In this document: positions 1 to 64,000 of the stretch, piece by piece
Position numbering within the stretch: position 1 is the stretch's first letter
How the letters are laid out: the number at the start of each line of letters is the position of its first letter
From: Candidatus Latescibacterota bacterium
GTDB taxonomy: Bacteria > Latescibacterota > UBA2968 > GCA-2709665
NCBI GenBank assembly: GCA_965203805.1
Contig: OZ241917.1
Span: forward strand, 1,088,001-1,152,000
Length of the DNA: 64,000 nucleotides
Direction of reading: 5' to 3'
Notes under the pieces: generated by a model
What the model saw: only the letters and a program-made list of their open reading frames with translations
The model's database searches: none
Told to the model about the DNA's origin: nothing
Position numbers and translations under genes: made by a program

Positions 1-2091
1 ATCGATGAAATCGCCCGTGTGTCACGCCGCCTTCTCGGGTACTTTCTCAAGCGGCGCGCGAATTATCCGCGGCTCCACGCGCTCGCGTCCGGCTTGTCGC
101 CCCACCCCGACCTGGAAGCCTGCATTCACCGTGCCATCGACCCCGCTACGGAAACCGTCAAGGATTCCGCAAGTACGGAATTGAGGCGGCTCCGGCGCAG
201 CCTGGAGAGAACCCGGTCGGGCATCCGCAGTTCCGTTGAGGGCATCCTGAGCCGGCTCCCCGACGACGTCTTGCAGGAACGACTGATCACCATCCGGAAC
301 GGCCGTTTCGTCATCCCGGTACGGGAAAATCAGAAACACCGGGTGGAAGGCCTCGTGCACGATCAGTCGGCCAGCGGCGCCACACTCTTCGTCGAACCCA
401 TGGCCACCCTGGCGCTCAACAACCGGCTGCGGCAACTCGAACTGGCCGAACAACAGGAGGTGAAACGCGTCCTTCAGGAGCTTACCCGCGGCGTTGGCGA
501 GGTCAGCGGGGACCTATTGGAAAATCTGCGTATTCTGGGAAAATTCGATGCCGTTTTCGCGAAGGCCGGCTTCTCACACGAACTGAAGTGCAGTGAGCCC
601 GCATTCAACCGGGAAGGACGCCTCGAACTCCGCGAGGCACGGCATCCCGTACTGGTCGACCGCCTGCGCGATGAAAACCGGTCCGATTCCATCGTCCCGC
701 TCGGCCTGCAAATGGACAATGACGGCATTCGCACCCTCGTGCTGACCGGGCCGAACGCAGGCGGCAAGACCGTGGCCCTGAAAACCGTCGGCCTGCTTGC
801 TCTGATGGCACAGGCCGGCCTGCCCGTGCCGGCAGCTGAACATTCGCAGTTTCCTATCTTCAACGGCGTCTTTGCAGACATCGGCGATGCCCAGTCCATC
901 GAGAACGACCTCAGCACGTTTTCGTCTCATGTGTCGAATCTGGTTGAGGTCACGAACCATGCCGAAGCCCGCTCCCTGGTCCTTCTCGACGAAGTCGGCG
1001 CCAGCACCGACCCCGACCAGGGCGCCGCCCTGGCGATGGCCCTCCTGAGTACGCTCACCGGGCGGGGCTGCCTTACGGTGGCCACGACCCATCACGGCGC
1101 CCTGAAAGCCTTTGCACACCGCACGGACGGGATGGCCAACGGTTCGATGGCGTTCGACGCGGCCACCCTGACCCCGACCTTCCAGCTTCGTCTCAATACG
1201 CCCGGAAGCAGTTACGCCTTTGAAATCGCCCGCCGGCTTCAGATGCCATCCGACATCGTCGACGAAGCCAGGCGCATCGCGGGAAGCGATATCGGCCGCC
1301 TTGAAGCCCTTATCGCGGATCTCGACGACACGTACCGGCATTACAACGACGAACTGGAACGAGCGCAATCCATCCGGAGTGAAATGGAACGCCTGAAAGC
1401 GGAATACGACAGCCGCCTCGAGGAGGTGGGTCGGCGTGAACGCGCGCTCAAACGCGGCGCGGAGGAGGAAGCCAGCCGGATTCTGGACGGCGCCAACGCC
1501 CTGATCGAACGCACGGTTTCCGAACTCAGGCGGCGCAACGCGGACAGGGACTCGATCAAAGAGGCCCGGGCGGAAGTGGCGCGGGCCAGACGCGACCTGA
1601 CCGATTCGGTCGACGCGCCGGCATCGCCTCTGCCGGCGCTCGAACCCGGAAGCCGGGTGCGGGTGCGCAGTCTCGGAAAAGAGGGGACCGTGGCGGCCGG
1701 GCGGAACGAGGGATCGCGGGTATCGGTCGAAGTGGGCAACGTGCGTCTGCAGGTGCAGCGGGCGGACCTGGAACCCGTGGAAACCGCCGGGGAGCCGCCC
1801 TCCGTGGCGGCCCGCTACGGACTCGCCGCGCCCGATAGCGTTGCCGCCGAAGTGGACCTGAGAGGCATGACCGTGGAAGAAGCCGTGGAAGCCGTCGACA
1901 AGTACGTCGACGAACTCTACCTAGCCGGGATGGAACACGCAGCGGTGATTCACGGAAAGGGCACCGGCGCCCTGCGCAGGGCGATCGGCATCCACCTCCG
2001 GAGCCACGAATTCGTCAAGTCACAGCGCCTCGGACGGCACAACGAGGGCGGCGCCGGCGTCACGGTCATTACGCTCGACCTGGATTCCTGA
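1..2091 (+). CDS. mutS2: MutS2 endonuclease/ATPase with C-terminal Smr domain (5' end outside window)
   Basis: Frame open from base 1; HDQSASGATLFVEP, Walker A TGPNAGGKT, LLDEVGASTDP, C-terminal Smr VDLRG...IHGKGTGALR. Confidence 0.95.
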   Translation: MDEIARVSRRLLGYFLKRRANYPRLHALASGLSPHPDLEACIHRAIDPATETVKDSASTELRRLRRSLERTRSGIRSSVEGILSRLPDDVLQERLITIRNGRFVIPVRENQKHRVEGLVHDQSASGATLFVEPMATLALNNRLRQLELAEQQEVKRVLQELTRGVGEVSGDLLENLRILGKFDAVFAKAGFSHELKCSEPAFNREGRLELREARHPVLVDRLRDENRSDSIVPLGLQMDNDGIRTLVLTGPNAGGKTVALKTVGLLALMAQAGLPVPAAEHSQFPIFNGVFADIGDAQSIENDLSTFSSHVSNLVEVTNHAEARSLVLLDEVGASTDPDQGAALAMALLSTLTGRGCLTVATTHHGALKAFAHRTDGMANGSMAFDAATLTPTFQLRLNTPGSSYAFEIARRLQMPSDIVDEARRIAGSDIGRLEALIADLDDTYRHYNDELERAQSIRSEMERLKAEYDSRLEEVGRRERALKRGAEEEASRILDGANALIERTVSELRRRNADRDSIKEARAEVARARRDLTDSVDAPASPLPALEPGSRVRVRSLGKEGTVAAGRNEGSRVSVEVGNVRLQVQRADLEPVETAGEPPSVAARYGLAAPDSVAAEVDLRGMTVEEAVEAVDKYVDELYLAGMEHAAVIHGKGTGALRRAIGIHLRSHEFVKSQRLGRHNEGGAGVTVITLDLDS

Positions 2092-2142
2092 GCGCGAACA
2101 CGGATATCATACGCTGGTACGCAGCAACCGCGCCCGAGCCGT

Positions 2143-2171
2143 TTGACACCTCACCCGGATTCGTCTATATT
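2143..2171 (+). promoter_or_regulatory. sigma70-type promoter for ispG
   Basis: TTGACA-17 nt-TATATT. Confidence 0.6.
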
Positions 2172-2228
2172 AAAACCGGTCACGATACAAGCACCGCCTT
2201 TCATCCTCCTTTCGCCTGAATCCGTCCC

Positions 2229-4169
<1,941 letters not shown>

Positions 4170-4283
4170 ACGCCGTTCGCGCCCGATTTGACGATCCACG
4201 TTTCCTTCAGCCACCGTTCGCCCATCAACCATCGCGTTGCGTCTCAGACATCCCCTTATTTCAAGCCGATCGGGAAACCGGCG

Positions 4284-6092
4284 ATGGCCCGAATCCCTGA
4301 AGATACCGTCGAACAGATCCGCGACTCGGTGGATATCGTCGACGTCATTTCCGAATTTGTCGCGCTCAACAGGCGCGGCAAGAGCTATCTGGGCCTGTGC
4401 CCGTTTCACGACGATCGGACGCCGTCCCTGAATGTCTCACAGGAGAAGCAGATCTACAAGTGTTTCTCCTGCGGCGCGGGCGGAAACGCGTTCAGGTTCC
4501 TGATGGACCTCGAACGCATCAGTTTCGTGGAATCCGTGCGCAAGCTCGCGGACCAGGTCGGCATCGTACTTCCGGAATTCGAGTCCCGGAGTCCGGCGGA
4601 AAAGGACCACAACGACGAGCTCTACCGGACGGTCGAGTTCGCGAAGAAATACTTCCGCCATATGCTGATGCGCCATGCGTCCGGCGAAGGCGCGCGGGAT
4701 TACCTCGTCGGCCGGGGCGTTTCCGAATCCATGATGGACGACTTCGCGCTTGGCTATGCCACGACAGCCTGGGACGGTCTGCTCAGCGTGGCCGGCAGAC
4801 GTGGATTCAGCGCGCAGATGCTCGAACGGGCCGGCCTGGTTGTGCCCCGCGAAAACGGCGGCTACTACGACCGTTTCCGTGACCGGGTCATCTTTCCCAT
4901 CGAGTCGCACACGGGCCGGACCGTGGCTTTCGGCGCCCGCGCCCTCGATCCGGAACAACAGCCCAAATACCTGAACTCTCCCGAGACCGCCGTCTACAAC
5001 AAGAGCGCCACGCTCTACGGCCTCTGGAAAAACCGCGAGCCCATCCGTTCAACCCGGTCGGCGGTGATCGTCGAAGGGTATATGGACCTCGTTGCCCTGG
5101 CGCAGTTCGATTTCCACAACGCCGTCGCCTCTTCCGGGACCGCGCTTACCCCGGAACATGCCCGTATGCTCAAACGGTACGCCGACGTGGCCGTGCTTGT
5201 TTTCGACGGCGATGCGGCGGGTACCGCCGCCACCGTGCGCGGCATCGGCGCGATGATGGCGTCCGAACTGGATATCCGTGTGGTCACGCTGGACGGCGGC
5301 CACGATCCGGACAGCCTTATCCGGCAGCGGGGCTCGGACGGCTTTCGCGAGCTGATCGAAAACGCCGCACCGGTCATGGAATTCCTATTCGATTGGGTAC
5401 GGTCGCACGAAGATCTGTCCACGTCGGACGGCAAGACCCGGGCCGTCAAGACCATCTCGGAAATCGTCTCGCACGCGAAAGACAGCGCTCGCAGGCGTTT
5501 TCTTACGCAGGAAACCGCGCAGAAGCTGGGCATTGACGAGACCATCGTGATCGACGCGGTGCAGCGGGCCGCGCGATACCGGCGGAGCGGGCGGTCGAAT
5601 ACCGGCGCGGAGTCAGGCGCGGCGTCGTTCGAGCCGGGCCCGCGCATGGAACGCGAACTGATCACGATGATGATGGCGGACGACAACACGGCCGATACCG
5701 TGTTGAAGCAGGTTGACGCCGGTCACTTTACCAACAGTGTATACCGGCGAATCTCGGGCATGATCGCCGTGGCCCGCAGGGAGGGCCGGACCTCGTCGGC
5801 CGCATCACTGCTGAATCGTTGCGAGGACGCCGGTCTGGCCAGTGCCGTATCCGCGCTGTCCATGGAGACCGGCATCCTCAATCCCGAGGCAAAGTTACCG
5901 CTGCAGGACTATCTCACCAGAATGCAGCTCAAGGCGCTGGACGCCCGCATCGACGCCCTGGAGGCGAAACTTCGCACGGACGGCGGAGGAACCGACCCGA
6001 TGGCGCTGATGACGGAACACAAAGACCTGACCCGAAAACGCAGAGCACTGTTCGCCAGCCGGCACGGCCCGCCTGAAACGGCGACGCCATGA
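4284..6092 (+). CDS. dnaG: DNA primase
   Basis: CHC2 zinc finger CPFH...CFSC, KYLNSPET, TOPRIM VEGYMD and FDGDAAG; start taken at MARIPEDTVEQ. Confidence 0.96.
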   Translation: MARIPEDTVEQIRDSVDIVDVISEFVALNRRGKSYLGLCPFHDDRTPSLNVSQEKQIYKCFSCGAGGNAFRFLMDLERISFVESVRKLADQVGIVLPEFESRSPAEKDHNDELYRTVEFAKKYFRHMLMRHASGEGARDYLVGRGVSESMMDDFALGYATTAWDGLLSVAGRRGFSAQMLERAGLVVPRENGGYYDRFRDRVIFPIESHTGRTVAFGARALDPEQQPKYLNSPETAVYNKSATLYGLWKNREPIRSTRSAVIVEGYMDLVALAQFDFHNAVASSGTALTPEHARMLKRYADVAVLVFDGDAAGTAATVRGIGAMMASELDIRVVTLDGGHDPDSLIRQRGSDGFRELIENAAPVMEFLFDWVRSHEDLSTSDGKTRAVKTISEIVSHAKDSARRRFLTQETAQKLGIDETIVIDAVQRAARYRRSGRSNTGAESGAASFEPGPRMERELITMMMADDNTADTVLKQVDAGHFTNSVYRRISGMIAVARREGRTSSAASLLNRCEDAGLASAVSALSMETGILNPEAKLPLQDYLTRMQLKALDARIDALEAKLRTDGGGTDPMALMTEHKDLTRKRRALFASRHGPPETATP

Positions 6093-6141
6093 CCACAAAA
6101 AGCTTGTCCTTCCCGCCATAACGAGTAAATTTAACCATCGC

Positions 6142-6218
6142 GGGCCCTTAGCTCAGCTGGTTAGAGCGGCGGACTCATAATCCGTTGGTCGCAGGTTCGA
6201 GTCCTGCAGGGCCCACCA
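6142..6218 (+). tRNA. tRNA with CAU anticodon, most likely tRNA-Ile2 (lysidine-modified)
   Basis: Cloverleaf GGGCCCT...AGGGCCC ACCA, anticodon arm GCGGA-CTCATAA-TCCGT, GGTTCGAGTCC T-arm; paired G1-C72 and C4-G69/C5-G68 favour Ile2 over fMet/Met. Confidence 0.93.
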
Positions 6219-6224
6219 GAATAC

Positions 6225-6264
6225 AAAAGAAGGAGCCGGAGATTCCTCCGGCTCCTTCTTTTTT
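6225..6264. terminator. bidirectional intrinsic terminator
   Basis: AAAAGAAGGAGCCGGAG-attc-CTCCGGCTCCTTCTTTTTT between the tRNA and the convergent island genes. Confidence 0.85.
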
Positions 6265-6310
6265 GTGTCGTTGGGGTGACGAATTATATCAGTCGGAAGG
6301 CTCCCTCAGA

Positions 6311-6967
6311 TCAAAAGTCATCGACCGACGCAGTAGACGTGTCCTCCTCCACACGATCCGGGCATTCGGTTGCGGGTATCTTGCAGAACCGACATTCCCC
6401 AAAGCTCGGAACCAACCTGGCCGGATTTTCCGATGCCAACCTGCGTATCAAGTCCACAAACCGCTCGACGAATTTGTCATCAATGGCCGATGAGGGAACC
6501 GGGACCTCCCGCTCTCCGTATACAACCCGACCTTCGAAACCAACATCCCTGTATTTCTCGGGAAAGGCTCTGGGAACGGCATACATGTAAAGCATGACCT
6601 GAACGTGATCCGATGACCTTGGTTGACCCGTCTTGATATCTGCGATGATGCCGCGATTTTGCTTCCTCGCAATTAAATCGGGCTTTCCCCCAACCGTCGC
6701 CGTCCTTCCCTTGAGGTGGAAGTAATTTTGCGTCTCGGTCGACACATCAAAGCCTCTATCTTCCAGGTTTTCCTGATATTTATTTCTCGCTGCCGTGTGT
6801 TCGATCTGCCACGTGGTCGAATCGAAATCACTTGGCAAAGCCGTCCAGCTCTTCCCGTCGTGCTGGGCTTGAAACCAGCCGGCCCACTCACATGACGCTT
6901 CTCCGGTCAACAATTTCGTCAACCACGTCACCCAGATATACGGTAGACCAGGTCTTTTCTCTGCCAT
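6311..6967 (-). CDS. PD-(D/E)XK nuclease, Cas4/RecB-like
   Basis: GKPDLIA...IADIKTG, QVMLY motif, one N-terminal Cys plus C-terminal CRFC-x6-C. Confidence 0.8.
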   Translation of the reverse strand: MAEKRPGLPYIWVTWLTKLLTGEASCEWAGWFQAQHDGKSWTALPSDFDSTTWQIEHTAARNKYQENLEDRGFDVSTETQNYFHLKGRTATVGGKPDLIARKQNRGIIADIKTGQPRSSDHVQVMLYMYAVPRAFPEKYRDVGFEGRVVYGEREVPVPSSAIDDKFVERFVDLIRRLASENPARLVPSFGECRFCKIPATECPDRVEEDTSTASVDDF

Positions 6968-7046
6968 CTTTCTCTCACTTTCGATGCCGGCCCTCGAACT
7001 GCCCATTGTATCCAGACAATTGAGACGATTTCCTCTTCCGCCACGC

Positions 7047-9116
7047 CTACACACCGAGGTCATCCAGAAATTCGGAACCCGGCCGGACCCCGCTGACCGT
7101 CAGAAAGTCTCTGGCCCGGGTACAGGCGACATACAGCAGGTGTCTCTCCGTGTCATATACCTCTTCAAGGTCCGATTCATCAGCGGCGGTCTCAATGCGT
7201 TCCTGCTGCGGGATGACTTCGTCGTCGCACGCCATCACGGCAACGGCTCGAAACTCCAATCCTTTCGCGAGATGCATCGTGGCAATCGACAATCGACCCG
7301 CACCCGGCGCTCCTCCTTCATCCAGAACCGCGAACGGAAACCCTGATCCTTGTGCAGCTTCACGCGCTCTATCCAGTTGCAATTCTGAACGCGCGAATAT
7401 CGCCATTTCGCCGGGGTCGACGCCCTTGTCACTACACCGCTTAAGCCATGCTCCGACGGCCTCGGCCTCCTGCTGTGCGGTATCGTACCGTTGGATTTCA
7501 GGCACTTCCCCGTTGAACGCCGATACCGTTCCTCGTCGATCCTCCGTGTAACCATCCACGTCCGCGACTTCAGAGCCAAGCAGCCGGTCTACATGCCTCC
7601 TGATCTGGTAGGACGTCCGATAGTTGAGGGTGAGTGTCTCGGATCGGCCCGATATATCGACGCCCACCGCCTTCCAGGAAAACGGCGCCTGAAAAATCCG
7701 TTGCCCGAGATCGCCGGCGAAAAACAGTGCGTTTGCCCTCTGCCCGCCCATTGCCGCAAAAAAACGCAGTTGTGGGACGCTGATTTCCTGCGCTTCATCC
7801 ACAACAGTAAAGTCATAAGGCGGATGCCGACGATTTTTGAGGCCATGAGCCAACCGACCAAACATCTCTGCACGCGTGACCAGGCCACGTTCTCCCATCT
7901 GGTCCCTGACCCTGTCGAATATCGACCACAGCCTTGAACGCTGCTCGAGGGGAAGCCGCGGCTTACGGCCGAGTCGTCTGACGTCACGATAGGCCTCCCA
8001 TGTGTCCAACTGACATGCGTCGACGACGTTTTCCCACTCGTCCATCAGAAACGGGACGGAAAAGCGATGTGGTCCATCCTCTTTGGCGTATTCGGCAAGT
8101 AGCCCCCGGACCGTCTCCTTTGGCGCAATTTTCGGTACACCGAATTGCGCCTGATAAAGGCGCTCGCAGACCTGATGAATCGCGGTGACTTCCAGGCGTT
8201 CCATTAGCCGGGGTTCACTCCGAATCAGCCGCCTGACCTTCGTGCGGAGAAAATCAGCCAGGGTGTCTGAAAACGTCGTAAGGAGGACCCGAGCCTCCGG
8301 ATTGGCGCGTGCGAGAAACACAGCCCTGTGAATGGCCACGACGGTCTTGCCCGTACCGGCCGTCCCGGATACACGAAACGGTCCGTTATAGTCCCCCTCC
8401 ACGATTTTCCGCTGCGACGGATGCAGAAAAATCGACCATTTATCCCAGGGAAAGTCAAGCGCAAGCTCGAGTTCCTCCTCGTTCGAAATCGCCTGGAAAC
8501 GACGCTTCGCATCGGGGTGTTCGAACGGGTCTTCGACGACAACAGGCGCTACCGGTTTCGGTGTCTCACCGACGGCTATCTGCAGCAACGCTTCCGCTGC
8601 TTCATCGGGCAGATGCTCCGACAGGTCCAACAAACTGTCTTCATTGGCGTTCCGTACGTCGTGCAGCCACTCCGCCGGGACCCCATAGCTCAGGAGATCC
8701 TCTTCTGAGGTCTCGGCAAACAGGAGCGGCTTGACAGGTGCTTTCTGTTCCGCTTCCACATAAACCGGTACGACGACTTCCTTAACCATCTCCTTTACTT
8801 CGACCAATTGAGCCGCTCCGGTCGTCGGATGGACTTCCATTTTGCGCTTTTCCGCCCATTTGTAGGCGTCGTCGTGGTGATCCACGTAGCACATCATCAG
8901 ACTCTTGGGTGTCCGATGAACAATGACACGAATATCCCGATTGGCGCGAACCGACCAGAAATTCGGATCCCTCGCTTTATCGACCCGGTGGAATTTCAAT
9001 CCGGGCTGAGCCGGGTTCACCTGCAAATCAAAGGCCGTGGTTTTCACGGCCTTTTGTTCGTTTCCCGTCAGCCTCGCGAGGCTGTCTGTGAAGGTGTCTG
9101 CTATTCGGAAGTTCAT
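7047..9116 (-). CDS. UvrD/SF1 helicase with N-terminal RelE/ParE-like domain
   Basis: Walker A GTAGTGKT, VVDEAQE, LNYRTS, TMHLAKGLEF, LLYVACTRAR; N-terminal ~90 aa with FWSVRANRDIRVIV resembles a RelE fold. Confidence 0.88.
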   Translation of the reverse strand: MNFRIADTFTDSLARLTGNEQKAVKTTAFDLQVNPAQPGLKFHRVDKARDPNFWSVRANRDIRVIVHRTPKSLMMCYVDHHDDAYKWAEKRKMEVHPTTGAAQLVEVKEMVKEVVVPVYVEAEQKAPVKPLLFAETSEEDLLSYGVPAEWLHDVRNANEDSLLDLSEHLPDEAAEALLQIAVGETPKPVAPVVVEDPFEHPDAKRRFQAISNEEELELALDFPWDKWSIFLHPSQRKIVEGDYNGPFRVSGTAGTGKTVVAIHRAVFLARANPEARVLLTTFSDTLADFLRTKVRRLIRSEPRLMERLEVTAIHQVCERLYQAQFGVPKIAPKETVRGLLAEYAKEDGPHRFSVPFLMDEWENVVDACQLDTWEAYRDVRRLGRKPRLPLEQRSRLWSIFDRVRDQMGERGLVTRAEMFGRLAHGLKNRRHPPYDFTVVDEAQEISVPQLRFFAAMGGQRANALFFAGDLGQRIFQAPFSWKAVGVDISGRSETLTLNYRTSYQIRRHVDRLLGSEVADVDGYTEDRRGTVSAFNGEVPEIQRYDTAQQEAEAVGAWLKRCSDKGVDPGEMAIFARSELQLDRAREAAQGSGFPFAVLDEGGAPGAGRLSIATMHLAKGLEFRAVAVMACDDEVIPQQERIETAADESDLEEVYDTERHLLYVACTRARDFLTVSGVRPGSEFLDDLGV

Positions 9117-9382
9117 TTCAGATTGCGTTGGATTCGATCCTTTGCGTGTGTGTGATTGCCGTGAATACATCAGCAAAAACACAAGGCTCCTGGCGTTATG
9201 AAACCAGGCAAGGTAAGTGGTAGCTTGGCAACCAGCGACGACGATCTGCAAGAAGCGATCGGCATGCAAATATTCCCTTGCTGACGGTCGCCAAAAATTG
9301 CACACGTCTTACCTTGCCACACAGAATCCACACTTGCAAGAATCCTATCGATCCTCTCGGCGCCTAACGGCCATCTACGCTA

Positions 9383-9832
9383 TCAGACTACTGCTGGATG
9401 CGTGTGAACAATGCAAGCCGCTATCATGTCACCAATGAGAGCGGCCTGATCGGAATCGCCCGGCGGAAGCCCTACAATTTCACTGTGAGACGGATCGGCA
9501 TCGTATTCCCCTTCGGCATCCAAGGGCTTATTGACGAAGCGAAGGCTTCCGAGTTCACTCGAGATGTACTGTTTTGTTGCGCCGACATTCAATTCTGCAA
9601 GGCGACCACGTTTCTTCATATCCAACCGAGAGAGTCGCCTTACCTCTGCAAGTTGGCCGTCCTTAGTGCAATCGCGAATACACTCAAGCCAGTTAACGGA
9701 CACGCCGGTATCATCGGGCCGATGTGGGCGCAGCCGGAATTCAGATCCATCCACCTTTCCGTCCTCGCGTATGCTTGTAGGCTTAGCATATCGGACCACG
9801 TGATGCCCATCCGGCAGATTGTCGTCAGTCAT
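9383..9832 (-). CDS. hypothetical protein, possible ADP-ribosyltransferase-fold toxin
   Basis: 149 aa; HVVRY, F-x-LR, GVSVNW and C-terminal HSEI pattern; ATGA overlap with upstream gene. Confidence 0.5.
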   Translation of the reverse strand: MTDDNLPDGHHVVRYAKPTSIREDGKVDGSEFRLRPHRPDDTGVSVNWLECIRDCTKDGQLAEVRRLSRLDMKKRGRLAELNVGATKQYISSELGSLRFVNKPLDAEGEYDADPSHSEIVGLPPGDSDQAALIGDMIAACIVHTHPAVV

Positions 9833-10605
9833 ATTTTCAGGAGTACCTCAAGGTCGAAGTTCCGTACCTGTTGCTTCACACCTTCGAGTGTATCGCGTCC
9901 TGCCACACGCGATACATGTCCGCTTCCCTGACGTCGGCGAAATATGACATACTGCACCATGTGGTCGCCAAGGAACTGAAAGCCCAAATGGCTGCCATCT
10001 CCTCCATCCCAGACAGCGCGTACATTCCCGTTGTCAACGAGCACCAAATCCGCCTTAGCGGCAAAAGGCGTCGATTCGACGAACGACCAGAAATCCTGCA
10101 GTGACTCCTTGTTCACAGTGATACCGTCGAGTTCGCCATCTCTGCGCAGTATTTCAATTCGTTTTCCATAGGCAAAGAAGACTTCCCAACTGATCCCACG
10201 TCTGTCTGCGTTTGCGGGATCACGCATGCTGAGCAGGTCGATCCAACCTGCCCGGTAATGAGATTCCGTAAGTGTAGTTGATGGCTCGTTGGCTATATAT
10301 CTACGAATGTTGGATGCGACAGAATCGATGACTGCTGCGCTCGTAGACGGACGAGACTCGCCTGCCAACAACGTTTGATATACGCCAAATCGGTTCACGG
10401 GAGAATGACCTTGCGATATTTCTCTTTCCAATCGATTCAAATTGGGGTACTGCGAATGGCCATGAGGGTGGTGCCAAGAGAAATGTACGCGTGGTTGATT
10501 TGTCTCACTTACCAACTCCGGGTCGAACGCATTTGCATTAATCCTCGGGTCCGACTGCGGCCAGTCTGATGCGAATACAACAGAAGACGAAGACAAGTTC
10601 GTCAT
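9829..10605 (-). CDS. hypothetical protein (middle gene of TIGR04255 module)
   Basis: ATGA overlaps at both ends; Ser/Pro-rich N-half, compact C-terminal domain DNGNVRAVW...LGFQFLGD. Confidence 0.7.
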   Translation of the reverse strand: MTNLSSSSVVFASDWPQSDPRINANAFDPELVSETNQPRVHFSWHHPHGHSQYPNLNRLEREISQGHSPVNRFGVYQTLLAGESRPSTSAAVIDSVASNIRRYIANEPSTTLTESHYRAGWIDLLSMRDPANADRRGISWEVFFAYGKRIEILRRDGELDGITVNKESLQDFWSFVESTPFAAKADLVLVDNGNVRAVWDGGDGSHLGFQFLGDHMVQYVIFRRRQGSGHVSRVAGRDTLEGVKQQVRNFDLEVLLKI

Positions 10606-11393
10606 ACAACGTCCTCCTTGAGATGCCAGAGTCGATCTTGAATTTCCTGGCTGGTCATTCCCACAAAACAACTGATGACGGCATCATGGGCACGCTCGAA
10701 CCATTCATCCGTTCCCGGTTTTGCCAACTGCCCCACTCGGCCGACGGCCTTGATTTCAAAAATAAGCACCGGCACATTCTCCTGCGCCTCCCTGACCCCA
10801 CTGCGGATGTTGACGTTAACTTGCAGATCGGCCGCAATTATGTACGCGAAATTGCAATTGAAATCTGGAGAACCCAAGGAGCTTACGCCGGAATCCACAA
10901 TCGAGAACGATGGAATAACTTTGTTCGTTTCTTGTGGCCCCGCCCAGAACTCACAATGTTCCAGGACATTGATGTAATTCAACTCACAGAGTTCAATAGA
11001 GGGTTCGGCAATCTTAATTTCCGTTCTGACAAATTCGCTGAATAGGCTATAGATTCGATCAAATGTCGGCTTGATATTCCCGTGAAAGCGTGGGTATTCA
11101 CGGTCTCTACGGCGCCAATTAAACATAAAGGCACTTTTCTGGATTTGAATAAGGTTGATTTCATCATCTGCAATGAACCAATATCTGGGCATTGGAAACG
11201 GCTCTTTTTCGCTTAGCTCCGGTGCGATTCCCACTGGTGGTTGTTGGCGTACTTCAGGAAACTCGTCCTTAATACGTTCCCAGAACCGGCCGATGTGCTC
11301 GCTGCGCATTTCGGACAATTGTGGGTTGAAGTATGTGGATATCACAACTTCATTTATTGGCGGATTCCCGAAAGATATGTCTCGTGGTTTCAT
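10602..11393 (-). CDS. TIGR04255 family protein
   Basis: FGNPPINEVV start, PRYWF, LIQIQ...FMFNWRR...EYPRF, LNYIN, WFERAH motifs. Confidence 0.8.
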   Translation of the reverse strand: MKPRDISFGNPPINEVVISTYFNPQLSEMRSEHIGRFWERIKDEFPEVRQQPPVGIAPELSEKEPFPMPRYWFIADDEINLIQIQKSAFMFNWRRRDREYPRFHGNIKPTFDRIYSLFSEFVRTEIKIAEPSIELCELNYINVLEHCEFWAGPQETNKVIPSFSIVDSGVSSLGSPDFNCNFAYIIAADLQVNVNIRSGVREAQENVPVLIFEIKAVGRVGQLAKPGTDEWFERAHDAVISCFVGMTSQEIQDRLWHLKEDVV

Positions 11394-11625
11394 GAAAGTC
11401 TATTACTCCTTAAGTACTCAAATATGTGCAAAGGGCGATGGCTTGAATAGACCAACCCGACAAGCCCGTGAAGGACATTGACTTCCGGATGATCGATGAC
11501 GGGTCTATAGTTGAAATGCGATACACGCGCACTATAGGACTCGAAGTACTGCCACATCCTACGTCAATTTACACGGCTAAGGAAGTAGTTGCTTCATTCT
11601 ATATTGGCACACGTGGGATTACACA

Positions 11626-11843
11626 TCACACCCGAAACACCTTCATCACCTTGTCGCCAAGGTGATTGATTACTTTCACCGCGATTTGGCCTGATTTCGG
11701 CTTCGCAAAAGGCCTTGAGGTGTCGCTGTGGAGGGTTTCCGGGCTTCCTGATTAACCTCAGCCTTTAGGGTGGTTTTGAGCGATTTATAGGGGTCGTTTG
11801 CGCCGAGGAAATAGGCTTGGCTAGTGAAGAGGCAACGCTCGTT
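11626..11843 (-). pseudogene. diverged, frameshifted duplicate of the 3' end of mod
   Basis: Aligns by eye to 13418-13636 (AYFLGANDPYKSLKTTLKAE...VINHLGD-VMKVFRV*) with many synonymous changes and a 1-nt deletion. Confidence 0.9.
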
Positions 11844-11913
11844 TGTGGCCGTTTCGACAACATAACGGCGGGTGAGGCAATGTTGGGTGGCTGTTGATAC
11901 CACTGATCTATTC

Positions 11914-13095
11914 TTAGATCGTGCAGAGATCAAACGTCACCCTGACGTACCCACCCTTGTCATCCTGAAATAAACCAGGTTCGGTTCCATTGAAGTCGAG
12001 CATTGACTTACGCATCACGGGCCATCCCCGACCCCGCTGCTCCATGAATCCCTTGACAACCATAATGTTCGCCATGAGTTCGTTTCTCGATCTTGGATGA
12101 GCTCCCGCGCGGACACTCTCAACCGTCATATGATTCGGCAACGAACCGGGACTACTCACATCGACGTGCTGAGAGAAGACTTCAAGAAGCACCTTTGATC
12201 CTGTGATCGCGTAATCCCGATGCACAACGGCGTTGACTAACGCTTCCCGAAGCGCTGCTTCGGGCAATAGCAAACGGTCTTTCCTCGTCAGTCCACGATA
12301 CGACTCAAATCTCCCAAGACCGTGAAACCAACCGACAGCACGTTCGACCTGTTCATCCAATCGACCAGTCACGTCTGCTACCTGAAGCGTATTCGAAGCC
12401 CGGTCCTCTCCTTCATAAGCGACACATTCTATCCGAAAGCTGTGCGTTTGTGGGTAGCGCTGCGGTTCCCTGCCGAATGCCAGTACACCGTAGAGGGTGG
12501 GGTGCAAACCGTCTCCCAAATGTGCCACCACTCCCCGATTACGGAGGTCGTCAATGTCTTCTGGCTGAGGTTCTCCGGGAATTTCGAGCCCATTTGCCTG
12601 GAGATACTCGCGAAAGCACTGGAAATCGATATCGTCCGTTGTCGCAGCCTGAATCGGGCGTTCCTCGGTCATAATGTAACCGAAAGCGTTGTAGAGTTCC
12701 TGTAATTCGCTGGGTGATGGCTCGACGTTGTTGCGTTCCCTTCGGACCCAAACCCGGCCATCGTAGCGCATCGGCTCGAAACTTCGCTGCCGAGGAATCT
12801 CAATCCAATGTACCCAACCTTTCGGATCCTCATGCCACCCGCGATGTGCGGTGACCGGCGAGCTGCAACCCACTTCCAAGAAAGAAGTCAACCTCTCCTG
12901 AACTCTCTCCGCATCCTCTCTGACCCCGACAATTTCCTGGGCAGGGTCGATGCCCAGAATAACAACGCCTCCGTCGGTGTTTGCAAATGCGCATATCGCT
13001 TTGCCGATCGCAGTCAGGTCGCAGGGGCCGCGTTTGAACTCGCTGTGCCGGTCCTCGCCCAATTCGACTCGCTCAAGGATGTTTAGCCAATCCAT
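11914..13095 (-). CDS. AlbA_2/Schlafen-domain protein with RecG-C-like (HATPase_c_4) domain
   Basis: GEDRHSEFKR, ICAFANTDGGVVILG, ALREALVNAVVHRDY, SPGSLP, RNELMA, EQRGRG. Confidence 0.88.
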   Translation of the reverse strand: MDWLNILERVELGEDRHSEFKRGPCDLTAIGKAICAFANTDGGVVILGIDPAQEIVGVREDAERVQERLTSFLEVGCSSPVTAHRGWHEDPKGWVHWIEIPRQRSFEPMRYDGRVWVRRERNNVEPSPSELQELYNAFGYIMTEERPIQAATTDDIDFQCFREYLQANGLEIPGEPQPEDIDDLRNRGVVAHLGDGLHPTLYGVLAFGREPQRYPQTHSFRIECVAYEGEDRASNTLQVADVTGRLDEQVERAVGWFHGLGRFESYRGLTRKDRLLLPEAALREALVNAVVHRDYAITGSKVLLEVFSQHVDVSSPGSLPNHMTVESVRAGAHPRSRNELMANIMVVKGFMEQRGRGWPVMRKSMLDFNGTEPGLFQDDKGGYVRVTFDLCTI

Positions 13096-13417
13096 ACTGA
13101 AAGACCTCAAGACCCACATTTCAGCCGGCGTCGGCAAGACGCTTCGGCACCAGCGTCAACGGTCCTGACACGATGGCGTCGCGGACGGCCGGTTGCTAAA
13201 TAGGCCCGGCACACGCTATGCGGCCTTGATATGCCATCGCCTCCAATTGGATTACTTGATGCGCGTCGCCATTGACGACGACTTTCTCCAAGCAAGTGTT
13301 CCGACTGTCAACGGTGTCCGATAGCGAAGCCCGTTGGAGATCAGATGCTGATTTCGTCGACGCGTCAGCTAATCTTTCACGCTTCTTGCAACCGAATAAT
13401 ATACAATGCAGCGAAAC

Positions 13418-16282
13418 TCACACCCGAAACACCTTCATCACCTCGTCGCCGAGGTGATTGATTACCTTTACCGCAATCCTGCCGGACTTTGGTTTTGCGA
13501 ATGGCCGGGATGTGTCGCTATGGAGGGTTTCCCAGGCTTCCTGGTTGATTTCGGCTTTGAGGGTGGTCTTGAGAGATTTGTATGGGTCGTTTGCGCCGAG
13601 GAAGTATGCCTGGCGAACAAAGAAGCTCTCCTCGTTGTAGTCGGTATCCACGAACCAGCAAGCGATTCCATCAGCGTTGTCGCTGCGGACCTCGCCGGTG
13701 TTGGGGTGAAACACATCTACGCCATGGACGGTGACCTGTGACCAGTGGCCGGTGGTCAGTGAAAGCGGGAAATCTGAGCTACTCAGGTCCTCGAGTGCAG
13801 CGAGCGTTTTAGCCCGTTGAGCATACGTCCGATTTCTCCCGTTTGACTCAGTAGCTGATTGACCTGTTCCGTCGTGGCCATCCCCAATCGGCGCACCAGA
13901 ATCAGGTATGTCTCCGTCTCTGCCAGAGACCCGCTCGCGATCCCCAGAAACCGAAGAAACTCCCTGGTCCCGTGTCGTTCTGCTCCCTCGGCGATGTTCG
14001 CCGCGATCGAAATCACCGATCTCCGTATCTGGCTGCTGAGACCGTACTTCTCGTCCGGCGGAAACTGAGCAGAGACTCGATAGATCTTCTCTGCCAAGTC
14101 TATTGATTTCTTCCAAACTTCCAATTCCTGATAACTCTTCAATGTGCTCATAGTTCGCCACCATCCTGCCTCTACTGGTCACCAGCCACTGACCACTGAC
14201 TACTGAAATATCCGGCTCCCCGAAGACGACAAATAGGTTTCCGTTGCCGGTGTTCTTAAGGTCTTCCGCCATGTGGAGGTCTGCATTCATACGCGCTTTG
14301 AGAACCGGGACGCGGCCAGCTTTGTTGAAATCCGAAGCATGGGCATCGTAGTTGAAAGCACAGGCGATTAACACATCAAAATCGGCATCGGCTGCCTCCC
14401 GGGCGGCCTGTACCAGATCGGGGCGGGAGACCGTGCCGAATTCGGGCCCAACAAAGATACCCGCGCGTTTCTCGGAACCGTATGAGGCGTTTCCCTCAGC
14501 GTAAGTTCCCTCTGCGCAGACAAGATCGCCGGGCCAGGGTCGCATCCCTGAGAAAAAAATCCGGTCCTCTTTGTGCGCCTGCTGGACGCCCGCGTTCTTG
14601 AGATTTTCCAGGATTATCTCCGCGAAGTCCGGCTTTTCTCCGTAGCCGAGTTTCGCCTCGGCGACGTTGTCTATCAATGCATCGTCTTCGTCGACACCGA
14701 GAAGTCGGTGCGGCGACAGACTCTCGACCGTGAACGGTCCCGCTACCCGCACTTTCTTCTTGTCCTCGAACGGCTTGTCGTAAAGATACTCGTAATCCGC
14801 TTTGGCGGCTATGGATGCATCGATTTCCTCTTGACGGGCGATGCGATAATCCCAGAATTCAGTGAGCAGTGGCTGAGTGGCCGGTGGCCAGTCTTCCGGC
14901 TTCTCACGCGGCACCTCCCATTCTTCCAATGGCCGGCCGATGTTTTGTGTCCCTTCGCGGCCTCCCGACCACTGGCCACTGACCACTGACAACTGTTCCC
15001 GCAACGTCTCCAGCGTTTCCTGGTATTTCTCCCAGATTACATCGATTTCGGCGTTGTTGGCGATGGACTTAAGGGTAATATGTGGAACGCGCTCGTACAC
15101 GAAACCCTGACGAATATCGTTACCCGTGGTCGCTTCCGAGGGAGCTTTTCGGGCGAGCGCGGCTTCCTTGATTTGGCCGTCGCGGCTGTCGGAGAGCAGG
15201 TAGTAGGGATAGCGTGCACCCATGACGCGGGCTCGGGCGAGCGCGAGGGCGACGCGGGAGGTGTCGATTGTGATCCAGCGGCGACCCCACTGCTCAGCGA
15301 CGTAGGCCGTGGTGCCGGAGCCGCAGGTGGGGTCGAGGACGAGATCGCCGGGGTCGGTGGTCATTAGAATGCAGCGTTCGACTACTCGACGTGCTGTTTG
15401 AACGACGTAGACCTTATACTCACTCCAACCCGCGATGGCTGTATCGTTCCACGCATTATTCAATGGCAGGGCGGGGTAATCGCTAAGGTATCGTACGTAG
15501 TTCACTGAAGATGAACGGACATAGAGACGATTGGCCTTGTCGAGCCTTCTCATACCGCCCACATTGGTCTTCCACCCTCCAGATCCAGGACGGAAGCACC
15601 GGCCACGATAGGAGTATTCGAACCGAGTGGTGTCGCCCCCCGATTGGGATGTCAAGTTATCGATTCTCAGGCAGTCTCTGGTAGTCTTTGGGTCGACTAA
15701 TTCAGAGGCTGCCAGCCGTCTAATCTCCCCTCCGTCATCACGCACGTAAACATATTCCGCAGCACCCTGTGTTTGGTGGGACTTGCTTCGTTTCAGACTA
15801 CGGAATTTCATCATCTCCTTGTTTCGTGAGTACCAGATAGCACAGTCCGATACGCTCGGAATAAAGGCAGATGTGGCGCTTGATGTCTTGGCGAACGAAA
15901 TGGTGCTCACATGATTCATCTCTCCAAACACCTCGTCCATCAACGCCCGCACCCGGTGCACATTCTCGTCGCCAATCTGGACGAAGACCGACCCACTCTC
16001 CGTCAACAGATCCCGCGCCACAGTCAGCCGGTCCCTCAGATATGTTAAGTAGGAATGAATCCCGTCCCGCCACGTATCCCGAAAGGCCTTGACCTGCTCA
16101 GGCTCGCGGGTGATGTGATCGGCCTTGCCGTCCTTGACGTCGCGGCTGGTCGTTGACCATTGGAAGTTTGAGTTAAACCTGATGCCGTACGGCGGATCAA
16201 TGTAGATGCACTGCACTTTGCCGCGGAGCCCCTCTCGCTCCGTCAGCGACGCCATCACCTGTAGACTATCGCCGAGAATCAT
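13418..16282 (-). CDS. mod: type III R-M DNA methyltransferase (Mod), catalytic part, with two repeat-derived insertions
   Basis: DPPY precedes DPTCGSGTT (beta class); C-terminus GRIAVKVINHLGDEVMKVFRV; cut off from its N-terminus by one in-frame TAG. Confidence 0.9.
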   Translation of the reverse strand: MILGDSLQVMASLTEREGLRGKVQCIYIDPPYGIRFNSNFQWSTTSRDVKDGKADHITREPEQVKAFRDTWRDGIHSYLTYLRDRLTVARDLLTESGSVFVQIGDENVHRVRALMDEVFGEMNHVSTISFAKTSSATSAFIPSVSDCAIWYSRNKEMMKFRSLKRSKSHQTQGAAEYVYVRDDGGEIRRLAASELVDPKTTRDCLRIDNLTSQSGGDTTRFEYSYRGRCFRPGSGGWKTNVGGMRRLDKANRLYVRSSSVNYVRYLSDYPALPLNNAWNDTAIAGWSEYKVYVVQTARRVVERCILMTTDPGDLVLDPTCGSGTTAYVAEQWGRRWITIDTSRVALALARARVMGARYPYYLLSDSRDGQIKEAALARKAPSEATTGNDIRQGFVYERVPHITLKSIANNAEIDVIWEKYQETLETLREQLSVVSGQWSGGREGTQNIGRPLEEWEVPREKPEDWPPATQPLLTEFWDYRIARQEEIDASIAAKADYEYLYDKPFEDKKKVRVAGPFTVESLSPHRLLGVDEDDALIDNVAEAKLGYGEKPDFAEIILENLKNAGVQQAHKEDRIFFSGMRPWPGDLVCAEGTYAEGNASYGSEKRAGIFVGPEFGTVSRPDLVQAAREAADADFDVLIACAFNYDAHASDFNKAGRVPVLKARMNADLHMAEDLKNTGNGNLFVVFGEPDISVVSGQWLVTSRGRMVANYEHIEELSGIGSLEEINRLGREDLSSLCSVSAGREVRSQQPDTEIGDFDRGEHRRGSRTTRDQGVSSVSGDRERVSGRDGDIPDSGAPIGDGHDGTGQSATESNGRNRTYAQRAKTLAALEDLSSSDFPLSLTTGHWSQVTVHGVDVFHPNTGEVRSDNADGIACWFVDTDYNEESFFVRQAYFLGANDPYKSLKTTLKAEINQEAWETLHSDTSRPFAKPKSGRIAVKVINHLGDEVMKVFRV
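13735..13762. repeat. heptamer array (YCAGTGR-like x4), downstream arm of the nested element
   Basis: cctgtga ccagtgg ccggtgg tcagtga. Confidence 0.85.
13783..14151 (-). CDS. four-helix-bundle protein (23S rRNA intervening-sequence / Avd-like family) nested within mod
   Basis: SYQELEVWKKS, FPPDEKYGLSSQIRRSVISIAANIAEG, FLGIASGSLAETET; +1 frame relative to mod. Confidence 0.93.
   Translation of the reverse strand: MSTLKSYQELEVWKKSIDLAEKIYRVSAQFPPDEKYGLSSQIRRSVISIAANIAEGAERHGTREFLRFLGIASGSLAETETYLILVRRLGMATTEQVNQLLSQTGEIGRMLNGLKRSLHSRT
14172..14206. repeat. heptamer array (CCACTGA-like x5), upstream arm, inverted relative to 13735-13762
   Basis: ctactgg tcaccag ccactga ccactga ctactga. Confidence 0.88.
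14859..14996. repeat. second inverted pair of the same heptamer arrays within mod
   Basis: tcagtga gcagtgg ctgagtgg ccggtgg ccagtct (14859-14894) and ccactgg ccactga ccactga caactgt (14969-14996). Confidence 0.85.
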
Positions 16283-16291
16283 CCGGTTCGA

Positions 16292-16699
16292 CTAGTTGGC
16301 ATCGTGCAGGTAAAATTCCGTCTGAGCGTCCGTACTCGGTAGCCCGTTGAAATCCGCGAACAGGTCGGGTTGGGTGCCCGATTCGCCCTCCGTTTTCCCA
16401 GTATCCGATTCTTTGCTACGCTGCCGCAGGTCGTCGATTAACACCTTGGGTTGAACCTTTTCCTGAATAAACAGCGGCGGTGCCTGCACGACAAGATCGG
16501 ACCAATTCTGCTCGTCCTTCCCCCGCCACACAAGTTGTGGATCCAGATCCCGGTTCCGTCGTTCGTACGCCACCTTGATCGGATTTCTATCGTCATCCTT
16601 TATTACCGCCTGATATTCAGCCGTAGGGATGTTCTTTCTCGTCGCGTCCTGATGTCGAATGGCTTCGACCTGTTTGGTTTTTCGTGCTTTTCGCGCCAT
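16292..16699 (-). pseudogene. mod: N-terminal part of mod, ended by a premature TAG
   Basis: RKNIPTAE, RDLDPQLVWRGKD, DLFADFNG; continues in frame as HDAN*SNRMILGDSL into the downstream ORF. Confidence 0.85.
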
Positions 16700-16723
16700 C
16701 TAAGGTTTCACTCCTCCACATTT

Positions 16724-16912
16724 CTACCTGGTCGGTTCTACTCCGAGATCGCGGCAGATCTTTCTTGCCAACCAATCGTCGATTTCTCGATGGCGTGGAA
16801 TCGCAGAACGACGGCCATTTCGGTCGTTACGCCACCAGGAATGCCTCCCGCCTTCACGGATCAAGGCGCATCCGTGCCGCCGAAGGTGTTTAAGCAGGTC
16901 AACCCGCTTCAT
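16724..16912 (-). CDS. hicA: HicA family mRNase toxin
   Basis: 62 aa, REGGRHSWW with catalytic His, IPRHREI, ICRDLG. Confidence 0.88.
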   Translation of the reverse strand: MKRVDLLKHLRRHGCALIREGGRHSWWRNDRNGRRSAIPRHREIDDWLARKICRDLGVEPTR

Positions 16913-17118
16913 GTTATCACGACCTTCTCCTCATGATAGTCCTCGCCCGCCGCATCCAAAGCTTCGCGCCGGTTGAATTTCAATGCCTCGGAGAGGGTTT
17001 CCACGAGGCTCTGCCTTAATTCTTTATGGGTACGTTCCTGGCAATTCACGCCAGGTACTTCCTCAATCCAGCCAATCCACCACTTACCTCTGCGTTTCAC
17101 GACGGCTGTGTATTCCAT
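16909..17118 (-). CDS. hicB: short HicB family antitoxin (no DNA-binding domain)
   Basis: YTAVVKR, WIGWIEEVPGVNCQERT; GAGGTG RBS; ATGA overlap with hicA. Confidence 0.85.
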   Translation of the reverse strand: MEYTAVVKRRGKWWIGWIEEVPGVNCQERTHKELRQSLVETLSEALKFNRREALDAAGEDYHEEKVVIT

Positions 17119-17120
17119 GT

Positions 17121-17259
17121 TCACCTCGTAGTCTTGACGGAAAGGCAACCTTCGACGGCGTCATAGAGGTTTGTCAGAAACTCCCCAAAGGATTCACCTT
17201 GCGTCGCACATCCAGGGACGGGGGTACTTGCACCGATGGATCACAACTTTCAATTTCAT
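17121..17259 (-). pseudogene. degraded second hicB-like gene
   Basis: MKLKVVIH start with GAGG RBS, then deletion/frameshift, then VPGCATQGESFGEFLTNLYDAVEGCLSV. Confidence 0.7.
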
Positions 17260-17336
17260 TGTTACCTCATCGACCAGTTCGAGGTCGCTGTTCACCTCAA
17301 TCATTACGCTACCCCTTCCGCCGAAGGTGCAGCAGT

Positions 17337-18116
17337 TCACGCCGCAACACGTTGCAAGACCTTCCGATTGAAGTCTTCTCGGGAAGCCAGAGATGATATC
17401 ATATCGCCGCCGACGTCGGAGAGTCTCGCCAGATCCCTCCTGGGGATCTCCGCCTGATCTTCGAACACGAGAATGGACTCGAAGTGGAGGTCGTGCCGGT
17501 GGAAATGTGAAAGCATGATCGTCGTTAGACGTGCCTTGTCACGGTTTGGTACACCGTAGAGGAACAAAGGAACGTCCCCCTTGCCCTCGATGCGGTAGTC
17601 CACGGGGTAGACCTCGGCGTTTGGTACCCGCGGTTGGAAGTCCCGTTCGATCTTGGCTTCGTCCACCATGCTGAAAAGAAGATCGGTCAAGTCGTCGTAG
17701 AACGTGGAACCGACGTTCGAGCGAGACAGCATCGTCAGGTCGTAGACCCTGGTCAGCGCCTGTCCAAAGGAAAAGATGGCTTCCGGCAGCCGTTCAGGTG
17801 ACGTCTCCAGCGAGAAGGCGCCGCCGTCCCATTGAAGTCCGGTTTCACCCATGATGCGTTCAAGGAGCATCCCCCGCGTTCCATCCAGAAATGCGTCCAC
17901 GTCATGCTCGTAGCTGATGTGCATGAGTGTGTGTCCGCGATCCGACAGCCGGAACCCGCCCGACCCCACTTCGGCAAGGTGAATCGGATAGCGGTCTCCA
18001 TCGGGAAACTCGAAACGCGTGCGAAGCATTAACGCTCCGTCAGGGCGTTGTTCGACTCCTACGTCTTCGCAGAGACGTTTGCATAATAGCTCTCGAAGCG
18101 CGTCGAGGTCGATCAT
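17337..18116 (-). CDS. DUF1828 domain-containing protein
   Basis: TRFEFPDGDRYPIHL, FRLSDRGHTLMH, STFYDD, YPVDY. Confidence 0.75.
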   Translation of the reverse strand: MIDLDALRELLCKRLCEDVGVEQRPDGALMLRTRFEFPDGDRYPIHLAEVGSGGFRLSDRGHTLMHISYEHDVDAFLDGTRGMLLERIMGETGLQWDGGAFSLETSPERLPEAIFSFGQALTRVYDLTMLSRSNVGSTFYDDLTDLLFSMVDEAKIERDFQPRVPNAEVYPVDYRIEGKGDVPLFLYGVPNRDKARLTTIMLSHFHRHDLHFESILVFEDQAEIPRRDLARLSDVGGDMISSLASREDFNRKVLQRVAA

Positions 18117-18184
18117 TAGAGCATCCGCTTCGGCATTGACCGGAGTCCTGCAAGCTCCTCGTCGGTATATAGCTTGGTATTCAC
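18116..18184 (-). pseudogene. possible remnant of the small gene usually paired with DUF1828
   Basis: GTG-start 22-aa ORF (LYTDEELAGLRSMPKRML*) whose TAA overlaps the DUF1828 ATG (TAATG). Confidence 0.35.
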
Positions 18185-18240
18185 GTACAATCGCCGGCAG
18201 GCTCATTCGAGTGATGAACCTACCTCGCCTCCCTTTTTGC

Positions 18241-21200
18241 TCAGGCTTCGACAGTCTGCTGGTTGCACCTGAGTATTTCGTTCCGGATCATTTCATCAAA
18301 CGTCGCTTCCACTTTTGACTCGAAGTCTGCTTGCATCTCGTAAACGTCGGAGAACTCTGCGAACGCCCATCGCCCGTAGTTCTCGAGGTTGTTCACGCCA
18401 GGGACCCAGTAGGTGTCCATTGTGGTCTTCTTCTGCTTGGCGTCCTCGCCTCGATAGCCTTTGATTTCCACGATGAGGTGCAGAGGATCATCTTCACCTC
18501 GTCCGTCGTCAACGACGACGATAAAGTCGGGGATGTACGTCCGTGTTTTCGAACCATGTCTGTAGGGTACTTCGAGTCCCAGATTGTGATTCTTGACGTA
18601 CGATTTTACCTGGGGATGAGATTCGGCAACACGGCAGAATTCCGCCTCCCAGTCGCTGTCCAGTACCACCCAATTGATGTGGCAGCGACGTGGATCCGTT
18701 TGATATCGTCTCGTTTTGGTCGTATTGAAATTCACCTCGGCGGTCGATCCGAACGGGTTGTAGGGATCGAGCACGGCCTTAACAGGACGACTGCCAATTT
18801 GCGCCTGGGTGATGGCCGCCGTGATTCGATTGCACGCGTCGTCTGCAAGCGCCTGGTACATCAATTGCGCCGGGTAGGTGCTTCCCTTGCAGATAAGACA
18901 GTTATCCAACCATTTCCTTGTGATGCTCTTCAGTTGTCCGAAGAGATGGAGCTTCGGTTCATCTCCCGGATCCCGCCATTTTGTATACAATAGCCTCTGG
19001 GTAAGGTGGAACAAGAGTGTGGATTGCCGAAGATCGTTTGTATGGATCAGGTTGAGATCCACGCCTTCACCAATAATCCCCTGATTGGTGGTAATGGACG
19101 GCCCGATCAGATCCGGCGTCAGTTCCATAACGGAGTCGTCGTTGAACTCGGCCGTAAGCCTCTCTTCGGGCAATTCCACGCGATATCCGGCCACCCGGGG
19201 GAATCGTATCTCAAGTGCGTCCCTCTCCGGCCGCATCGCGCGTACCTGGACAGTTTCTCGCGGGGCAGGTGGAGCAACCACGACAGGTTTGGCGGTAAAG
19301 TCGAATGGTATGCCCAAGACGTCAGCATACTCCACGTCGAACAAGCCGATGTCATTGAGATCGTAGGACTGACGGCGCAGGGCGCGGCCGACAACCTGCT
19401 CACAGAGCAACTGAGTGCCGAATGCGCGGACTCCCAGAACGTGGCTGACGTTGTTCGCGTCCCAGCCTTCGGTGAGCATGGACACAGAAACCACACACCG
19501 AATGGAATCCCCGAGCCGGCCGGCCTTGCCGACCGTGTTCATGACCTCACGGAGAAGCTCCTGGTCGGAGATCTTTTCAGCCTGTTGTCGATCCCCCGTT
19601 CGTTCGATAATCTCTCGCCTGAATCGTTCGATTTCATCGGCGGCCATCTTCCGGAAACTCGTGTCCAACGCGTCGCCGGACTCCAACTGCTCGCTGTCTA
19701 TAAGTAAAGTACGTGGCCGAGCGAACTTTTCTCCATATTCGTCGAAGTTGCGAAACAGATCGAGGCGTCCCTGAACAAAATTCGACGAACCTTCGTCGGT
19801 CTCGCGATAGAATCCGGAGATGTAGTCGTAAACCAGCTTGGATGTCGACGTATTGTTGCAGACGACGATAAAACACGGCGGAACGGTTATGCCCGCGTTT
19901 TCCATCACTTCAAAGGTATTCTTGTAATGCCCGTAAAGCGCCTCCAGCGCTGTCTGCAGTTCAACGGGAAGGCTCAGCGGATCGAGATGCTTGCTCTTGC
20001 CGCGTCCCTTCTTTGGCATGGCAGGACGAATGTGTTCCCAGAGGTTCCTGAACTTGGGCATGTCCCCACCGGGGATGTTGTCCGCTACGGGCACGCGGGG
20101 AAGTTTGACGATGCCGCACTCAATCGCATCCATCAACGAAAAGTCGCACATTGTCCATGGGAACAGTGTCCCTTCCGCATATCCGGAACCACGCAAGAAG
20201 AAAGGCGTGGCTGAGAGATCCAGGACACGGCTGATGCCAAGCTTTCTGTCAACCGTCTCCAGTCCCGAAATCCACAGACGCGCGGCTTCCGTGTTCTTCT
20301 CGGCTTCTTTCCTATCGTCACCCTTAAGCGTGCCTTCCTCCCCGCGCCCCGGCTTTTCACGGTAGCAGTGATGGGCTTCGTCATTCAGGACGATGACATT
20401 CTTGATCCCCATCAGTTCGGGCATCACCCGCTGGAGCATCTGACCCTCTGATTCCAACGTCGCCAATGGTTCGCCACGACCTTGAAGTAATAAACGACCT
20501 CCCTTGGAAAGGTCAAAGCGCTCCCGCAACTTGAACGCGTGGTAATTGGTGATGACGATCTTCGCCTGTTGAAGATCCGCCAGCATGTCGCCTGGGACCA
20601 ATTCACGTTGTTTATAGTAGCTGTCCGGATCGTTGGGTTGCAACACACGCAGCCGATCCTTGATCGTGATACCGGGCGTGACGACGAGGAATCCCCGCGT
20701 AAATCGCCTGCTCTGCGGTCGGCGTACGGCGTTGATGGTCTGCCATGCGATCAACATCGCCATGACCGTGGTCTTGCCAGCCCCCGTCGCCAGTTTTAAC
20801 GCCAGTCGCTGCAATCCTGTATTCGCTTCTTTGTTGGCGCTGGCCAGATGGTCGAGGAATCTCCTGCCGGTCGCGCCGGCTTGCGGGGCAACCTCTGTCA
20901 GCCAGATAACCGTTTCCACGGCTTCGATCTGACAAAAGAATGGCTTAATATCATTAAACGGATGTTTCCGCCAGTACTCGAGCAATCGGGCAGTTTCGGA
21001 TGAGACCTGCCATTGTCTGGGATTCGGCAGTTTTCGCCAGCGGTCGACCTGAAGTCGTACGCCGTTGATAATTTCGGTCAGGTCGTATTGCTGGCCTTCT
21101 GTCCCGAGTCTCCTGGCAGCCTCGTCGAAGACCATCGCCGTTTGATCCGTTGAAGATCCCGTTCGCTTTCTCGGCAATGGGATGGGCGAAATAAACTCTG

Positions 21201-21327
21201 CCCGCCTTCGACTTTCGACGACATTCTGTGTAGGCTGGCCGGTCTCATCCAGCTCCCAGTGTCTGCTCGGGTACTCGTACGGCGAGTTGAGTATCGGTCG
21301 TTCGAAGAATTGATCGCTCAAATCCAA
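18241..21327 (-). CDS. res: type III restriction endonuclease (Res), DEAH helicase plus PD-(D/E)XK nuclease
   Basis: LATGAGKT, LNDEAHHCY, SAT, MLTEGWD, EQVVGRALRR, C-terminal YIPDFIV...IVEIKG. Confidence 0.93.
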   Translation of the reverse strand: MDLSDQFFERPILNSPYEYPSRHWELDETGQPTQNVVESRRRAEFISPIPLPRKRTGSSTDQTAMVFDEAARRLGTEGQQYDLTEIINGVRLQVDRWRKLPNPRQWQVSSETARLLEYWRKHPFNDIKPFFCQIEAVETVIWLTEVAPQAGATGRRFLDHLASANKEANTGLQRLALKLATGAGKTTVMAMLIAWQTINAVRRPQSRRFTRGFLVVTPGITIKDRLRVLQPNDPDSYYKQRELVPGDMLADLQQAKIVITNYHAFKLRERFDLSKGGRLLLQGRGEPLATLESEGQMLQRVMPELMGIKNVIVLNDEAHHCYREKPGRGEEGTLKGDDRKEAEKNTEAARLWISGLETVDRKLGISRVLDLSATPFFLRGSGYAEGTLFPWTMCDFSLMDAIECGIVKLPRVPVADNIPGGDMPKFRNLWEHIRPAMPKKGRGKSKHLDPLSLPVELQTALEALYGHYKNTFEVMENAGITVPPCFIVVCNNTSTSKLVYDYISGFYRETDEGSSNFVQGRLDLFRNFDEYGEKFARPRTLLIDSEQLESGDALDTSFRKMAADEIERFRREIIERTGDRQQAEKISDQELLREVMNTVGKAGRLGDSIRCVVSVSMLTEGWDANNVSHVLGVRAFGTQLLCEQVVGRALRRQSYDLNDIGLFDVEYADVLGIPFDFTAKPVVVAPPAPRETVQVRAMRPERDALEIRFPRVAGYRVELPEERLTAEFNDDSVMELTPDLIGPSITTNQGIIGEGVDLNLIHTNDLRQSTLLFHLTQRLLYTKWRDPGDEPKLHLFGQLKSITRKWLDNCLICKGSTYPAQLMYQALADDACNRITAAITQAQIGSRPVKAVLDPYNPFGSTAEVNFNTTKTRRYQTDPRRCHINWVVLDSDWEAEFCRVAESHPQVKSYVKNHNLGLEVPYRHGSKTRTYIPDFIVVVDDGRGEDDPLHLIVEIKGYRGEDAKQKKTTMDTYWVPGVNNLENYGRWAFAEFSDVYEMQADFESKVEATFDEMIRNEILRCNQQTVEA

Positions 21328-21973
21328 TGAACTCCCTGACGCAAGGGAATCGGGTTGAACCGTCTGCTGCCTGTAAAATCCCGGATATTCGGACGTTTAC
21401 TCACGGGGCGACCCGGCCACGAGGACTGCAACAACCCAAGCATACCTCGCACGTCCGAACGGACGCAAGCCTGGGTTGCGAACTCTGCCGACGGCCGCGA
21501 ACCAGATTTCCCTTGAACCATTGGAGAAAGCCTGAGGATTTCCAACGTTCAGGCCAAAGATTACGGGGAGCGCTGTATCGTTGACACGATACTTCTGTGC
21601 AGGCGTGGAAAAAGTCAGGTATTTGACGCTCCTGGTAAGACAAAATGACACCAATAACCACAATGCATGTCAAGGCAAAACTGCACCTTCTTCGTGATAG
21701 TGGCGAACACTCGCCGTGATGACGGTCGTAGTACGCGACGCCCTCGGGAATTCCGCACGCTCACGGTCCACATTTGCGAACGTCCCGGCGAGTCTCGCCG
21801 TACGCGATCCACCGCCGCGCATCCAATCCGAATACCCTGGCCTGGCCCGAAAAAGCGCGCAACTCTCAGGCGGGCAAGGCGTCTGACTCAATGCAGGCAA
21901 TGATCATCCTTTGGGACAGGAATCCCGGAGGACGTCGAACGCGATTTCCACGATGAATTTCATGGAGGATTGC

Positions 21974-23329
21974 ATGGACGCGACGAGCATTAGATCGACC
22001 ATGATGGGAATTCGAAACACGTTCGGACGGTGGTTTCCCGCCGCCGTTGCCGCGGCCCTGATTGCGTCTCACCCCGGATGCGGCGGGGAATCGCCCCTCG
22101 ATCAGACGCCGCCCGTCTCGGAAGAGGTGCGGTCCGAAAAGGCGCGAAAGACCTCACTGTCCGCGTCGGACGTGAAGCTGGGCGATCTTGTGCGGGGAAA
22201 CAGCGCGTTCGCGTTCGACCTGTACCACGCCCTGCGCGAGCGGGAGGGCAACCTGTTCTATTCGCCTCACAGCATCTCGGTGGCGCTGGCAATGACGTAC
22301 ACGGGCGCGCGGGGTGAGACGGCTCGCCAGATGAAGGAGGTACTCAACTATTCACTCTCTCCGGATCAACTGCATCCGGCCTTCAACGTCCTGGACCTCG
22401 AGTTGGAATCTCGCGGCAAAACGAGCAACGGCCAGGATAGCGCGCCTGTTCGGCTGAACATCGCCAATGCGATCTGGGGACAGAAAGAATATCCGTTCCT
22501 CCCTCAATTCCTCGACGCGCTGGCAGAGAACTACGGCGCCGGGATGCGGACCGTGGATTTTATCAAAAATCCAGAGGTGTCGCGAACGGCGATCAACGAC
22601 TGGGTCGCGGACCAGACCGAGGAAAGGATCAAAGACTTGATTCCGGAGGGCGCCATCGACGTTCTGACGCGGCTGGTCCTGTCCAACGCCATCTATTTCA
22701 ACGCGGCATGGCACCTTCCCTTCGACGAAAAACGCACCTCAACCGATTCATTCTATCTGTTGAGCGGCGACCGGGTCGACGTGCCGATGATGCAGCAAGA
22801 CGATGTATTCAACTTCGCCTGGCACGAGGCGTATCAGGCGCAGGTGGTGGAGTTGCTCTACAGGGGTCGTGAAATATCGATGATTATCTTACTCCCCGCC
22901 GAGGGGGAATTCGAACGATTCGAATCCCTGTTGACTTCGGATCTCGTCAGTGAGATTTTAAAAGGCATGAGCCCCGACCGCCTGAGGCTGTCGATTCCGT
23001 CTTTCGAGCTCGAATCCGGTTTCGAGCTTTCCCAAACTCTCGCCGGGATGGGAATGCCGGACGCATTCAACTCGAAATTGGCGGATTTTTCCGGAATGAT
23101 CGAAAAGAACGACGAGAATGACGACCTGTACTGCTCTGCGGTCGTTCACAAGGCCTTTGTCAAGGTGAACGAAAGGGGCACGGAGGCCGCCGCGGCCACG
23201 GGCGTGGTGATGGGGATAGAATCAGCCATGCCAACGTTTAAGGCCAATCGCCCATTTATCTTTCTCATCCGGGATATTCCGACCAACGCCATCCTGTTTG
23301 TCGGGCGGATGCTGGATCCGGAAAAATAA
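21974..23329 (+). CDS. serpin family protease inhibitor, probable lipoprotein
   Basis: NLFYSPHSI, NAIYFNAAW, hinge ERGTEAAAAT, FKANRPFIFLIRD; GGAGG RBS; signal peptide ending PGC. Confidence 0.93.
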   Translation: MDATSIRSTMMGIRNTFGRWFPAAVAAALIASHPGCGGESPLDQTPPVSEEVRSEKARKTSLSASDVKLGDLVRGNSAFAFDLYHALREREGNLFYSPHSISVALAMTYTGARGETARQMKEVLNYSLSPDQLHPAFNVLDLELESRGKTSNGQDSAPVRLNIANAIWGQKEYPFLPQFLDALAENYGAGMRTVDFIKNPEVSRTAINDWVADQTEERIKDLIPEGAIDVLTRLVLSNAIYFNAAWHLPFDEKRTSTDSFYLLSGDRVDVPMMQQDDVFNFAWHEAYQAQVVELLYRGREISMIILLPAEGEFERFESLLTSDLVSEILKGMSPDRLRLSIPSFELESGFELSQTLAGMGMPDAFNSKLADFSGMIEKNDENDDLYCSAVVHKAFVKVNERGTEAAAATGVVMGIESAMPTFKANRPFIFLIRDIPTNAILFVGRMLDPEK

Positions 23330-23373
23330 ACTTGCGGCTGCCCGCACCCGAATCCGGCAGGTCTCCCGCTCGG

Positions 23374-23408
23374 AATCCGTACGCCGGCAGGGCGTGCGGA
23401 TTTTTTTT
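23374..23408 (+). terminator. intrinsic terminator
   Basis: AATCCGTACGCC-loop-GGCGTGCGGATT followed by a T run. Confidence 0.7.
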
Positions 23409-23441
23409 GCGGCACGGTTCGTCCGATAGACAGGAGGCGCT

Positions 23442-23819
23442 TCAGGCAGGATCCGATTCGCGCTGAAAAAGCTGGAGGAGGACGTCGTTCGGACCGTTGA
23501 AGAAGCTGAGCCGGATATCCGTTCCCTCCGCGTCGAACGGCGCCACGGCAACGTCCACGCCGGCAGCCTCGAGATCGCCGGCGCTGTCGTCCACGTTGCC
23601 TACTTTGAACGAGATATGATGAAAGCCCACGTCTGCCTGCATGGTTTTTTGGGGCATCAGCTCCAGGATGATGTTCCCGGCCTTAAGAAAGACGAAGTCC
23701 TCATCGTCATCATTCGGAAAACGCTCGAGCTCGGTCAGGCCGAGTGTCTCCGTATAGAAGCGTACGGCGCCTTCGATATCGTCGCTCACGACGGCGATTT
23801 TGTGAATATTGTCGATCAT
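23442..23819 (-). CDS. VOC/glyoxalase family protein
   Basis: IHKIAVVSDD, FYTETLG, LELM, GFHHISFKV, GPNDVLLQL. Confidence 0.88.
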   Translation of the reverse strand: MIDNIHKIAVVSDDIEGAVRFYTETLGLTELERFPNDDDEDFVFLKAGNIILELMPQKTMQADVGFHHISFKVGNVDDSAGDLEAAGVDVAVAPFDAEGTDIRLSFFNGPNDVLLQLFQRESDPA

Positions 23820-23895
23820 TGCGTTCTCCTGTGGTTACGAGGATCGGGCTCCCACTCGTATTTCGATTTCAGAACGCGAATTCGCACGGGCGGCC

Positions 23896-25017
23896 TCAAT
23901 ACAACAGCTCGCGCAGTCGCGGGGGAAGCGATCCCCGCTGTGCAGAATGAAGGTGCGTCAGATCGAGGAGGTCGACGCCATAGAACTTCTGAAATGCTGA
24001 ATGGATCTCCTTTTCGTGGTCGGTTATCGCCGGCAGCGGCAGGTTCAACCAGATCCCGTCCTTGCCGGCCGATTCACGGACACCCATCAGGACTTCGATA
24101 TCCCTTCGGGCGTTGCATGCGCCATATTCCAGGGCCTTGCCGTGAACCGCGGCATCGTACAGACTGCACCAGGCCTCGGCGATGGCAATGCCGTCTTCGC
24201 CCGGCAGATTGTAGGCCTCGAGGGGTCGCTCCCATACGACCAGGGGCGCAGATCCCGCGACGGATCGATGTGTCGTCCCCTTCAGCGCGGCGCCCCGATC
24301 CCCAGTGACGATTTCCAGTTTCCTGTCGTCGCCGTAAAGGTGCAGTTCCAGTCCCCGTATGGCCCCTTCCGTGCCCAGAATCTCCCAGTAACCTTTCTTC
24401 TGCAGATGGTGTTCGTACGTCCCGCGGACCGTGTCGGACCAGCGGATGATACCCCGTTCTCTCACATCCTGTGAGGCCGGGCGGGCGCCTGAAACAGACA
24501 GGGGTCCGGATCCCAGAATCGATCTGATTGCGCTGATGCCGTGGTACGAGCCCGAGGTGTAGGAGAGGTAGAATTCCTCAACCTCGCCGATAAGCCCCTG
24601 CTTGACAATCTTCTGCTTCATCCGTTCGCTGGGCCATCTGCGGGCGTTCTCGGAGACTTCCAGAAAAACGCCGTTATCCTCCGCGGCCCGGATCATCATG
24701 TCGGCGCAGGGCAGCGTGTGGGCGATCGGCGTCTCGGTGAGGATATGGACCTTTCGTTCAGCCAGCACGCGGGCGATCGGGTGATGAATCTCCGGCTGGA
24801 CCGCGATCAGTGCGGTATCCAGCGCCTCGGAGTCGAGCATCTCATCCAGATCCGTGTACGCGTTCGCGCCCAGCTTGCCGGCGACAGAACGCGCCTTCTC
24901 CGCGTCGATATCGCACACGCCGACCAACCGGTACCGGTCGGAGAGGATCGGCAGAACGGCCAGATGCGCGCTTGATCGCCCGCCGAGACCAATGACACCA
25001 GCATTCAAGATTGACAT
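23896..25017 (-). CDS. Gfo/Idh/MocA family oxidoreductase
   Basis: GVIGLGGR Rossmann motif, HILTETPIA; GGAGG RBS. Confidence 0.88.
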   Translation of the reverse strand: MSILNAGVIGLGGRSSAHLAVLPILSDRYRLVGVCDIDAEKARSVAGKLGANAYTDLDEMLDSEALDTALIAVQPEIHHPIARVLAERKVHILTETPIAHTLPCADMMIRAAEDNGVFLEVSENARRWPSERMKQKIVKQGLIGEVEEFYLSYTSGSYHGISAIRSILGSGPLSVSGARPASQDVRERGIIRWSDTVRGTYEHHLQKKGYWEILGTEGAIRGLELHLYGDDRKLEIVTGDRGAALKGTTHRSVAGSAPLVVWERPLEAYNLPGEDGIAIAEAWCSLYDAAVHGKALEYGACNARRDIEVLMGVRESAGKDGIWLNLPLPAITDHEKEIHSAFQKFYGVDLLDLTHLHSAQRGSLPPRLRELLY

Positions 25018-25261
25018 GCAACCACATCCTCCCGTTACATGGTCGCAAAGTTGCTGACTCGATCGCCGGCCACGGCGGAACCAGTCGGCGATCGGTACAG
25101 CCGTTCGGAAGGGCCCTGACTGACAACGTCGGGAAGCTTCGGATCTCCCAGCCGGTGCGATTGCCCGCACTCCCGGATCCGCCGTGAATCCGTCCGCGAT
25201 AGAGAAAAAGGCACTCGAAGAGCGCCTCGCGTCGTGTCACCGTATCCAGCCCGCTTGAGGG

Positions 25262-25909
25262 TTACCGGTCCTTTGCGGCCGCCTCCCTCAGCATCTCGAC
25301 AACCTCCGTCTTGTCGCGGTACTCCGCCAGCCAGAGCGCGTTCTTCCCGTTTCTGGCGACGGCGTCGGCGTCGGCGCCCTCATCCAGCAGGCGGCCCACC
25401 ACGTCCGTGTGGCCCCCGTAGGCTGCGTAGATCAGCGGCGTCCAGCCCGAACGCGCGGAGGCATTCACGTCCGCCCCCGCGGTCAACAGGACGTGGACCA
25501 CGCCCGTCAAACCCGCGTCGGCGGCGAGCATCAAAGGCGTCCGCTGGTTCAGATCTCTGACATCCACGACGGCGCCCGCCTCCAGCAGGATCTCGGTGAT
25601 CGTGGAATCCTTCTTGATCGCCGCCTCCATCAGCGCTGTCCGCCTGTAGAGATCGTCATTGACATCGGCGCCGGCGTCGAGCAGGAGTTGAACCACCTCG
25701 GGGACGCCTTTCTTTGCGGCTTCGATCAATGGGGTCGTCCCCCCCTTGCCATCTTCGTTCGCGTCGGCGCCTTCATCAAGAAGCTCCTTTACCCCCTCTT
25801 CATCTCCCTTCCTGACCATGGCGATCAGATCCGTGTCTTCAGCGGATTTGCATGCCGAAAACACCAGAAGCGGGACCAGAACCACAAGATTCAACGCACG
25901 ACGCGCCAT
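25262..25909 (-). CDS. ankyrin-repeat lipoprotein
   Basis: Lipobox FSAC; repeated G-x-TPL-x-x-AA...LL-x-AGADVN units. Confidence 0.92.
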   Translation of the reverse strand: MARRALNLVVLVPLLVFSACKSAEDTDLIAMVRKGDEEGVKELLDEGADANEDGKGGTTPLIEAAKKGVPEVVQLLLDAGADVNDDLYRRTALMEAAIKKDSTITEILLEAGAVVDVRDLNQRTPLMLAADAGLTGVVHVLLTAGADVNASARSGWTPLIYAAYGGHTDVVGRLLDEGADADAVARNGKNALWLAEYRDKTEVVEMLREAAAKDR

Positions 25910-26133
25910 ACGAACACCGGTTTTCGAACCATGTTTTACGCTACAAATCCGCCTTGTGGAAAACGACCGAAACAACACGCTCCTCGCCGAGCCACTCTTC
26001 AAATGCAAATGCCATTGTACGTTCGGCATCTGGAAATCATCAGCGTCACGAACACACCGACCGCCGCTTCGTCCGGAACAACCGTTGGGCCTTCTTGCCG
26101 GATCCGTGGGCCGTCTCGGAATCGGTTTGGCGC

Positions 26134-26556
26134 CTATTCGCCGGATTTGGAGAAAACCAGCGTCAACGTCTGCGCCTGTCCGGCCACCTGCGCGGAAATC
26201 AATATGGTTATCGTATTACCCCCATCCGATACCTGGCCGGATTGGGTGCCGCCGCCGTCGGGCGTGAGCGTCAGGTTCGAACCCGATGAGACGTACCCTC
26301 CCGTCTGTGCGACCCGTACCACGTCATCTGAACCCGCAGTAACGAACGATGCCACAACCGAATACCGGTTTTCGGTCAAGGTCATGATCCCGGAAGCGTC
26401 AGGAGGCGATACTGCCGAGCCCCCGGAAGGCGTCAACCTCAAAAGATCGTAGGACCCCGCCAGCGACCCGGAAGCTACGGGGTTGTTTTCGTCGTCATCG
26501 CCCCCGCAGGCGACAAGGACACAAATCGCCAGCAGACCCAACAGGATGGGCTTCAT
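26134..26556 (-). CDS. small lipoprotein, beta-rich (lipocalin-like)
   Basis: Lipobox LVAC, LAGSYDL strand pattern; AAGGAG RBS. Confidence 0.7.
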   Translation of the reverse strand: MKPILLGLLAICVLVACGGDDDENNPVASGSLAGSYDLLRLTPSGGSAVSPPDASGIMTLTENRYSVVASFVTAGSDDVVRVAQTGGYVSSGSNLTLTPDGGGTQSGQVSDGGNTITILISAQVAGQAQTLTLVFSKSGE

Positions 26557-26768
26557 AAATACGTTCTCCTTCTGGATTTCCGGCGCGGCACCCACACGCG
26601 GAGGGTCTGAACACGCCGGGGCAGCGTTCAATTTCAATATAAATTGCGTACGAGTCTCCGGCAAGCGTTCTTTTGGGCCGCTGGACGTTTCGCACCTCGT
26701 CACCGCCCTCGACAGAGTGGATGTGCAGACGAATGAATTCTCATTTTAAAATTCTGTTTTTTTTGGTG

Positions 26769-26797
26769 TTGACATTGGAAAAAATCCGAGTTATCGT
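26769..26797 (+). promoter_or_regulatory. sigma70-type promoter for the HU/IHF gene
   Basis: TTGACA-17 nt-TATCGT in an AT-rich spacer. Confidence 0.5.
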
Positions 26798-26842
26798 TGA
26801 CCCTTCCATAGCTATCGGAATCGGATTTATCGGGGGAAACGT

Positions 26843-27154
26843 ATGGCAACGATCACCAAGGCTTCTCTGGCGCGTTATCTTTCGGACAACATCGGCCATC
26901 CCAAAACCAAAGCCTTAGAAGCCGTCGACGTCCTGTTCGAAGCCATGACGTCCTCCATCTGCAATGGAAAGCGAATTGAGATCCGTGGTTTTGGCTCCTG
27001 GGAAGTGAAGGAAACAAAGGAAAAGACCCAGGCGCGCAATCCCAGCACCGGGGAAACGGTTTACGTGCCCGCGCGTCGCAAAGTCATGTTCAAACCCGGT
27101 AAGATTCTGAAAAAGGTGCTTTCCCAGTCCCTGGAATCCGGAGCATCGAAGTAG
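26843..27154 (+). CDS. HU/IHF family DNA-binding protein
   Basis: IEIRGFGSW, ARNPSTGE, VPARRKVMFKPGK. Confidence 0.93.
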   Translation: MATITKASLARYLSDNIGHPKTKALEAVDVLFEAMTSSICNGKRIEIRGFGSWEVKETKEKTQARNPSTGETVYVPARRKVMFKPGKILKKVLSQSLESGASK

Positions 27155-27183
27155 ACCTGCGTCCCGAAACGCCGAAACAGCGC

Positions 27184-27990
27184 ATGCGATGGCGTGAAAA
27201 GCTGAACCGGTTTCAGACCGACGGTCCGAACAGGCTCCTGGTGGTCAGCGACTGGGACAGAACGCTGACGCGAGCCACGGCGGAGGACGGCAGAGATCAG
27301 TCTACATGTTCGGTCATTGCGAACAGCGGGCATCTCGGACCGGCCTTCGGACGTCGTTACCGGGAGTTGTTTGACCGCTATCGCGGAATCGAACGCGCGT
27401 CGGATCTACCACGGCACGAGAAGTTGCCCCACCTGCGTCAGTGGTGGACCCGCCAGTTCGATCTGCTGCTCGAATACAAACTCAACGTTCGAATCATTCA
27501 TCGGATTGTCAGCGAAAAACGGCCGCGCCTCCGAGAAGGTGCGCGCCGTTTTTTTTGTCGCCTTCACGACTGCGGCATACCCCTGATCATTCTGTCCGCG
27601 GGCATCAGGCAGATCATCGAAGCCCGGCTCGCCGCTATTGGCGTACCCACCGCAAATGTCGTCATCATCGCCAATGTACTCGACTTCGACACGAAAGGCG
27701 ATGCGGTGGCGTACCATATGCCGCTCATCCACAGCCTGAACAAGACCGGGGCCGGCGCCGAAGCGTTCCCCGGACGCCGGAATCTGCTTCTCCTGGGCGA
27801 CACGCTTGAAGATATCAACATGGCGGCGGGCATCAGCCACGAAAGCCTGCTCAGCTTCGCCTTTCCCGTCGATTTCGACCACATTGAAGACTTTCGTTCC
27901 TTATACGACGTGGTACTCACTCCGGAAGCCTCACTGGAGCCTGTGAATGCAGTCCTGAACGACATATGCGCGCCGTCTCGCCGGCATTGA
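27184..27990 (+). CDS. HAD hydrolase, pyrimidine 5'-nucleotidase (UMPH-1/cN-III)-like
   Basis: VVSDWDRTLT, WW cap motif, ILSAGI, IIAN, IHSLNK, LLLGDTLED. Confidence 0.8.
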   Translation: MRWREKLNRFQTDGPNRLLVVSDWDRTLTRATAEDGRDQSTCSVIANSGHLGPAFGRRYRELFDRYRGIERASDLPRHEKLPHLRQWWTRQFDLLLEYKLNVRIIHRIVSEKRPRLREGARRFFCRLHDCGIPLIILSAGIRQIIEARLAAIGVPTANVVIIANVLDFDTKGDAVAYHMPLIHSLNKTGAGAEAFPGRRNLLLLGDTLEDINMAAGISHESLLSFAFPVDFDHIEDFRSLYDVVLTPEASLEPVNAVLNDICAPSRRH

Positions 27991-28231
27991 CCGGGCGCGA
28001 CGGGCGTCAAGGTTGACGGCCGGTCTCCCGGACCGGGACGGATGCGCGTGCATCCGCCCGCGTGTAGATATGCGGACCGTTCAACGCGCGTCCTGTTGAT
28101 GCGTCAACGGAACCCGGACGGGCCATGGCGCGTGGCCTGTCCCGCGAAGGAAAGGAGGCGAATCATGAAGGAGATGAATACGCGGAGGGTGGCCGGCCGA
28201 TAAGGACGGCCGACATTCCTTCAGAAAGTCG

Positions 28232-28266
28232 AACCGGGCGCCCCGCAAAAGGGGCGCCCGGTTTTT
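28232..28266. terminator. intrinsic terminator
   Basis: AACCGGGCGCCCC-gcaaaa-GGGGCGCCCGGTTTTT. Confidence 0.85.
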
Positions 28267-28292
28267 ACTAAATGCACCTGTCCTGTTTACGG

Positions 28293-29660
28293 CTATTCCA
28301 TTCTCATCGGCATCAGAATCGCCTTCCGGTCGGGATGATCCGTGCAGACAAACAGGAGAGCCTTCAGAGGGTCGGTAAAGAAAATGTCCAGCTCTCCATC
28401 GGCCTCGAGCCCGGACACCACGTCGACAAGCAACCCGTGATTAACACCAGTCCTGAATGGGTCCGGACTTCCTTCCAGGTTTACCTGGCCGTCCACCGTG
28501 ATCGCGAACCTCCAGTACGGAACACCGGCCCAGGGGGCATCATCGTTTGAGACCGGAGAACCGGCTTTCTCTTTGGAGACATTATATCCCATGTCTCTCG
28601 ACGTGATCAGTGAAAGCGTCCCGGTTGTCTCGGCAAACTGAATTTCAACTTGCGGCATATACGTCCAGTCATCGGAAACCGGATGGCGAGGTTCCAGATG
28701 CTCTTGGATCAGATCAATTGCTCGCAGCAATTCGCCTGCAGCCAACCTGACGTGAATGCCCGACGCGTTGGGAACAACCGCTTCGTAGTTTACATAGGGC
28801 TCGTCGATAATCGGAATTTTTCGTTTCTCCTCGCCATCGATGCATAGCTCCGCCACCGTCTCGTGGATGGAAATCGTGGCGCGTTCCGCGCCTCGTTTTT
28901 CCAATACGAAACCCGGCCCCAGGAGCACCTGCGACTCCAGGTCCTCTGTGCCTTCAAGTGTGCGCAGCAACAACCTTGCGCCGTCGCCTGAGACGATGCG
29001 TCCGCCCGAATCCAGGCAGACTCCGCAGAGTTTAAGGCGGGATTCGTCGTTGCTCACTAACCGGGTCGCCCAGTGGAGGGCGCTGAGATCCTGTGCGGTA
29101 AGATCGTAGGTTTCTGCGATTCCTGTCATCTCGCTCATCTCCTTTCGGATCCGCTGCCTCGCCTTCTGCAGGCGGCTGCGGACCGTGTTCAATTCGAGGC
29201 CCAGTTGGCTGGCCGTTTCCTTGTAGGAATGGCCCCTGATATAGTGATATTCGATCACGTCCCGATGGGCTCTAGAAAGCCGGCGAATCGCCTGTCTGAT
29301 CATCATCCGAGCTTCCCGCTCCGCCTCCGAATCGTCAACTGCAAGTTCCCGCCATTCCTCGGTCAACAGACGTTCGAATCGAACCTGAACCATCCGTCGC
29401 CGGTACCACTTTCCGGCCGTGTTTTCCGCAATTGTCGAAAGCCACGGGGAAAACCGGCTTGCATCCCGAAGTTGACCCAGGCGCCGAAACGCCTGCAGGA
29501 ATACCTCCTGCGCCAGGTCTTCGGCGTCGTCCGGTTGCCTGACGATTCGGCGGATTCTCGCGAAAACCAGGCCGCCGTGGCGCTCGACGAGGCAGCCGAA
29601 CGCCCATGTCTGTCCTGAACCTGCAAGCCGGACCAGGTCCCGGTCCTCAAGTGGTTCCAA
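28293..29660 (-). CDS. ECF sigma-70 factor fused to beta-clamp (DnaN)-like domains II-III
   Basis: sigma2 DAEDLAQEVFL/FSPWL and sigma4 SYKETA...TVRSRLQKAR; C-terminal SGDGARL, YVNYEAVVP, ILMPMR. Confidence 0.85.
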   Translation of the reverse strand: MEPLEDRDLVRLAGSGQTWAFGCLVERHGGLVFARIRRIVRQPDDAEDLAQEVFLQAFRRLGQLRDASRFSPWLSTIAENTAGKWYRRRMVQVRFERLLTEEWRELAVDDSEAEREARMMIRQAIRRLSRAHRDVIEYHYIRGHSYKETASQLGLELNTVRSRLQKARQRIRKEMSEMTGIAETYDLTAQDLSALHWATRLVSNDESRLKLCGVCLDSGGRIVSGDGARLLLRTLEGTEDLESQVLLGPGFVLEKRGAERATISIHETVAELCIDGEEKRKIPIIDEPYVNYEAVVPNASGIHVRLAAGELLRAIDLIQEHLEPRHPVSDDWTYMPQVEIQFAETTGTLSLITSRDMGYNVSKEKAGSPVSNDDAPWAGVPYWRFAITVDGQVNLEGSPDPFRTGVNHGLLVDVVSGLEADGELDIFFTDPLKALLFVCTDHPDRKAILMPMRME

Positions 29661-29846
29661 ATGACGCCCCCCTGCAGGTGTGAAACATCACGCACGCGAC
29701 ATGAATACAGATACCCGGCGTGACGGAAAGTATCCTGCGGAAGAAAAAAATCCCGGCGCCACACCTGCTCGCGTTCCTCAAACAAAAAAGCCACCCGATA
29801 CGGGCGGCAGCTTGCCAGATGCATAATGAAAACGAAACGACGACCG

Positions 29847-31925
29847 TCACAACGCGACCGCGAGGCTGCTGACGGGACCCTTTACGCCGGCGCTGTTGAA
29901 AGATCGCACCCGCAGGGTGTTCAGCCCGCGGTTCAGATGCCAGTCGAAGGCCTCGGGGCACGATGTCCACGCCTCCCGGTCCATGCTGGACAGAAATCCC
30001 GAGAAACAGGGCGTCTGCGTCTCCAGGCTGACCCTCAGCAAGGCAGCGCTTCGCGTTGTCTCCACCGTGTACCGGGTCTGGTTCATCGACGGATAGAAGT
30101 CCGAACGCCGGTTCGTGTGACGCGAGAAGTGCGGCAACGGCGGCACGTTGTCATCGGCCCAGTTGAGATACCCGTCCCACGCCCAGACCTCCGTGCCCTG
30201 ACTCACCGGAAGCGGCCGCGACTGGCTGAACACGTTGCCGCGCGGAATCATCCGGAAGTGGCAGAAGGAACGGAACAGAAAGTGCGCGCCGTCGGTTGTG
30301 GAAAACTCGTGGCGGCCTTCCCGAATCCCGATCGGCAGGTCGCGAACCAGGGTTTCCAGGTCCTGCCGGAACAGATACGGACGATCCCAGCGTTCGACGT
30401 CCTCGAGCCTGTCCACGAGGACCCGGTGCACCTCGAGCGTATCCAGCGGCACACGCGTTTCCGGATCGTACCAGTAGAAATCCCGCGTGGCGTCAAGATG
30501 GACCCACTTGCCATAATCGTTCGACCAGACCTCCGCAATCTCGTGTCCGGTCATGCCTTCGCTGTGAAAGTTCACATGACGCGCCGGGAAGCCGAAGCTC
30601 AGACACGCGACCACGAGCGCCACGTTCGGATACAGGCACATCTTGTCGCGCCGCCGTTCCCTGTACCGATTCATCACAATCGCGCCCGATTCGTCCCGCT
30701 CGAGCACCAGCCAGTCCAGGACGTTCCAGGGATAGTGCCGGCACGCGCCCAGCGGAACGGCATACGCCCACGCCATCAGACGCTCGATGGCCTCGAATTC
30801 CGTCTGTGCCCCGGCGACAACGGCATCCAGTTCGAACCGTTCGCGCAGTTCGCGCAAGGTGGCGTGGTTGTAGTCTTCGTCCGCGGTCCAGTAAGAAGAC
30901 CGCCGGATGGCCGCGTTCTCGGCGCGGACGACCCGGGGCGGCGCATCTCCTTCCGGGCGCACGTCGGCCATGACACGCATCGCCTTCAGGACGGGCGTAC
31001 GGGCAGCGTGGGACGTCTGTAACCGCATCCGCCACTGAAGGTAACGTCCCTGCAGGCGCGTTACCCTTGACCCGGGGTCACACGACTGCCATTCGCTCCA
31101 GCCCGCCCCGTTCACAACCGGGCCGGCCCCTGTGCGTACCTCACAGCCGACAGCAGTTCCGCCGGGGACGTCCGCGTCCCAATCCAAACGCAACTCACGA
31201 ATGGATTGGCGCCGTTTCACGCCTTCGCGTTCGCCCGCGGCATCGATGACCGGCGACACGACAACCCCTTCGTCGCGGTACCCGTCCACGATCAGCCGGA
31301 TCACGTATTCGCCGCGTTCGGGCTCCCAATCGCCGTTTCGACGCGTACGACTCGACGCGGGCAGCACGACCGGGTCCGCCGATCCCTTATCAAAGTCCCG
31401 GTAATCCGCCACCATCAGGCTCCATCCCACCCTCCCGCCGGCCACGTCGACAACCAGATGGTTGTCGCCCTGCCGCAGACATCCCGGCGGAAGTTCCAAG
31501 TAATACCACCGGCTCCAGCTCCACGCGCCTTCATCGGGCGCCAACTCCCAGTACTGCCGGGCGTCGGGGGTCGCCAGCGGGGACGGCGGCCGCAGCGCCT
31601 CCCGTCCGTTGACGTTGAATCGCAATGTGGCCGAATGGCCCCGCCGCTCCCTTGCGATAAAAGCGACCTGTGCCTTCCCGGGAGGACGCTGCGCCAACGT
31701 CAGTGTCTTCTTCAGCGCCACGCGGCCGGATAATGCCAGGAACGGATCCTCGTCCAGGTCGTCCGACCTTCCGGCGCCGGGGCTGTCGTTCTCCGCCACC
31801 GAACCTCTGAAAAGGCGGATCCCGTCTTCTTCGTCCCCCATCCAGAGATCCGTAACGTCCGAGGCGCCGTAGATCTCTCGCGCGGGAAAGCGGGTCTCGA
31901 TCCGCTTGTATCCCTCGTCAGCCAT
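29847..31925 (-). CDS. transglutaminase-like domain protein
   Basis: C-terminal MC...GFPARHV...GHEIAEVWSNDYGKWVHLDAT (Cys-His-Asp arrangement). Confidence 0.7.
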   Translation of the reverse strand: MADEGYKRIETRFPAREIYGASDVTDLWMGDEEDGIRLFRGSVAENDSPGAGRSDDLDEDPFLALSGRVALKKTLTLAQRPPGKAQVAFIARERRGHSATLRFNVNGREALRPPSPLATPDARQYWELAPDEGAWSWSRWYYLELPPGCLRQGDNHLVVDVAGGRVGWSLMVADYRDFDKGSADPVVLPASSRTRRNGDWEPERGEYVIRLIVDGYRDEGVVVSPVIDAAGEREGVKRRQSIRELRLDWDADVPGGTAVGCEVRTGAGPVVNGAGWSEWQSCDPGSRVTRLQGRYLQWRMRLQTSHAARTPVLKAMRVMADVRPEGDAPPRVVRAENAAIRRSSYWTADEDYNHATLRELRERFELDAVVAGAQTEFEAIERLMAWAYAVPLGACRHYPWNVLDWLVLERDESGAIVMNRYRERRRDKMCLYPNVALVVACLSFGFPARHVNFHSEGMTGHEIAEVWSNDYGKWVHLDATRDFYWYDPETRVPLDTLEVHRVLVDRLEDVERWDRPYLFRQDLETLVRDLPIGIREGRHEFSTTDGAHFLFRSFCHFRMIPRGNVFSQSRPLPVSQGTEVWAWDGYLNWADDNVPPLPHFSRHTNRRSDFYPSMNQTRYTVETTRSAALLRVSLETQTPCFSGFLSSMDREAWTSCPEAFDWHLNRGLNTLRVRSFNSAGVKGPVSSLAVAL

Positions 31926-31995
31926 CTTCCGGCCTTTGCCGATTCGCAGGTTCGCCGCGGGCGGCGTACCGTATGCGGGGTGGACAAAACACCGC

Positions 31996-33234
31996 CTATT
32001 TCAGGTAGGCGGCTTCCACTTTCTCCAGGGCGGCCACAATGTCGGACACTTCCCGTTCCCCGTAGTTCTCGTGGACGGGCATCGTAAAATGGCTTTCCGC
32101 GGCCTCGACCGCGTTTGGACACGGGAAGGTGGCATTGCGGTCGCCCTTGTAGTCCGGAAGCCCCCAGGGATAGTCGGTGTTTCCAAAGACCCTGCGTTCC
32201 CTGAACCAGGTCGCCTCGGACGGGATATGCCTGTAGGACACCGACCCGGGAATGCCTTCCGCGGCCAGCGCGCGGACGAAACCCGCCTTGTCCACGTTCA
32301 GTCTTGCCGTATCCAGGTGGAACCGGAGAAACCAGTACACGCATTCCGTACCCGGAACCTGCCTGCCCATGGAGACGGCCTTCAGATGTTCGATTCCGTC
32401 GCGTATCGCATCTCCCGCCTTTCGCCGGTTGTCCGCAATCTCCCCCAGGCGGCGCAACTGGACACGGCCGATGGCCGCCGCCAGGTCGCTCCCGTTCATA
32501 TTCAGGCTCGCCCTCACGTTGGAAAGCCCGCTGCCCTCCAGATTATACGGTTTGCCCCGATCCGAGAAGCGCTTCACCCGCCAATAGAGTTCGTGGTCCT
32601 TCGCGAAGATGACCCCGCCCTGGGAACCGGTGGCGTGATGCTTTCCGCTCATCGTCGAAAACGTCCCCAACGTCCCCATGCTGCCTACCATTCGTCCCCT
32701 GTATCTGGCGCCGTGGGCCTGCGCGCAATCTTCGATCACGGGCAGCCCGTGCGAATCGGCCAGCTCCAGAATCGGGTCCATGTCGGCGGGCTCGCCGGCG
32801 ATATGCGCTACGATGATTGCTCGAGAATGCTCGGTCAGCACGGCTTCGATCTGTTCCGCTCCGGCGTTGAACGTGCCCGGGGCGGCATCCGCCACCACCG
32901 GAACCAGGTTCAGCAGCGCCACGGGCATCACGCCTCCTGGATCGGTGATTGGAGGCACCACGACCTCCCCCGGGACCTCCGGTTCGAGGCCTCCCAGCGC
33001 AGCGTAAAGAGAGGTGGTGCCCGAATTCACGAGGTCCGCGTATCCGCCGCCCATGAAATCCGCGAAGTCCCGCTCGTACGCCCGTTCCTCCGGGCCATCG
33101 TACCCGAACGCGTTGCCGGACCGGATACTCTCGTCGAACAGTGCCATCACGGCCTGCTTCTCTTCCTCCCCGAAAAGGCGCCGCGCGGGCATCGGCGCAT
33201 TACGGACCTTCTCACCGCCATCGATCGCCAGCAT
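31996..33234 (-). CDS. DegT/DnrJ/EryC1/StrS family PLP aminotransferase
   Basis: LAIDGG, NSGTTSL, IEDCAQAHGA, FSTMSGKHHATGSQGG. Confidence 0.92.
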   Translation of the reverse strand: MLAIDGGEKVRNAPMPARRLFGEEEKQAVMALFDESIRSGNAFGYDGPEERAYERDFADFMGGGYADLVNSGTTSLYAALGGLEPEVPGEVVVPPITDPGGVMPVALLNLVPVVADAAPGTFNAGAEQIEAVLTEHSRAIIVAHIAGEPADMDPILELADSHGLPVIEDCAQAHGARYRGRMVGSMGTLGTFSTMSGKHHATGSQGGVIFAKDHELYWRVKRFSDRGKPYNLEGSGLSNVRASLNMNGSDLAAAIGRVQLRRLGEIADNRRKAGDAIRDGIEHLKAVSMGRQVPGTECVYWFLRFHLDTARLNVDKAGFVRALAAEGIPGSVSYRHIPSEATWFRERRVFGNTDYPWGLPDYKGDRNATFPCPNAVEAAESHFTMPVHENYGEREVSDIVAALEKVEAAYLK

Positions 33235-33256
33235 ACCAGTTGCCTCCTGAAGGTTG

Positions 33257-34117
33257 TTATGATACAGCTCCGACAAAGGCACGCCACAATGCATCGATGC
33301 CCTTGCCCAATGTCCGCTCATCCGAGAAACAGCGGTAGACCAATCGTGTATGCGCCACCATCTCGTCGCCGGCCGCCAGGTCCCGGCCGTAGCACCAGTC
33401 GTGCGCGGTATCCCATCCGTGGTACTGCCCCGTCAGGTAGGTCGTGTGGACGGGGTCGCAAAGAAACACCAGCGTGAACCCGTTGGACGAGTTCCGGGCG
33501 GCCAGTACGGGCAGGCTGAAGCCCCTGTCTTCCAGGTCCCGATGCAAGCCTCTGACTGGATCGCCATATCGTCCGTCCCGAAGCATTTCCCGCGACCGGC
33601 GGTCTCTGACGATGCCGAACGTCCGGTTGATTTCCACGCGGTTGGCGAGCCTTGTCCAGGTTCGAGTCCCGTCGGCATTGCCCAATGACACCCAGGTCTC
33701 GTCGAAATCTTCGGCGACATAAGAGGCAAAGAAGACCTCGAAACGCCGTATATCCGCCGACGGCCGGATGATCATCTTGAGGTCCACCGCGTCGCCATGC
33801 GGCCGGTAAACGAGATCCATCGCCAACCGGAATTCCGGCTCCTCCGGGAAATGTATGGCCACCCCGTCTTCGGACAATTCGTGCGCCACCTTCCTCGCCA
33901 GAGAGAGCCGTCTTGGGTACATGACCATGCCCGAACCGGGCTTCAGATAGTATTCCGCGTTCAGGAATGCCTTGTTGTGCCGTACCGCCCCGACCCTGTA
34001 GCCCCGGTGCATCAACCCGCAGATGCCGTGGTAGTTCATGTACGGCTGAATTCCGCCCATAATCTCGCCGGTATCGAACTCGTAGCACTGAGACAGGGAG
34101 CTCCAGGCAATCTGCAC
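33257..34117 (-). CDS. hypothetical protein
   Basis: Long ORF with protein-like composition, GGAGG before GTG, co-oriented with DegT gene. Confidence 0.65.
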   Translation of the reverse strand: MQIAWSSLSQCYEFDTGEIMGGIQPYMNYHGICGLMHRGYRVGAVRHNKAFLNAEYYLKPGSGMVMYPRRLSLARKVAHELSEDGVAIHFPEEPEFRLAMDLVYRPHGDAVDLKMIIRPSADIRRFEVFFASYVAEDFDETWVSLGNADGTRTWTRLANRVEINRTFGIVRDRRSREMLRDGRYGDPVRGLHRDLEDRGFSLPVLAARNSSNGFTLVFLCDPVHTTYLTGQYHGWDTAHDWCYGRDLAAGDEMVAHTRLVYRCFSDERTLGKGIDALWRAFVGAVS

Positions 34118-34335
34118 GACCGTCCTCCGAGAAAACCGCGCTTCGTCCCGGTACACGCAGGAATACAAGCGTCCGCGATCGGGTCCCGCCCTCGGGCGCC
34201 TTTCGCCCGCAAGATAATATTCCAGGGGGTCAACGCAACCGGATTCTGGACGCGAAAAAAGCGCGAGAATCTAATTCCCGCGCCAGTTCCAGGTTGACTC
34301 TCGCCGATGGCGTCACCGGCCGTCTGCCGGCAAAC

Positions 34336-35037
34336 TCAGTTTCCCCCGGCTTCCTCTTTCGTTGTCGCCGTATCCGCCGCGGCATCCATATCCAGCATGA
34401 GCGGGCCCGACGTATCCCGCTTCGCATCGATCAGGACAGGCGACGCTGGAGGTGGTGCGGAAGGCGCGGCCGCGCCCACGTCGATATCCGGACCCGTCGT
34501 GTCCGCTCCCGCCGGCTCAGGCTTCCGGCCCCAGAAGTCGGGCGTCGCATTCAGATAATAGGTGATATTGTTATTGGTCAGATAGACCGCTTTCCCGGAC
34601 CCCAGACGCACATAATTCTTGCTCCAGTCTCTCTTCGACTGCCCGAACACGAATGCGGCCAGTTCCGCTCCCCCGGCGTCCCTGACGGACAGCCGGATGC
34701 CGGCTGAGTCGTCCACGGAATACACGGTCCACCGGTCCGCGCTCCGGGTCATCAGGGTCGTGCGCTCCACGTTTAATACTCTGTCGAACAGATTGTCAAT
34801 CGGCGCTTCGCGCACCTCCAGGGAATCGTGGCCCACGAGCCGCCAGACGTCGCCGTCCAGGCGCAGCTCAACGCGTTCGCCGCCGCGTTCGATCACGACC
34901 TGCTGAACGTCGTCACGGCTTCCTGCAAAGATCGGGCTTCCCGAAGCCGTATGTCTGGTCTTGGAAAACTGGACGTAGGCGACACCCGCGGCCAGCGCCA
35001 GAATCACGATCAGCCATACCCTCGCCCGCTTAGCCAT
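34336..35037 (-). CDS. DUF4340 domain protein
   Basis: N-terminal TM, NYVRL...VYL motif, position after GldG-like gene. Confidence 0.75.
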   Translation of the reverse strand: MAKRARVWLIVILALAAGVAYVQFSKTRHTASGSPIFAGSRDDVQQVVIERGGERVELRLDGDVWRLVGHDSLEVREAPIDNLFDRVLNVERTTLMTRSADRWTVYSVDDSAGIRLSVRDAGGAELAAFVFGQSKRDWSKNYVRLGSGKAVYLTNNNITYYLNATPDFWGRKPEPAGADTTGPDIDVGAAAPSAPPPASPVLIDAKRDTSGPLMLDMDAAADTATTKEEAGGN

Positions 35038-36532
35038 ATTGCTCCTCCAACATTCTTGCGCGCCCGGCCTCCCGACGCCACCGCAGCAGACCGTACGCGA
35101 CGATCAGAACCGGCGGCAGCAATACATTCAGCCACTTCCAGCGCGCCTTTTCGGCGTCGTCGAGTTCCGCCAGAGGGCGTGTCGTTATCTCCCGGGATCG
35201 GAGCGCCACCAGATCGCTGTCGCCCATCAGGAAATCGACGACATTGGCGATAAAGATGAAATTCTCCTGAAAAGTTCCACCCGATTCGTCTTCGAACAGA
35301 CCGGAATCGCCCACCAGAACCACGTGGTTCATTCCCTGCGGACCTTCCTGTCGCGCCAGCGCGCCCACCACTTTTCCCGGCTGATTGAGGGTGTTGAAGA
35401 ACGGGTTTTCCATAGGCCGCAGATTGAAGAATCCGGTCATCACCCCGGACTGGTCGGACGTGTACATCAATGGCGTGGTCTGTGCCGTGCCGGCGGCCGA
35501 ATCGGCCAGCGCGATCTCGCTGCTGAACAGCAGGCGCACCTGTTCGAGCCCATCCACCGTCAAATGCTCGCCGAAGCGGTGTACCACCGGGAAAAACGGG
35601 TACTGTATCTGCGAACTCATCTGCAGGAATCCGTGGCGCTGGCTGATCGTGATCGCGCTGCATCGCTGGTCCAGCACCAGGTTTTCCTTTACCTGCAGGC
35701 CCAGTGATTCCAGAAAACCGAAGAGGTTCGACTGTACGGGCGTGCCGCGCTGCCCGTTCAGGTCGCCCGTGACCCGTCCCTGACCGATAAACAAATTGCC
35801 GCCCCTGCGCGTGAATACCTCAAGGTTCTCAAGCTCGGCCTCGCTCAACGAGTCCGTCACCCCGCTGATCATCAGCAGCCCGATGTCGTCGGGCACGGGC
35901 GAGGCCAGTCTGATGGTCCGGACGAGGTACGACTGCTGAAGCACGGCGGAAATATTCCGTACCGCGGGCGGCTGGGCGCCGATGATCGCGAATGCGACTG
36001 CCTGTTTTTCCGTATCGATGAGCTTTTTGATCTGCGTGGTGATTTCGTACTCCAGACCGGTTGTGCTCTCGATCACCGGGATCACCTCACGTCCGTCTCC
36101 GTAGAGGAAGACCATCCCCATGTAGACCCGCTTGACCTCCAGCTTGTCGTTTTCAATCACCTGTAGCTGCACTGGCTGAATCCCGTATTTCCGCGCTTCC
36201 TCCGCGAGTGTCTGGTCGTCTTCGGGCCGGAAAAACTCGAACCTTACACGGCCGCCGCCGAACGCTTCGTACTCTTCGAGTATATCCTGCAGGTAGCGCC
36301 GGTTGTTGCCGTATTGGCCGGGAAGATTGTCCGTAAAGTAGACCTTCATGGTCAACAGATCTTCCACCTGGTCCACCACCCGTTTGCTGGAGTCGGAAAG
36401 CGAATAGATCCCGTTCGCGGTCAGATCCAGCCGAAAAAACAGGTCTCTCGACACGAAGTTCAAAGCCGCGACGATGACGACCGCCAGGAGCAGATAGATG
36501 GTGAAAGAACGTCTATTGTGAACCGCAAACAT
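35030..36532 (-). CDS. gldG: GldG-like ABC transporter auxiliary component
   Basis: RLDLTANGIYSLS, LEYEIT, VLVGDS, N- and C-terminal TM segments. Confidence 0.85.
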   Translation of the reverse strand: MFAVHNRRSFTIYLLLAVVIVAALNFVSRDLFFRLDLTANGIYSLSDSSKRVVDQVEDLLTMKVYFTDNLPGQYGNNRRYLQDILEEYEAFGGGRVRFEFFRPEDDQTLAEEARKYGIQPVQLQVIENDKLEVKRVYMGMVFLYGDGREVIPVIESTTGLEYEITTQIKKLIDTEKQAVAFAIIGAQPPAVRNISAVLQQSYLVRTIRLASPVPDDIGLLMISGVTDSLSEAELENLEVFTRRGGNLFIGQGRVTGDLNGQRGTPVQSNLFGFLESLGLQVKENLVLDQRCSAITISQRHGFLQMSSQIQYPFFPVVHRFGEHLTVDGLEQVRLLFSSEIALADSAAGTAQTTPLMYTSDQSGVMTGFFNLRPMENPFFNTLNQPGKVVGALARQEGPQGMNHVVLVGDSGLFEDESGGTFQENFIFIANVVDFLMGDSDLVALRSREITTRPLAELDDAEKARWKWLNVLLPPVLIVAYGLLRWRREAGRARMLEEQYG

Positions 36533-36535
36533 CGA

Positions 36536-37249
36536 CTACCTCCACTTCCTCATCTCGAGAACCCGCAGGGTGAGCGCCAGAAACAACCAGATCATCCCCG
36601 CGAAATAGACAAGATTCCTCGAATCGATAACGCCGCGTGCAATATTCGACAGGTGGAAGTCCACACTGACGTATTGGGCGATCGTCGCCAGTCCGGCCGG
36701 TATGAAAAGCAGCAGTTTGTCCAGCAGGAAAAACACCATCACGATCGCGATCGCGATAATCAGCGAAACCACCTGGTTCTCCGTCAGGCTGCTTGCAAAC
36801 GTGCCAACCGCCGCATAAAACCCGCCGACGAGGACGAGTCCGATGTATCCGGTAATGACCGCGCCGATGTCGACGTGGGTACCCACGACGAGGAGCGTGA
36901 GAAAATGCACCAGCGTAAACAGCAGCCCCACCACGATCAGGCTTACCGCCGCCAGGTATTTGCCCGTGACGAACTCAACGTCCTGGATGGGCATGGTGGT
37001 CAATACTTCCATGGTGCCCAGGTTCTTCTCCTTCGCGACCAGTCCCATCGAAATGGCCGGCACGAAAAACAGGAAGACCAGCGGGACGATGTTGAAAAGG
37101 GCGCGCATATCCGACTGTCCGATAAGGAAGAACGTGCTCGTGAAAAAATAGCCGCTCAAAACCGCGAAGATCACGAGAAATATATAGGCCATGGGGCTGT
37201 TGAAATAGGAACGAAGTTCCTTGAGATAGATCGCCTTCGTATTACGCAT
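36536..37249 (-). CDS. gldF: GldF-like ABC-2 permease
   Basis: KELRSYFNSPMAY, GTMEVLTTMP, TENQVV, RGVIDSRNLVYF. Confidence 0.88.
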   Translation of the reverse strand: MRNTKAIYLKELRSYFNSPMAYIFLVIFAVLSGYFFTSTFFLIGQSDMRALFNIVPLVFLFFVPAISMGLVAKEKNLGTMEVLTTMPIQDVEFVTGKYLAAVSLIVVGLLFTLVHFLTLLVVGTHVDIGAVITGYIGLVLVGGFYAAVGTFASSLTENQVVSLIIAIAIVMVFFLLDKLLLFIPAGLATIAQYVSVDFHLSNIARGVIDSRNLVYFAGMIWLFLALTLRVLEMRKWR

Positions 37250-38186
37250 CGGACGCCCCCTCCGCGGTGAGATTTCTGAACACGTCCTCCAGTTGAACCC
37301 GGGCCTGGCTCATCTCCAGGATCACCCATCCATGGTCTCTGGCATAGTGAAAAATGCGCTCCCTGGGATCCGTGTTGCGGTCGTATTCCAGAACGAGCGT
37401 TCGAGACCCGTTGTTCTCCGCCGTGCCGGAAAGTGCCACGCCCTCCAACTGTTCGGGCAGCCGCTGCACGCTCTCGTTTTCCGCCTGTCTGACTTCCAGC
37501 GTCAATTGCGTCTGTCCCCTGAAGCTGGACATCAACTCCTCCCGCAGACCGTCCGCGACGATTTCACCATTGTGAATGATGATGATGCGGTCCACCGTCG
37601 CTTCGATTTCCTGCAGGATGTGGCTGGACATGATCAGCGTCTTTTCGCGCCCGAGAGACCGGATCAGTTCCCGGATTTCCACGATCTGGTTGGGATCCAG
37701 CCCGGTAACGGGTTCGTCCAGAATCAGGATATCCGGATCGTGCAGCATGGCCGTTGCCAGGCCGATCCGCTGTTTATACCCCTTGGAACACTCCTGCACC
37801 GCCCGGTGAACCACGCCGGCGAGACCGCACTGCTCGACAACACGCTCCAGTGCCTGCCGGAACGCCCGCCCCTCCATGCGTCGGATCGTCGCAATAAAGG
37901 AAAGCAGGTCGTAAACGATCATTTCCCCGTAGAGTGGATTCAGCTCCGGCAGGTACCCCACCCGCCTGCGGATCTCAAGGGAATCGTCCACGATGTTCAT
38001 ATCGTCCACGAATACGTCGCCGGCGGTTGCCGACAGGTAGCCGGTCATCACCTTCAGCGTGGTTGACTTGCCGGCCCCGTTCTCTCCCAGAAATCCCAGA
38101 ATCTCTCCATCGTTAACCTGGAAGCTGATATCCCGAACGGCCCGGACATCACCGTAGTTCTTAACCAAGTTTTCCACCCGGATCAT
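37242..38186 (-). CDS. gldA: GldA-like ABC transporter ATPase
   Basis: GENGAGKST, SKGYKQR, ILDEPVTGLDPNQ. Confidence 0.9.
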   Translation of the reverse strand: MIRVENLVKNYGDVRAVRDISFQVNDGEILGFLGENGAGKSTTLKVMTGYLSATAGDVFVDDMNIVDDSLEIRRRVGYLPELNPLYGEMIVYDLLSFIATIRRMEGRAFRQALERVVEQCGLAGVVHRAVQECSKGYKQRIGLATAMLHDPDILILDEPVTGLDPNQIVEIRELIRSLGREKTLIMSSHILQEIEATVDRIIIIHNGEIVADGLREELMSSFRGQTQLTLEVRQAENESVQRLPEQLEGVALSGTAENNGSRTLVLEYDRNTDPRERIFHYARDHGWVILEMSQARVQLEDVFRNLTAEGASDA

Positions 38187-38371
38187 GCACGGTCCTCCTT
38201 CAACCCATGGTGTGGCGCATTCAAATTCGACCGGAAAATTAATAAAAAAAGCGGAATCCTGTCAAGCCCCCGGCACGAAAAAAAGGACTTGCCCGCATCC
38301 ACAGCCCCTTGCAGCCCGTTGATAAAGTCCATCCGGGCTGCGTCCGGCCATTGCGGCCGAACGACGGCGTT

Positions 38372-38442
38372 GCCTGCCTGCGCCAGGCGAAGCGCCTGCC
38401 TGCCGCGGGAAGCGCAGCGGCGCAGGCAGGCGGCAGGCAGGC
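38372..38442. repeat. REP-like palindromic element (GCCTGCCTGC / GCAGGCAGGC arms)
   Basis: Two exact 13-nt arm pairs: 38372-38384 with 38419-38431, and 38394-38406 with 38430-38442. Confidence 0.75.
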
Positions 38443-38542
38443 CCTCCCTCTCCGAATCCAGGGATTCGCGTCGGTCGCGCGCGCGCCGCGGTGGGGTGAG
38501 CCGAAAGCGCGGAAACGAAATGGCGAAAACGCCTGATTTTCC

Positions 38543-38571
38543 TTGACACGCTAATACAAATCCAGTATTTT
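38543..38571 (+). promoter_or_regulatory. sigma70-type promoter of the ilvN-leu operon
   Basis: TTGACA-17 nt-TATTTT. Confidence 0.5.
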
Positions 38572-38906
38572 TCGTATTTTAAGATCAGGATGGATGGATC
38601 CCTATCGGAGAGTGCGACGATGAATCCTCACCCTTTGCCCAGCGTACCGGTTGCCTCCGGCGCTTTCCCCTTTCCGGTTCCGCGCCCTTCGCGCGCGTCT
38701 TTCGTCGCATGCACGGAATTTCTTGTTCTCCCCGCGACCTCCAGCCTCTTGTTGTCCGCCATCCTTCCGGACAATTGAACGCACACAAGAGGCTCTCTTC
38801 CACGTCGAATCGCCAGAAAATTCAAAAAAACGCCGATCCCGGAACGAGCCTCTCGGGCAATCGCCAGGTTCTTGCCCTGTCATGACTTTGCCATGAGGAA
38901 CGTACA

Positions 38907-39419
38907 ATGCCAACAAGACACACCATTTCCGCGCTGGTCGAAAACCACTTCGGCGTTCTGTGCCGCATTTCCGGCCTCTTTTCCAGCCGCGGGTTCAACA
39001 TCGACAGCCTTTCGGTCGGAGAAACCGAAGATCCCACCATTTCCCGCATGACCATTGTCGTCAGGGGCGACGACCGTGTGCTGGAGCAGGTGGTCAAACA
39101 ACTCAATCGGCTCGTGGACGTCATCCGGGTCATCGACATCACCCAGGGTGAATTCGTCGAGCGCGAACTGGCGCTCATTAACGTAAAGACCCGAATCGAC
39201 ACGCGATCCGAAATCATCCAGATCGCGGAAATCTTCAGGGCGGGCGTTGTGGATGTCAGCACCAACTCGATGACCATCGAAGTCACCGGGAAAGAGGACA
39301 AAATCGCAGCAATGATCAACATGCTGCGGGACTACGGGATCAATGAAATTGCCAGGACCGGCACGGTCGCGCTGCTGCGGGACTCCCAGATGAAGAAAGA
39401 CGCCGAAGTCGGCAAATAG
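38907..39419 (+). CDS. ilvN: acetolactate synthase small (regulatory) subunit
   Basis: [37 protein letters not shown]. Confidence 0.96.
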
Positions 39420-39592
39420 CAGAGCATTCCGCGAAACGGGCAGAACCCTACAGAGTACAAAACGGACCGAATTCACCTCTCAACTCGATTCGGAAGCGTG
39501 CAGACCCTGCCGGCATTTACGGCGGGCCCGCAATCGGGCGGGTTTCTGAACCGCCGGTTGCCTGATCCGGTCGAAGGAGGCGAAAACACCCC

Positions 39593-41137
39593 ATGGACAG
39601 TCGAGACCGTGTGGTCATCTTCGACACCACGTTACGAGACGCCGAACAAACGCCCGGTGCGAAACTCTCGGTACGGGAGAAGGTCGAAATCGCCCAGCAA
39701 CTCGGCAAACTCAAGGTGGACGTCATCGAAGCAGGCTTTCCGATCTCGTCGGCCGAAGACTTCGAGGCGGTACGGCGAATCGGACAGGAGGTCGAGGGAC
39801 CGGCCGTATGCGGCCTTTCCAGGGCCGTCATGAAGGATATCGATCGTGCCGGCGAGGCGCTCAGAGGCGCGGCCAATCCCAGGATCCATACGTTCATCGG
39901 CACCTCGCCCCACCATATCGCGATGGTCGGCAAATCCGCCGACGAAGTTCTCGACATGGCCGTCGATGCCGTCAAAAGGGCGCGGGCGTACGTCGATGAC
40001 GTTGAATTCTCGCCTATGGATGCCGCCCGTACTGAACCCGGGTACCTCTATGCGATAATCGAGGCAACCATTGAAGCCGGCGCATCCACGGTGAACATTC
40101 CGGATACCGTGGGCTATGCCGTCCCCGAACAGTTCGGCGGTCTCATCCGAAATATACGCGAGAACGTACCCAATATAGACCGGGCCGTTATCAGCGTACA
40201 CTGTCACGACGACCTCGGGATGGCGGTCATCAACAGTCTCACAGCCATCCTGAACGGCGCGCGGCAGGCGGAATGCACCGTCAACGGCCTGGGCGAGCGT
40301 GCGGGCAACGCTTCGCTCGAGGAAATCGTGATGGCAATACGTACTCGGGCGGATTATTACCGGCTTTCTACGAATATAGACTCAAGGGAAATCTGTCCGA
40401 CGAGCCGGCTCGTGAGCCGCCTGATGGGCATACCCGTCGCGCCCAACAAGGCGATCGTGGGCGCCAACGCCTTCGCGCACAGTTCCGGTATTCACCAGGA
40501 CGGCGTCCTGAAGAACCGGGCGAACTTTGAAATCATCGACCCGAAGGACGTGGGCCTCGAAGCCACGAGCATCGTGCTCACGGCAAGATCGGGACGCCAC
40601 GCCCTCCGGCACCGGCTGGAAGAACTGGGATACCACCTCGAACAGAACGACCTGAACAAGGCGTACGAGCGATTTCTTATCGTTGCCGACAAGAAAAAGG
40701 AAGTGTACGACGAAGACCTGATGGCCATTGTCGAGGACGAGATCCGGGATATCCCCGAAAAATACAAGCTTCTGTACATGCACACCACCAGCGGCACCGG
40801 CACCATCCCCTCCGCAACCGTGCGGATTTGCATTGAGGGCGAAAGAGAAATCCAGGAGTCCGCCTGGGGCGACGGCCCGGTCGACGCCACCTACAAGGCC
40901 ATCGCCCAGGCCACCTCGACGGACGTCCGGGTCGACGAATGCCACATCCGTTCCGTCACCCACGGCGCCGAAGCGATGGGTGAAGTGACCGTTAAAGTCA
41001 CGGGACAGGAAGACGGCGCCACGGGAAGGGGCGCATCGACGGACATCATCCAGGCCAGCGCGAAGGCCTACATCGACGCCCTGAACCACCTGGCCTTGCG
41101 CTCCGGCGTAAGGCGGCACCGGACGGAAGCGGTATAG
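39593..41137 (+). CDS. leuA: 2-isopropylmalate synthase
   Basis: FDTTLRD, HCHDDLG, GLGERAGN, HSSGIHQDG, GDGPVDA. Confidence 0.96.
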   Translation: MDSRDRVVIFDTTLRDAEQTPGAKLSVREKVEIAQQLGKLKVDVIEAGFPISSAEDFEAVRRIGQEVEGPAVCGLSRAVMKDIDRAGEALRGAANPRIHTFIGTSPHHIAMVGKSADEVLDMAVDAVKRARAYVDDVEFSPMDAARTEPGYLYAIIEATIEAGASTVNIPDTVGYAVPEQFGGLIRNIRENVPNIDRAVISVHCHDDLGMAVINSLTAILNGARQAECTVNGLGERAGNASLEEIVMAIRTRADYYRLSTNIDSREICPTSRLVSRLMGIPVAPNKAIVGANAFAHSSGIHQDGVLKNRANFEIIDPKDVGLEATSIVLTARSGRHALRHRLEELGYHLEQNDLNKAYERFLIVADKKKEVYDEDLMAIVEDEIRDIPEKYKLLYMHTTSGTGTIPSATVRICIEGEREIQESAWGDGPVDATYKAIAQATSTDVRVDECHIRSVTHGAEAMGEVTVKVTGQEDGATGRGASTDIIQASAKAYIDALNHLALRSGVRRHRTEAV

Positions 41138-41205
41138 ACGCGGCAGAACCATCCGACGCCAATTTTTCGGCTCCCAAACCGTAATATCCGGAGGTTGCGC
41201 CACCC

Positions 41206-42609
41206 ATGGGCAAGAGTCTGTTTTACAAGGTGTGGGACGCCCACGCCGTTCGCGAACTTCCTTCGGGACAGACCCAGCTTTTCATAGGCCTGCACCTGAT
41301 CCACGAAGTAACGAGCCCCCAGGCGTTTCAGATGATGCGGGAACGCGGCCACAAAGTCGCGTATCCGGAGCGCACCTTTGCCACGGTGGACCATATTGTT
41401 CCCACCGATATCCGCACCCGCCCGCTGATGGATCCCATGGCCGAAGAGATGCTCGGCGCGATAGAGGAAAACTCGCGGGAATTCGATATTCCCCTCTTCA
41501 ATCTCCACGACGACCGTCAGGGCATCGTCCATATCATCGGCCCCGAACTCGGGCTCACGCAACCGGGCATGACCATCGCCTGCGGCGACAGCCACACATC
41601 CACCCACGGGGCGTTCGGCGCCATCGCCTTCGGCATCGGGACCTCGCAGGTGCGCGACGTCCTCGCCACGCAGTGCCTCGCCATGCACCCGCTCAAGGTC
41701 CGCCGCATCGAAGTGACCGGCAGCCTCCCGAAAGGCGTGTACGCGAAAGACGTCATCCTCAACATCATTCGCCGTCTCGGCGTCAACGGCGGCGTCGGTT
41801 TCGCATATGAATACGCCGGGCCGGTAATCGACGGGTTGAGCATGGAAGAACGCATGTCCATCTGCAACATGTCCATCGAAGGCGGCGCCCGCGCGGGATA
41901 CATCAATCCGGACCGGACCACGTTCGACTATCTCGCGGGACGGGCTTACTCGCCATCCAATGGTGGGTTCGACCGGGCTGTGGACTGGTGGAAGACCATG
42001 GCCTCGGACGCCGACGCACCTTACGACGATATCTTCGAACTGGACGGGGCGGCGCTCGAGCCCACCGTGACATGGGGCATCACCCCGGGCCAGGGCGTTT
42101 ACGTGACGGAAAAAGTCCCCGCCCTGCGGGATCTTCGTGACGATGAACGGGACGTCGCCGCCGAAGCCTACGAGTATATGGATTTCGACGCGGGAAGCCC
42201 CATCGCGGGCACGCCGATCGACGTCGCGTTCATCGGCTCCTGCACCAACGGCCGGATTTCCGATCTTCGAGAGGCCGCCAGCGTTGTGAAGGGGAAGACG
42301 GTGTCGGGCAATGTCAAGGCCCTGGTCGTACCCGGCTCCGCGGCCGTGCGCAGGAACGCGGAATCGGAAGGCTTGCATGAGGTTTTCCGGGAAGCCGGGT
42401 TTGAATGGAGAGAAGCGGGTTGTTCCATGTGTCTGGCCATGAACCCGGACAAGCTCCAGCACCGCCAGATCTGCGCTTCCTCGAGCAACCGGAATTTCAA
42501 GGGCCGCCAGGGCAGCCCCACGGGCCGCACCCTGCTGATGAGCCCGGCAATGGTCGCCGCCGCGGCCGTTTCCGGCGAAGTGACGGACGTACGTGCCATG
42601 CTCAAGTGA
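41206..42609 (+). CDS. leuC: 3-isopropylmalate dehydratase large subunit
   Basis: [39 protein letters not shown]. Confidence 0.97.
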
Positions 42610-42621
42610 AAGGGCATCCTG

Positions 42622-43218
42622 ATGAACGGCGCAACCTCCTCAGTCACCCGCGCATGGGGTCGAGGCATCCCGTTGCGGGGCAACGATATAGATACCGACC
42701 GGATCATACCTGCCAGGTACCTGCGCAAGATCACGTTCGAGGGCCTGGGGGAATTCGCCTTTGAAGACGACCGTAAATCCACGGACCATCCTTTCGACGA
42801 CGCCCGGTACCGGGGCGCGTCCATACTGGTGGTCAATGCCAACTTCGGATGCGGATCTTCCCGTGAACACGCGCCGCAGGCCATCATGCGCCGGGGTATC
42901 AGCGCCATCGTGGGCGAATCGTTTGCGGAGATATTCCAGGGCAACTGCACCGCAATGGGTTTGCCCTGCGTCACGGCTTCCGCCGCGAGCATTCAGACCC
43001 TGATGGACGCCATCGAATCCGATCCGACACGGGAGATCACCGTCGACCTGGAGGCAAAGACCCTGGTTTGCGGCGATCTGGGCGTCGAGGTCCGGATTCC
43101 GGACGGAGACCGCATTCAGCTCCTGGAAGGGACGTGGGACGCCACGGGGATGCTTCTGGACGGTCGCGAGGCCGTTCGCTCCGTCGCGCGGAATCTCCCA
43201 TATATATCAGGTTTTTAA
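42622..43218 (+). CDS. leuD: 3-isopropylmalate dehydratase small subunit
   Basis: DIDTDRIIPARYL, NFGCGSSREHAP, SFAEIF. Confidence 0.97.
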   Translation: MNGATSSVTRAWGRGIPLRGNDIDTDRIIPARYLRKITFEGLGEFAFEDDRKSTDHPFDDARYRGASILVVNANFGCGSSREHAPQAIMRRGISAIVGESFAEIFQGNCTAMGLPCVTASAASIQTLMDAIESDPTREITVDLEAKTLVCGDLGVEVRIPDGDRIQLLEGTWDATGMLLDGREAVRSVARNLPYISGF

Positions 43219-43235
43219 TCCATTGGAGGAACCCA

Positions 43236-44300
43236 TTGTCTTATAGGATCGCAGTCATCCCCGGAGACGGCACCGGCCCGGAAGTTGTCGCTGAAGGGCT
43301 GAAATGCGTCACCGCCGCGGCGCAAAAATGCGGGTTCGACTTTGATACGGTCACCTTCGATTTCGGCGGCGATCGGTACCTGAGAACCGGCGAGACCCTG
43401 CCGGACTCGGCGATCGAGGAACTCCGTGGATTCGACGCCATCTATCTTGGCGCGATCGGCCATCCGGACGTCCGCCCCGGGATCCTGGAGAAGGGCATTC
43501 TCCTGAGAACCCGCTTCGAACTCGACCAGTACATCAATCTGCGTCCGGTCAAGCTATACCCCAGCGTGGACTGCCCCCTTAAGGACAAGGGCCCCGAGGA
43601 CATCGATTTTATCGTCGTGCGGGAAAATACCGAGGGCCTCTATTCCGGCGCGGGCGGATTCCTGAAGAAGGGCACGCCCGACGAGGTCGCCGTCCAGGAA
43701 TCCGTCAATACACGCAAGGGTGTCGAGCGCTGCCTGAGGTATGCCTTCGAAGTTACGCGCAGGCGCGAGCGGGAGAATACCCTTACCCTCTGCGGCAAGA
43801 CCAACGTGCTTACCTTTGCCTTCGACCTCTGGGAGCGCGCGTTCAACGAAATCGGAAGTGCCGACTACCCCGATGTCAAGCGAGACTATGCCCACGTTGA
43901 CGCCATTACGATGTGGATGGTGAAAAACCCGGAATGGTTCGACGTCATTGTCACCGACAACATGTTCGGCGACATCATCACCGACCTGGGGGCGATGATT
44001 CAGGGCGGCATGGGCGTCGCGGCCGGTGGCAACATCAATCCTGAGGGCGTCTCCATGTTCGAGCCCATCGGCGGATCGGCGCCGAAATATACCGGCATGG
44101 GGGTCATCAATCCCGTGGCCGGCATCGCCGCCGCGCAGATGATGCTCGACGTACTGGGCGAGACCGAAAGCGCCGCCAATCTGGAAAGCGCCATCATCCA
44201 CGTCGTTGGCACCCGACTCAAGGGTATGGGCGCCGGAGAGATGGGCTTCAGCACCTCCGAAGTCGGCGACCTCATCGCCGACGCAGTCGCACGTGCCTGA
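43236..44300 (+). CDS. leuB: 3-isopropylmalate dehydrogenase
   Basis: [34 protein letters not shown]; TTG start after GGAGG. Confidence 0.94.
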
Positions 44301-44484
44301 TACGGAGAACTGTCGATGACGCACGAGAATTCAGCGGAAAGGAAGTGGAATCAGCCGGGCGGCGGCCGCCGCCCGGACCGCATTGGACCGGTGGACGATT
44401 GATTTCAAGGGCGCCACCCCCGGCCGATCGGGTGCGCCTGTCCGAGATCCGCCAATCACCAATCCAATGCATAGGGAGCCGTTA

Positions 44485-46092
44485 ATGTCCAACCACGTAC
44501 AGATATACGATTCCACCCTGAGGGACGGCGCACAGGCCGAAGGCATCGCATTTTCTCTGGAAGACAAGCTGATGATCGCGCAGCGCCTCGACGAACTCGG
44601 TGTGCAATACATCGAGGGCGGGTGGCCGAATCCCACCAATCCCAAAGACCTTGAATTCTTCAATCGCATCAGCGAACTCCCGCTCGAGAACGCGAAAGTT
44701 GCCGCCTTCGGCAGCACCCGCCGGGCGAACAATCATCCGGAGGATGACGGTATTCTCAACACCCTGCTCCAGGCGGGGACGAACGTGGTCACCCTCTTCG
44801 GCAAGTCATGGGAACTGCACGTCACCCACGTCCTCCGCACCACTCGCGACGAAAACCTGAAACTCATCCAGGACTCCGTCGCGTTCATCGGATCGAACGG
44901 GCGCGAGGTCGTCTACGACGCGGAGCACTTCTTCGACGGGTACAAGGCCGACCCGCACTACGCCGTCGCCACGCTGCTGGCCGCACAGGACGGCGGCGCA
45001 CGCATTCTCGTACTTTGCGACACCAACGGCGGCACCCTGCCCTCGGAACTGCAGGAAATCATCGAAGACGTAAAGCAAAAGATCAGCCTGCCGTTTGGGA
45101 TCCACACCCACAACGACGCCGGCGTGGGGGTCGCCAACGCGCTTGTGGCCGTAGAAATGGGCGCCGCACAGGTCCAGGGTACATTCAACGGATACGGTGA
45201 GCGTTGCGGCAACGCCAATCTCTGTTCCATCATTCCGAGTCTCGAACTGAAACTCGATAAAACCAGCATCGGCCCCGGAAAACTGGCGAAATTGATGGAC
45301 TTCTCCCGTTTCCTGAGCGAAATCGCAAATGTCCATCACGACCACCGACAGCCCTACGTGGGCGAGAGTGCGTTTGCGCACAAGGGCGGGGTCCACATCG
45401 ACGCCATGGTCAAACAGCCGGCCACCTACGAACACTGCGATCCCGAGGAGGTCGGGAACGAACGGCGCTTCCTGCTGTCCGAACAATCCGGGAGCGCCAC
45501 CATCGCCGCCAAGTTGAATCACCTCATCCCCGGACTCGACAAAAAACATCCGGCGCTTCAGCACATTCTTCGACAGATCAAACAACTCGAAAACGAGGGC
45601 TACGTTTTCGAGGCCGCGGAGGCATCCTTCGAGATTCTGGCGCGCAAGGCGCTCGGCGCCATTTCCGACCCGTTCCGGCTCATCGGATTCCGCACCATCA
45701 ACCGCAAATCCGCGGAAGCGACGGAAGTCGAAGCGATCGTCAAAGTCGAGGTGGAGGGTCGGACCTATCACACGGTAGCCGACGGAGACGGTCCGGTCAA
45801 CGCGCTGGACGCGGCGCTGCGGCAGGGCCTGGAGCAGGAGTACCCCATCCTCAAGGACGTCCACCTGGAAGACTACAAGGTCCGCGTCCTGTCCGCCCAC
45901 GACGGCACCGCCGCAAGGGTACGGGTACTCATCGAGTCCTCGGACCGCCGGAGAATCTGGAATACGATCGGCGTGTCCGAGAATATCATAGAAGCCAGCT
46001 GGATCGCTCTGGTGGACAGCCTCACGTACAAGCTGCTCCTGGAGGGCGTCCTTGCAAACACCGAACCGATCCTGCAGGAAGCGCTGGCATGA
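44485..46092 (+). CDS. cimA: citramalate synthase
   Basis: YDSTLRDGAQAEG, YDAEHFFDG, GYGERCGNA, FAHKGGVH, DYKVRVL. Confidence 0.92.
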   Translation: MSNHVQIYDSTLRDGAQAEGIAFSLEDKLMIAQRLDELGVQYIEGGWPNPTNPKDLEFFNRISELPLENAKVAAFGSTRRANNHPEDDGILNTLLQAGTNVVTLFGKSWELHVTHVLRTTRDENLKLIQDSVAFIGSNGREVVYDAEHFFDGYKADPHYAVATLLAAQDGGARILVLCDTNGGTLPSELQEIIEDVKQKISLPFGIHTHNDAGVGVANALVAVEMGAAQVQGTFNGYGERCGNANLCSIIPSLELKLDKTSIGPGKLAKLMDFSRFLSEIANVHHDHRQPYVGESAFAHKGGVHIDAMVKQPATYEHCDPEEVGNERRFLLSEQSGSATIAAKLNHLIPGLDKKHPALQHILRQIKQLENEGYVFEAAEASFEILARKALGAISDPFRLIGFRTINRKSAEATEVEAIVKVEVEGRTYHTVADGDGPVNALDAALRQGLEQEYPILKDVHLEDYKVRVLSAHDGTAARVRVLIESSDRRRIWNTIGVSENIIEASWIALVDSLTYKLLLEGVLANTEPILQEALA

Positions 46093-46144
46093 ATCCCGCG
46101 CCCGCCGGGACTGACGGGGTCGGGTCTCCTTTCCGATTGAAAAA

Positions 46145-47317
46145 ATGAAAATCACCTCCCGCAGAATCGAACGCCTTCCGCCGTATGTATTTGCCGAGGT
46201 CAACGCGCACAAGATGCGCCTGCGCCGGCAGGGCGTGGATATCATCGATCTCGGGATGGGAAATCCGGACCAGCCTACGCCGGCGCACATTGTGGACAAG
46301 CTCATCGAAGTCGCCGGTGATCCGAAAACCCACCGCTATGCCCCCTCGCAGGGTATCGCCGCGTTGCGCGCGGCGATCTGCCGGCATTACAGGAGGCGTT
46401 TCGGCGTCGACCTGGACCCCGACACGGAGGCCCTCGCTACCATCGGCTCCAAGGAGGGCCTCGCCCACATCTGCCTGGCGCTTCTCGATCCCGGCGATCT
46501 CGCGATCGTGCCCAACCCGGCGTACCCGCTGCATCTCTACGGCGTGGCCATTGCAAACGGCAATGTCCTGAGCCTTCCTCTCCGACCGGAGAAAGAGTTC
46601 ATTCCTGAAATCCAGATGGTGGCCAGGGAGCTGTGGCCAAAACCGAAGATGATGATTTTCAATTTCCCGAACAACCCCACGACAGCGACGGTTGACGCTG
46701 CTTTTTTCGAAGAGATCGTGGATTTCGCCAGGCGGCAGGAAATCGTCATTATCCACGATATGGCCTACTCCGACATCGTCTTCGACGGCTACTGCGCACC
46801 CAGCCTTCTCCAGGTGAAAGGCGCAAAGGACGTGGGCGTTGAATTCTACACCATGTCCAAGACCTACAACATGGCCGGTTGGCGGGTCGGTTTCTGTCTG
46901 GGCAATCCGGAAGTCATCGAAGCGCTGAAGACGATAAAACACTACTACGACTACGGTATCTTCACGCCCATCCAGGTCGCCGCCATCGCCGCCCTGGACG
47001 GTCCCCAGGACTGCGTCGTTCAGGCCGCCGAGATCTACCGATCCAGGCGTGACGTACTGGTCGAGGGGCTCAACCGGATCGGCTGGCCCGTTTTCAAACC
47101 CAAGGCGTCGATGTTCATCTGGACGCCGATTCCCGACAAATACCGCTACCTGGGCTCCATGTCGTTTGCCCTCAAGATGATGGAGGAAGCGGAGGTCGCC
47201 GTTTCCCCAGGGATCGGTTTCGGCGACATGGGCGAAGGTTACGTGCGGATTTCTCTCATTGAAAACGAGCACCGCATCCGTCAGGCCATCAGAAATATCA
47301 AGCGGGCATTCTTCTGA
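46145..47317 (+). CDS. class I PLP aminotransferase (AlaC / LL-DAP aminotransferase-like)
   Basis: LPPYVF, DLGMGNPD, GSKEG, NFPNNPT, SKTYNMAGWRVG. Confidence 0.88.
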   Translation: MKITSRRIERLPPYVFAEVNAHKMRLRRQGVDIIDLGMGNPDQPTPAHIVDKLIEVAGDPKTHRYAPSQGIAALRAAICRHYRRRFGVDLDPDTEALATIGSKEGLAHICLALLDPGDLAIVPNPAYPLHLYGVAIANGNVLSLPLRPEKEFIPEIQMVARELWPKPKMMIFNFPNNPTTATVDAAFFEEIVDFARRQEIVIIHDMAYSDIVFDGYCAPSLLQVKGAKDVGVEFYTMSKTYNMAGWRVGFCLGNPEVIEALKTIKHYYDYGIFTPIQVAAIAALDGPQDCVVQAAEIYRSRRDVLVEGLNRIGWPVFKPKASMFIWTPIPDKYRYLGSMSFALKMMEEAEVAVSPGIGFGDMGEGYVRISLIENEHRIRQAIRNIKRAFF

Positions 47318-47328
47318 GAGGATCGGCT

Positions 47329-48522
47329 GTGAACGTCACCGAAGGGAGTTGTATCTGCCCCGAAGGTTTCCGCGCCTCGGGTATCGCCTGCGGCCTGAAG
47401 CCGGAAGGCATGGATATGGCCCTCATCGCGTCAACCAGACCGGCAGCGGCGGCGGGCGTGTTCACGACCAACCGGGTTCAGGCGGCGCCGATCCAGGTCA
47501 ACCGGGAACACCTGGCGGACAATACCGCACAGGCCATCGTCGTCAACAGCAAGAACGCCAATGCCTGTACGGGCGAACGGGGATTGGCCGATGCCCGGCT
47601 GACGGCGCGCGAGGTGGCGCGCGAACTCGACATCGCGCCCGAAGACGTTTTGGTCAACTCGACGGGGGTGATCGGGGTGCCGCTGCCCATGGAGAACATC
47701 CGGGCGGGTATCCCCGCGGCGGTCCGCGGCCTGCGTGAGGATGGCTGGGCGGACGCGTCTCTCGCGATCATGACCACCGATACGGTGCCGAAGCAGGCGT
47801 CCGTGGAAATCCGGCTCGACGGGCGCGCCGTTACCATCTCCGGAATCGCTAAAGGCGCCGGAATGATCGCGCCCGATATGGCCACAATGCTTGCCTTTGT
47901 CGTCACGGACGCCGTTGTGCCGCCGGCACGCCTGGAAACGTGTCTCCGCGTGGCTGCAGAACGGTCTTTCAACTGCATAACGGTTGACGGCGACACAAGC
48001 ACGAACGACACGGTACTCCTGTTGTCCAACGGCGCCGGCGGCGGACGCCCGATATCCGGCGGCGAGATCGAGACCTTTCAGTCCGGACTGAACGCCGTCT
48101 GCGGCAGCCTGGCCAGGCAGATCGCGCGCGACGGCGAAGGCGCAACCAAGCTCATCACCATCCGGGTCGCCGGTGCGCCGAACCGTCAGGATGCCCGGAA
48201 GATCGGCCTGGCCGTCGGCAATTCCAACCTCGTCAAGACCGCCGTCTTCGGCAGAGACCCGAACTGGGGTCGGATCCTGTGCGCGATCGGGTACGCCGGC
48301 GTGCCGGTCGAACCCGGCAGGATCTCCGTGTCGATGGCCGGCATCCCCATCTACGGCGAAGGAGGCGGCCTGCCTTTCGATGCCGGGGAAGCTATTCGGG
48401 CTTTGTCGACAGCTGAGGTTGAGATCGAAATCCACCTCGGTCTGGGCGACGAATCCGCCACGATCTACTCGTGCGACCTGACCTACGACTACGTCAGAAT
48501 CAACGCCGAATACACGACCTGA
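47329..48522 (+). CDS. argJ: ornithine acetyltransferase / N-acetylglutamate synthase
   Basis: IMTTDT, KGAGMIAPDMATML, DTSTND, DGEGATK, YVRINAEYTT. Confidence 0.96.
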   Translation: MNVTEGSCICPEGFRASGIACGLKPEGMDMALIASTRPAAAAGVFTTNRVQAAPIQVNREHLADNTAQAIVVNSKNANACTGERGLADARLTAREVARELDIAPEDVLVNSTGVIGVPLPMENIRAGIPAAVRGLREDGWADASLAIMTTDTVPKQASVEIRLDGRAVTISGIAKGAGMIAPDMATMLAFVVTDAVVPPARLETCLRVAAERSFNCITVDGDTSTNDTVLLLSNGAGGGRPISGGEIETFQSGLNAVCGSLARQIARDGEGATKLITIRVAGAPNRQDARKIGLAVGNSNLVKTAVFGRDPNWGRILCAIGYAGVPVEPGRISVSMAGIPIYGEGGGLPFDAGEAIRALSTAEVEIEIHLGLGDESATIYSCDLTYDYVRINAEYTT

Positions 48523-48623
48523 CGGGGAGCGGGCGTGATGTTTGACACGGAGCCCCGGGGCGGCTCCAGGGCACTCGGAGCGCGGTTCTCTTGATCGCAC
48601 GCAACCCGTAGTCGATACAAACC

Positions 48624-49841
48624 ATGGACAAGACCGGCTCGTCGTTCGCCAAACGCGTGCTCGATATCGATGAATCGCTTACGGTCGCCACGTTTGCCCG
48701 AATGGGTGAATTGAAGCGCAGGGGCAAGGATGTCATCGCCCTGGTCGCGGGAGAACCCGATTTTGACACCCCTGCAAACATCAAGGATGCCGGGATCCAG
48801 GCGATCGTCAACGGACACACCAAATACACCGCGCCCGCATCGGGTCTTCCCGAACTCAAACAGGCAATCGCGAGTAAACTCGACAGAGAAAACAACCTGG
48901 ACTACGACCCGTCGGAGATTGTTGTCACCTGCGGGGCCAAGCAGATTATCTTCGACGCGGTCGTGGCGCTGATCAACCCCGGCGACGAGGCCTTGATTCC
49001 AGCTCCTTACTGGGTCAGCTACGCTGACCAGGTCAGACTGATGGGCGGGCGGCCTGTCATTCTGAATACAACCGACGCGACGGGTTTCAGGCTTACGCCC
49101 GGGATGCTTGCGGACGCCATCACCGCGCGGTCCAAGTTCGTGCTCCTGAACAGCCCGTGCAATCCAACCGGCGAAGTGTACACGCCCGATGAACTGGGCG
49201 CACTCGCCGGCGTCATCGCGGATGCCGGCATATACGCGATATCGGACGAGATCTATGAAAAAATCGTCTATAACGGCGCCGAGCACGTCTCGATCGCCGC
49301 TATTCATCCTGAGATCAAGCGAAGAACGCTGCTTGTCAACGGTTTCTCCAAAGCCTACGCGATGACCGGCTGGCGGGTGGGCTACGGCGCCGGTCCGCCC
49401 GACCTGATGAAACTGATCTCCAAGGTACAGAGCCAGGAAACCACGAACACCTGCACGATTTCCCAGTACGCGGCCGTCGAGGCGCTCAACGGGCCTCAGG
49501 ATAGCGTGGAGGCGATGCGAGCCGCATTCCAGGAACGCCGAAATCTGATCGTCGACCGTCTGAACGACATGCCGGGGATCTCGTGCCGCCTTCCGGGGGG
49601 CGCCTTCTACGCCTTTCCGAACGTGTCCGCCCTGTATGGCGAACGGATCAGGAACGACGTTGAACTTGCCAATTACCTCCTGGAAACAGCCGGGACGGGC
49701 TGCGTACCGGGAAGCGGCTTCGGTTCCGGCGACCACCTGCGCTTTTCCTATGCCGCGTCATTACCGGAGATTCGGGAGGCCATGGACCGAATCGAGACCG
49801 CGATCAGGCGGATTGAGTGTTCTGTCGGAAAGGACACATGA
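48624..49841 (+). CDS. aspC: aspartate aminotransferase-like PLP enzyme
   Basis: [32 protein letters not shown]. Confidence 0.88.
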
Positions 49842-50809
49842 CGATGACGGACAAGAAAAAAATCTATCTGGATTTCGAGCGCCCCATTGCCGAGCTGGAC
49901 GAGAAGATCGAGACCCTTAAAAGCCGTGTCGAGACCGAAAAGCTCGACCTGACGGCCGAGCTGTCCACTCTGGAAAAACGGCTGCAAAAGCTCGAAAGGG
50001 AAGTCTACTCGGACATGAGCCGGTGGCAGATCTACCAGGTGGCGGGACACCCCCAGCGCCCCCATACGCTGGATTTCATTCGATTGATGCTCACCGATTT
50101 CACTGAGCTTCGCGGCGACCGGACCTTTAAAGACGATCCCGCGCTGGTGAGCGGCTTCGCCCGCCTCGAAGGACAACCTCTCCTGGTCCTTGGAACGCAG
50201 AAAGGACGCAATACAAAGGAAAATATCCACCGAAACTTCGGTATGGCCCACCCCGAAGGGTATCGAAAGGCGCTTCGCGTCATGAAACTCGCCGCCAAAT
50301 TCAAACGCCCCGTCGTGTGTCTGATCGATACGCCCGGCGCCTATCCGGGCATCGGATCGGAGGAACGGAGCGTTTCCGAAGCCATCGCCAGGAATCTCTT
50401 CGAGATTTCCAGGCTTCCGGTTCCAATCATCGTCGTCATCATCGGCGAGGGCGCAAGCGGAGGCGCACTCGGAATCGGGGTCGGCGACAGAATCCTGATG
50501 CTGGAAAACGCTTGGTACTCCGTGATCAACCCTCAGTCCTGTTCTCTCATTCTCTGGCGGAATCGCGATAAGAGAGAAGAAGCGGCCGAAGCACTGAAAA
50601 TCACCGCCCCCGACCTGGTTCCCCTCGGGATCGTCGACCGAATCGTCCCCGAACCATTCGGCGGCGCGCACAGAGACCCCGTTACGGCGGCCGGGAATCT
50701 GAAGCGGATTCTGCTGGACGAACTTCGGCATCTCCAGGGCATACGCCCCGACGAACTTGTGCGCGAGCGGGTGGACAAGTTCGGTCGGATGGGGGTCTGG
50801 GACGAATGA
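49838..50809 (+). CDS. accA: acetyl-CoA carboxylase carboxyltransferase alpha subunit
   Basis: [39 protein letters not shown]. Confidence 0.96.
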
Positions 50810-51111
50810 CCCGGGCCCGCGGCGGTTCCACCGGATATACATCGTCTCCGTGCAGCAAAATCAGCAAAAAATGGGCCACTGGTTGTCCGTTTTTTTTTCC
50901 TTTGACGTCCTTCGGCGCCGGGATTTTTCTAACTTGCTGTTAACGTGGGACGTTTCGCGAATCGAGCGAAAATCCGGAGATATGCAGGGGAAGAATGGCA
51001 CGCGGACACCCGCCACACTGCCAAAAAAAAATCAGTACGTCCAGCCAGTTGTGTTTCAATATCTTATGCGAAAGTCACGTATTCCGTCTCCCATTTTTCT
51101 CAAATTACTTC

Positions 51112-51140
51112 TTGACGGAAGGGGGATCGGAATATATATT
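51112..51140 (+). promoter_or_regulatory. orphan sigma70-type promoter
   Basis: TTGACG-17 nt-TATATT with no recognisable downstream gene on + strand. Confidence 0.45.
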
Positions 51141-51591
51141 TTCGAACCGTTCTTGCGAAGAGACTGTCTTCTCATAAAATGTTGTCTTGGAGTAAGTTAC
51201 ATCTCAGGATCCGTGTGTCTTTTCCACAGACGCTCATCGGCAATGACACCCGGATTCGGGACGGAACCGGGGTCTTCAGCGGTTCACTTGATGTTGGGCC
51301 CGGGCCCGCAGATCATAGACAGACCATCCCGGGAATTAAACGTCGCAGGAACCTCGTTTTCTTCTAAGCTATTGCTATAATGGGCGGTATGGCCGTTACC
51401 GGAATTCGCTTCGGCATCTGATCCAGCCCGGGGGAAGTTGAAAGCACCGGCTCTTTGGTTGGCGGCAGTCTTATTGGGGGAGATAATACTGCCAGCTAGA
51501 CCGATCACGTAGAACTGCTGCTTTTCTTCCTATGCATCGTGGCTCTGTGCCGAATCCGCGTTCCAGTACGTCCAGCCGCCCTTTTTTTCGT

Positions 51592-53958
51592 TCAGCGCCC
51601 TTCCAGCCATCCCCGTGCGTCTATCCCTTCCTCGTCGATCCGGATGTCCACCGCGCCCATCAGATCGGTCCGATAGATCGAGATTCCCATTGCCTCGTAA
51701 CGCTGAATAACATCGGGAGACGGATGGCGAAATCTGTTTCTGATCCCGCACGAGACCGCTGCAAGTTCCGGACGGACGCCGTTCAGAAAGGCGGCGGAGG
51801 ACGAGGTGCGGGATCCGTGGTGAGCCGCCTTCAACACCTGGGCGTGAAGCCGGTCACCCCACCGCAGCAGATCCGAATCGGTCTCATGTTCGATATCGCC
51901 CGTTAAAAGGACGGCGGAACCTCCGTAAGTCAGCCGGATGACCAGGGAACCGTTGTTGAGTCCCATCGGGGCCGGTCCGTTCTTCGAGACATAATCCGGT
52001 GTGGGGTGCAGTACGAGGGCGTCCACGCCGCCCAGTCCCGCGAGCCGGTCCCCCGCCTCCACTGCGGCATACCGGATGCCCTTCTCCCGGATCAGCGTCC
52101 GGATCCGTCGCGCCGTCCAGGAATCGTAATATTGTCCGGCGTCGAGGTACCATCCGACCTTTATCGTCTCCAGGAGCCTCACGAATCCGCCGATGTGATC
52201 GCTGTGCGGGTGGGAAGCCACCAACACGTCGATACGGCTGATTCGCTCAGCCTTAAGAAACGGGATCAGCACCCGTTCCCCCATATCGATGTTCACCGCC
52301 CGCTGACCGCCGTCAACCAGCATGGTCCTTCCGTTCGGGAACCTCAGAAAGATCCCGTCGCCCTGTCCCACGTCCAGTACCAGCAACCGCAGGCCGGCGT
52401 CTCGCGGCCAGAGGTCCGACCAGACCCAGAGATTCGCCAGAGACAACGCGACGATCACAATCCGGCGGCCCCAACGCTGCGACCTGGCTTCGGGCAGGAT
52501 GAAAAGGACCGCGCAGAGATATAACCCCACGGTCGTCCAACCTGGCCGCGGTACTTCCACGGCGGCCCATGCCGGCCCGGCGAACCAGCCTGCCGTCTGG
52601 ATAGCACCCGTCAGGACCAGCCAGTTTGCGCCGTTCAACAACGCCGCGACCGGCGGCGAAACGTGAAAGACAATCACGCCGAGCAGCCCCAGCGCCACGG
52701 CAGCCGCCATTAAGGGCACCACGACCAGATTGGCGAGAACCGAGACAACCGATAGAAACCCGAAATAGGTCAGCACGAACGGCAGCGTGCCCACCTGCGC
52801 GGCCACCGATACGGCCAGCGGCGACCATACCCAGTGCGCGAGACCGCCCGTGCCGCCTGCGGGGAGCCAGGCCCGGATTGGTCGATAGAGCAGCAGGATT
52901 CCTCCTGTGGCGGAAAAAGAGAGCTGGAACCCCACGTCGAACAGGTCCTGGGGCCTGAAAACCAGAATCACAAGAGCCGCCAGCCCGAGTGAATTCAATC
53001 CTTCGCCCTGTGTGTTTCCCAGACGACCCCAGATGGTTATCGCGCACATCATGGCGGCTCTCACCACCGAAGGCGACAGCCCCGTAACCAGCGCGTAGAG
53101 CGAAACGCCGCATACGGTTGCCCATGCTGTGGTTCTCCTGCCGCATCCGAGCGCGCCGAGGCCGAAAAACACCACCGCGGCAATCAAACCTACGTGCAGG
53201 CCCGAAACGGCCAGGACGTGGTTGACGCCGGCCCGCGTAAACGCGGTTCGAACGCTGTCGGGCACCCCGCGTTTCTCACCCAGCAATACCCCGTTCAGCA
53301 GTCCCGCCGGCCCTCCCGAAAGGTTGTTCGCCACGCCGCGGCGCACACCCCTTCGCACGGGCAGCACCACGTACGTCCACAGCCAGCCCCCCCTGCCTGA
53401 ACGGGTGTCCAGGACCTGCTCCGTCCGGAACACCGACCCCATGGCATGGATTCCCTTCCGTTTCAGAAAGGCGCGGTAATCGAATGCACCCGGATTTCTG
53501 GCCGGGTGCGGCCGCCGCAGGTTGAGCCGTATCACCAAACGGTCTCCGTAATCCACCTGCGGCCGGAACTTCCAGAACCGTACAAGAACCGCTCCCCGAA
53601 TCGAATACACGGTATCACGCACGGTCGCGCTCTTCGCGGCGAGCCGAAGCCGCAGCCCGTCTTCAATCCACTCGGGTTCTTCAGCGACGCGCCCGTGGAG
53701 TACCACCGGATGGTCCCGCCCTGCAAGCCGTGCGACATGGTCATCGGGCAACCCCTGGGTAACGCTTTCATACCTCAACGCCCCCAGGGCTATAAAGAGG
53801 GCCATCGGCCACACGGAACGCCGCCTCCAACGGATCAGGGACACGATCCAGAACGCCAGGCCACCGGCCCATAGCGTCCATACCGGCAGCTCCCACAGAT
53901 GTGCCAGGAGCACTCCCGCGGCGAAAGACGCCGCGGCCAACAACGCCGGACGATGCAT
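51592..53958 (-). CDS. comEC: DNA uptake channel ComEC/Rec2 with metallo-beta-lactamase domain
   Basis: NPGAFDY, HVLAVSGLHV, GFQLSF, DVGQGD, SHPHSDHIGG, HHGS. Confidence 0.96.
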   Translation of the reverse strand: MHRPALLAAASFAAGVLLAHLWELPVWTLWAGGLAFWIVSLIRWRRRSVWPMALFIALGALRYESVTQGLPDDHVARLAGRDHPVVLHGRVAEEPEWIEDGLRLRLAAKSATVRDTVYSIRGAVLVRFWKFRPQVDYGDRLVIRLNLRRPHPARNPGAFDYRAFLKRKGIHAMGSVFRTEQVLDTRSGRGGWLWTYVVLPVRRGVRRGVANNLSGGPAGLLNGVLLGEKRGVPDSVRTAFTRAGVNHVLAVSGLHVGLIAAVVFFGLGALGCGRRTTAWATVCGVSLYALVTGLSPSVVRAAMMCAITIWGRLGNTQGEGLNSLGLAALVILVFRPQDLFDVGFQLSFSATGGILLLYRPIRAWLPAGGTGGLAHWVWSPLAVSVAAQVGTLPFVLTYFGFLSVVSVLANLVVVPLMAAAVALGLLGVIVFHVSPPVAALLNGANWLVLTGAIQTAGWFAGPAWAAVEVPRPGWTTVGLYLCAVLFILPEARSQRWGRRIVIVALSLANLWVWSDLWPRDAGLRLLVLDVGQGDGIFLRFPNGRTMLVDGGQRAVNIDMGERVLIPFLKAERISRIDVLVASHPHSDHIGGFVRLLETIKVGWYLDAGQYYDSWTARRIRTLIREKGIRYAAVEAGDRLAGLGGVDALVLHPTPDYVSKNGPAPMGLNNGSLVIRLTYGGSAVLLTGDIEHETDSDLLRWGDRLHAQVLKAAHHGSRTSSSAAFLNGVRPELAAVSCGIRNRFRHPSPDVIQRYEAMGISIYRTDLMGAVDIRIDEEGIDARGWLEGR

Positions 53959-54139
53959 CACCGCTCCCTCCGTTTGGCCCCGGGTTCGCAACACAATGCG
54001 GCAAATTTCGTGCCGCTCCGAATCACGGCGGATTTTCCGGTATTCCCGTTTTTTTCTGGAACGATCCTTTCAATCGATGTCTCGAAATGTTCATCCGGGT
54101 GCCTTCGTTCCGCGGACTCGACGCCGCCGGAACAATCAA

Positions 54140-54168
54140 TTGACATTACCCGGTCGAGATGCTATATT
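54140..54168 (+). promoter_or_regulatory. sigma70-type promoter for truA operon
   Basis: TTGACA-17 nt-TATATT with TG extension. Confidence 0.6.
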
Positions 54169-54238
54169 TCTGGGAAAATCGGTCGGTCAACGGTCTCCAC
54201 TCGCGGTGTCCCCGACTTTTCATGCCGATCCAGCTGGA

Positions 54239-54985
54239 ATGCAACGGAATATTCGGCTTCGACTGGAATACGACGGTACAGATTTCAAGGGCTGGCAGAT
54301 TCAGCCCGACCAGCGCACGGTCCAGGGAACACTGGAGTCCTGCCTGGAATCGCTGATGGGGCACCATGTCCGCGCCGTCGGCGCCGGGCGCACGGATGCA
54401 GGCGTTCACGCGCTTGAGCAGGTGGCCAATTTTACCACGTTCAATCCCCTGCCGCTGCAACGCGTCGAGGCCGCATTGAACAGCATGTTGCCGCCAGATG
54501 TGGTTGTCCTGGACGCAGATGAGGTTCCACCCTCGTTTCATGCGCGACGTTGCGCAAGGCGCCGGAGTTACCTGTATCGCATCGCGTACCGTCGCCGGGC
54601 GATCGGCCGCGGACAGGCGTGGCACCTGCGAAGCAGGCTGAATATCGACGCGATGCAGTCCGCGGCGGCACGCACGCTGGGCTGTCACGATTTCACGTCG
54701 TTCTGCGTGGCTGCGGCCGAGAAGGAAAACCGGGTCTGCCGCGTCTTCGAGTGCATGCTGGCCGGCATCGACGACGCGGTCCACGTGGAGATTTCGGCCG
54801 ACAGGTTTCTTCGGTCGATGGTGCGCGGCATTGTCGGCACTCTCGTGCAGGTGGGAAGAGGCACTCGCGCACCCGACGCGATGGACACCATTCTGCGGGC
54901 CCGAGACAGGCGGCAGGCAGGGCCCAGCGCCCCGCCGCAGGGCCTTTTCTTAAAAAAAGTGACTTACGACGACCCGGAAGAATAG
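54239..54985 (+). CDS. truA: tRNA pseudouridine(38-40) synthase
   Basis: YDGTDFKGWQ, AGRTDAGVHA, FHAR, HDFTSF, FLRSMVR. Confidence 0.96.
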   Translation: MQRNIRLRLEYDGTDFKGWQIQPDQRTVQGTLESCLESLMGHHVRAVGAGRTDAGVHALEQVANFTTFNPLPLQRVEAALNSMLPPDVVVLDADEVPPSFHARRCARRRSYLYRIAYRRRAIGRGQAWHLRSRLNIDAMQSAAARTLGCHDFTSFCVAAAEKENRVCRVFECMLAGIDDAVHVEISADRFLRSMVRGIVGTLVQVGRGTRAPDAMDTILRARDRRQAGPSAPPQGLFLKKVTYDDPEE

Positions 54986-54988
54986 CGC

Positions 54989-56149
54989 GTGCGGCAACCG
55001 GTGCGGATCGTTCTCAAAAGCGTCTTTGCGGGATTGATACTGGTACTTTCGGCCGAAGGTCAACCGGAAGGGGCGTCTCCGGCGGCCGCGGCGGGTCCCG
55101 AGATTGACGCCTCCAGAAAAAACGCCATCGTGCGGGCCGTCGAAAGGGTGGCGCCCTCGGTCGTCGGGGTAACCACGGTCTCCTTCGAACACGTCGACGT
55201 CCGGGTTGCGCACCCGTTTTGGGATCTGTACTGGTATCCGGGAACCGTCCGGAAGGAACGGCCTGGGATCGGGTCCGGCGTGGTCATCCGGTCCGACGGA
55301 TACATCCTGACGAATTACCATGTCGTCGAGGGGGCGCGGGAAATCACGGTCACGTTTTCGGACGGTCGGAGCCTGAAGGTTCGGGACACCCGCAAAGACG
55401 TGATGGTCGACCCCGGCGCGGACCTGGCGGTCATACGGGTAAACGCGACGAATCTGCCGGTCCCGGAACTGGGAGATTCCGAAGACGTGATTATCGGCGA
55501 ATGGGCCATCGCCATCGGCAACCCCTTCGGGCTGCTCATCGAAGAACCCGAACCCACCGTGACCGTCGGCGTCGTAAGCGCGGTAAACCGGAATCTGTCA
55601 CTGCAGCAGGATGAGGGCGGCCATTCCTATTCGAATATGATCCAGACCGACGCGTCCATCAATCCGGGGAACAGCGGCGGGCCCCTGGTCAACGGCGTGG
55701 GTCAGGTCATCGGCATCAACACCTTTATCTTTACCAAGAGCGGGGGTTCCCTGAGCGGGGGTTCCCTCGGCATCGGTTTCGCGCTCCCCATCAACCGGGC
55801 AAGAAAAATAGCCGAACGGCTGATCGCAGGGGGTGTTCAGGAATTCTGGACCGGTTTCGAGGTGCATCCGAATCTGACGCCAGGGCTGGCGAACGCATTG
55901 GGGTTATACACGCATCGGGGCGCACTGATCACGCGCGTGGCGGACCGCAGTCCGGCGTCTCGCGCAAGGCTGAATCCGGGCGACCTGATCATCTCCGTGA
56001 ACGGCCGCGCGGTCCGAAACGCCGACGACGTGGACAGGGTATTCGAAGACGCACGGGTCGGGGACACCCTTTCACTGAGCATACTGCGAGGCAGGCTGCG
56101 CTTTGCAACGCGTCTCCAGCCGGAACGGGCCCCTTCCCCTCAACAGTAG
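54989..56149 (+). CDS. HtrA/DegP-family serine protease with one PDZ domain
   Basis: GSGVV, TNYHVV, DLAV, QTDASINPGNSGGPL, C-terminal PDZ. Confidence 0.93.
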   Translation: MRQPVRIVLKSVFAGLILVLSAEGQPEGASPAAAAGPEIDASRKNAIVRAVERVAPSVVGVTTVSFEHVDVRVAHPFWDLYWYPGTVRKERPGIGSGVVIRSDGYILTNYHVVEGAREITVTFSDGRSLKVRDTRKDVMVDPGADLAVIRVNATNLPVPELGDSEDVIIGEWAIAIGNPFGLLIEEPEPTVTVGVVSAVNRNLSLQQDEGGHSYSNMIQTDASINPGNSGGPLVNGVGQVIGINTFIFTKSGGSLSGGSLGIGFALPINRARKIAERLIAGGVQEFWTGFEVHPNLTPGLANALGLYTHRGALITRVADRSPASRARLNPGDLIISVNGRAVRNADDVDRVFEDARVGDTLSLSILRGRLRFATRLQPERAPSPQQ

Positions 56150-56194
56150 GATGTACGGAAACCGGGTAGAACTGAATTTCGGAGCCATGACGCC

Positions 56195-56911
56195 ATGAGA
56201 AAAAGGGCCGCAGTCCCGAGCATGGTTACACTCTGCAATCTCTGCTGTGGATTCCTTGCGATCGCGTACGCCATGGACGGGAAACTGGTCCCGGCGGCGT
56301 GGTTAATCGTAATCGCGGGATTTCTCGACGCCTTCGACGGCAAACTCGCCCGGCTGATGGACTCGCCCAGCAACTTCGGGGTTCAGTTCGACTCCCTGGC
56401 CGATGTCTGTTCGTTCGGTGTGGCGCCCGCGGTCCTGATGTTCCAGTACCTGCAGGGTCTGCTGGATGCCGTGTGGCTGCCCTTCGCGGCCTGTTTTCTT
56501 TTTCTGCTGTGCGGCGCCCTGCGCCTGGCGAGGTTCAACGTTCAGGTCAAAGGCGACGAAAAGGAGGACTTTGTCGGCCTTCCAATTCCCTCGTCCGCCG
56601 GAACGATGGCCGCTTATATCGTCTTCGCCGAGCGGGTCTGGCAGAGTACACGGGAACCCCATGTCGCCCTGCTCCTTTGCGTGGTTCTGGGCCTTCTGAT
56701 GGTCAGTCCGTTCGGATATCCCGCCTTCCCCCGGTTCAGCATCGAAACGCGGAGGGACCGATGGAGGCTGGGAATCGCCCTTGCCGCATTTATCCCCGTC
56801 GCGGTATTTCCGGACGAAGCGTTTTTCCCGATCGCGTTTGCATTTTCGATCTCGGGCGCCGTGCGGTGGGTGTCGCATCTGATTGCCCATAGAGAAGTTG
56901 CGGATATGTGA
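56195..56911 (+). CDS. pssA: CDP-diacylglycerol--serine O-phosphatidyltransferase
   Basis: DAFDGKLAR, FDSLADVCSFGVAP, LRLARFN, FVGLPIP. Confidence 0.92.
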   Translation: MRKRAAVPSMVTLCNLCCGFLAIAYAMDGKLVPAAWLIVIAGFLDAFDGKLARLMDSPSNFGVQFDSLADVCSFGVAPAVLMFQYLQGLLDAVWLPFAACFLFLLCGALRLARFNVQVKGDEKEDFVGLPIPSSAGTMAAYIVFAERVWQSTREPHVALLLCVVLGLLMVSPFGYPAFPRFSIETRRDRWRLGIALAAFIPVAVFPDEAFFPIAFAFSISGAVRWVSHLIAHREVADM

Positions 56912-56943
56912 ATCGTCATGACACGAGAGCGGAGCGGAAGTCG

Positions 56944-57225
56944 ATGAAAAACAAGAGCATCGGACTCCTGGTTGTCGCAATCTTCGTGGGCATTCTGGCA
57001 AGCCAGGTCTTCGGCGCGGTCCTGAACCTGGTCTTCGGCAGCCTCGGCCTGCAAGACAATATGGTCTCCAGGGTACTTGTGGATCCTCTGGTCGCCTACG
57101 AATTCTATCCGATGCGCCTCAATCTGCTCGTGATGACGCTCACCCTGGGGTTTTCGCTCAACTTCAACGTACTCAGCCTGATCGGCATCGGAACCGCGTA
57201 CTATTACGTGAAGTATTCCTACTGA
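56944..57225 (+). CDS. small membrane protein (DUF4321-like)
   Basis: Hydrophobic 93 aa with LNL...LTLGFSLNFNVLSLIG motif. Confidence 0.65.
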   Translation: MKNKSIGLLVVAIFVGILASQVFGAVLNLVFGSLGLQDNMVSRVLVDPLVAYEFYPMRLNLLVMTLTLGFSLNFNVLSLIGIGTAYYYVKYSY

Positions 57226-57336
57226 GTGATGGGGGCGCCGCTGCGCGAAGGGCTGCCGCCGGCGGCCGGCGAATTCGGCGGCCGCGGCGCCGCTTCGGAT
57301 CGGAAGCGGACGTTTTTCACAAATACGAGGTGATTC

Positions 57337-57561
57337 ATGCTGGGTGGAATCGGAACTTGGGAAATCCTCCTGATCTTCCTGGTCATCCTGCTGCTGTTCG
57401 GGGCCAAACGCATTCCCGATATCGCCAAAAGCGTGGGAAAAGGAGTTACGGAATTCAAGAGAGGCCTTCGGGACATCCAGGATGAAATTGAAACCGGAGG
57501 CGACCCCCCTTCCAGGTCCGACGGCAAAACACCGGATTCGGAAAAAACCGCCAAACCCTAG
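57337..57561 (+). CDS. tatA: twin-arginine translocase subunit TatA
   Basis: GIGTWEILLI, LLFGAKRIPDIAKSVGKGVTEFK. Confidence 0.95.
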   Translation: MLGGIGTWEILLIFLVILLLFGAKRIPDIAKSVGKGVTEFKRGLRDIQDEIETGGDPPSRSDGKTPDSEKTAKP

Positions 57562-57573
57562 GGGGAGGGTAAG

Positions 57574-59034
57574 TTGGCAGTCTCCGGGAAGCCACTGAAC
57601 GAACGGCCCGCCCACGAACTGACGGCGTCGATTCTGTCGGGTAAGGTTACATCCAGACAGTTGGTCGAGGCCGTTTTTCGTTGTATTCGGGCGACGAATC
57701 CGGCGATCAACACCTTCATCACCCTGAATGAATCCGAGGCGGTCCGCAAGGCGGAGGAGGTAGACGCCAGAATATCGGCCGGAAATCCGGTCGGTCCGCT
57801 GGCAGGTATTCCCGTTGCTCTTAAAGACCTGCTTTGCACCAGAGGATTGCTCACCACCGCGGGTTCCCGCATCCTCGAGAACTTCGTTCCGCCGTACGAC
57901 GCGACTTCCGTCACACGCCTCCGCGATGCCGACGCGGTTATCGTTGGCAAACTCAATATGGACGAGTTTGCGATGGGGTCGTCGAACGAAAACTCGGCAT
58001 ACGGACCGGCGCGAAATCCCCACGATACATCGCGCGTGCCGGGAGGTTCCAGCGGCGCCAGCGCCGCCAGCGTGGCCGCGAACCAGACCGTGCTGGCCTT
58101 AGGCACGGATACCGGCGGATCCATCCGCCTTCCCGCCTCCTTCTGCGGCGTGGTCGGTCTCAAGCCCACCTACGGCCGGGTCTCCCGCTACGGCCTCATT
58201 GCCTACGCGTCTTCCCTGGACCAGATTGGCCCCGTGGCGCGGAACGTGCGCGATGCAGCGCTCCTCCTGAACGTTATTGCCGGCCACGACCCCCGCGATT
58301 CCACGTCCGTGGATCTGCCGGCGCCGGACTACACGGCGCGCCTCGATGCGGGTGTCGCCGGCCGGACCATCGGTCTTCCAGCGGGGTATTTCGGGGAAGG
58401 GCTGGACGACGAGGTACGGGCGTCGGTATTCCGCGGCGTTGAAGTCCTGAAAGAAGCCGGAGCGGAAATCCGTGAGATTGACCTCCCCATCGCGTGCCAT
58501 CCGGCCTGCTCGATCGCCGCCTATTACATCATCGCCACCGGAGAGGCATCTTCGAACCTCTCCCGGTACGACGGCGTCAAGTACGGAAGTCGAGCGGAGG
58601 GCGACGATCTGATCGACATGTATTGCCGGACCCGAAGCGCCGGTTTCGGCGAGGAAGTCAAGCGCCGCATCATGCTGGGCACCTACGCCCTCAGCGCCGG
58701 ATACTACGACGCCTATTACCTGAGAGCCCAGCGGGTGCGCACGCTCGTCAAGGAGGATTTCGACCGCGCGTTCGAATCCTGCGACCTGCTCGCCGCACCC
58801 GTTTCGCCTACCCCCGCTTTCCCTATTGGCGCAAAGATCGATGACCCGCTTCAGATGTACCTCTCCGACATCTACACCGTCTCGGTCAACCTGGCGGGCA
58901 TTCCGGCCATTTCGGTCCCCTGCGGCGTTTCGGGCGAGGGCTTGCCCATCGGCCTGCAACTGCTGGCGCCGGCGTTCATGGAAGAGAACCTGTTCAGGGC
59001 CGCCTACGTGGTCGAGCAGGAGCTGACCCGATGA
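57574..59034 (+). CDS. gatA: Asp/Glu-tRNA amidotransferase subunit A
   Basis: Amidase signature [34 protein letters not shown]. Confidence 0.96.
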
Positions 59035-60497
59035 AATACGAGTCCGTCATTGGTCTGGAGGTCCACGCGCAGCTCGCCACGCAGACCAAGATATTTTGCG
59101 GTTGCAGCGTGTCGTACGGCGCCGAAGCCAATTCGCGCACCTGTCCGGTCTGCCTGGGGCTGCCCGGCGCGCTGCCGGTGTTGAACAGAGAGGCGGTCGA
59201 GCACGCCATTCGCATTGCCCTGGCGGTTGGCTGCACCATCCAGCGCCGAAGCCGCTTTCTGAGGAAGAACTACTTCTACCCCGATCTTCCGAAGGGGTAT
59301 CAGATTTCGCAGTTCCAGTCCAACGAGGAAATGCCGCTGGCCACGGGAGGCCGTATCGAGATCCCGTGCGGCAGCGGTACAAAGACCGTGCGCCTCATTC
59401 GCATCCACATGGAAGAAGACGCGGGCAAGAGCATCCACGACGAGGCGTTTGTCGCCGCCGGCGAGTCACTGGTGGACGTCAACCGTTGCGGGGTCCCGCT
59501 CATCGAACTCGTCAGCGAACCGGACATCGCGACGCCGGAAGAAGCCTCCCACTTCATGACCCGCCTGCGACAGTTGCTGATCTACACGGGGGTTTCGGAA
59601 GGCGACATGGAAAAGGGCCACATCCGCATCGACGCCAACGTATCGATCCGGCCGCACGGCGCGACCGGACTCGGCACCAAGGTCGAAATCAAGAATATGA
59701 ACTCCATTCGCAACTGCCGGCGGGCCCTTGAAGCCGAAATCCTGCGCCAGATCGACACGCTGGAGACCAGCGGCGACGTCATGCAGGAAACCCTGCTGTA
59801 CGATCCCGATCGCAACCGGCTGCGCACGATGCGCGGCAAGGAGTCCTCCGACGACTACCGCTATTTTCCCGAGCCCGATCTGGTACCGGTCGTCGTCGAC
59901 CCGGAATGGACGGACCGGATCCATGACACCGTTCCCGAACTGCCCGAAGCAAAACGTACCCGTTTCGAGCGTACGTACGCGCTGAGAACGGACCAGATCG
60001 ACACCCTGATCGCCGACCGGAGAGTTGCCGATTACTTTGAAGCCGCCGTGTCGGCGGGGGCAGAGCCCGCCACAACCGCAAACTGGGTCCAGGGAGACGT
60101 CCTTCGGACCCTCAACGAACGCAAGATCGATATCGATCAACTCAAGGCCGCCCCGGCAGATCTGGCGGCGCTGCTCAAGTTGATCGAGAGCGGCGCCATC
60201 AGCGCGAGCGTCGGCAGAACCGTATTCGCCCGGATGGCCGAAACCGGCGACGCCCCTGAAGCCGTCGTCGAACAGCAGGGACTCGCGCAGATCAGCGATT
60301 CGTCCCGGATCGACGTTCTGATCGAAACGGTGATTTCACAGCACCCCGACGCCGTCGAGCGATACAGGAAAGGCGACGGAAAGCTGCTGGGCTTCTTCAT
60401 GGGGCAGATCATGAAGGCCACGAAGGGCCAGGCGAACCCCGGAATGGCGAATCAGTTGTTGCGGAAGAAGTTGGAGGCCAAACCCCCGTCCTCCTGA
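59031..60497 (+). CDS. gatB: Asp/Glu-tRNA amidotransferase subunit B
   Basis: [42 protein letters not shown]. Confidence 0.97.
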
Positions 60498-60598
60498 CGG
60501 GAAGGTCGACGGCAGACGCCCGCACCCGTACGACGCCGTTCCTGATGATTCCGATCCGTCCTCACCCGGCACAAAGGTCCACACCAGCGCCGACAGCC

Positions 60599-61285
60599 GT
60601 GAGTACCCATCTCGTCATCTTCGCAAGGAACCCCGTGCCCGGCGCGGTCAAGACGCGCCTTCATTCCAGGTACACACCGGCACAGGCGGCGGCGATTTAC
60701 CGCGCCTTTGTACTGGATACCGTGGACTCAGCGACGCAGGCACGCGTGGACCGGCGCTGCGTGGCCTTCGATCCGCCGGGAGCGGAAGTCGAACTCGGCG
60801 GTCTGGCCGGTCCGGGCTGGGGACTCTTCGCCCAGGTCTCCGGCGACCTGGGCGAACGCATGTACCAGGCGGCTTGCCACTGTTTCGAACTGGGCGCACG
60901 GCGCGTCGTGATATTGGGAACCGACGTTCCTTCGCTGCCACCGCACCACATCGATCGGGCATTCGAGCTCCTGGAAGAAAACGCGGTCGTGCTCGGACCC
61001 AGCATGGACGGCGGGTACTATCTCGTTGGCCTCTCACGACCGGTCCGGGAGATCTTCCGCGACATCGCGTGGAGCACCGCCCGGGTGTACGCGCAGACGC
61101 TTGAACGGGCCAGGGCCGCCGGGCTGACCGTTGGCGTTCTGCCGTCGTGGTACGACGTGGACACGCCCCGGCAGCTGGATCATCTCGTCGACCACGCGCG
61201 CGCCCAACGCCGCGCCGGCGCGGTCGACCCCATTCCTCACACCCGCGCCTGCCTCTCAACCATCGACGGGCCCGCCGGACCGTAA
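60599..61285 (+). CDS. DUF2064/TIGR04282 family glycosyltransferase-like (CofC-like) protein
   Basis: FARNPVPGAVKTRL, GDLGERM, GTDVP, GPSMDGGYYLVG, DVDT; start approximate. Confidence 0.85.
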   Translation: MSTHLVIFARNPVPGAVKTRLHSRYTPAQAAAIYRAFVLDTVDSATQARVDRRCVAFDPPGAEVELGGLAGPGWGLFAQVSGDLGERMYQAACHCFELGARRVVILGTDVPSLPPHHIDRAFELLEENAVVLGPSMDGGYYLVGLSRPVREIFRDIAWSTARVYAQTLERARAAGLTVGVLPSWYDVDTPRQLDHLVDHARAQRRAGAVDPIPHTRACLSTIDGPAGP

Positions 61286-61320
61286 CGACACACGGCGATG
61301 TCGCCGCAGGGGAAACCAGG

Positions 61321-62463
61321 ATGACAATCAAACGCATCGAACAGTTCTTCCCGCGTCCTCGCACCCGCCTGCTGAAAATCACGACCGATAGCGGCCTTGA
61401 GGGCTGGGGAGAAACCACCCTGGAGGGCAGACCCGGAAGCACCTTTGCCGCGGTGGAGGAACTGTCAGCCTATCTCATCGGCAAAGACCCCCTCCGGATC
61501 CAGCACCACTGGCAGCATATCTACCGTTCAGCGTTCTACCGGGGAGGCGCCGTCCTCATGACGGCACTGTCGGGCATCGACCAGGCGCTGTGGGATATCG
61601 CGGGCAAGCATTATGGCGTACCCGTACACCGGTTGCTCGGAGGACCGGTGAGGGACCGGATCCGGGTCTACGCCCACTGGGGAATCGGCGGCCTGACGGA
61701 AGACGAACAGGCCGCATCGAGACAACGCCTGGAGATGCTCCGGAAAAAGGGCGGTTACAAGGCGTTCAAGACCGGGCCCGGGGGCAAGTGGCGGGCCCAC
61801 GAACCTCCCGCCGTCATCGATGAATTCGTCCGCCGCGCCTACATGATGCGGGAGTGGGTCGGGCCCGACGTGGAGCTCTGTTTCGATTTTCACGGAAAAA
61901 TGACACCGGCGCTGGCGGTCGAAATCTGCCAGGAACTCAGAGGCATGCGGCCGATGTTTGTGGAGGAACCGGTGCCACAGGAGAACGTGGATGCGCTGAA
62001 ACACGTCTCCGACAGGGTTCCCTTTCCCGTCGCCACGGGCGAGCGGCTGCTCAGCAGGTGGGAGTTCCGGCGCGTCTTCGAAAACCAGGCCGCCGCGTAC
62101 ATCCAGCCGGACGTTTCTCATGCCGGCGGCATTTCGGAAACCCTCAGAATCGCCAATATGGCCGAGGTCTACTACATGCACATCATGCCCCATTGCGCCA
62201 TCGGACCCGTTGCATTCTCGTCGTGCCTGCACGTCGACGCCGCCGTGCCCAACTTTCTGATCCAGGAGCAGGTCGACGCGTGTCTTGGAGAAGGCCTGCT
62301 GTTGCAGCCGTGGCAGGTGAACGACGGTCACATCCCGCTTCCGGCCGGCCCCGGCCTCGGCATCGAGCCCGACGAACGCGAAGTCCGCAAGATGAGCGAC
62401 TACACCGAGGAACTCGGAGGTGAATATTACTACCCGTCCGACGGGAGCGTGGCCGACTGGTAG
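61321..62463 (+). CDS. dgoD: galactonate dehydratase-like enzyme (mandelate racemase/enolase superfamily)
   Basis: GWGETTLEG, SGIDQALWDI, DFHGK, EEP, ATGER, QPDVSHAGGI, DGSVADW. Confidence 0.85.
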   Translation: MTIKRIEQFFPRPRTRLLKITTDSGLEGWGETTLEGRPGSTFAAVEELSAYLIGKDPLRIQHHWQHIYRSAFYRGGAVLMTALSGIDQALWDIAGKHYGVPVHRLLGGPVRDRIRVYAHWGIGGLTEDEQAASRQRLEMLRKKGGYKAFKTGPGGKWRAHEPPAVIDEFVRRAYMMREWVGPDVELCFDFHGKMTPALAVEICQELRGMRPMFVEEPVPQENVDALKHVSDRVPFPVATGERLLSRWEFRRVFENQAAAYIQPDVSHAGGISETLRIANMAEVYYMHIMPHCAIGPVAFSSCLHVDAAVPNFLIQEQVDACLGEGLLLQPWQVNDGHIPLPAGPGLGIEPDEREVRKMSDYTEELGGEYYYPSDGSVADW

Positions 62464-62522
62464 GTGCGCCGGGCGTTGCCGGTGAGCGGCGGACGCGCGG
62501 CACAAGGCGGCAACCGCGTGGG

Positions 62523-63800
62523 TCACTCTTCCGATAAACGCCAGTGTCGCCGGATCGGTACCGGTACGATCGTCGTCTCCCAGTAGTCCTCGGGCAGGTC
62601 CTGCCACCTCGCCATGCTCCGGGCGTCCGCGTCCCAAACCACCTCGCCTTTGCGGAGCGTCAGCTTGCACACCAGACGCTCGTTCCCGTCCATCCGCCCC
62701 CATCCGCAGTCCCGGAAGGAAAACGCTCCCTCGAGGCGCGCGAGCACCGCGACGTCGGCCTCCGCGCCGACCCCGAGCGTGCCCAGGTCCGGCCGGCGAA
62801 TCGCCTGCGCCGGCGTTGCCGTGGACCGGTAGATCACCTCCCGCAAGGGCATTCCCATCAGGAGACACTTGGACATCGTATCGGTCATGCTGACCACGGA
62901 CCCGTGGATATTTCCGGTATGCAGGTCCGTGCTGATGGAATCCGGCGGAAACCCGTCCGCAATGGCGGGTACGCCGTTGCGGAACCAGAAACTCGCCGCG
63001 CCGTGGCCCAGGTCGAACCGGACACCCCGGTCCCTGGCCTCGAGCATGTGTTCCCGGACCCGCCCGTTCCCGTCCACGACGGGAAACTGCCGGGCGAAAA
63101 CGTGCGTGTGAATGTCGCCGGGACGCAGCTTCCGCAGGATCAGATCCCGGTAGGAACGCTCGGGCGGACGGGGCCAGAAGTCGACCATCACCGGCATCCC
63201 GCACAGGTTGCCCGCCTCCACCGCCCGCTCGACGGACGCCCACGGAGGATGGCTGGCGTCGAACGGTCCTCGCGGCCAGTAGTGGGCTGTCTTGATACCC
63301 ACGACCACGTCTCCGTGATCCGCCGCTGCCGCCGCCGCGCCCGCAGCGTCGAACGTGCTGATGTCCTGCTCCGAATTTCCCATCCCCGGAGCGGAGATGT
63401 TGACAAGCGCCAGAATCCGACAGGTCTTTTTCTCCATCACGGTCTGCCTGAAATGCGCGATTTCCTCACATCCCGCGGTCCCGGTATCCACGCAGGTCGT
63501 CACTCCGTCGCTCAGAAAATGCGCATCCGCGTTCAGGCTGCTGGTGAATTTTCCGGACCCCGGGTCCAGCCGGGTGTCGTAGGCATGGACATGAATGTCC
63601 ACCAGCCCGGGCGTGACCAGCAGGCCCGATACGTCGATGACGCGCGTTGCCCGGTCCGCGGCGATCCGGTCCGAAACTTCGGCGATTCTTCCGTCCCGAA
63701 TGCCTACGTCAAGGCTCCCTTCGACTTCGTTCGCGGGATCGATGACGTACCCGCCCTTAAGCAGCAAATCCAACCGAAAGTTCTCCGTCACACGTTCCAT
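62523..63800 (-). CDS. amidohydrolase/deacetylase family metallohydrolase (dihydroorotase-like)
   Basis: PGLVDIHVH, GVTTCVDTG, GDIHTH, DLGHG, SISTDLH, GAEADVAV. Confidence 0.88.
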   Translation of the reverse strand: MERVTENFRLDLLLKGGYVIDPANEVEGSLDVGIRDGRIAEVSDRIAADRATRVIDVSGLLVTPGLVDIHVHAYDTRLDPGSGKFTSSLNADAHFLSDGVTTCVDTGTAGCEEIAHFRQTVMEKKTCRILALVNISAPGMGNSEQDISTFDAAGAAAAAADHGDVVVGIKTAHYWPRGPFDASHPPWASVERAVEAGNLCGMPVMVDFWPRPPERSYRDLILRKLRPGDIHTHVFARQFPVVDGNGRVREHMLEARDRGVRFDLGHGAASFWFRNGVPAIADGFPPDSISTDLHTGNIHGSVVSMTDTMSKCLLMGMPLREVIYRSTATPAQAIRRPDLGTLGVGAEADVAVLARLEGAFSFRDCGWGRMDGNERLVCKLTLRKGEVVWDADARSMARWQDLPEDYWETTIVPVPIRRHWRLSEE

Positions 63801-64000
63801 TTTTCCAGGCTCCTTTATTGGGAATTCATCGGGTTTCCACCCGCCCACTAGAATTTTGAAATTGCACGACGGTACGTTATATTGTAGACCCCTTGCCCGA
63901 AGTCGCACGCGTTCGACGCAACCGCCGGCAGGAATTGAATCAAACAGGATTCAGCCCGGCACATTTGCGAAGGAAACACCGTGAAGCGGAAGAAGCTCGG

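What the first reader, a model, noticed from the sequence alone, without database searches (positions are those of the whole stretch)
13735..14206. Four-helix-bundle gene nested in-frame inside a methyltransferase, bracketed by inverted heptamer arrays (candidate mRNA intervening element)
Seen: between GEPDI and QVTVHGVDVF the Mod frame reads through 156 codons (13739-14206) with no stop, while the same strand encodes a complete 122-aa four-helix-bundle protein in the +1 frame. The insert starts with five TCAGTGG-like heptamers (read as SVVSGQW) and ends with four complementary ones (read as LTTGHWS), so the mRNA could fold into an imperfect ~28-bp stem with the small gene in the loop. By hand count about 17 T-ending codons in the nested gene never precede AA/AG/GA, although about a quarter of its codons start that way (roughly a 1% event), which hints at selection to keep Mod open. 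Known: this family is encoded in 23S rRNA intervening sequences removed by RNase III at a terminal stem, and is related to the RNA-binding Avd of diversity-generating retroelements. From memory, Mod homologues have only a ~10-residue loop here. Inference: a mobile repeat-bounded cassette that is tolerated inside protein genes by dual coding, or is removed or skipped at DNA, RNA or translation level, possibly switching the R-M system.
Basis: partly seen in the sequence, partly recalled or inferred. Interest (0 to 1): 0.92.

Follow-up and report, generated by a model that had tools for sequence, protein, structure and literature searches.

The report
Gene cassette nested inside methylase gene
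A small four-helix-bundle gene bounded by inverted 7-base repeats lies inside a DNA methyltransferase gene in a different reading frame, and relatives keep the host frame open through it, a gene-within-a-gene arrangement that also appears in other genes, including a tRNA synthetase gene.

Summary
All features lie on the minus strand. A 486-nt insert (13724-14209) replaces a 16-residue hairpin of a type III Mod. It holds a 122-aa PF05635 four-helix-bundle (4HB) gene in the +1 frame, bounded by inverted heptamer arrays that pair into a long stem.

Comparison makes it more than chance. Of 80 Mod loci from species genomes, 13 carry the cassette. All 13 are in frame with no stop, including three forms with internal deletions that destroy the 4HB gene.

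Inside the 4HB ORF, substitutions follow the 4HB codon pattern. The Mod-frame peptide drifts like an unselected frame and only avoids stops. The arms evolve under Mod-frame constraint.

The cassette is patchy on the Mod tree and partly uncoupled from its flanks. Related cassettes sit in the same relative frame in a second methylase family, type IIG-like enzymes, a LeuRS and a Pol III alpha-like gene. Others lie in operon spacers.

The layout (SD, heptamers, S23p-type ORF, terminal stem) matches the 23S rRNA intervening sequence. My reading is an IVS-type cassette tolerated in ORFs by dual coding. RNA excision and R-M switching have no support. The window's own Mod also carries an upstream nonsense codon.

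The parts
13418..16282 (-). Type III Mod methyltransferase ORF (954 aa as called), host of the cassette
   Evidence: ORF. PF01555 at 2.1e-30. PADLOC MTase_III PDLC03632 at E=0, with residues 1-698 matching profile positions 165-855 of 983. Homologues are 65-79% identical.
16292..16699 (-). N-terminal 135 codons of Mod, cut off from the rest by an in-frame stop (16292-16294) where homologues have W
   Evidence: Translation reads HDAN*SNRMILGD; homologues read HDANWSNRMILGD. A 3562-nt contig of run X1 covers 16130-16800 with 0 differences, but it may come from the source sample.
13724..14209 (-). The whole cassette: 486 nt between the host motifs NLFVVFGEPD and GVDVFHPN, replacing a 48-nt (16-aa) hairpin
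   Evidence: 13 of 80 loci hold an insert (6 of 486 nt; 4 of 459 nt; 225, 270 and 390 nt). 66 hold none, and 1 could not be assessed.
14172..14206 (-). 5' heptamer array (five units, read in Mod as SVVSGQWLVTS)
   Evidence: It pairs with the 3' array.
14152..14171 (-). Spacer with an SD-like AGGA (14164-14167) 12 nt before the 4HB ATG; it pairs with TTTCCC downstream of the 4HB stop
   Evidence: GGGAGGA or a close variant in 7 of the 9 loci with an intact 4HB start. Consensus pairs 40-45 with 441-446. Sequestration of the SD is an inference.
13783..14151 (-). Nested four-helix-bundle gene (122 aa), +1 relative to Mod
   Evidence: Purifying selection in this frame: variability 0.30 / 0.135 / 0.10 at 4HB codon positions 3 / 1 / 2, and amino-acid identity 0.706 against 0.485 in the Mod frame and 0.468 in the third frame.
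13731..13761 (-). 3' heptamer array, complementary to the 5' array (read in Mod as LTTGHWSQVT)
14860..14996 (-). Second, small in-frame hairpin in Mod: three to four TCAGTGG-type units paired with a downstream complementary stretch, no gene inside
   Evidence: Fold of -63 kcal/mol, z -3.0, 1 of 200 shuffles as stable. The 5' part (SVVSGQWSGG...) is present in only some homologues, while the 3' part overlaps conserved host residues, so its status as an element is unsure.
18241..21327 (-). Res subunit of the same type III system (upstream in the operon)
   Evidence: PF04851 and PF19778; weak PADLOC REase_III matches.

Best explanation
This is an IVS-type gene cassette. It consists of a promoter-less 4HB (S23p/PF05635) gene with its own SD, bounded by inverted arrays of 7-nt repeats that pair into a long terminal stem. 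It sits at the tip of a 16-residue hairpin in the C-terminal part of a type III Mod.

The cassette is tolerated because the host frame runs through it, which makes the region dual-coding. Ribosomes translating Mod read the arms as short peptides under Mod-frame constraint. They read the 4HB gene in its -1 frame as a roughly 80-residue linker that is probably disordered and is selected only to lack stops. The conserved C-terminal domain follows.

The 4HB protein is made from the same mRNA in the +1 frame. Its SD lies in the stem, so initiation is probably coupled to ribosomes or RNases opening the stem.

The cassette behaves as a semi-autonomous, exchangeable unit. It is gained, lost or swapped at this one site among Mod alleles. 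Relatives occupy other transcribed places: 23S rRNA (published), operon spacers, and other ORFs in the same relative frame.

Shown here: the anatomy, frame conservation, selection pattern, stem covariation, patchy phylogeny and other hosts. Inferred: read-through translation, coupling of 4HB translation, disorder of the linker, and the mode of movement.
For: 1. Frame conservation in a sample not chosen by ORF calling. Of 80 Mod loci from species genomes, 13 hold the insert. All 13 have a length divisible by 3, the same frame on both sides and 0 stops. Three of them (225, 270 and 390 nt) have lost part of the 4HB gene yet stay in frame.

2. Predicted proteins. 107 of the 120 best Mod hits read through an insert. 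180 protein clusters hold its Mod-frame translation.

3. Stop avoidance.
- In the window, 0 of 24 codons before AA/AG/GA end in T, against 17 of 70 elsewhere (p = 0.005).
- In the 20 nested genes, the counts are 0 of 432 against 315 of 1420.
- In the remaining, free-standing genes, they are 249 of 1435 against 1379 of 4812.
- Synonymous shuffles give a stop-free host frame with probability 0-0.24 per nested gene.
- The 65 free-standing genes scored carry 3.75 stops on average.

4. Which frame is selected (nine 486-nt inserts).
- In the 4HB ORF, variability is 0.30 / 0.135 / 0.10 at 4HB positions 3 / 1 / 2.
- Amino-acid identity is 0.706 in the 4HB frame, 0.485 in the Mod frame and 0.468 in the third frame.
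- In the arms, the pattern follows Mod codons instead (0.144 / 0.082 / 0.269 and 0.146 / 0.10 / 0.294).

5. The stem. Arm duplexes are -35 to -71 kcal/mol, and in 17 of 20 inserts 0 of 100 shuffles are as stable. There are 28 consensus inter-arm pairs, 8 of them with compensatory double changes. Heptamer sequences differ between loci while the two arms stay complementary.

6. Exchange.
- Insert versus empty needs 28 changes on a 187-row Mod tree, at least 14 of them forced by starred branches. The window's starred 6-row clade holds 3 empty and 3 filled alleles.
- Flank and insert identities correlate weakly (Spearman 0.27), with pairs such as 94% against 61%.
- Two 4HB lineages use the same site, and one groups with cassettes of a second methylase family.

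7. Other hosts in the same relative frame: LeuRS, a Pol III alpha-like gene, a second N6_N4 MTase family and type IIG-like enzymes.

8. The AF2 model gives pLDDT below 50 for residues 739-821, with strands at 691-710 and 847-858 (the model is poor overall).

9. No promoter-like site lies in 13300-14700.

10. The published 23S IVS of Coxiella has the same parts: an SD, tandem heptamers, an S23p ORF and a terminal stem cut by RNase III (PMC4990558; passages and Discussion read).
Against: - No RNA or protein data exist for any carrier, so translation through the insert is inferred from sequence conservation alone.
- The window's own Mod has an upstream nonsense codon. In this genome the gene may be dead or N-terminally shortened, and present selection on the frame cannot be claimed here.
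- The 80 genome loci are the best 80 of 582 tblastn matches, which may favour unbroken genes.
- In the metagenome set, 'nested' was defined by an open frame. There the openness is not independent evidence; only the host identities are.
- Carriers are related, so the per-gene probabilities cannot be multiplied.
- Free-standing genes also show some depletion of T before AA/AG/GA (17.4% against 28.7%), so part of the effect is a general bias.
- The AF2 model has a mean pLDDT of 58.
- Only one cassette of this array type exists in the window's genome, so nothing shows recent movement within it.
Confidence: 0.72

Rival explanations
1. RNA-level removal. The terminal stem is an RNase III substrate, as in 23S rRNA. 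Cleavage releases the 4HB mRNA and cuts the mod transcript. Functional Mod then comes from rejoined RNA or from two separately made pieces, or cleavage simply tunes Mod down.
For: The layout is the same as the RNase III-processed 23S IVS. A long stem, conserved by covariation, is present. The stem covers the SD.
Against: If the insert were removed before translation, nothing would keep 486 nt stop-free or keep deletion derivatives in frame. Bacterial RNase III cuts are not rejoined in the published IVS cases (Discussion of PMC4990558). The arms show Mod-frame codon constraint. Partial cleavage as a side process is not excluded.
Confidence: 0.1
2. Domesticated partner. The cassette is kept in this Mod family because the 4HB protein or the inserted peptide serves the R-M system, for example as a regulator or nucleic-acid-binding accessory, rather than as a passenger.
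For: The 4HB gene is under purifying selection. It is intact in 9 of the 10 full-length inserts in genome loci. The arms are constrained in the Mod frame. 4HB genes are reported in defence contexts: cas loci (PMC3936711, passages) and near DGRs (PMC10053308, passages).
Against: 66 of 79 assessable species-level Mod loci work without it. Near relatives differ in having it. Deletion forms that lose the 4HB gene persist (ten 130-aa forms). The same cassette type sits in unrelated hosts and in operon spacers. PADLOC has no model that matches the 4HB protein.
Confidence: 0.15
3. Phase-variable switch. Slippage in the heptamer arrays (7 nt, not a multiple of 3) turns Mod on and off, as simple repeats do in phase-variable type III mod genes.
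For: There are tandem 7-nt units inside a type III mod ORF. The number of heptamers varies between Coxiella strains in the 23S IVS.
Against: The arrays are imperfect, with only two identical adjacent units. Seven inserts of 486 nt (with the window) and four of 459 nt have constant lengths and the same frame. No out-of-frame allele was seen among the 13 loci.
Confidence: 0.03
4. Chance or artefact. An assembly chimera, or a junk insertion in decaying genes whose open frame is an effect of how the genes were chosen.
For: The window's Mod has a nonsense codon. Protein databases list only frames that are open.
Against: Contigs of runs X1 and X3 bridge the insert with 0 differences. A 16,366-nt contig of another study (X4) covers 13300-15050 with 92 differences and no gap. 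The DNA-level sample is 13 of 13 open. The C-terminal domain after the insert is nearly invariant in carriers. The stop-avoidance statistics also speak against chance.
Confidence: 0.02

Closest known systems
23S rRNA intervening sequences (IVS) with an S23p / four-helix-bundle ORF (Leptospira, Coxiella, Xanthomonas and others)
   Same: The protein family is the same (PF05635; PDB 2gsc XCC0516). The ORF is in sense orientation within a host transcript. There is an SD plus tandem heptamers before the ORF, and terminal inverted repeats form a stem (PMC4990558). The distribution is sporadic and suggests horizontal movement.
   Different: The host here is a protein-coding gene, not helix 9, 25 or 45 of 23S rRNA. 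The host function must survive translation, not RNA fragmentation, so a second reading frame is kept open through the whole element. RNase III processing is untested here.
Rickettsia palindromic elements (RPE) and other intragenic MITEs
   Same: These are palindromic elements inserted in frame in unrelated protein genes, translated as part of the host protein and judged compatible with its fold (review PMC10969869, passages).
   Different: RPEs are about 150 bp and carry no gene of their own. They are present in many copies per genome. Here the element carries a conserved 122-aa gene in another frame, and the window's genome holds one such copy.
Avd of diversity-generating retroelements
   Same: It is a related four-helix-bundle fold, with sub-threshold matches (PF22296 at 32.5 bits against a cut-off of 40; NF033474 at 31.8 against 80). 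Homology of Avd with PF05635 is stated in PMC10053308.
   Different: The matches are below the family cut-offs. No search for a reverse transcriptase or template/variable repeats was made here. The context is an R-M operon.
Phase-variable type III mod genes (phasevarions; recalled, no call)
   Same: There is a type III mod gene with short tandem repeats inside the ORF.
   Different: The repeats are imperfect, form an inverted pair around a gene, and show no length variation among carriers.
Inteins and self-splicing introns with homing genes (recalled, no call)
   Same: A gene-bearing insert sits at one conserved site of a host gene, is patchy among close alleles, and empty sites are conserved.
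   Different: Pfam found no intein, intron-maturase or homing-endonuclease domain in Mod or the insert. No Rfam family matched. The nested gene is in another frame, not fused to the host.

Membership tests
PF05635 / TIGR02436 four-helix-bundle (23S rRNA IVS protein, S23p) | Profile match above the curated cut-off over the full domain | tested here: met
   PF05635 at 136.8 bits (cut-off 33.8), positions 1-106 of 106. TIGR02436 at 132.5 bits (cut-off 24).
PF05635 / TIGR02436 four-helix-bundle (23S rRNA IVS protein, S23p) | Motif GxxRxxxSxxxNxxE reported for the family (PMC3936711) | tested here: inconclusive
   R44-x3-S48-x3-N52-x2-E55 is present and invariant in 9 nested genes. The leading G is at -7 (G37), not -3 (Q41). 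Read by eye.
PF05635 / TIGR02436 four-helix-bundle (23S rRNA IVS protein, S23p) | Relative with a solved four-helix-bundle structure | tested here: met
   2gsc_A (XCC0516) at 3.3e-34 and 2rld_A at 6.8e-16, by profile. The fold of the window's own protein was not modelled.
23S rRNA intervening sequence element | Lies in helix 9, 25 or 45 of 23S rRNA | tested here: not met
   It lies inside a Mod ORF. No rRNA family matched in 13300-15200.
23S rRNA intervening sequence element | Terminal inverted repeats forming a stem around the ORF | tested here: met
23S rRNA intervening sequence element | SD and tandem heptamers before a sense-oriented S23p ORF | tested here: met
   compare the Coxiella description.
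23S rRNA intervening sequence element | Excised by RNase III | not testable with these tools
   No RNA holder was listed.
In-frame palindromic elements (RPE / MITE type) | Palindromic insert translated in frame with the host ORF | tested here: met
   Frame and stops were checked at DNA level. Translation itself is inferred.
In-frame palindromic elements (RPE / MITE type) | Small, without a gene of its own, many copies per genome | tested here: not met
   The insert is 486 nt and holds a 122-aa gene. The genome has 3 PF05635 matches, and only one has these arrays.
Type III R-M Mod | Type III methyltransferase profile and a neighbouring Res gene | tested here: met
   PADLOC MTase_III PDLC03632 at E=0. 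Res with PF04851 and PF19778 at 18241-21327.
Type III R-M Mod | Uninterrupted reading frame | tested here: not met
   An in-frame stop lies at 16292-16294 where homologues have W.
DGR accessory protein Avd | Profile match above the cut-off | tested here: not met
   PF22296 at 32.5 bits (cut-off 40). NF033474 at 31.8 bits (cut-off 80).
DGR accessory protein Avd | Adjacent reverse transcriptase and template/variable repeats | not tested
   No search for these was made. The Pfam scan of nine neighbouring ORFs showed none.
Phase-variable mod (simple-repeat switch) | Repeat tract whose length varies among alleles and shifts the frame | tested here: not met
   Lengths are 486 nt (6 loci plus the window) and 459 nt (4 loci), all in frame.

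The most novel reading that the evidence does not exclude
PF05635 cassettes with inverted heptamer arrays are one family of mobile elements that live inside host transcripts of any kind: rRNA, operon spacers and protein-coding frames.

On this reading, the Avd-like 4HB protein recognises the heptamer-array hairpin and takes part in copying or keeping the element. ORF-dwelling lineages have evolved a stop-free second frame and peptide-friendly arms, so that even a tRNA synthetase gene or a polymerase gene can carry them.

The 23S IVS, unexplained for over thirty years, would then be one habitat of this element. Small gene-less heptamer hairpins inside ORFs would be its non-autonomous relatives.
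Probability: 0.3. Interest if true: 0.95.

Novelty: new variant of a known kind. Interest (0 to 1): 0.85.

Why it matters
- **A testable case of dual coding.** Long same-strand overlapping genes kept by selection are rare and disputed in bacteria. Here more than a hundred diverged alleles show a 122-codon gene and a host frame maintained together. Free-standing copies of the same gene serve as a built-in control, because they do not keep the second frame open.

- **A link to the 23S IVS.** It ties the old puzzle of the 23S rRNA intervening sequence and its S23p ORF to a wider cassette that also sits in operon spacers and in ORFs. That makes its mobility and the role of the 4HB protein testable.

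- **Large insertions in the hosts.** Some methylases, a LeuRS and a polymerase subunit appear to carry an insertion of about 115 to 160 residues of out-of-frame-derived peptide.

- **Annotation.** Pipelines will usually call either the host or the nested gene, not both.

I found no description of 4HB cassettes nested in protein genes in six full-text searches. The library lacks most subscription journals, and supplements were closed.

Tried and rejected
**Steps that gave nothing or were replaced**
- No RNA holder was listed for the stretch, so expression, ends and joints in RNA could not be examined.
- The joints that skip about 490-590 nt around the insert come from contigs laid at 85% likeness in metagenomes with many Mod relatives. 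I read them as empty alleles of other organisms, not as excision.
- The Rfam scan of 13300-15200 gave only one chance-level match.
- The promoter scan gave 0 sites.
- A plasmid search with the 4HB protein found 50 records, mostly cyanobacterial. In the 25 rows listed, the feature under the match was the 4HB gene ('four helix bundle protein' or 'S23 ribosomal protein') in 22; the other three were a hypothetical protein, no feature, and a record without annotation. No nested case was seen there.
- A strict scan of the own genome found 59 heptamer-periodic arrays but 0 inverted pairs. The thresholds also missed the window's imperfect arrays, so this says little.
- An ungapped flank comparison was faulty, because indels shift the register. 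It was replaced by identities on the tree alignment.
- A test for 'split host genes' around free cassettes was unspecific. Inspection showed ordinary neighbouring operon genes.
- The full-length AF2 model was poor (mean pLDDT 58). I use it only for secondary structure and the low-confidence stretch. No structure search was made with it.
- A duplex scan with 116-nt flanks has a high shuffled baseline. I report it as 39 of 76 loci at z below -3, not as a rate of true stems.

**Sampling limits and dropped rows**
- The second hairpin at 14860-14996 may be only a 5' array insertion that happens to pair with conserved host sequence.
- L085 and three free loci were not scored, because their matches hold a stop or a non-standard codon.
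- 14 of 201 rows were left out of the Mod tree because they lacked motifs or had short flanks.
- Supplements of PMC2700814 (49 heptanucleotide elements 'within genes') could not be seen and may bear on intragenic arrays.

Full report
**What is there.**
The features are on the minus strand. The ORF 13418..16282 (954 aa) is a type III Mod: PF01555 at 2.1e-30 and PADLOC MTase_III at E=0. It lies in an operon with a Res gene (18241-21327), a DUF1828 gene and a HicAB pair.

Between the host motifs NLFVVFGEPD and GVDVFHPN lie 486 nt (13724-14209). From 5' to 3' on the coding strand these hold:
- five 7-nt units of the TCAGTGG type;
- a spacer with an SD-like AGGA;
- a 122-aa ORF (13783-14151), offset +1 from Mod;
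- four complementary units.

The ORF is a full-length member of PF05635/TIGR02436 and is related to the solved XCC0516 structure. The Mod frame has no stop through all of it. The minimum-free-energy fold closes the insert with a long terminal helix. The arm duplex beats 100 of 100 shuffles.

**The empty site.**
I fetched 80 Mod loci from one-genome-per-species contigs and read the site at DNA level.
- 66 loci have no cassette. They have 15-34 residues between the motifs, most often the 16-residue IDILDAEDGQIQVKVN.
- 13 loci have an insert.
- 1 locus is cut by a contig end.

The 13 inserts are 486 nt (6 loci), 459 nt (4 loci), and 225, 270 and 390 nt. Every one is a multiple of 3, in the same frame on both sides and free of stops. 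The three short forms have lost part of the 4HB gene but kept both arms. The 4HB ORF is intact in 9 of the 10 full-length inserts; L004 has ATA at the start.

Among the 120 best protein hits, 107 read through an insert, 10 are empty and 3 were unresolved. A search with the insert alone found 180 protein clusters, and every listed one has PF01555 or no Pfam domain. Those two sets are predicted proteins, so they are biased towards open frames.

**Which frame is under selection.**
In nine aligned 486-nt inserts, variability inside the 4HB ORF is 0.30, 0.135 and 0.10 at 4HB codon positions 3, 1 and 2. Mean pairwise amino-acid identity is 0.706 in the 4HB frame, against 0.485 in the Mod frame and 0.468 in the third frame. 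So the 4HB protein is conserved, and the Mod-frame peptide drifts like an unselected frame.

Yet it never acquires a stop.
- In the 20 nested genes, 0 of 432 codons that precede AA/AG/GA end in T, against 315 of 1420 elsewhere.
- In the remaining, free-standing relatives, the figures are 249 of 1435 and 1379 of 4812.
- Synonymous-codon shuffles leave the host frame open with probability 0.04 for the window and 0-0.24 for the others.
- The 65 free-standing genes scored carry 3.75 stops on average in that frame and 6.3 in the other.

In the two arms the pattern reverses: the third Mod codon position varies most. The arms therefore look constrained as Mod peptide.

The AF2 model of the whole ORF is poor (mean pLDDT 58). 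It places strands at 691-710 and 847-858 and gives pLDDT below 50 for residues 739-821, which is the part encoded by the 4HB gene's other frame.

**The stem.**
All 20 Mod inserts tested pair their first and last 66 nt at -35 to -71 kcal/mol. In 17 of them, 0 of 100 shuffles are as stable. The consensus for the 486-nt class has 28 inter-arm pairs, 8 of them with compensatory double changes. It reaches the SD region, which pairs with TTTCCC just after the 4HB stop.

Across the wider family the heptamer differs from locus to locus, with at least ten different units, while the two arms stay complementary. In 76 loci with enough flank, 39 have a flank duplex at z below -3, and most show an excess of identity at lag 7.

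**Exchange and other hosts.**
On a tree of 187 Mod sequences built without the insert, filled against empty needs 28 changes. At least 14 are forced by well-supported branches; the shuffled mean is 54.8. The window's Mod sits in a starred clade of six with three empty alleles (P0096, P0051, P0057).

Empty alleles all have the canonical hairpin, whereas filled ones differ in the flanking residues as well (ISVV... and ...QVTVH). A simple deletion therefore cannot turn one into the other. Replacement by recombination or conversion is needed.

Flank and insert identities correlate weakly (Spearman 0.27 over 80 proteins), with discordant pairs both ways. The 4HB tree separates the 486- and 459-nt classes. 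The 459-nt class groups with cassettes of a second, distant N6_N4 methylase family that carries them at the homologous hairpin.

I also scanned metagenome contigs with a profile of the nested 4HB proteins, which gave 80 loci. In 12 of them the frame at -1 to the 4HB gene is open through the gene and far into both flanks; the other same-strand frame never is. The hosts are:
- the same Mod family (3 loci);
- the second methylase family (4 loci);
- a leucyl-tRNA synthetase;
- a DNA polymerase III alpha-like protein;
- three type IIG-like enzymes, named by eye for two of them.

Because 'nested' was defined there by openness, these loci show the range of hosts, not frame conservation. Free-standing cassettes that I inspected sit in sense orientation in short spacers between operon genes, for example kinase | regulator, carA | carB and nuoC | nuoD.

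**Comparison with what is known.**
The published 23S rRNA IVS of Coxiella has an SD, three tandem heptamers, an S23p ORF and terminal inverted repeats cut by RNase III. Its authors cite the old idea that the IVS is a mobile element whose ORF serves mobility (PMC4990558; passages and Discussion read).

In-frame palindromic elements are known from Rickettsia (review PMC10969869, passages). 4HB genes have been noted in cas loci and near DGRs.

Six full-text searches returned no description of a 4HB cassette nested in a protein gene or of its dual coding. The library is incomplete, and supplements were closed.

**Caveats for this window.**
The Mod gene here is interrupted by an in-frame stop at 16292-16294, where homologues have tryptophan. 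In this genome, therefore, the open frame through the cassette may be inherited rather than currently selected.

Contigs of two runs bridge the insert with no difference. A 16-kb contig from another study holds a relative about 95% identical, with the insert and no gap. The insert is therefore not an assembly chimera.

**Verdict.**
The ideas of excision, skipping or R-M switching have no support. What moves the cassette and what the 4HB protein does remain open.

Noticed in passing
window 16292-16294 (-): An in-frame stop replaces a conserved tryptophan of Mod (HDAN*SNRM). It splits off the N-terminal 135 codons, so this Mod copy may be inactive or shortened.
   Followed up: partly
window 11626-11858 and 11914-13137 (-): A second, diverged copy (74-83% identity) of the last ~235 nt of mod lies 1.79 kb downstream. 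The two copies bracket a Schlafen AlbA_2 / HATPase_c_4 gene that matches PADLOC pAgo-associated models. This looks like a gene inserted or swapped behind mod.
   Followed up: partly
window 16724-17148 (-): A HicA toxin with a HicB-like partner sits between the DUF1828 gene and mod, inside the type III operon.
   Followed up: no
L002 1020-2080 (own genome, G000:C1 about 3572570-3573630): The genome's second 4HB gene is free-standing. It is flanked by GCTGAC-type heptamer arrays, and a ~200-nt unit bounded by such inverted arrays is repeated three times around it.
   Followed up: no
P0090 (Mod named by a source as Thioflavicoccus mobilis 8321), alignment A1 columns ~870-1000: At another site, this Mod holds about five tandem in-frame copies of a ~24-residue unit (GDQWPV.GGRQDPSP.TGHQPPTT). 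They read like translated inverted heptamer hairpins without a gene.
   Followed up: no
L117, L129, L143, L150, L151 (metagenome loci): Five free-standing 4HB genes have no stop in the 'host' frame, against 0.68 expected. All fall in one subclade of the 4HB tree next to nested ones. They may have left an ORF recently, or they sit in hosts I did not recognise.
   Followed up: partly
L141 1770-4745: The leucyl-tRNA synthetase ORF that carries a nested 4HB cassette (GGGGACT-type arrays) has a further short array-coded stretch (GLGTGDWGLGEE) upstream in the same protein.
   Followed up: no
L090 up to 2985: The histidine-kinase ORF upstream of a free cassette runs on into the 5' heptamer array (C-terminus ...VTGQGSGVRGQGLGI). 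The array supplies the end of the host protein there.
   Followed up: no
window 21911-23329 (+): A 472-aa serpin gene (PF00079 at 1.4e-116) lies next to the R-M operon.
   Followed up: no
own genome (G000): The genome holds 59 heptamer-periodic arrays of at least 28 nt under strict thresholds. None is paired in inverted orientation within 900 nt.
   Followed up: no

What the first reader, a model, noticed from the sequence alone, without database searches (positions are those of the whole stretch)
28293..29660. ECF sigma factor fused to beta-sliding-clamp domains II and III
Seen: after a complete sigma2-sigma4 ECF core (~175 aa), the C-terminal ~270 aa follow DnaN motifs in order: NDESRLKLCGV (cf. 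QDVRYYLNGM), VSGDGARL (VATDGHRL), DEPYVNYEAVVP (DGRFPDYRRVLP), GVNHGLLVDVV (GFNVSYVLDVL) and terminal ILMPMR (VVMPMRL). Domain I is absent and no anti-sigma gene is adjacent. Known: these motifs line the pocket between domains II and III that binds QL[S/D]LF peptides and griselimycin-type antibiotics; MerR-clamp fusions exist in Actinobacteria. Inference: a one-component sigma factor that uses a non-ring clamp pocket to sense clamp-binding proteins, replication stress or clamp-targeting compounds. I do not know of a characterised example.
Basis: partly seen in the sequence, partly recalled or inferred. Interest (0 to 1): 0.8.

Follow-up and report, generated by a model that had tools for sequence, protein, structure and literature searches.

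The report
Sigma factor fused to clamp fragment
This gene encodes an alternative sigma factor permanently joined to two of the three domains of the DNA sliding clamp, with the clamp's peptide-binding pocket kept intact, a combination that appears undescribed and may link gene control to the replication machinery.

Summary
Window 28293-29660 (-) is one 455-aa ORF: an ECF sigma core (sigma2 and sigma4, residues 1-177) joined by a short junction to a 278-aa module homologous to DnaN domains II+III. Support: family profile vs PDB hits only beta clamps (best E 3.9e-15); hhalign 99.8%; AF2 pLDDT 89.7; VIA Z 24.1 onto E. coli beta 120-366. Domain I is absent, the genome has a separate genuine dnaN, and no anti-sigma gene is adjacent.

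The fusion is one gene in 30 of 30 loci read, is monophyletic (SH-aLRT 99), is widespread in Gemmatimonadota, and occurs in one Gammaproteobacteria MAG contig.

New here:
- Clamp pocket residues are selectively kept (15 of 18 vs 54 of 209 elsewhere), while the hydrophobic ring interface is lost.
- The sigma2-sigma4 linker carries a clamp-binding-motif-like Q-phi-x-Phi element in 21 of 21 fused and 0 of 114 nearest unfused ECFs.
- A conserved ECF-type promoter precedes the gene.
- A conserved AGGAG plus ATG at the junction suggests an internal start.

Best reading: a one-component ECF whose clamp-derived extension binds a clamp-binding-type peptide, most likely its own linker. That binding is inferred; the complex prediction gave only weak support. 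The regulon and the signal are unknown. New variant of a known kind.

The parts
29790..29808 (-). Intrinsic terminator of the upstream 692-aa gene (stem GCCGCCCGTATCGGGTGGC followed by a T run). It makes the sigma-clamp gene its own transcription unit.
   Evidence: 8 pairs, 7 of them GC, T tract. Conserved in the genus alignment.
29699..29735 (-). Candidate autoregulated ECF-type promoter: GGATACTTT (29735-29727), 14 nt, ATCTGTATTCATGT (29712-29699), 73-75 nt before the start codon.
   Evidence: Present in 13 of 14 genus loci at a fixed distance. At 0-1 mismatch it is found in 14 of 15 genus genomes and only next to this gene. The strict form occurs once in the 5.87-Mb genome. GGATAC(T/C)T or a close variant is seen upstream of distant orthologues (read by eye). 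No sigma70-type match in the region. Transcription from it is inferred.
29658..29660 (-). TTG start codon, preceded by a G-rich SD-like run (GGGGGG here, GGAGG in orthologues).
   Evidence: Orthologues start at the same position with ATG, GTG or TTG.
29394..29591 (-). Sigma region 2 (residues 24-89).
   Evidence: Pfam PF04542, E 1.4e-14.
29364..29387 (-). Linker motif Q92-L99 (QVRFERLL), the window's version of the family-wide Q-phi-x-Phi clamp-binding-motif-like element that follows the RRR of region 2.4.
   Evidence: Present in 21 of 21 fused and 0 of 114 nearest unfused ECFs. The linker has low confidence in the AF2 model (pLDDT below 50 for residues 91-110).
29148..29306 (-). Sigma region 4 (residues 119-171).
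   Evidence: Pfam PF08281, E 1e-12.
29127..29144 (-). Candidate internal ribosome-binding site AAGGAG (29144-29139), 9 nt, then ATG of Met178 (29129-29127) at the sigma4/clamp junction.
   Evidence: SD-like hexamer 9-11 nt before a conserved ATG in 21 of 21 family loci, although the encoded residues differ (KE, EE, KGE, KGA). Also present in the distant L075 locus. Genome baseline is 103 of 18,913 internal ATGs (0.54%). Use as a start codon is not shown.
28755..29114 (-). Clamp-like domain equivalent to DnaN domain II (residues about 183-302). Contains pocket residues R208, L211, G225, G227, A228, R229, L230, V290, A294 and V295.
28296..28754 (-). Clamp-like domain equivalent to DnaN domain III (residues about 303-455), with an insertion of about 25 aa and family-specific conserved residues (RHP 325-327, W332, Y334, T353, R355, G358, Y359, W383, F385). 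Contains pocket residues N407, L410, L432, I448, M450, P451, M452 and R453. The stop codon is at 28293-28295.

Best explanation
The gene encodes a functional, autoregulated ECF sigma factor of the 'one-component' type. Its regulatory C-terminal extension is a domesticated fragment of the replicative sliding clamp (DnaN domains II+III).

Shown:
- It is a single conserved ORF.
- The clamp fold and its homology to DnaN.
- Loss of domain I and of the hydrophobic ring interface.
- Selective retention of the clamp's peptide-binding pocket.
- A clamp-binding-motif-like element in the sigma2-sigma4 linker that is specific to the fused clade.
- A conserved ECF-type promoter in front of the gene.

Inferred: the pocket binds a clamp-binding-type peptide, most likely the protein's own linker in cis. 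In known ECF holoenzymes that linker must thread through RNA polymerase (recalled from published structures). A linker held in the pocket would keep sigma2 and sigma4 in an inactive or altered arrangement. Release of the linker would switch the sigma factor on, and it would then amplify its own transcription. Release could come from competition with cellular clamp-binding proteins, from the real clamp taking the linker, or from another signal.

The signal and the regulon are unknown.
For: Identity:
- Pfam and NCBIfam sigma domains.
- The C-terminal family profile hits 54 of 54 beta-clamp sequences in PDB, best E 3.9e-15, in two collinear blocks.
- hhalign gives probability 99.8% onto E. coli beta 125-366.
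- AF2 pLDDT 89.7. Foldseek returns only clamps. VIA gives Z 24.1 onto residues 120-366.

One gene:
- 30 of 30 loci give one HSP spanning the sigma and clamp parts; one of them, L021, has a TAG.
- 36 of 36 divergent representatives carry sigma2 and sigma4.
- The fused clamp parts are one clade, SH-aLRT 99.

Pocket:
- 15 of 18 published pocket positions are identical between the fused-family consensus and the Gemmatimonadota DnaN consensus, against 54 of 209 other aligned positions (Fisher p 2e-6).
- Window protein against its own DnaN: 12 of 18 against 43 of 209 (p 8e-5).
- Across 36 divergent representatives, N320 is kept in 33, P363 in 34 and M362 in 30.

Not a ring: I272/L273 are E/D and H/F.

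Linker:
- Q[ILVM]x[LFM] is present in 21 of 21 fused and 0 of 114 nearest unfused ECFs.
- Divergent members read QLKLF, QMELF, QLSLSF, QLDLL and QLNLL.

Complex prediction of the clamp part with linker residues 80-125 gave weak support:
- Score 0.50, best control 0.02.
- The mark was reached by 58 of 80 solved complexes and 2 of 110 mismatched pairs.
- At 0.60 or under it was reached by only 7 of those 80 and by both passing mismatches.
- The runs agree in at least 64% of contacts, and the partner's pLDDT is at least 44.
- My own alignments were used, so these counts hold only roughly.
- Many clamp-peptide complexes are solved, so the pass may be from memory.

Promoter.

No anti-sigma gene in 16 loci.

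Precedent (main text of PMC7826278, passages read): C-terminal extensions are the second most common ECF regulatory mode and correlate with the lack of anti-sigma factors.
Against: - No binding was measured.
- The full-length AF2 model does not dock the linker or fix the domains: pTM 0.57, and pLDDT below 50 at residues 91-110, 112-114 and 176-181.
- Only 17 of 52 linker motifs fit a strict full clamp-binding pattern. In most Gemmatimonadota members, positions 5-6 are acidic (QLRLEE, QIRFER).
- AF2 draws the stretch as a helix, whereas known motifs bind extended.
- The window's own pocket departs from the family consensus at two positions: G225 for T172 and L410 for Y323.
- Pocket conservation could partly reflect fold constraints.
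- The fused proteins are a single clade, so '21 of 21 against 0 of 114' is one evolutionary event, not 21.
- No regulon was found. The relaxed promoter scan gave 9 hits against 4 in the reversed-genome control.
- The neighbours show no replication or repair theme.
Confidence: 0.5

Rival explanations
1. Trans sensing or tethering. The pocket binds clamp-binding motifs of other proteins (polymerases, repair factors, an unlinked anti-sigma-like partner) or pocket-directed small molecules. Sigma activity then reports on free clamp partners or replication stress, or the sigma factor recruits such partners to promoters.
For: The pocket is selectively conserved and nearly the same as in the lineage's own DnaN, including the lineage-specific V at P242 and A/H at H175. 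The same proteins that bind DnaN could therefore bind it. No adjacent anti-sigma gene.
Against: No candidate partner is linked in any of the 16 loci read. It does not explain the clade-specific motif in the sigma factor's own linker. No replication or repair genes were found near the gene or behind matching promoters.
Confidence: 0.2
2. Two products from one gene. Besides the full-length fusion, translation starts at the conserved junction ATG (Met178) and yields a free 278-aa clamp-like protein. This protein acts in trans, for example as an anti-sigma-like antagonist that captures the linker motif, or as a decoy for clamp partners. This is compatible with the main explanation.
For: AAGGAG or GAGGAG lies 9-11 nt before a conserved ATG in 21 of 21 loci (the 5-mer AGGAG in 20 of 21), although the encoded residues differ (KE, EE, KGE, KGA). 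The same is seen in the distant L075 locus with a 6-nt spacer. The genome-wide baseline for internal in-frame ATGs is 103 of 18,913. GGA is a minority Gly codon here (0.20) yet is used where Gly is encoded. The full-length start in the window is a weak TTG. Gene callers produced clamp-only proteins starting at this Met: P0010, P0024 and P0031 and about 12 of the 27 short representatives (counted by eye).
Against: K-E and E-E are encoded as AAGGAG and GAGGAG by the commoner codons (AAG 0.59, GAG 0.47), so part of the signal follows from conserved residues. The loci are kin. No protein or ribosome-profiling data exist, and no RNA run is listed. The one genomic locus I could read for a clamp-only group (L075) has the complete fused frame.
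Confidence: 0.2
3. The linker motif binds the genuine DnaN ring, so that the sigma factor is parked on DNA-loaded clamps or released from them. The fused clamp fragment then competes as a mimic.
For: Several linkers are canonical-looking motifs (QLKLF, QMELF, QLSLSF). Every genome examined keeps one genuine dnaN (25 of 25).
Against: Nothing distinguishes binding to DnaN from binding to the fused pocket. Most Gemmatimonadota linkers are only partly motif-like. No test was run.
Confidence: 0.08
4. The clamp fragment is a structural or DNA-contacting module without peptide binding (for example touching DNA upstream of the -35 element), or it self-assembles into a PCNA-like trimer of two-domain units.
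For: The junction to sigma4 is short (sigma4 ends near residue 175 and the first clamp strand begins at residue 183). This would place the module near upstream DNA. A family-specific conserved surface (RHP, W332/Y334, TSRDMGY, W383/F385) replaces the old ring interface and could be a new interface.
Against: It does not explain why the pocket is the best-conserved part or the clade-specific linker motif. The hydrophobic interface residues are lost. Oligomers were not tested.
Confidence: 0.07

Closest known systems
ECF sigma factors with fused C-terminal regulatory extensions (ECF41 and ECF56 with SnoaL-like, ECF42 with TPR, ECF238 with Cys-rich extensions), as summarised in PMC7826278 (passages read) and PMC3426412 (listing only)
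   Same: A sigma2-sigma4 core followed by an extension of more than 50 aa. No anti-sigma gene nearby. The sigma core forms its own clade together with its type of extension. Control is probably intramolecular. From recall, ECF41 also pairs a conserved linker motif with its extension.
   Different: The extension is a two-domain beta-clamp fragment, a fold not mentioned for any ECF group in the main texts I searched. It brings a ready-made peptide-binding pocket, and the linker carries a motif of the kind that pocket binds. Pfam sees the clamp part in only 2-3 of 36 members at E below 0.001, so domain-based surveys would label it as having no domain.
Bacterial beta sliding clamp DnaN (TIGR00663; E. 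coli beta, PDB 1MMI/2POL and others)
   Same: The fold of domains II and III (Z 24.1). Collinear homology over E. coli residues about 125-366. Pocket residues R152, L155, G174, R176, L177, V247, N320, M362, P363 and R365 are retained.
   Different: No domain I. The interface pair I272/L273 is replaced by E/D and H/F. There is an insertion of about 25 aa and new conserved motifs in domain III. It scores 10.1 bits against the DnaN model cut-off of 137.65. It is fused to a sigma factor, and the genome keeps a separate genuine dnaN.
Class I anti-sigma factors (separate proteins that hold sigma2 and sigma4)
   Same: The proposed logic is the same: the sigma factor is held in an inactive arrangement until a signal releases it.
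   Different: Here the holder would be part of the same polypeptide (or made from the same gene by an internal start). It would grip a short linear motif in the linker rather than wrap the sigma domains. There is no homology.

Membership tests
ECF (group IV) sigma-70 family | Sigma region 2 and region 4 present, regions 1.1 and 3 absent | tested here: met
   PF04542 at residues 24-89 (E 1.4e-14) and PF08281 at residues 119-171 (E 1e-12). No other sigma region was hit. TIGR02937 scores 94.6 bits against a cut-off of 42.9. The best PDB matches are ECF sigma factors.
ECF (group IV) sigma-70 family | Bipartite ECF-type promoter, often autoregulatory | tested here: inconclusive
   A conserved GGATACTTT-N14-ATCTGTA lies upstream of the gene across the genus, with variants across the class. 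The likeness to GGAAC...(C)GTC/TCTGA-type promoters is recalled. No transcription data.
ECF (group IV) sigma-70 family | Assignment to a numbered ECF group | not testable with these tools
   The ECF Hub models are not available. The nearest unfused ECFs are at most 41% identical. The supplements of PMC7826278 are closed.
Beta sliding clamp DnaN (TIGR00663) | Three homologous domains I-II-III in one chain | tested here: not met
   Only domains II and III are present. The alignment starts at E. coli residue 120-132.
Beta sliding clamp DnaN (TIGR00663) | Score above the family model's cut-off | tested here: not met
   10.1 bits against a cut-off of 137.65. The genuine dnaN of the same genome scores 245.9 bits.
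Beta sliding clamp DnaN (TIGR00663) | Head-to-tail ring interface (hydrophobic I272/L273 on domain III) | tested here: not met
   E143/H144 in the window. In the family: E 12, D 8 and H 13, F 5 of 22. The alignment in this stretch is less certain than in the pocket blocks.
Beta sliding clamp DnaN (TIGR00663) | Clamp-binding-motif pocket between domains II and III | tested here: met
   Met by sequence conservation only: 15 of 18 pocket positions are identical to the lineage's DnaN consensus. The residue list is from PMC11139829. Binding was not measured.
ECF sigma factors with regulatory C-terminal extensions | Extension of more than 50 aa fused after sigma4, with no anti-sigma gene nearby | tested here: met
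   A 278-aa extension. No anti-sigma-like neighbour in 16 loci.
ECF sigma factors with regulatory C-terminal extensions | Extension of one of the described types (SnoaL-like, TPR, Cys-rich, DUF1835, transmembrane) | tested here: not met
   The extension is a clamp fold. None of those domains was hit in Pfam.
ECF sigma factors with regulatory C-terminal extensions | The extension controls sigma activity | not testable with these tools
   Only indirect evidence: the clade-specific linker motif and a weak complex prediction.

The most novel reading that the evidence does not exclude
A fragment of the replicative clamp has been domesticated as a built-in anti-sigma module. The clamp pocket holds a clamp-binding motif in the sigma factor's own linker. 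Free clamp-like protein made from the internal start adds a second, trans layer. Activity is set by competition with the cell's pool of clamp-binding proteins or free DnaN. This would be a direct transcriptional read-out of replisome or clamp occupancy, a kind of coupling between replication and sigma-factor control that has not been described.
Probability: 0.15. Interest if true: 0.88.

Novelty: new variant of a known kind. Interest (0 to 1): 0.72.

Why it matters
ECF sigma factors with fused regulatory domains are a recognised but little-understood class. This would add a new type of extension with a well-understood ligand logic: a pocket that binds short linear motifs. That makes the mechanism directly testable with peptides, pocket mutants and existing clamp ligands.

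It is also a rare case of a core replication protein fragment being reused outside replication, as a non-ring, peptide-binding module. It offers a possible route by which replication status could feed into transcription.

On the practical side, Pfam detects the clamp part in only 2-3 of 36 members. Architecture surveys therefore probably list these proteins as sigma factors with an unannotated tail, and a dedicated model would fix that. The family has 46 clusters at 50% identity with E at or below 1e-30 in the 1.84-billion-protein library, with more beyond that threshold.

Tried and rejected
Regulon from the promoter motif:
- The strict motif occurs once in the genome.
- With up to 3 mismatches, hits away from the sigma gene are at the level of the reversed-pattern control.
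- A relaxed, class-wide pattern gave 9 hits against 4 in the reversed genome.
- No regulon could be read.

Genomic context: neighbours are conserved only within genera. They are a transglutaminase-like protein, UMPH-1 nucleotidase and HU in the window's family, and PhyH dioxygenases, sulfatases, DHDPS, an MFS transporter and aminotransferases elsewhere. There is no theme.

Donor of the clamp part: the fused clade attaches on a long stem deep in the DnaN tree, not inside the Gemmatimonadota DnaN clade. The family consensus shares more residues with Gemmatimonadota DnaN (69) than with E. coli (47). The donor is unresolved.

Full-length AF2 gave no confident domain packing.

Co-variation of linker class and pocket: the 'QP' linker class carries T/C/M at the G174 position in 7 of 8 and Q at the R365 position in 6 of 8, against 0 of 26 with Q among the remaining representatives once P0241 (also Q) and P0220, which resemble the QP class, are set apart. 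The class is probably one clade, so I do not count this as evidence.

Expression: no RNA holder is listed.

A small downstream ORF (55 aa, 28081-28248, minus strand) was considered as a possible anti-sigma. It was rejected because its matches split between reading frames in most genus loci.

Clamp-only homologues: I could read only one relevant genomic locus (L075), and it is fused. The other 22 loci are weaker matches. The 11 I translated were 10 genuine DnaN genes, mostly Rhodothermales, and one short DnaN-like frame (L086). Whether any truly separate clamp-only gene exists remains open.

Literature: no paper in the library holds ECF + sigma factor + C-terminal extension + sliding clamp. The 12 listed papers with 'extracytoplasmic function' + DnaN are unrelated by title and abstract. 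The main texts of PMC7826278 and PMC8999054 contain no 'clamp', 'DnaN' or 'polymerase III'. The supplements of PMC7826278, which describe each ECF group, are closed and could bear on the novelty claim. The MerR-clamp statement is unverified.
Full report
**What is there.** Window 28293-29660 (minus strand) is a single 455-aa ORF starting with TTG. Residues 24-89 and 119-171 match sigma regions 2 and 4 (E 1.4e-14 and 1e-12). The ECF superfamily model TIGR02937 scores 94.6 bits against a cut-off of 42.9. The best matches among solved structures are ECF sigma factors. Taken alone, the remaining 278 residues (P0002) give only faint hits, all to beta clamps: PF02768 at E 0.14, and four PDB clamp sequences at E 0.021-0.7 over the last 55-60 residues.

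**Homology of the C-terminal part.** I collected relatives and aligned the C-terminal parts only.
- One search returned 47 proteins, 42 of them with sigma Pfam domains and lengths mostly 453-455 aa.
- A genome survey gave further loci.
- Alignment A2 holds 22 rows. Two rows, P0046 and P0049, carried extra N-terminal residues that fall outside the profile.
- The profile hits 54 distinct PDB sequences, every one a beta sliding clamp, best E 3.9e-15. The hits fall in two collinear blocks: profile 6-141 onto clamp residues about 127-270, and profile 217-280 onto about 307-367.
- hhalign of this family against an alignment of E. coli DnaN plus 13 Gemmatimonadota DnaNs gives probability 99.8% (E 1.5e-26, global) and 99.3% (E 1.7e-20, local). 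It is collinear from E. coli residue about 125-132 to 366, with one insertion of about 25 residues in domain III.
- The AF2 model of the part is confident (pLDDT 89.7, pTM 0.88).
- Every one of the 35 Foldseek matches listed is a bacterial clamp (E about 1e-14, TM 0.63-0.73 on the query length and 0.81 on a 248-residue clamp chain).
- VIA-align superposes model residues 1-277 on E. coli beta 120-366 with Z 24.1 and rmsd 2.7 A over 235 residues.

The genome has one genuine dnaN elsewhere (245.9 bits), whereas the fused part scores 10.1 bits on the same model. All 25 genomes tested have one genuine dnaN.

**One gene, and how widespread.**
- In 30 of 30 loci from relatives' genomes, tblastn with the whole protein gives one HSP running from the sigma N-terminus to the clamp C-terminus. 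One of them, L021, has an in-frame TAG.
- In the phylum survey, 72 of 168 genomes had a match at E up to 0.001. Seven of those are only weak or partial hits. Five of the seven (E about 4e-4, to query residues 18-140) are probably the genuine DnaN. That leaves 65 genomes with E at or below 2e-23. The window's genus is 14 of 14.
- The window's genome holds a single copy.
- The profile search of the 1.84-billion-protein library found 46 cluster representatives at E at or below 1e-30 and 1,023 at or below 1e-10, the latter dominated by DnaN.
- I selected 34 representatives of 403-494 aa (434-494 aa for all but two) with a sigma-like N-terminus, out of 48 hits of at least 400 aa. With the window protein and L075 added, all 36 carry Sigma70_r2 and Sigma70_r4_2. 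Only 2 reach E below 0.001 for DNA_pol3_beta_3 and 1 for beta_2.
- One homologue lies on a 4,140-bp contig of a MAG titled Gammaproteobacteria, as a single 454-aa open frame. Such a short contig could be mis-binned.
- Source names and the ESM Atlas point to Gemmatimonadota for the core family.
- In a tree of 102 domain II-III sequences, the 45 fused ones form one side of a branch (SH-aLRT 99). Their attachment within DnaN is deep and on a long stem, so a single origin is supported but the donor lineage is not resolved.

**Pocket kept, ring interface lost.** I used the pocket residue lists in the review PMC11139829 (section 11, passages read) and mapped them through the hhalign alignment.
- In the 22-row family: R152 is R in 21, L155 is L in 21, G174 is G in 22, L177 is L in 16 and M in 5, V247 is V in 21, N320 is N in 21, M362 is M in 21, P363 is P in 22 and R365 is R in 22.
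- Lineage-specific states of the Gemmatimonadota DnaN are shared (V at P242, A or H at H175).
- Consensus against consensus, 15 of 18 pocket positions are identical, against 54 of 209 other aligned positions (Fisher p 2e-6).
- For the window protein against its own DnaN the figures are 12 of 18 against 43 of 209 (p 8e-5).
- Conservation holds in the 36 divergent representatives.
- By contrast, the hydrophobic pair I272/L273 that stabilises the ring interface is E or D and H or F. The surrounding region has acquired family-specific invariant residues (RHP, W, Y, TSRDMGY, W.F).
- I infer a monomeric, non-ring module with a working peptide pocket. The oligomeric state was not tested.

**A clamp-binding-motif-like element in the sigma factor's own linker.** Directly after the RRR of region 2.4, all fused proteins have an invariant Gln followed by a hydrophobic pattern.
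- The window reads QVRFERLL. Most of the window's genus reads QIRFE(R/Q)LL. Other genera read QLRLGEAL and QLRLEETF. The more distant family reads QLDLLERF and QLNLLDQL.
- Divergent representatives read QLSLSF, QMELF, QLDLV, QLSLD, QLTLI, QETLPL and QPLLLSL, and L075 reads QLKLF.
- The consensus motifs given in the review are QL[S/D]LF/QLxLF and Q-phi-x-[L/M]-x-[F/L].
- I compared 21 fused proteins with 114 of the nearest unfused ECFs. The 21 came from 22 chosen loci; L022 failed to extract. The 114 came from the 120 listed hits; I dropped the three family fragments, P0061 and two proteins under 165 aa. The pattern Q[ILVM]x[LFM] is in the linker of 21 of 21 fused and 0 of 114 unfused proteins.
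- In 52 fused sequences, position 1 is Q in all (by selection of the column), position 2 is L/P/V/I/M in 46, and position 4 is L/F/W/Y in 51. Only 17 fit a strict full-motif pattern, because positions 5-6 are often acidic.
- The nearest unfused ECFs are at most 41% identical, so the sigma core is its own clade.
- The one complex job, clamp part against linker residues 80-125, returned weak support. The score was 0.50 (runs 0.52, 0.41, 0.50) with a best control of 0.02. The mark was reached by 58 of 80 solved complexes and 2 of 110 mismatched pairs, but at 0.60 or under by only 7 of those 80 and by both passing mismatches. The runs agree in at least 64% of contacts, and the partner's pLDDT is at least 44. 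My own alignments were used, so these counts hold only roughly.
- Because many clamp-peptide complexes are solved, this may show likeness rather than binding.
- The full-length AF2 model leaves the linker and the junction at low confidence and has pTM 0.57.

**Transcription unit and promoter.**
- The upstream 692-aa gene ends in a strong intrinsic terminator at 29808-29790.
- Then comes a bipartite motif, GGATACTTT-N14-ATCTGTATTCATGT (29735-29699). It is present at 73-75 nt from the start in 13 of 14 genus loci.
- At 0-1 mismatch it is found in 14 of 15 genus genomes, each time beside this gene. Weaker hits equal the reversed-pattern control.
- Upstream of distant orthologues I read, by eye in the printed sequences, GGATAC(T/C)T or GAGATACTT in 11 of 20 distinct loci, GACACTTT in 8 (one genus), and nothing in 1. 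Each is followed about 14-16 nt later by (A/G)TC(T/A).
- No sigma70-type promoter is matched in the region.
- The resemblance to RpoE-type ECF promoters is recalled, not tested.
- I infer positive autoregulation. No further targets could be found.
- Context gives no anti-sigma gene and no functional theme.

**Internal start.**
- The Met at the sigma4/clamp junction (Met178) is conserved, and AAGGAG or GAGGAG lies 9-11 nt upstream in 21 of 21 loci (the 5-mer AGGAG in 20). This holds although the encoded residues vary (K-E, E-E, K-G-E, K-G-A). L075 has AAGGAG six nt upstream.
- In this genome only 103 of 18,913 internal in-frame ATGs in ORFs of at least 400 aa have AGGAG at -16..-6.
- AAG and GAG are the commoner or near-equal codons (0.59, 0.47), so part of this follows from the residues. 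GGA (0.20) does not.
- Gene callers have produced clamp-only proteins that begin at this Met.
- A second product is plausible but unproven.
The gapped alignment corrects it.

**Verdict.** The most likely mechanism is a one-component ECF whose clamp-derived extension binds a clamp-binding-type peptide, probably its own linker. I put about 0.95 on the identity and about 0.5 on 'the pocket binds a motif-type peptide and thereby controls the sigma factor'. Within that, roughly two thirds goes to the cis version. I found no description of such an extension in the searchable literature.

Noticed in passing
window 28052-28265 (+ strand), between the convergent 3' ends of the UMPH-1 nucleotidase gene and the sigma-clamp gene: A block of about 190 nt that is nearly invariant in the 12 of 12 genus loci I aligned, better conserved than the flanking coding sequence. 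On the + strand it has several hairpins, a perfect SD (AAAGGAGG), an ATG, a 12-codon mini-ORF (MKEMNTRRVAGR in the window) and a GC-rich terminator shared bidirectionally with the sigma-clamp gene. Rfam gives only chance-level hits. RNAalifold predicts 58 pairs, 4 of them with compensatory changes. It is single-copy in the genome and was not seen beside the fusion in other genera. It may be a small RNA or a small-protein gene.
   Followed up: partly
window 26843-27154 (+) and 27184-27990 (+): An HU/IHF-type DNA-binding protein gene followed by a UMPH-1-type pyrimidine 5'-nucleotidase gene, convergent with the sigma-clamp gene. This pair stays near the fusion in the window's taxonomic family (nucleotidase in 6 and HU in 5 of 16 loci) but not beyond it.
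   Followed up: partly
L086 (Gemmatimonadaceae MAG), open frame 2243-3073: A short DnaN-like open frame (277 aa, with a VATDGHRL-type motif) that is neither a full DnaN nor the sigma fusion. It may be another kind of truncated clamp paralogue.
   Followed up: no
L049 5182-7086 and L039 10151-10969: Additional sigma-like ORFs lie close to the sigma-clamp gene in two relatives: 634 aa directly downstream in L049, and 272 aa upstream in L039. The 634-aa one may carry a different long extension.
   Followed up: no
window 29847-31925 (-): A 692-aa protein with only a weak transglutaminase-core match (E 7e-4, below the Pfam cut-off). It is conserved upstream of the fusion within the genus and is otherwise uncharacterised.
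   Followed up: no
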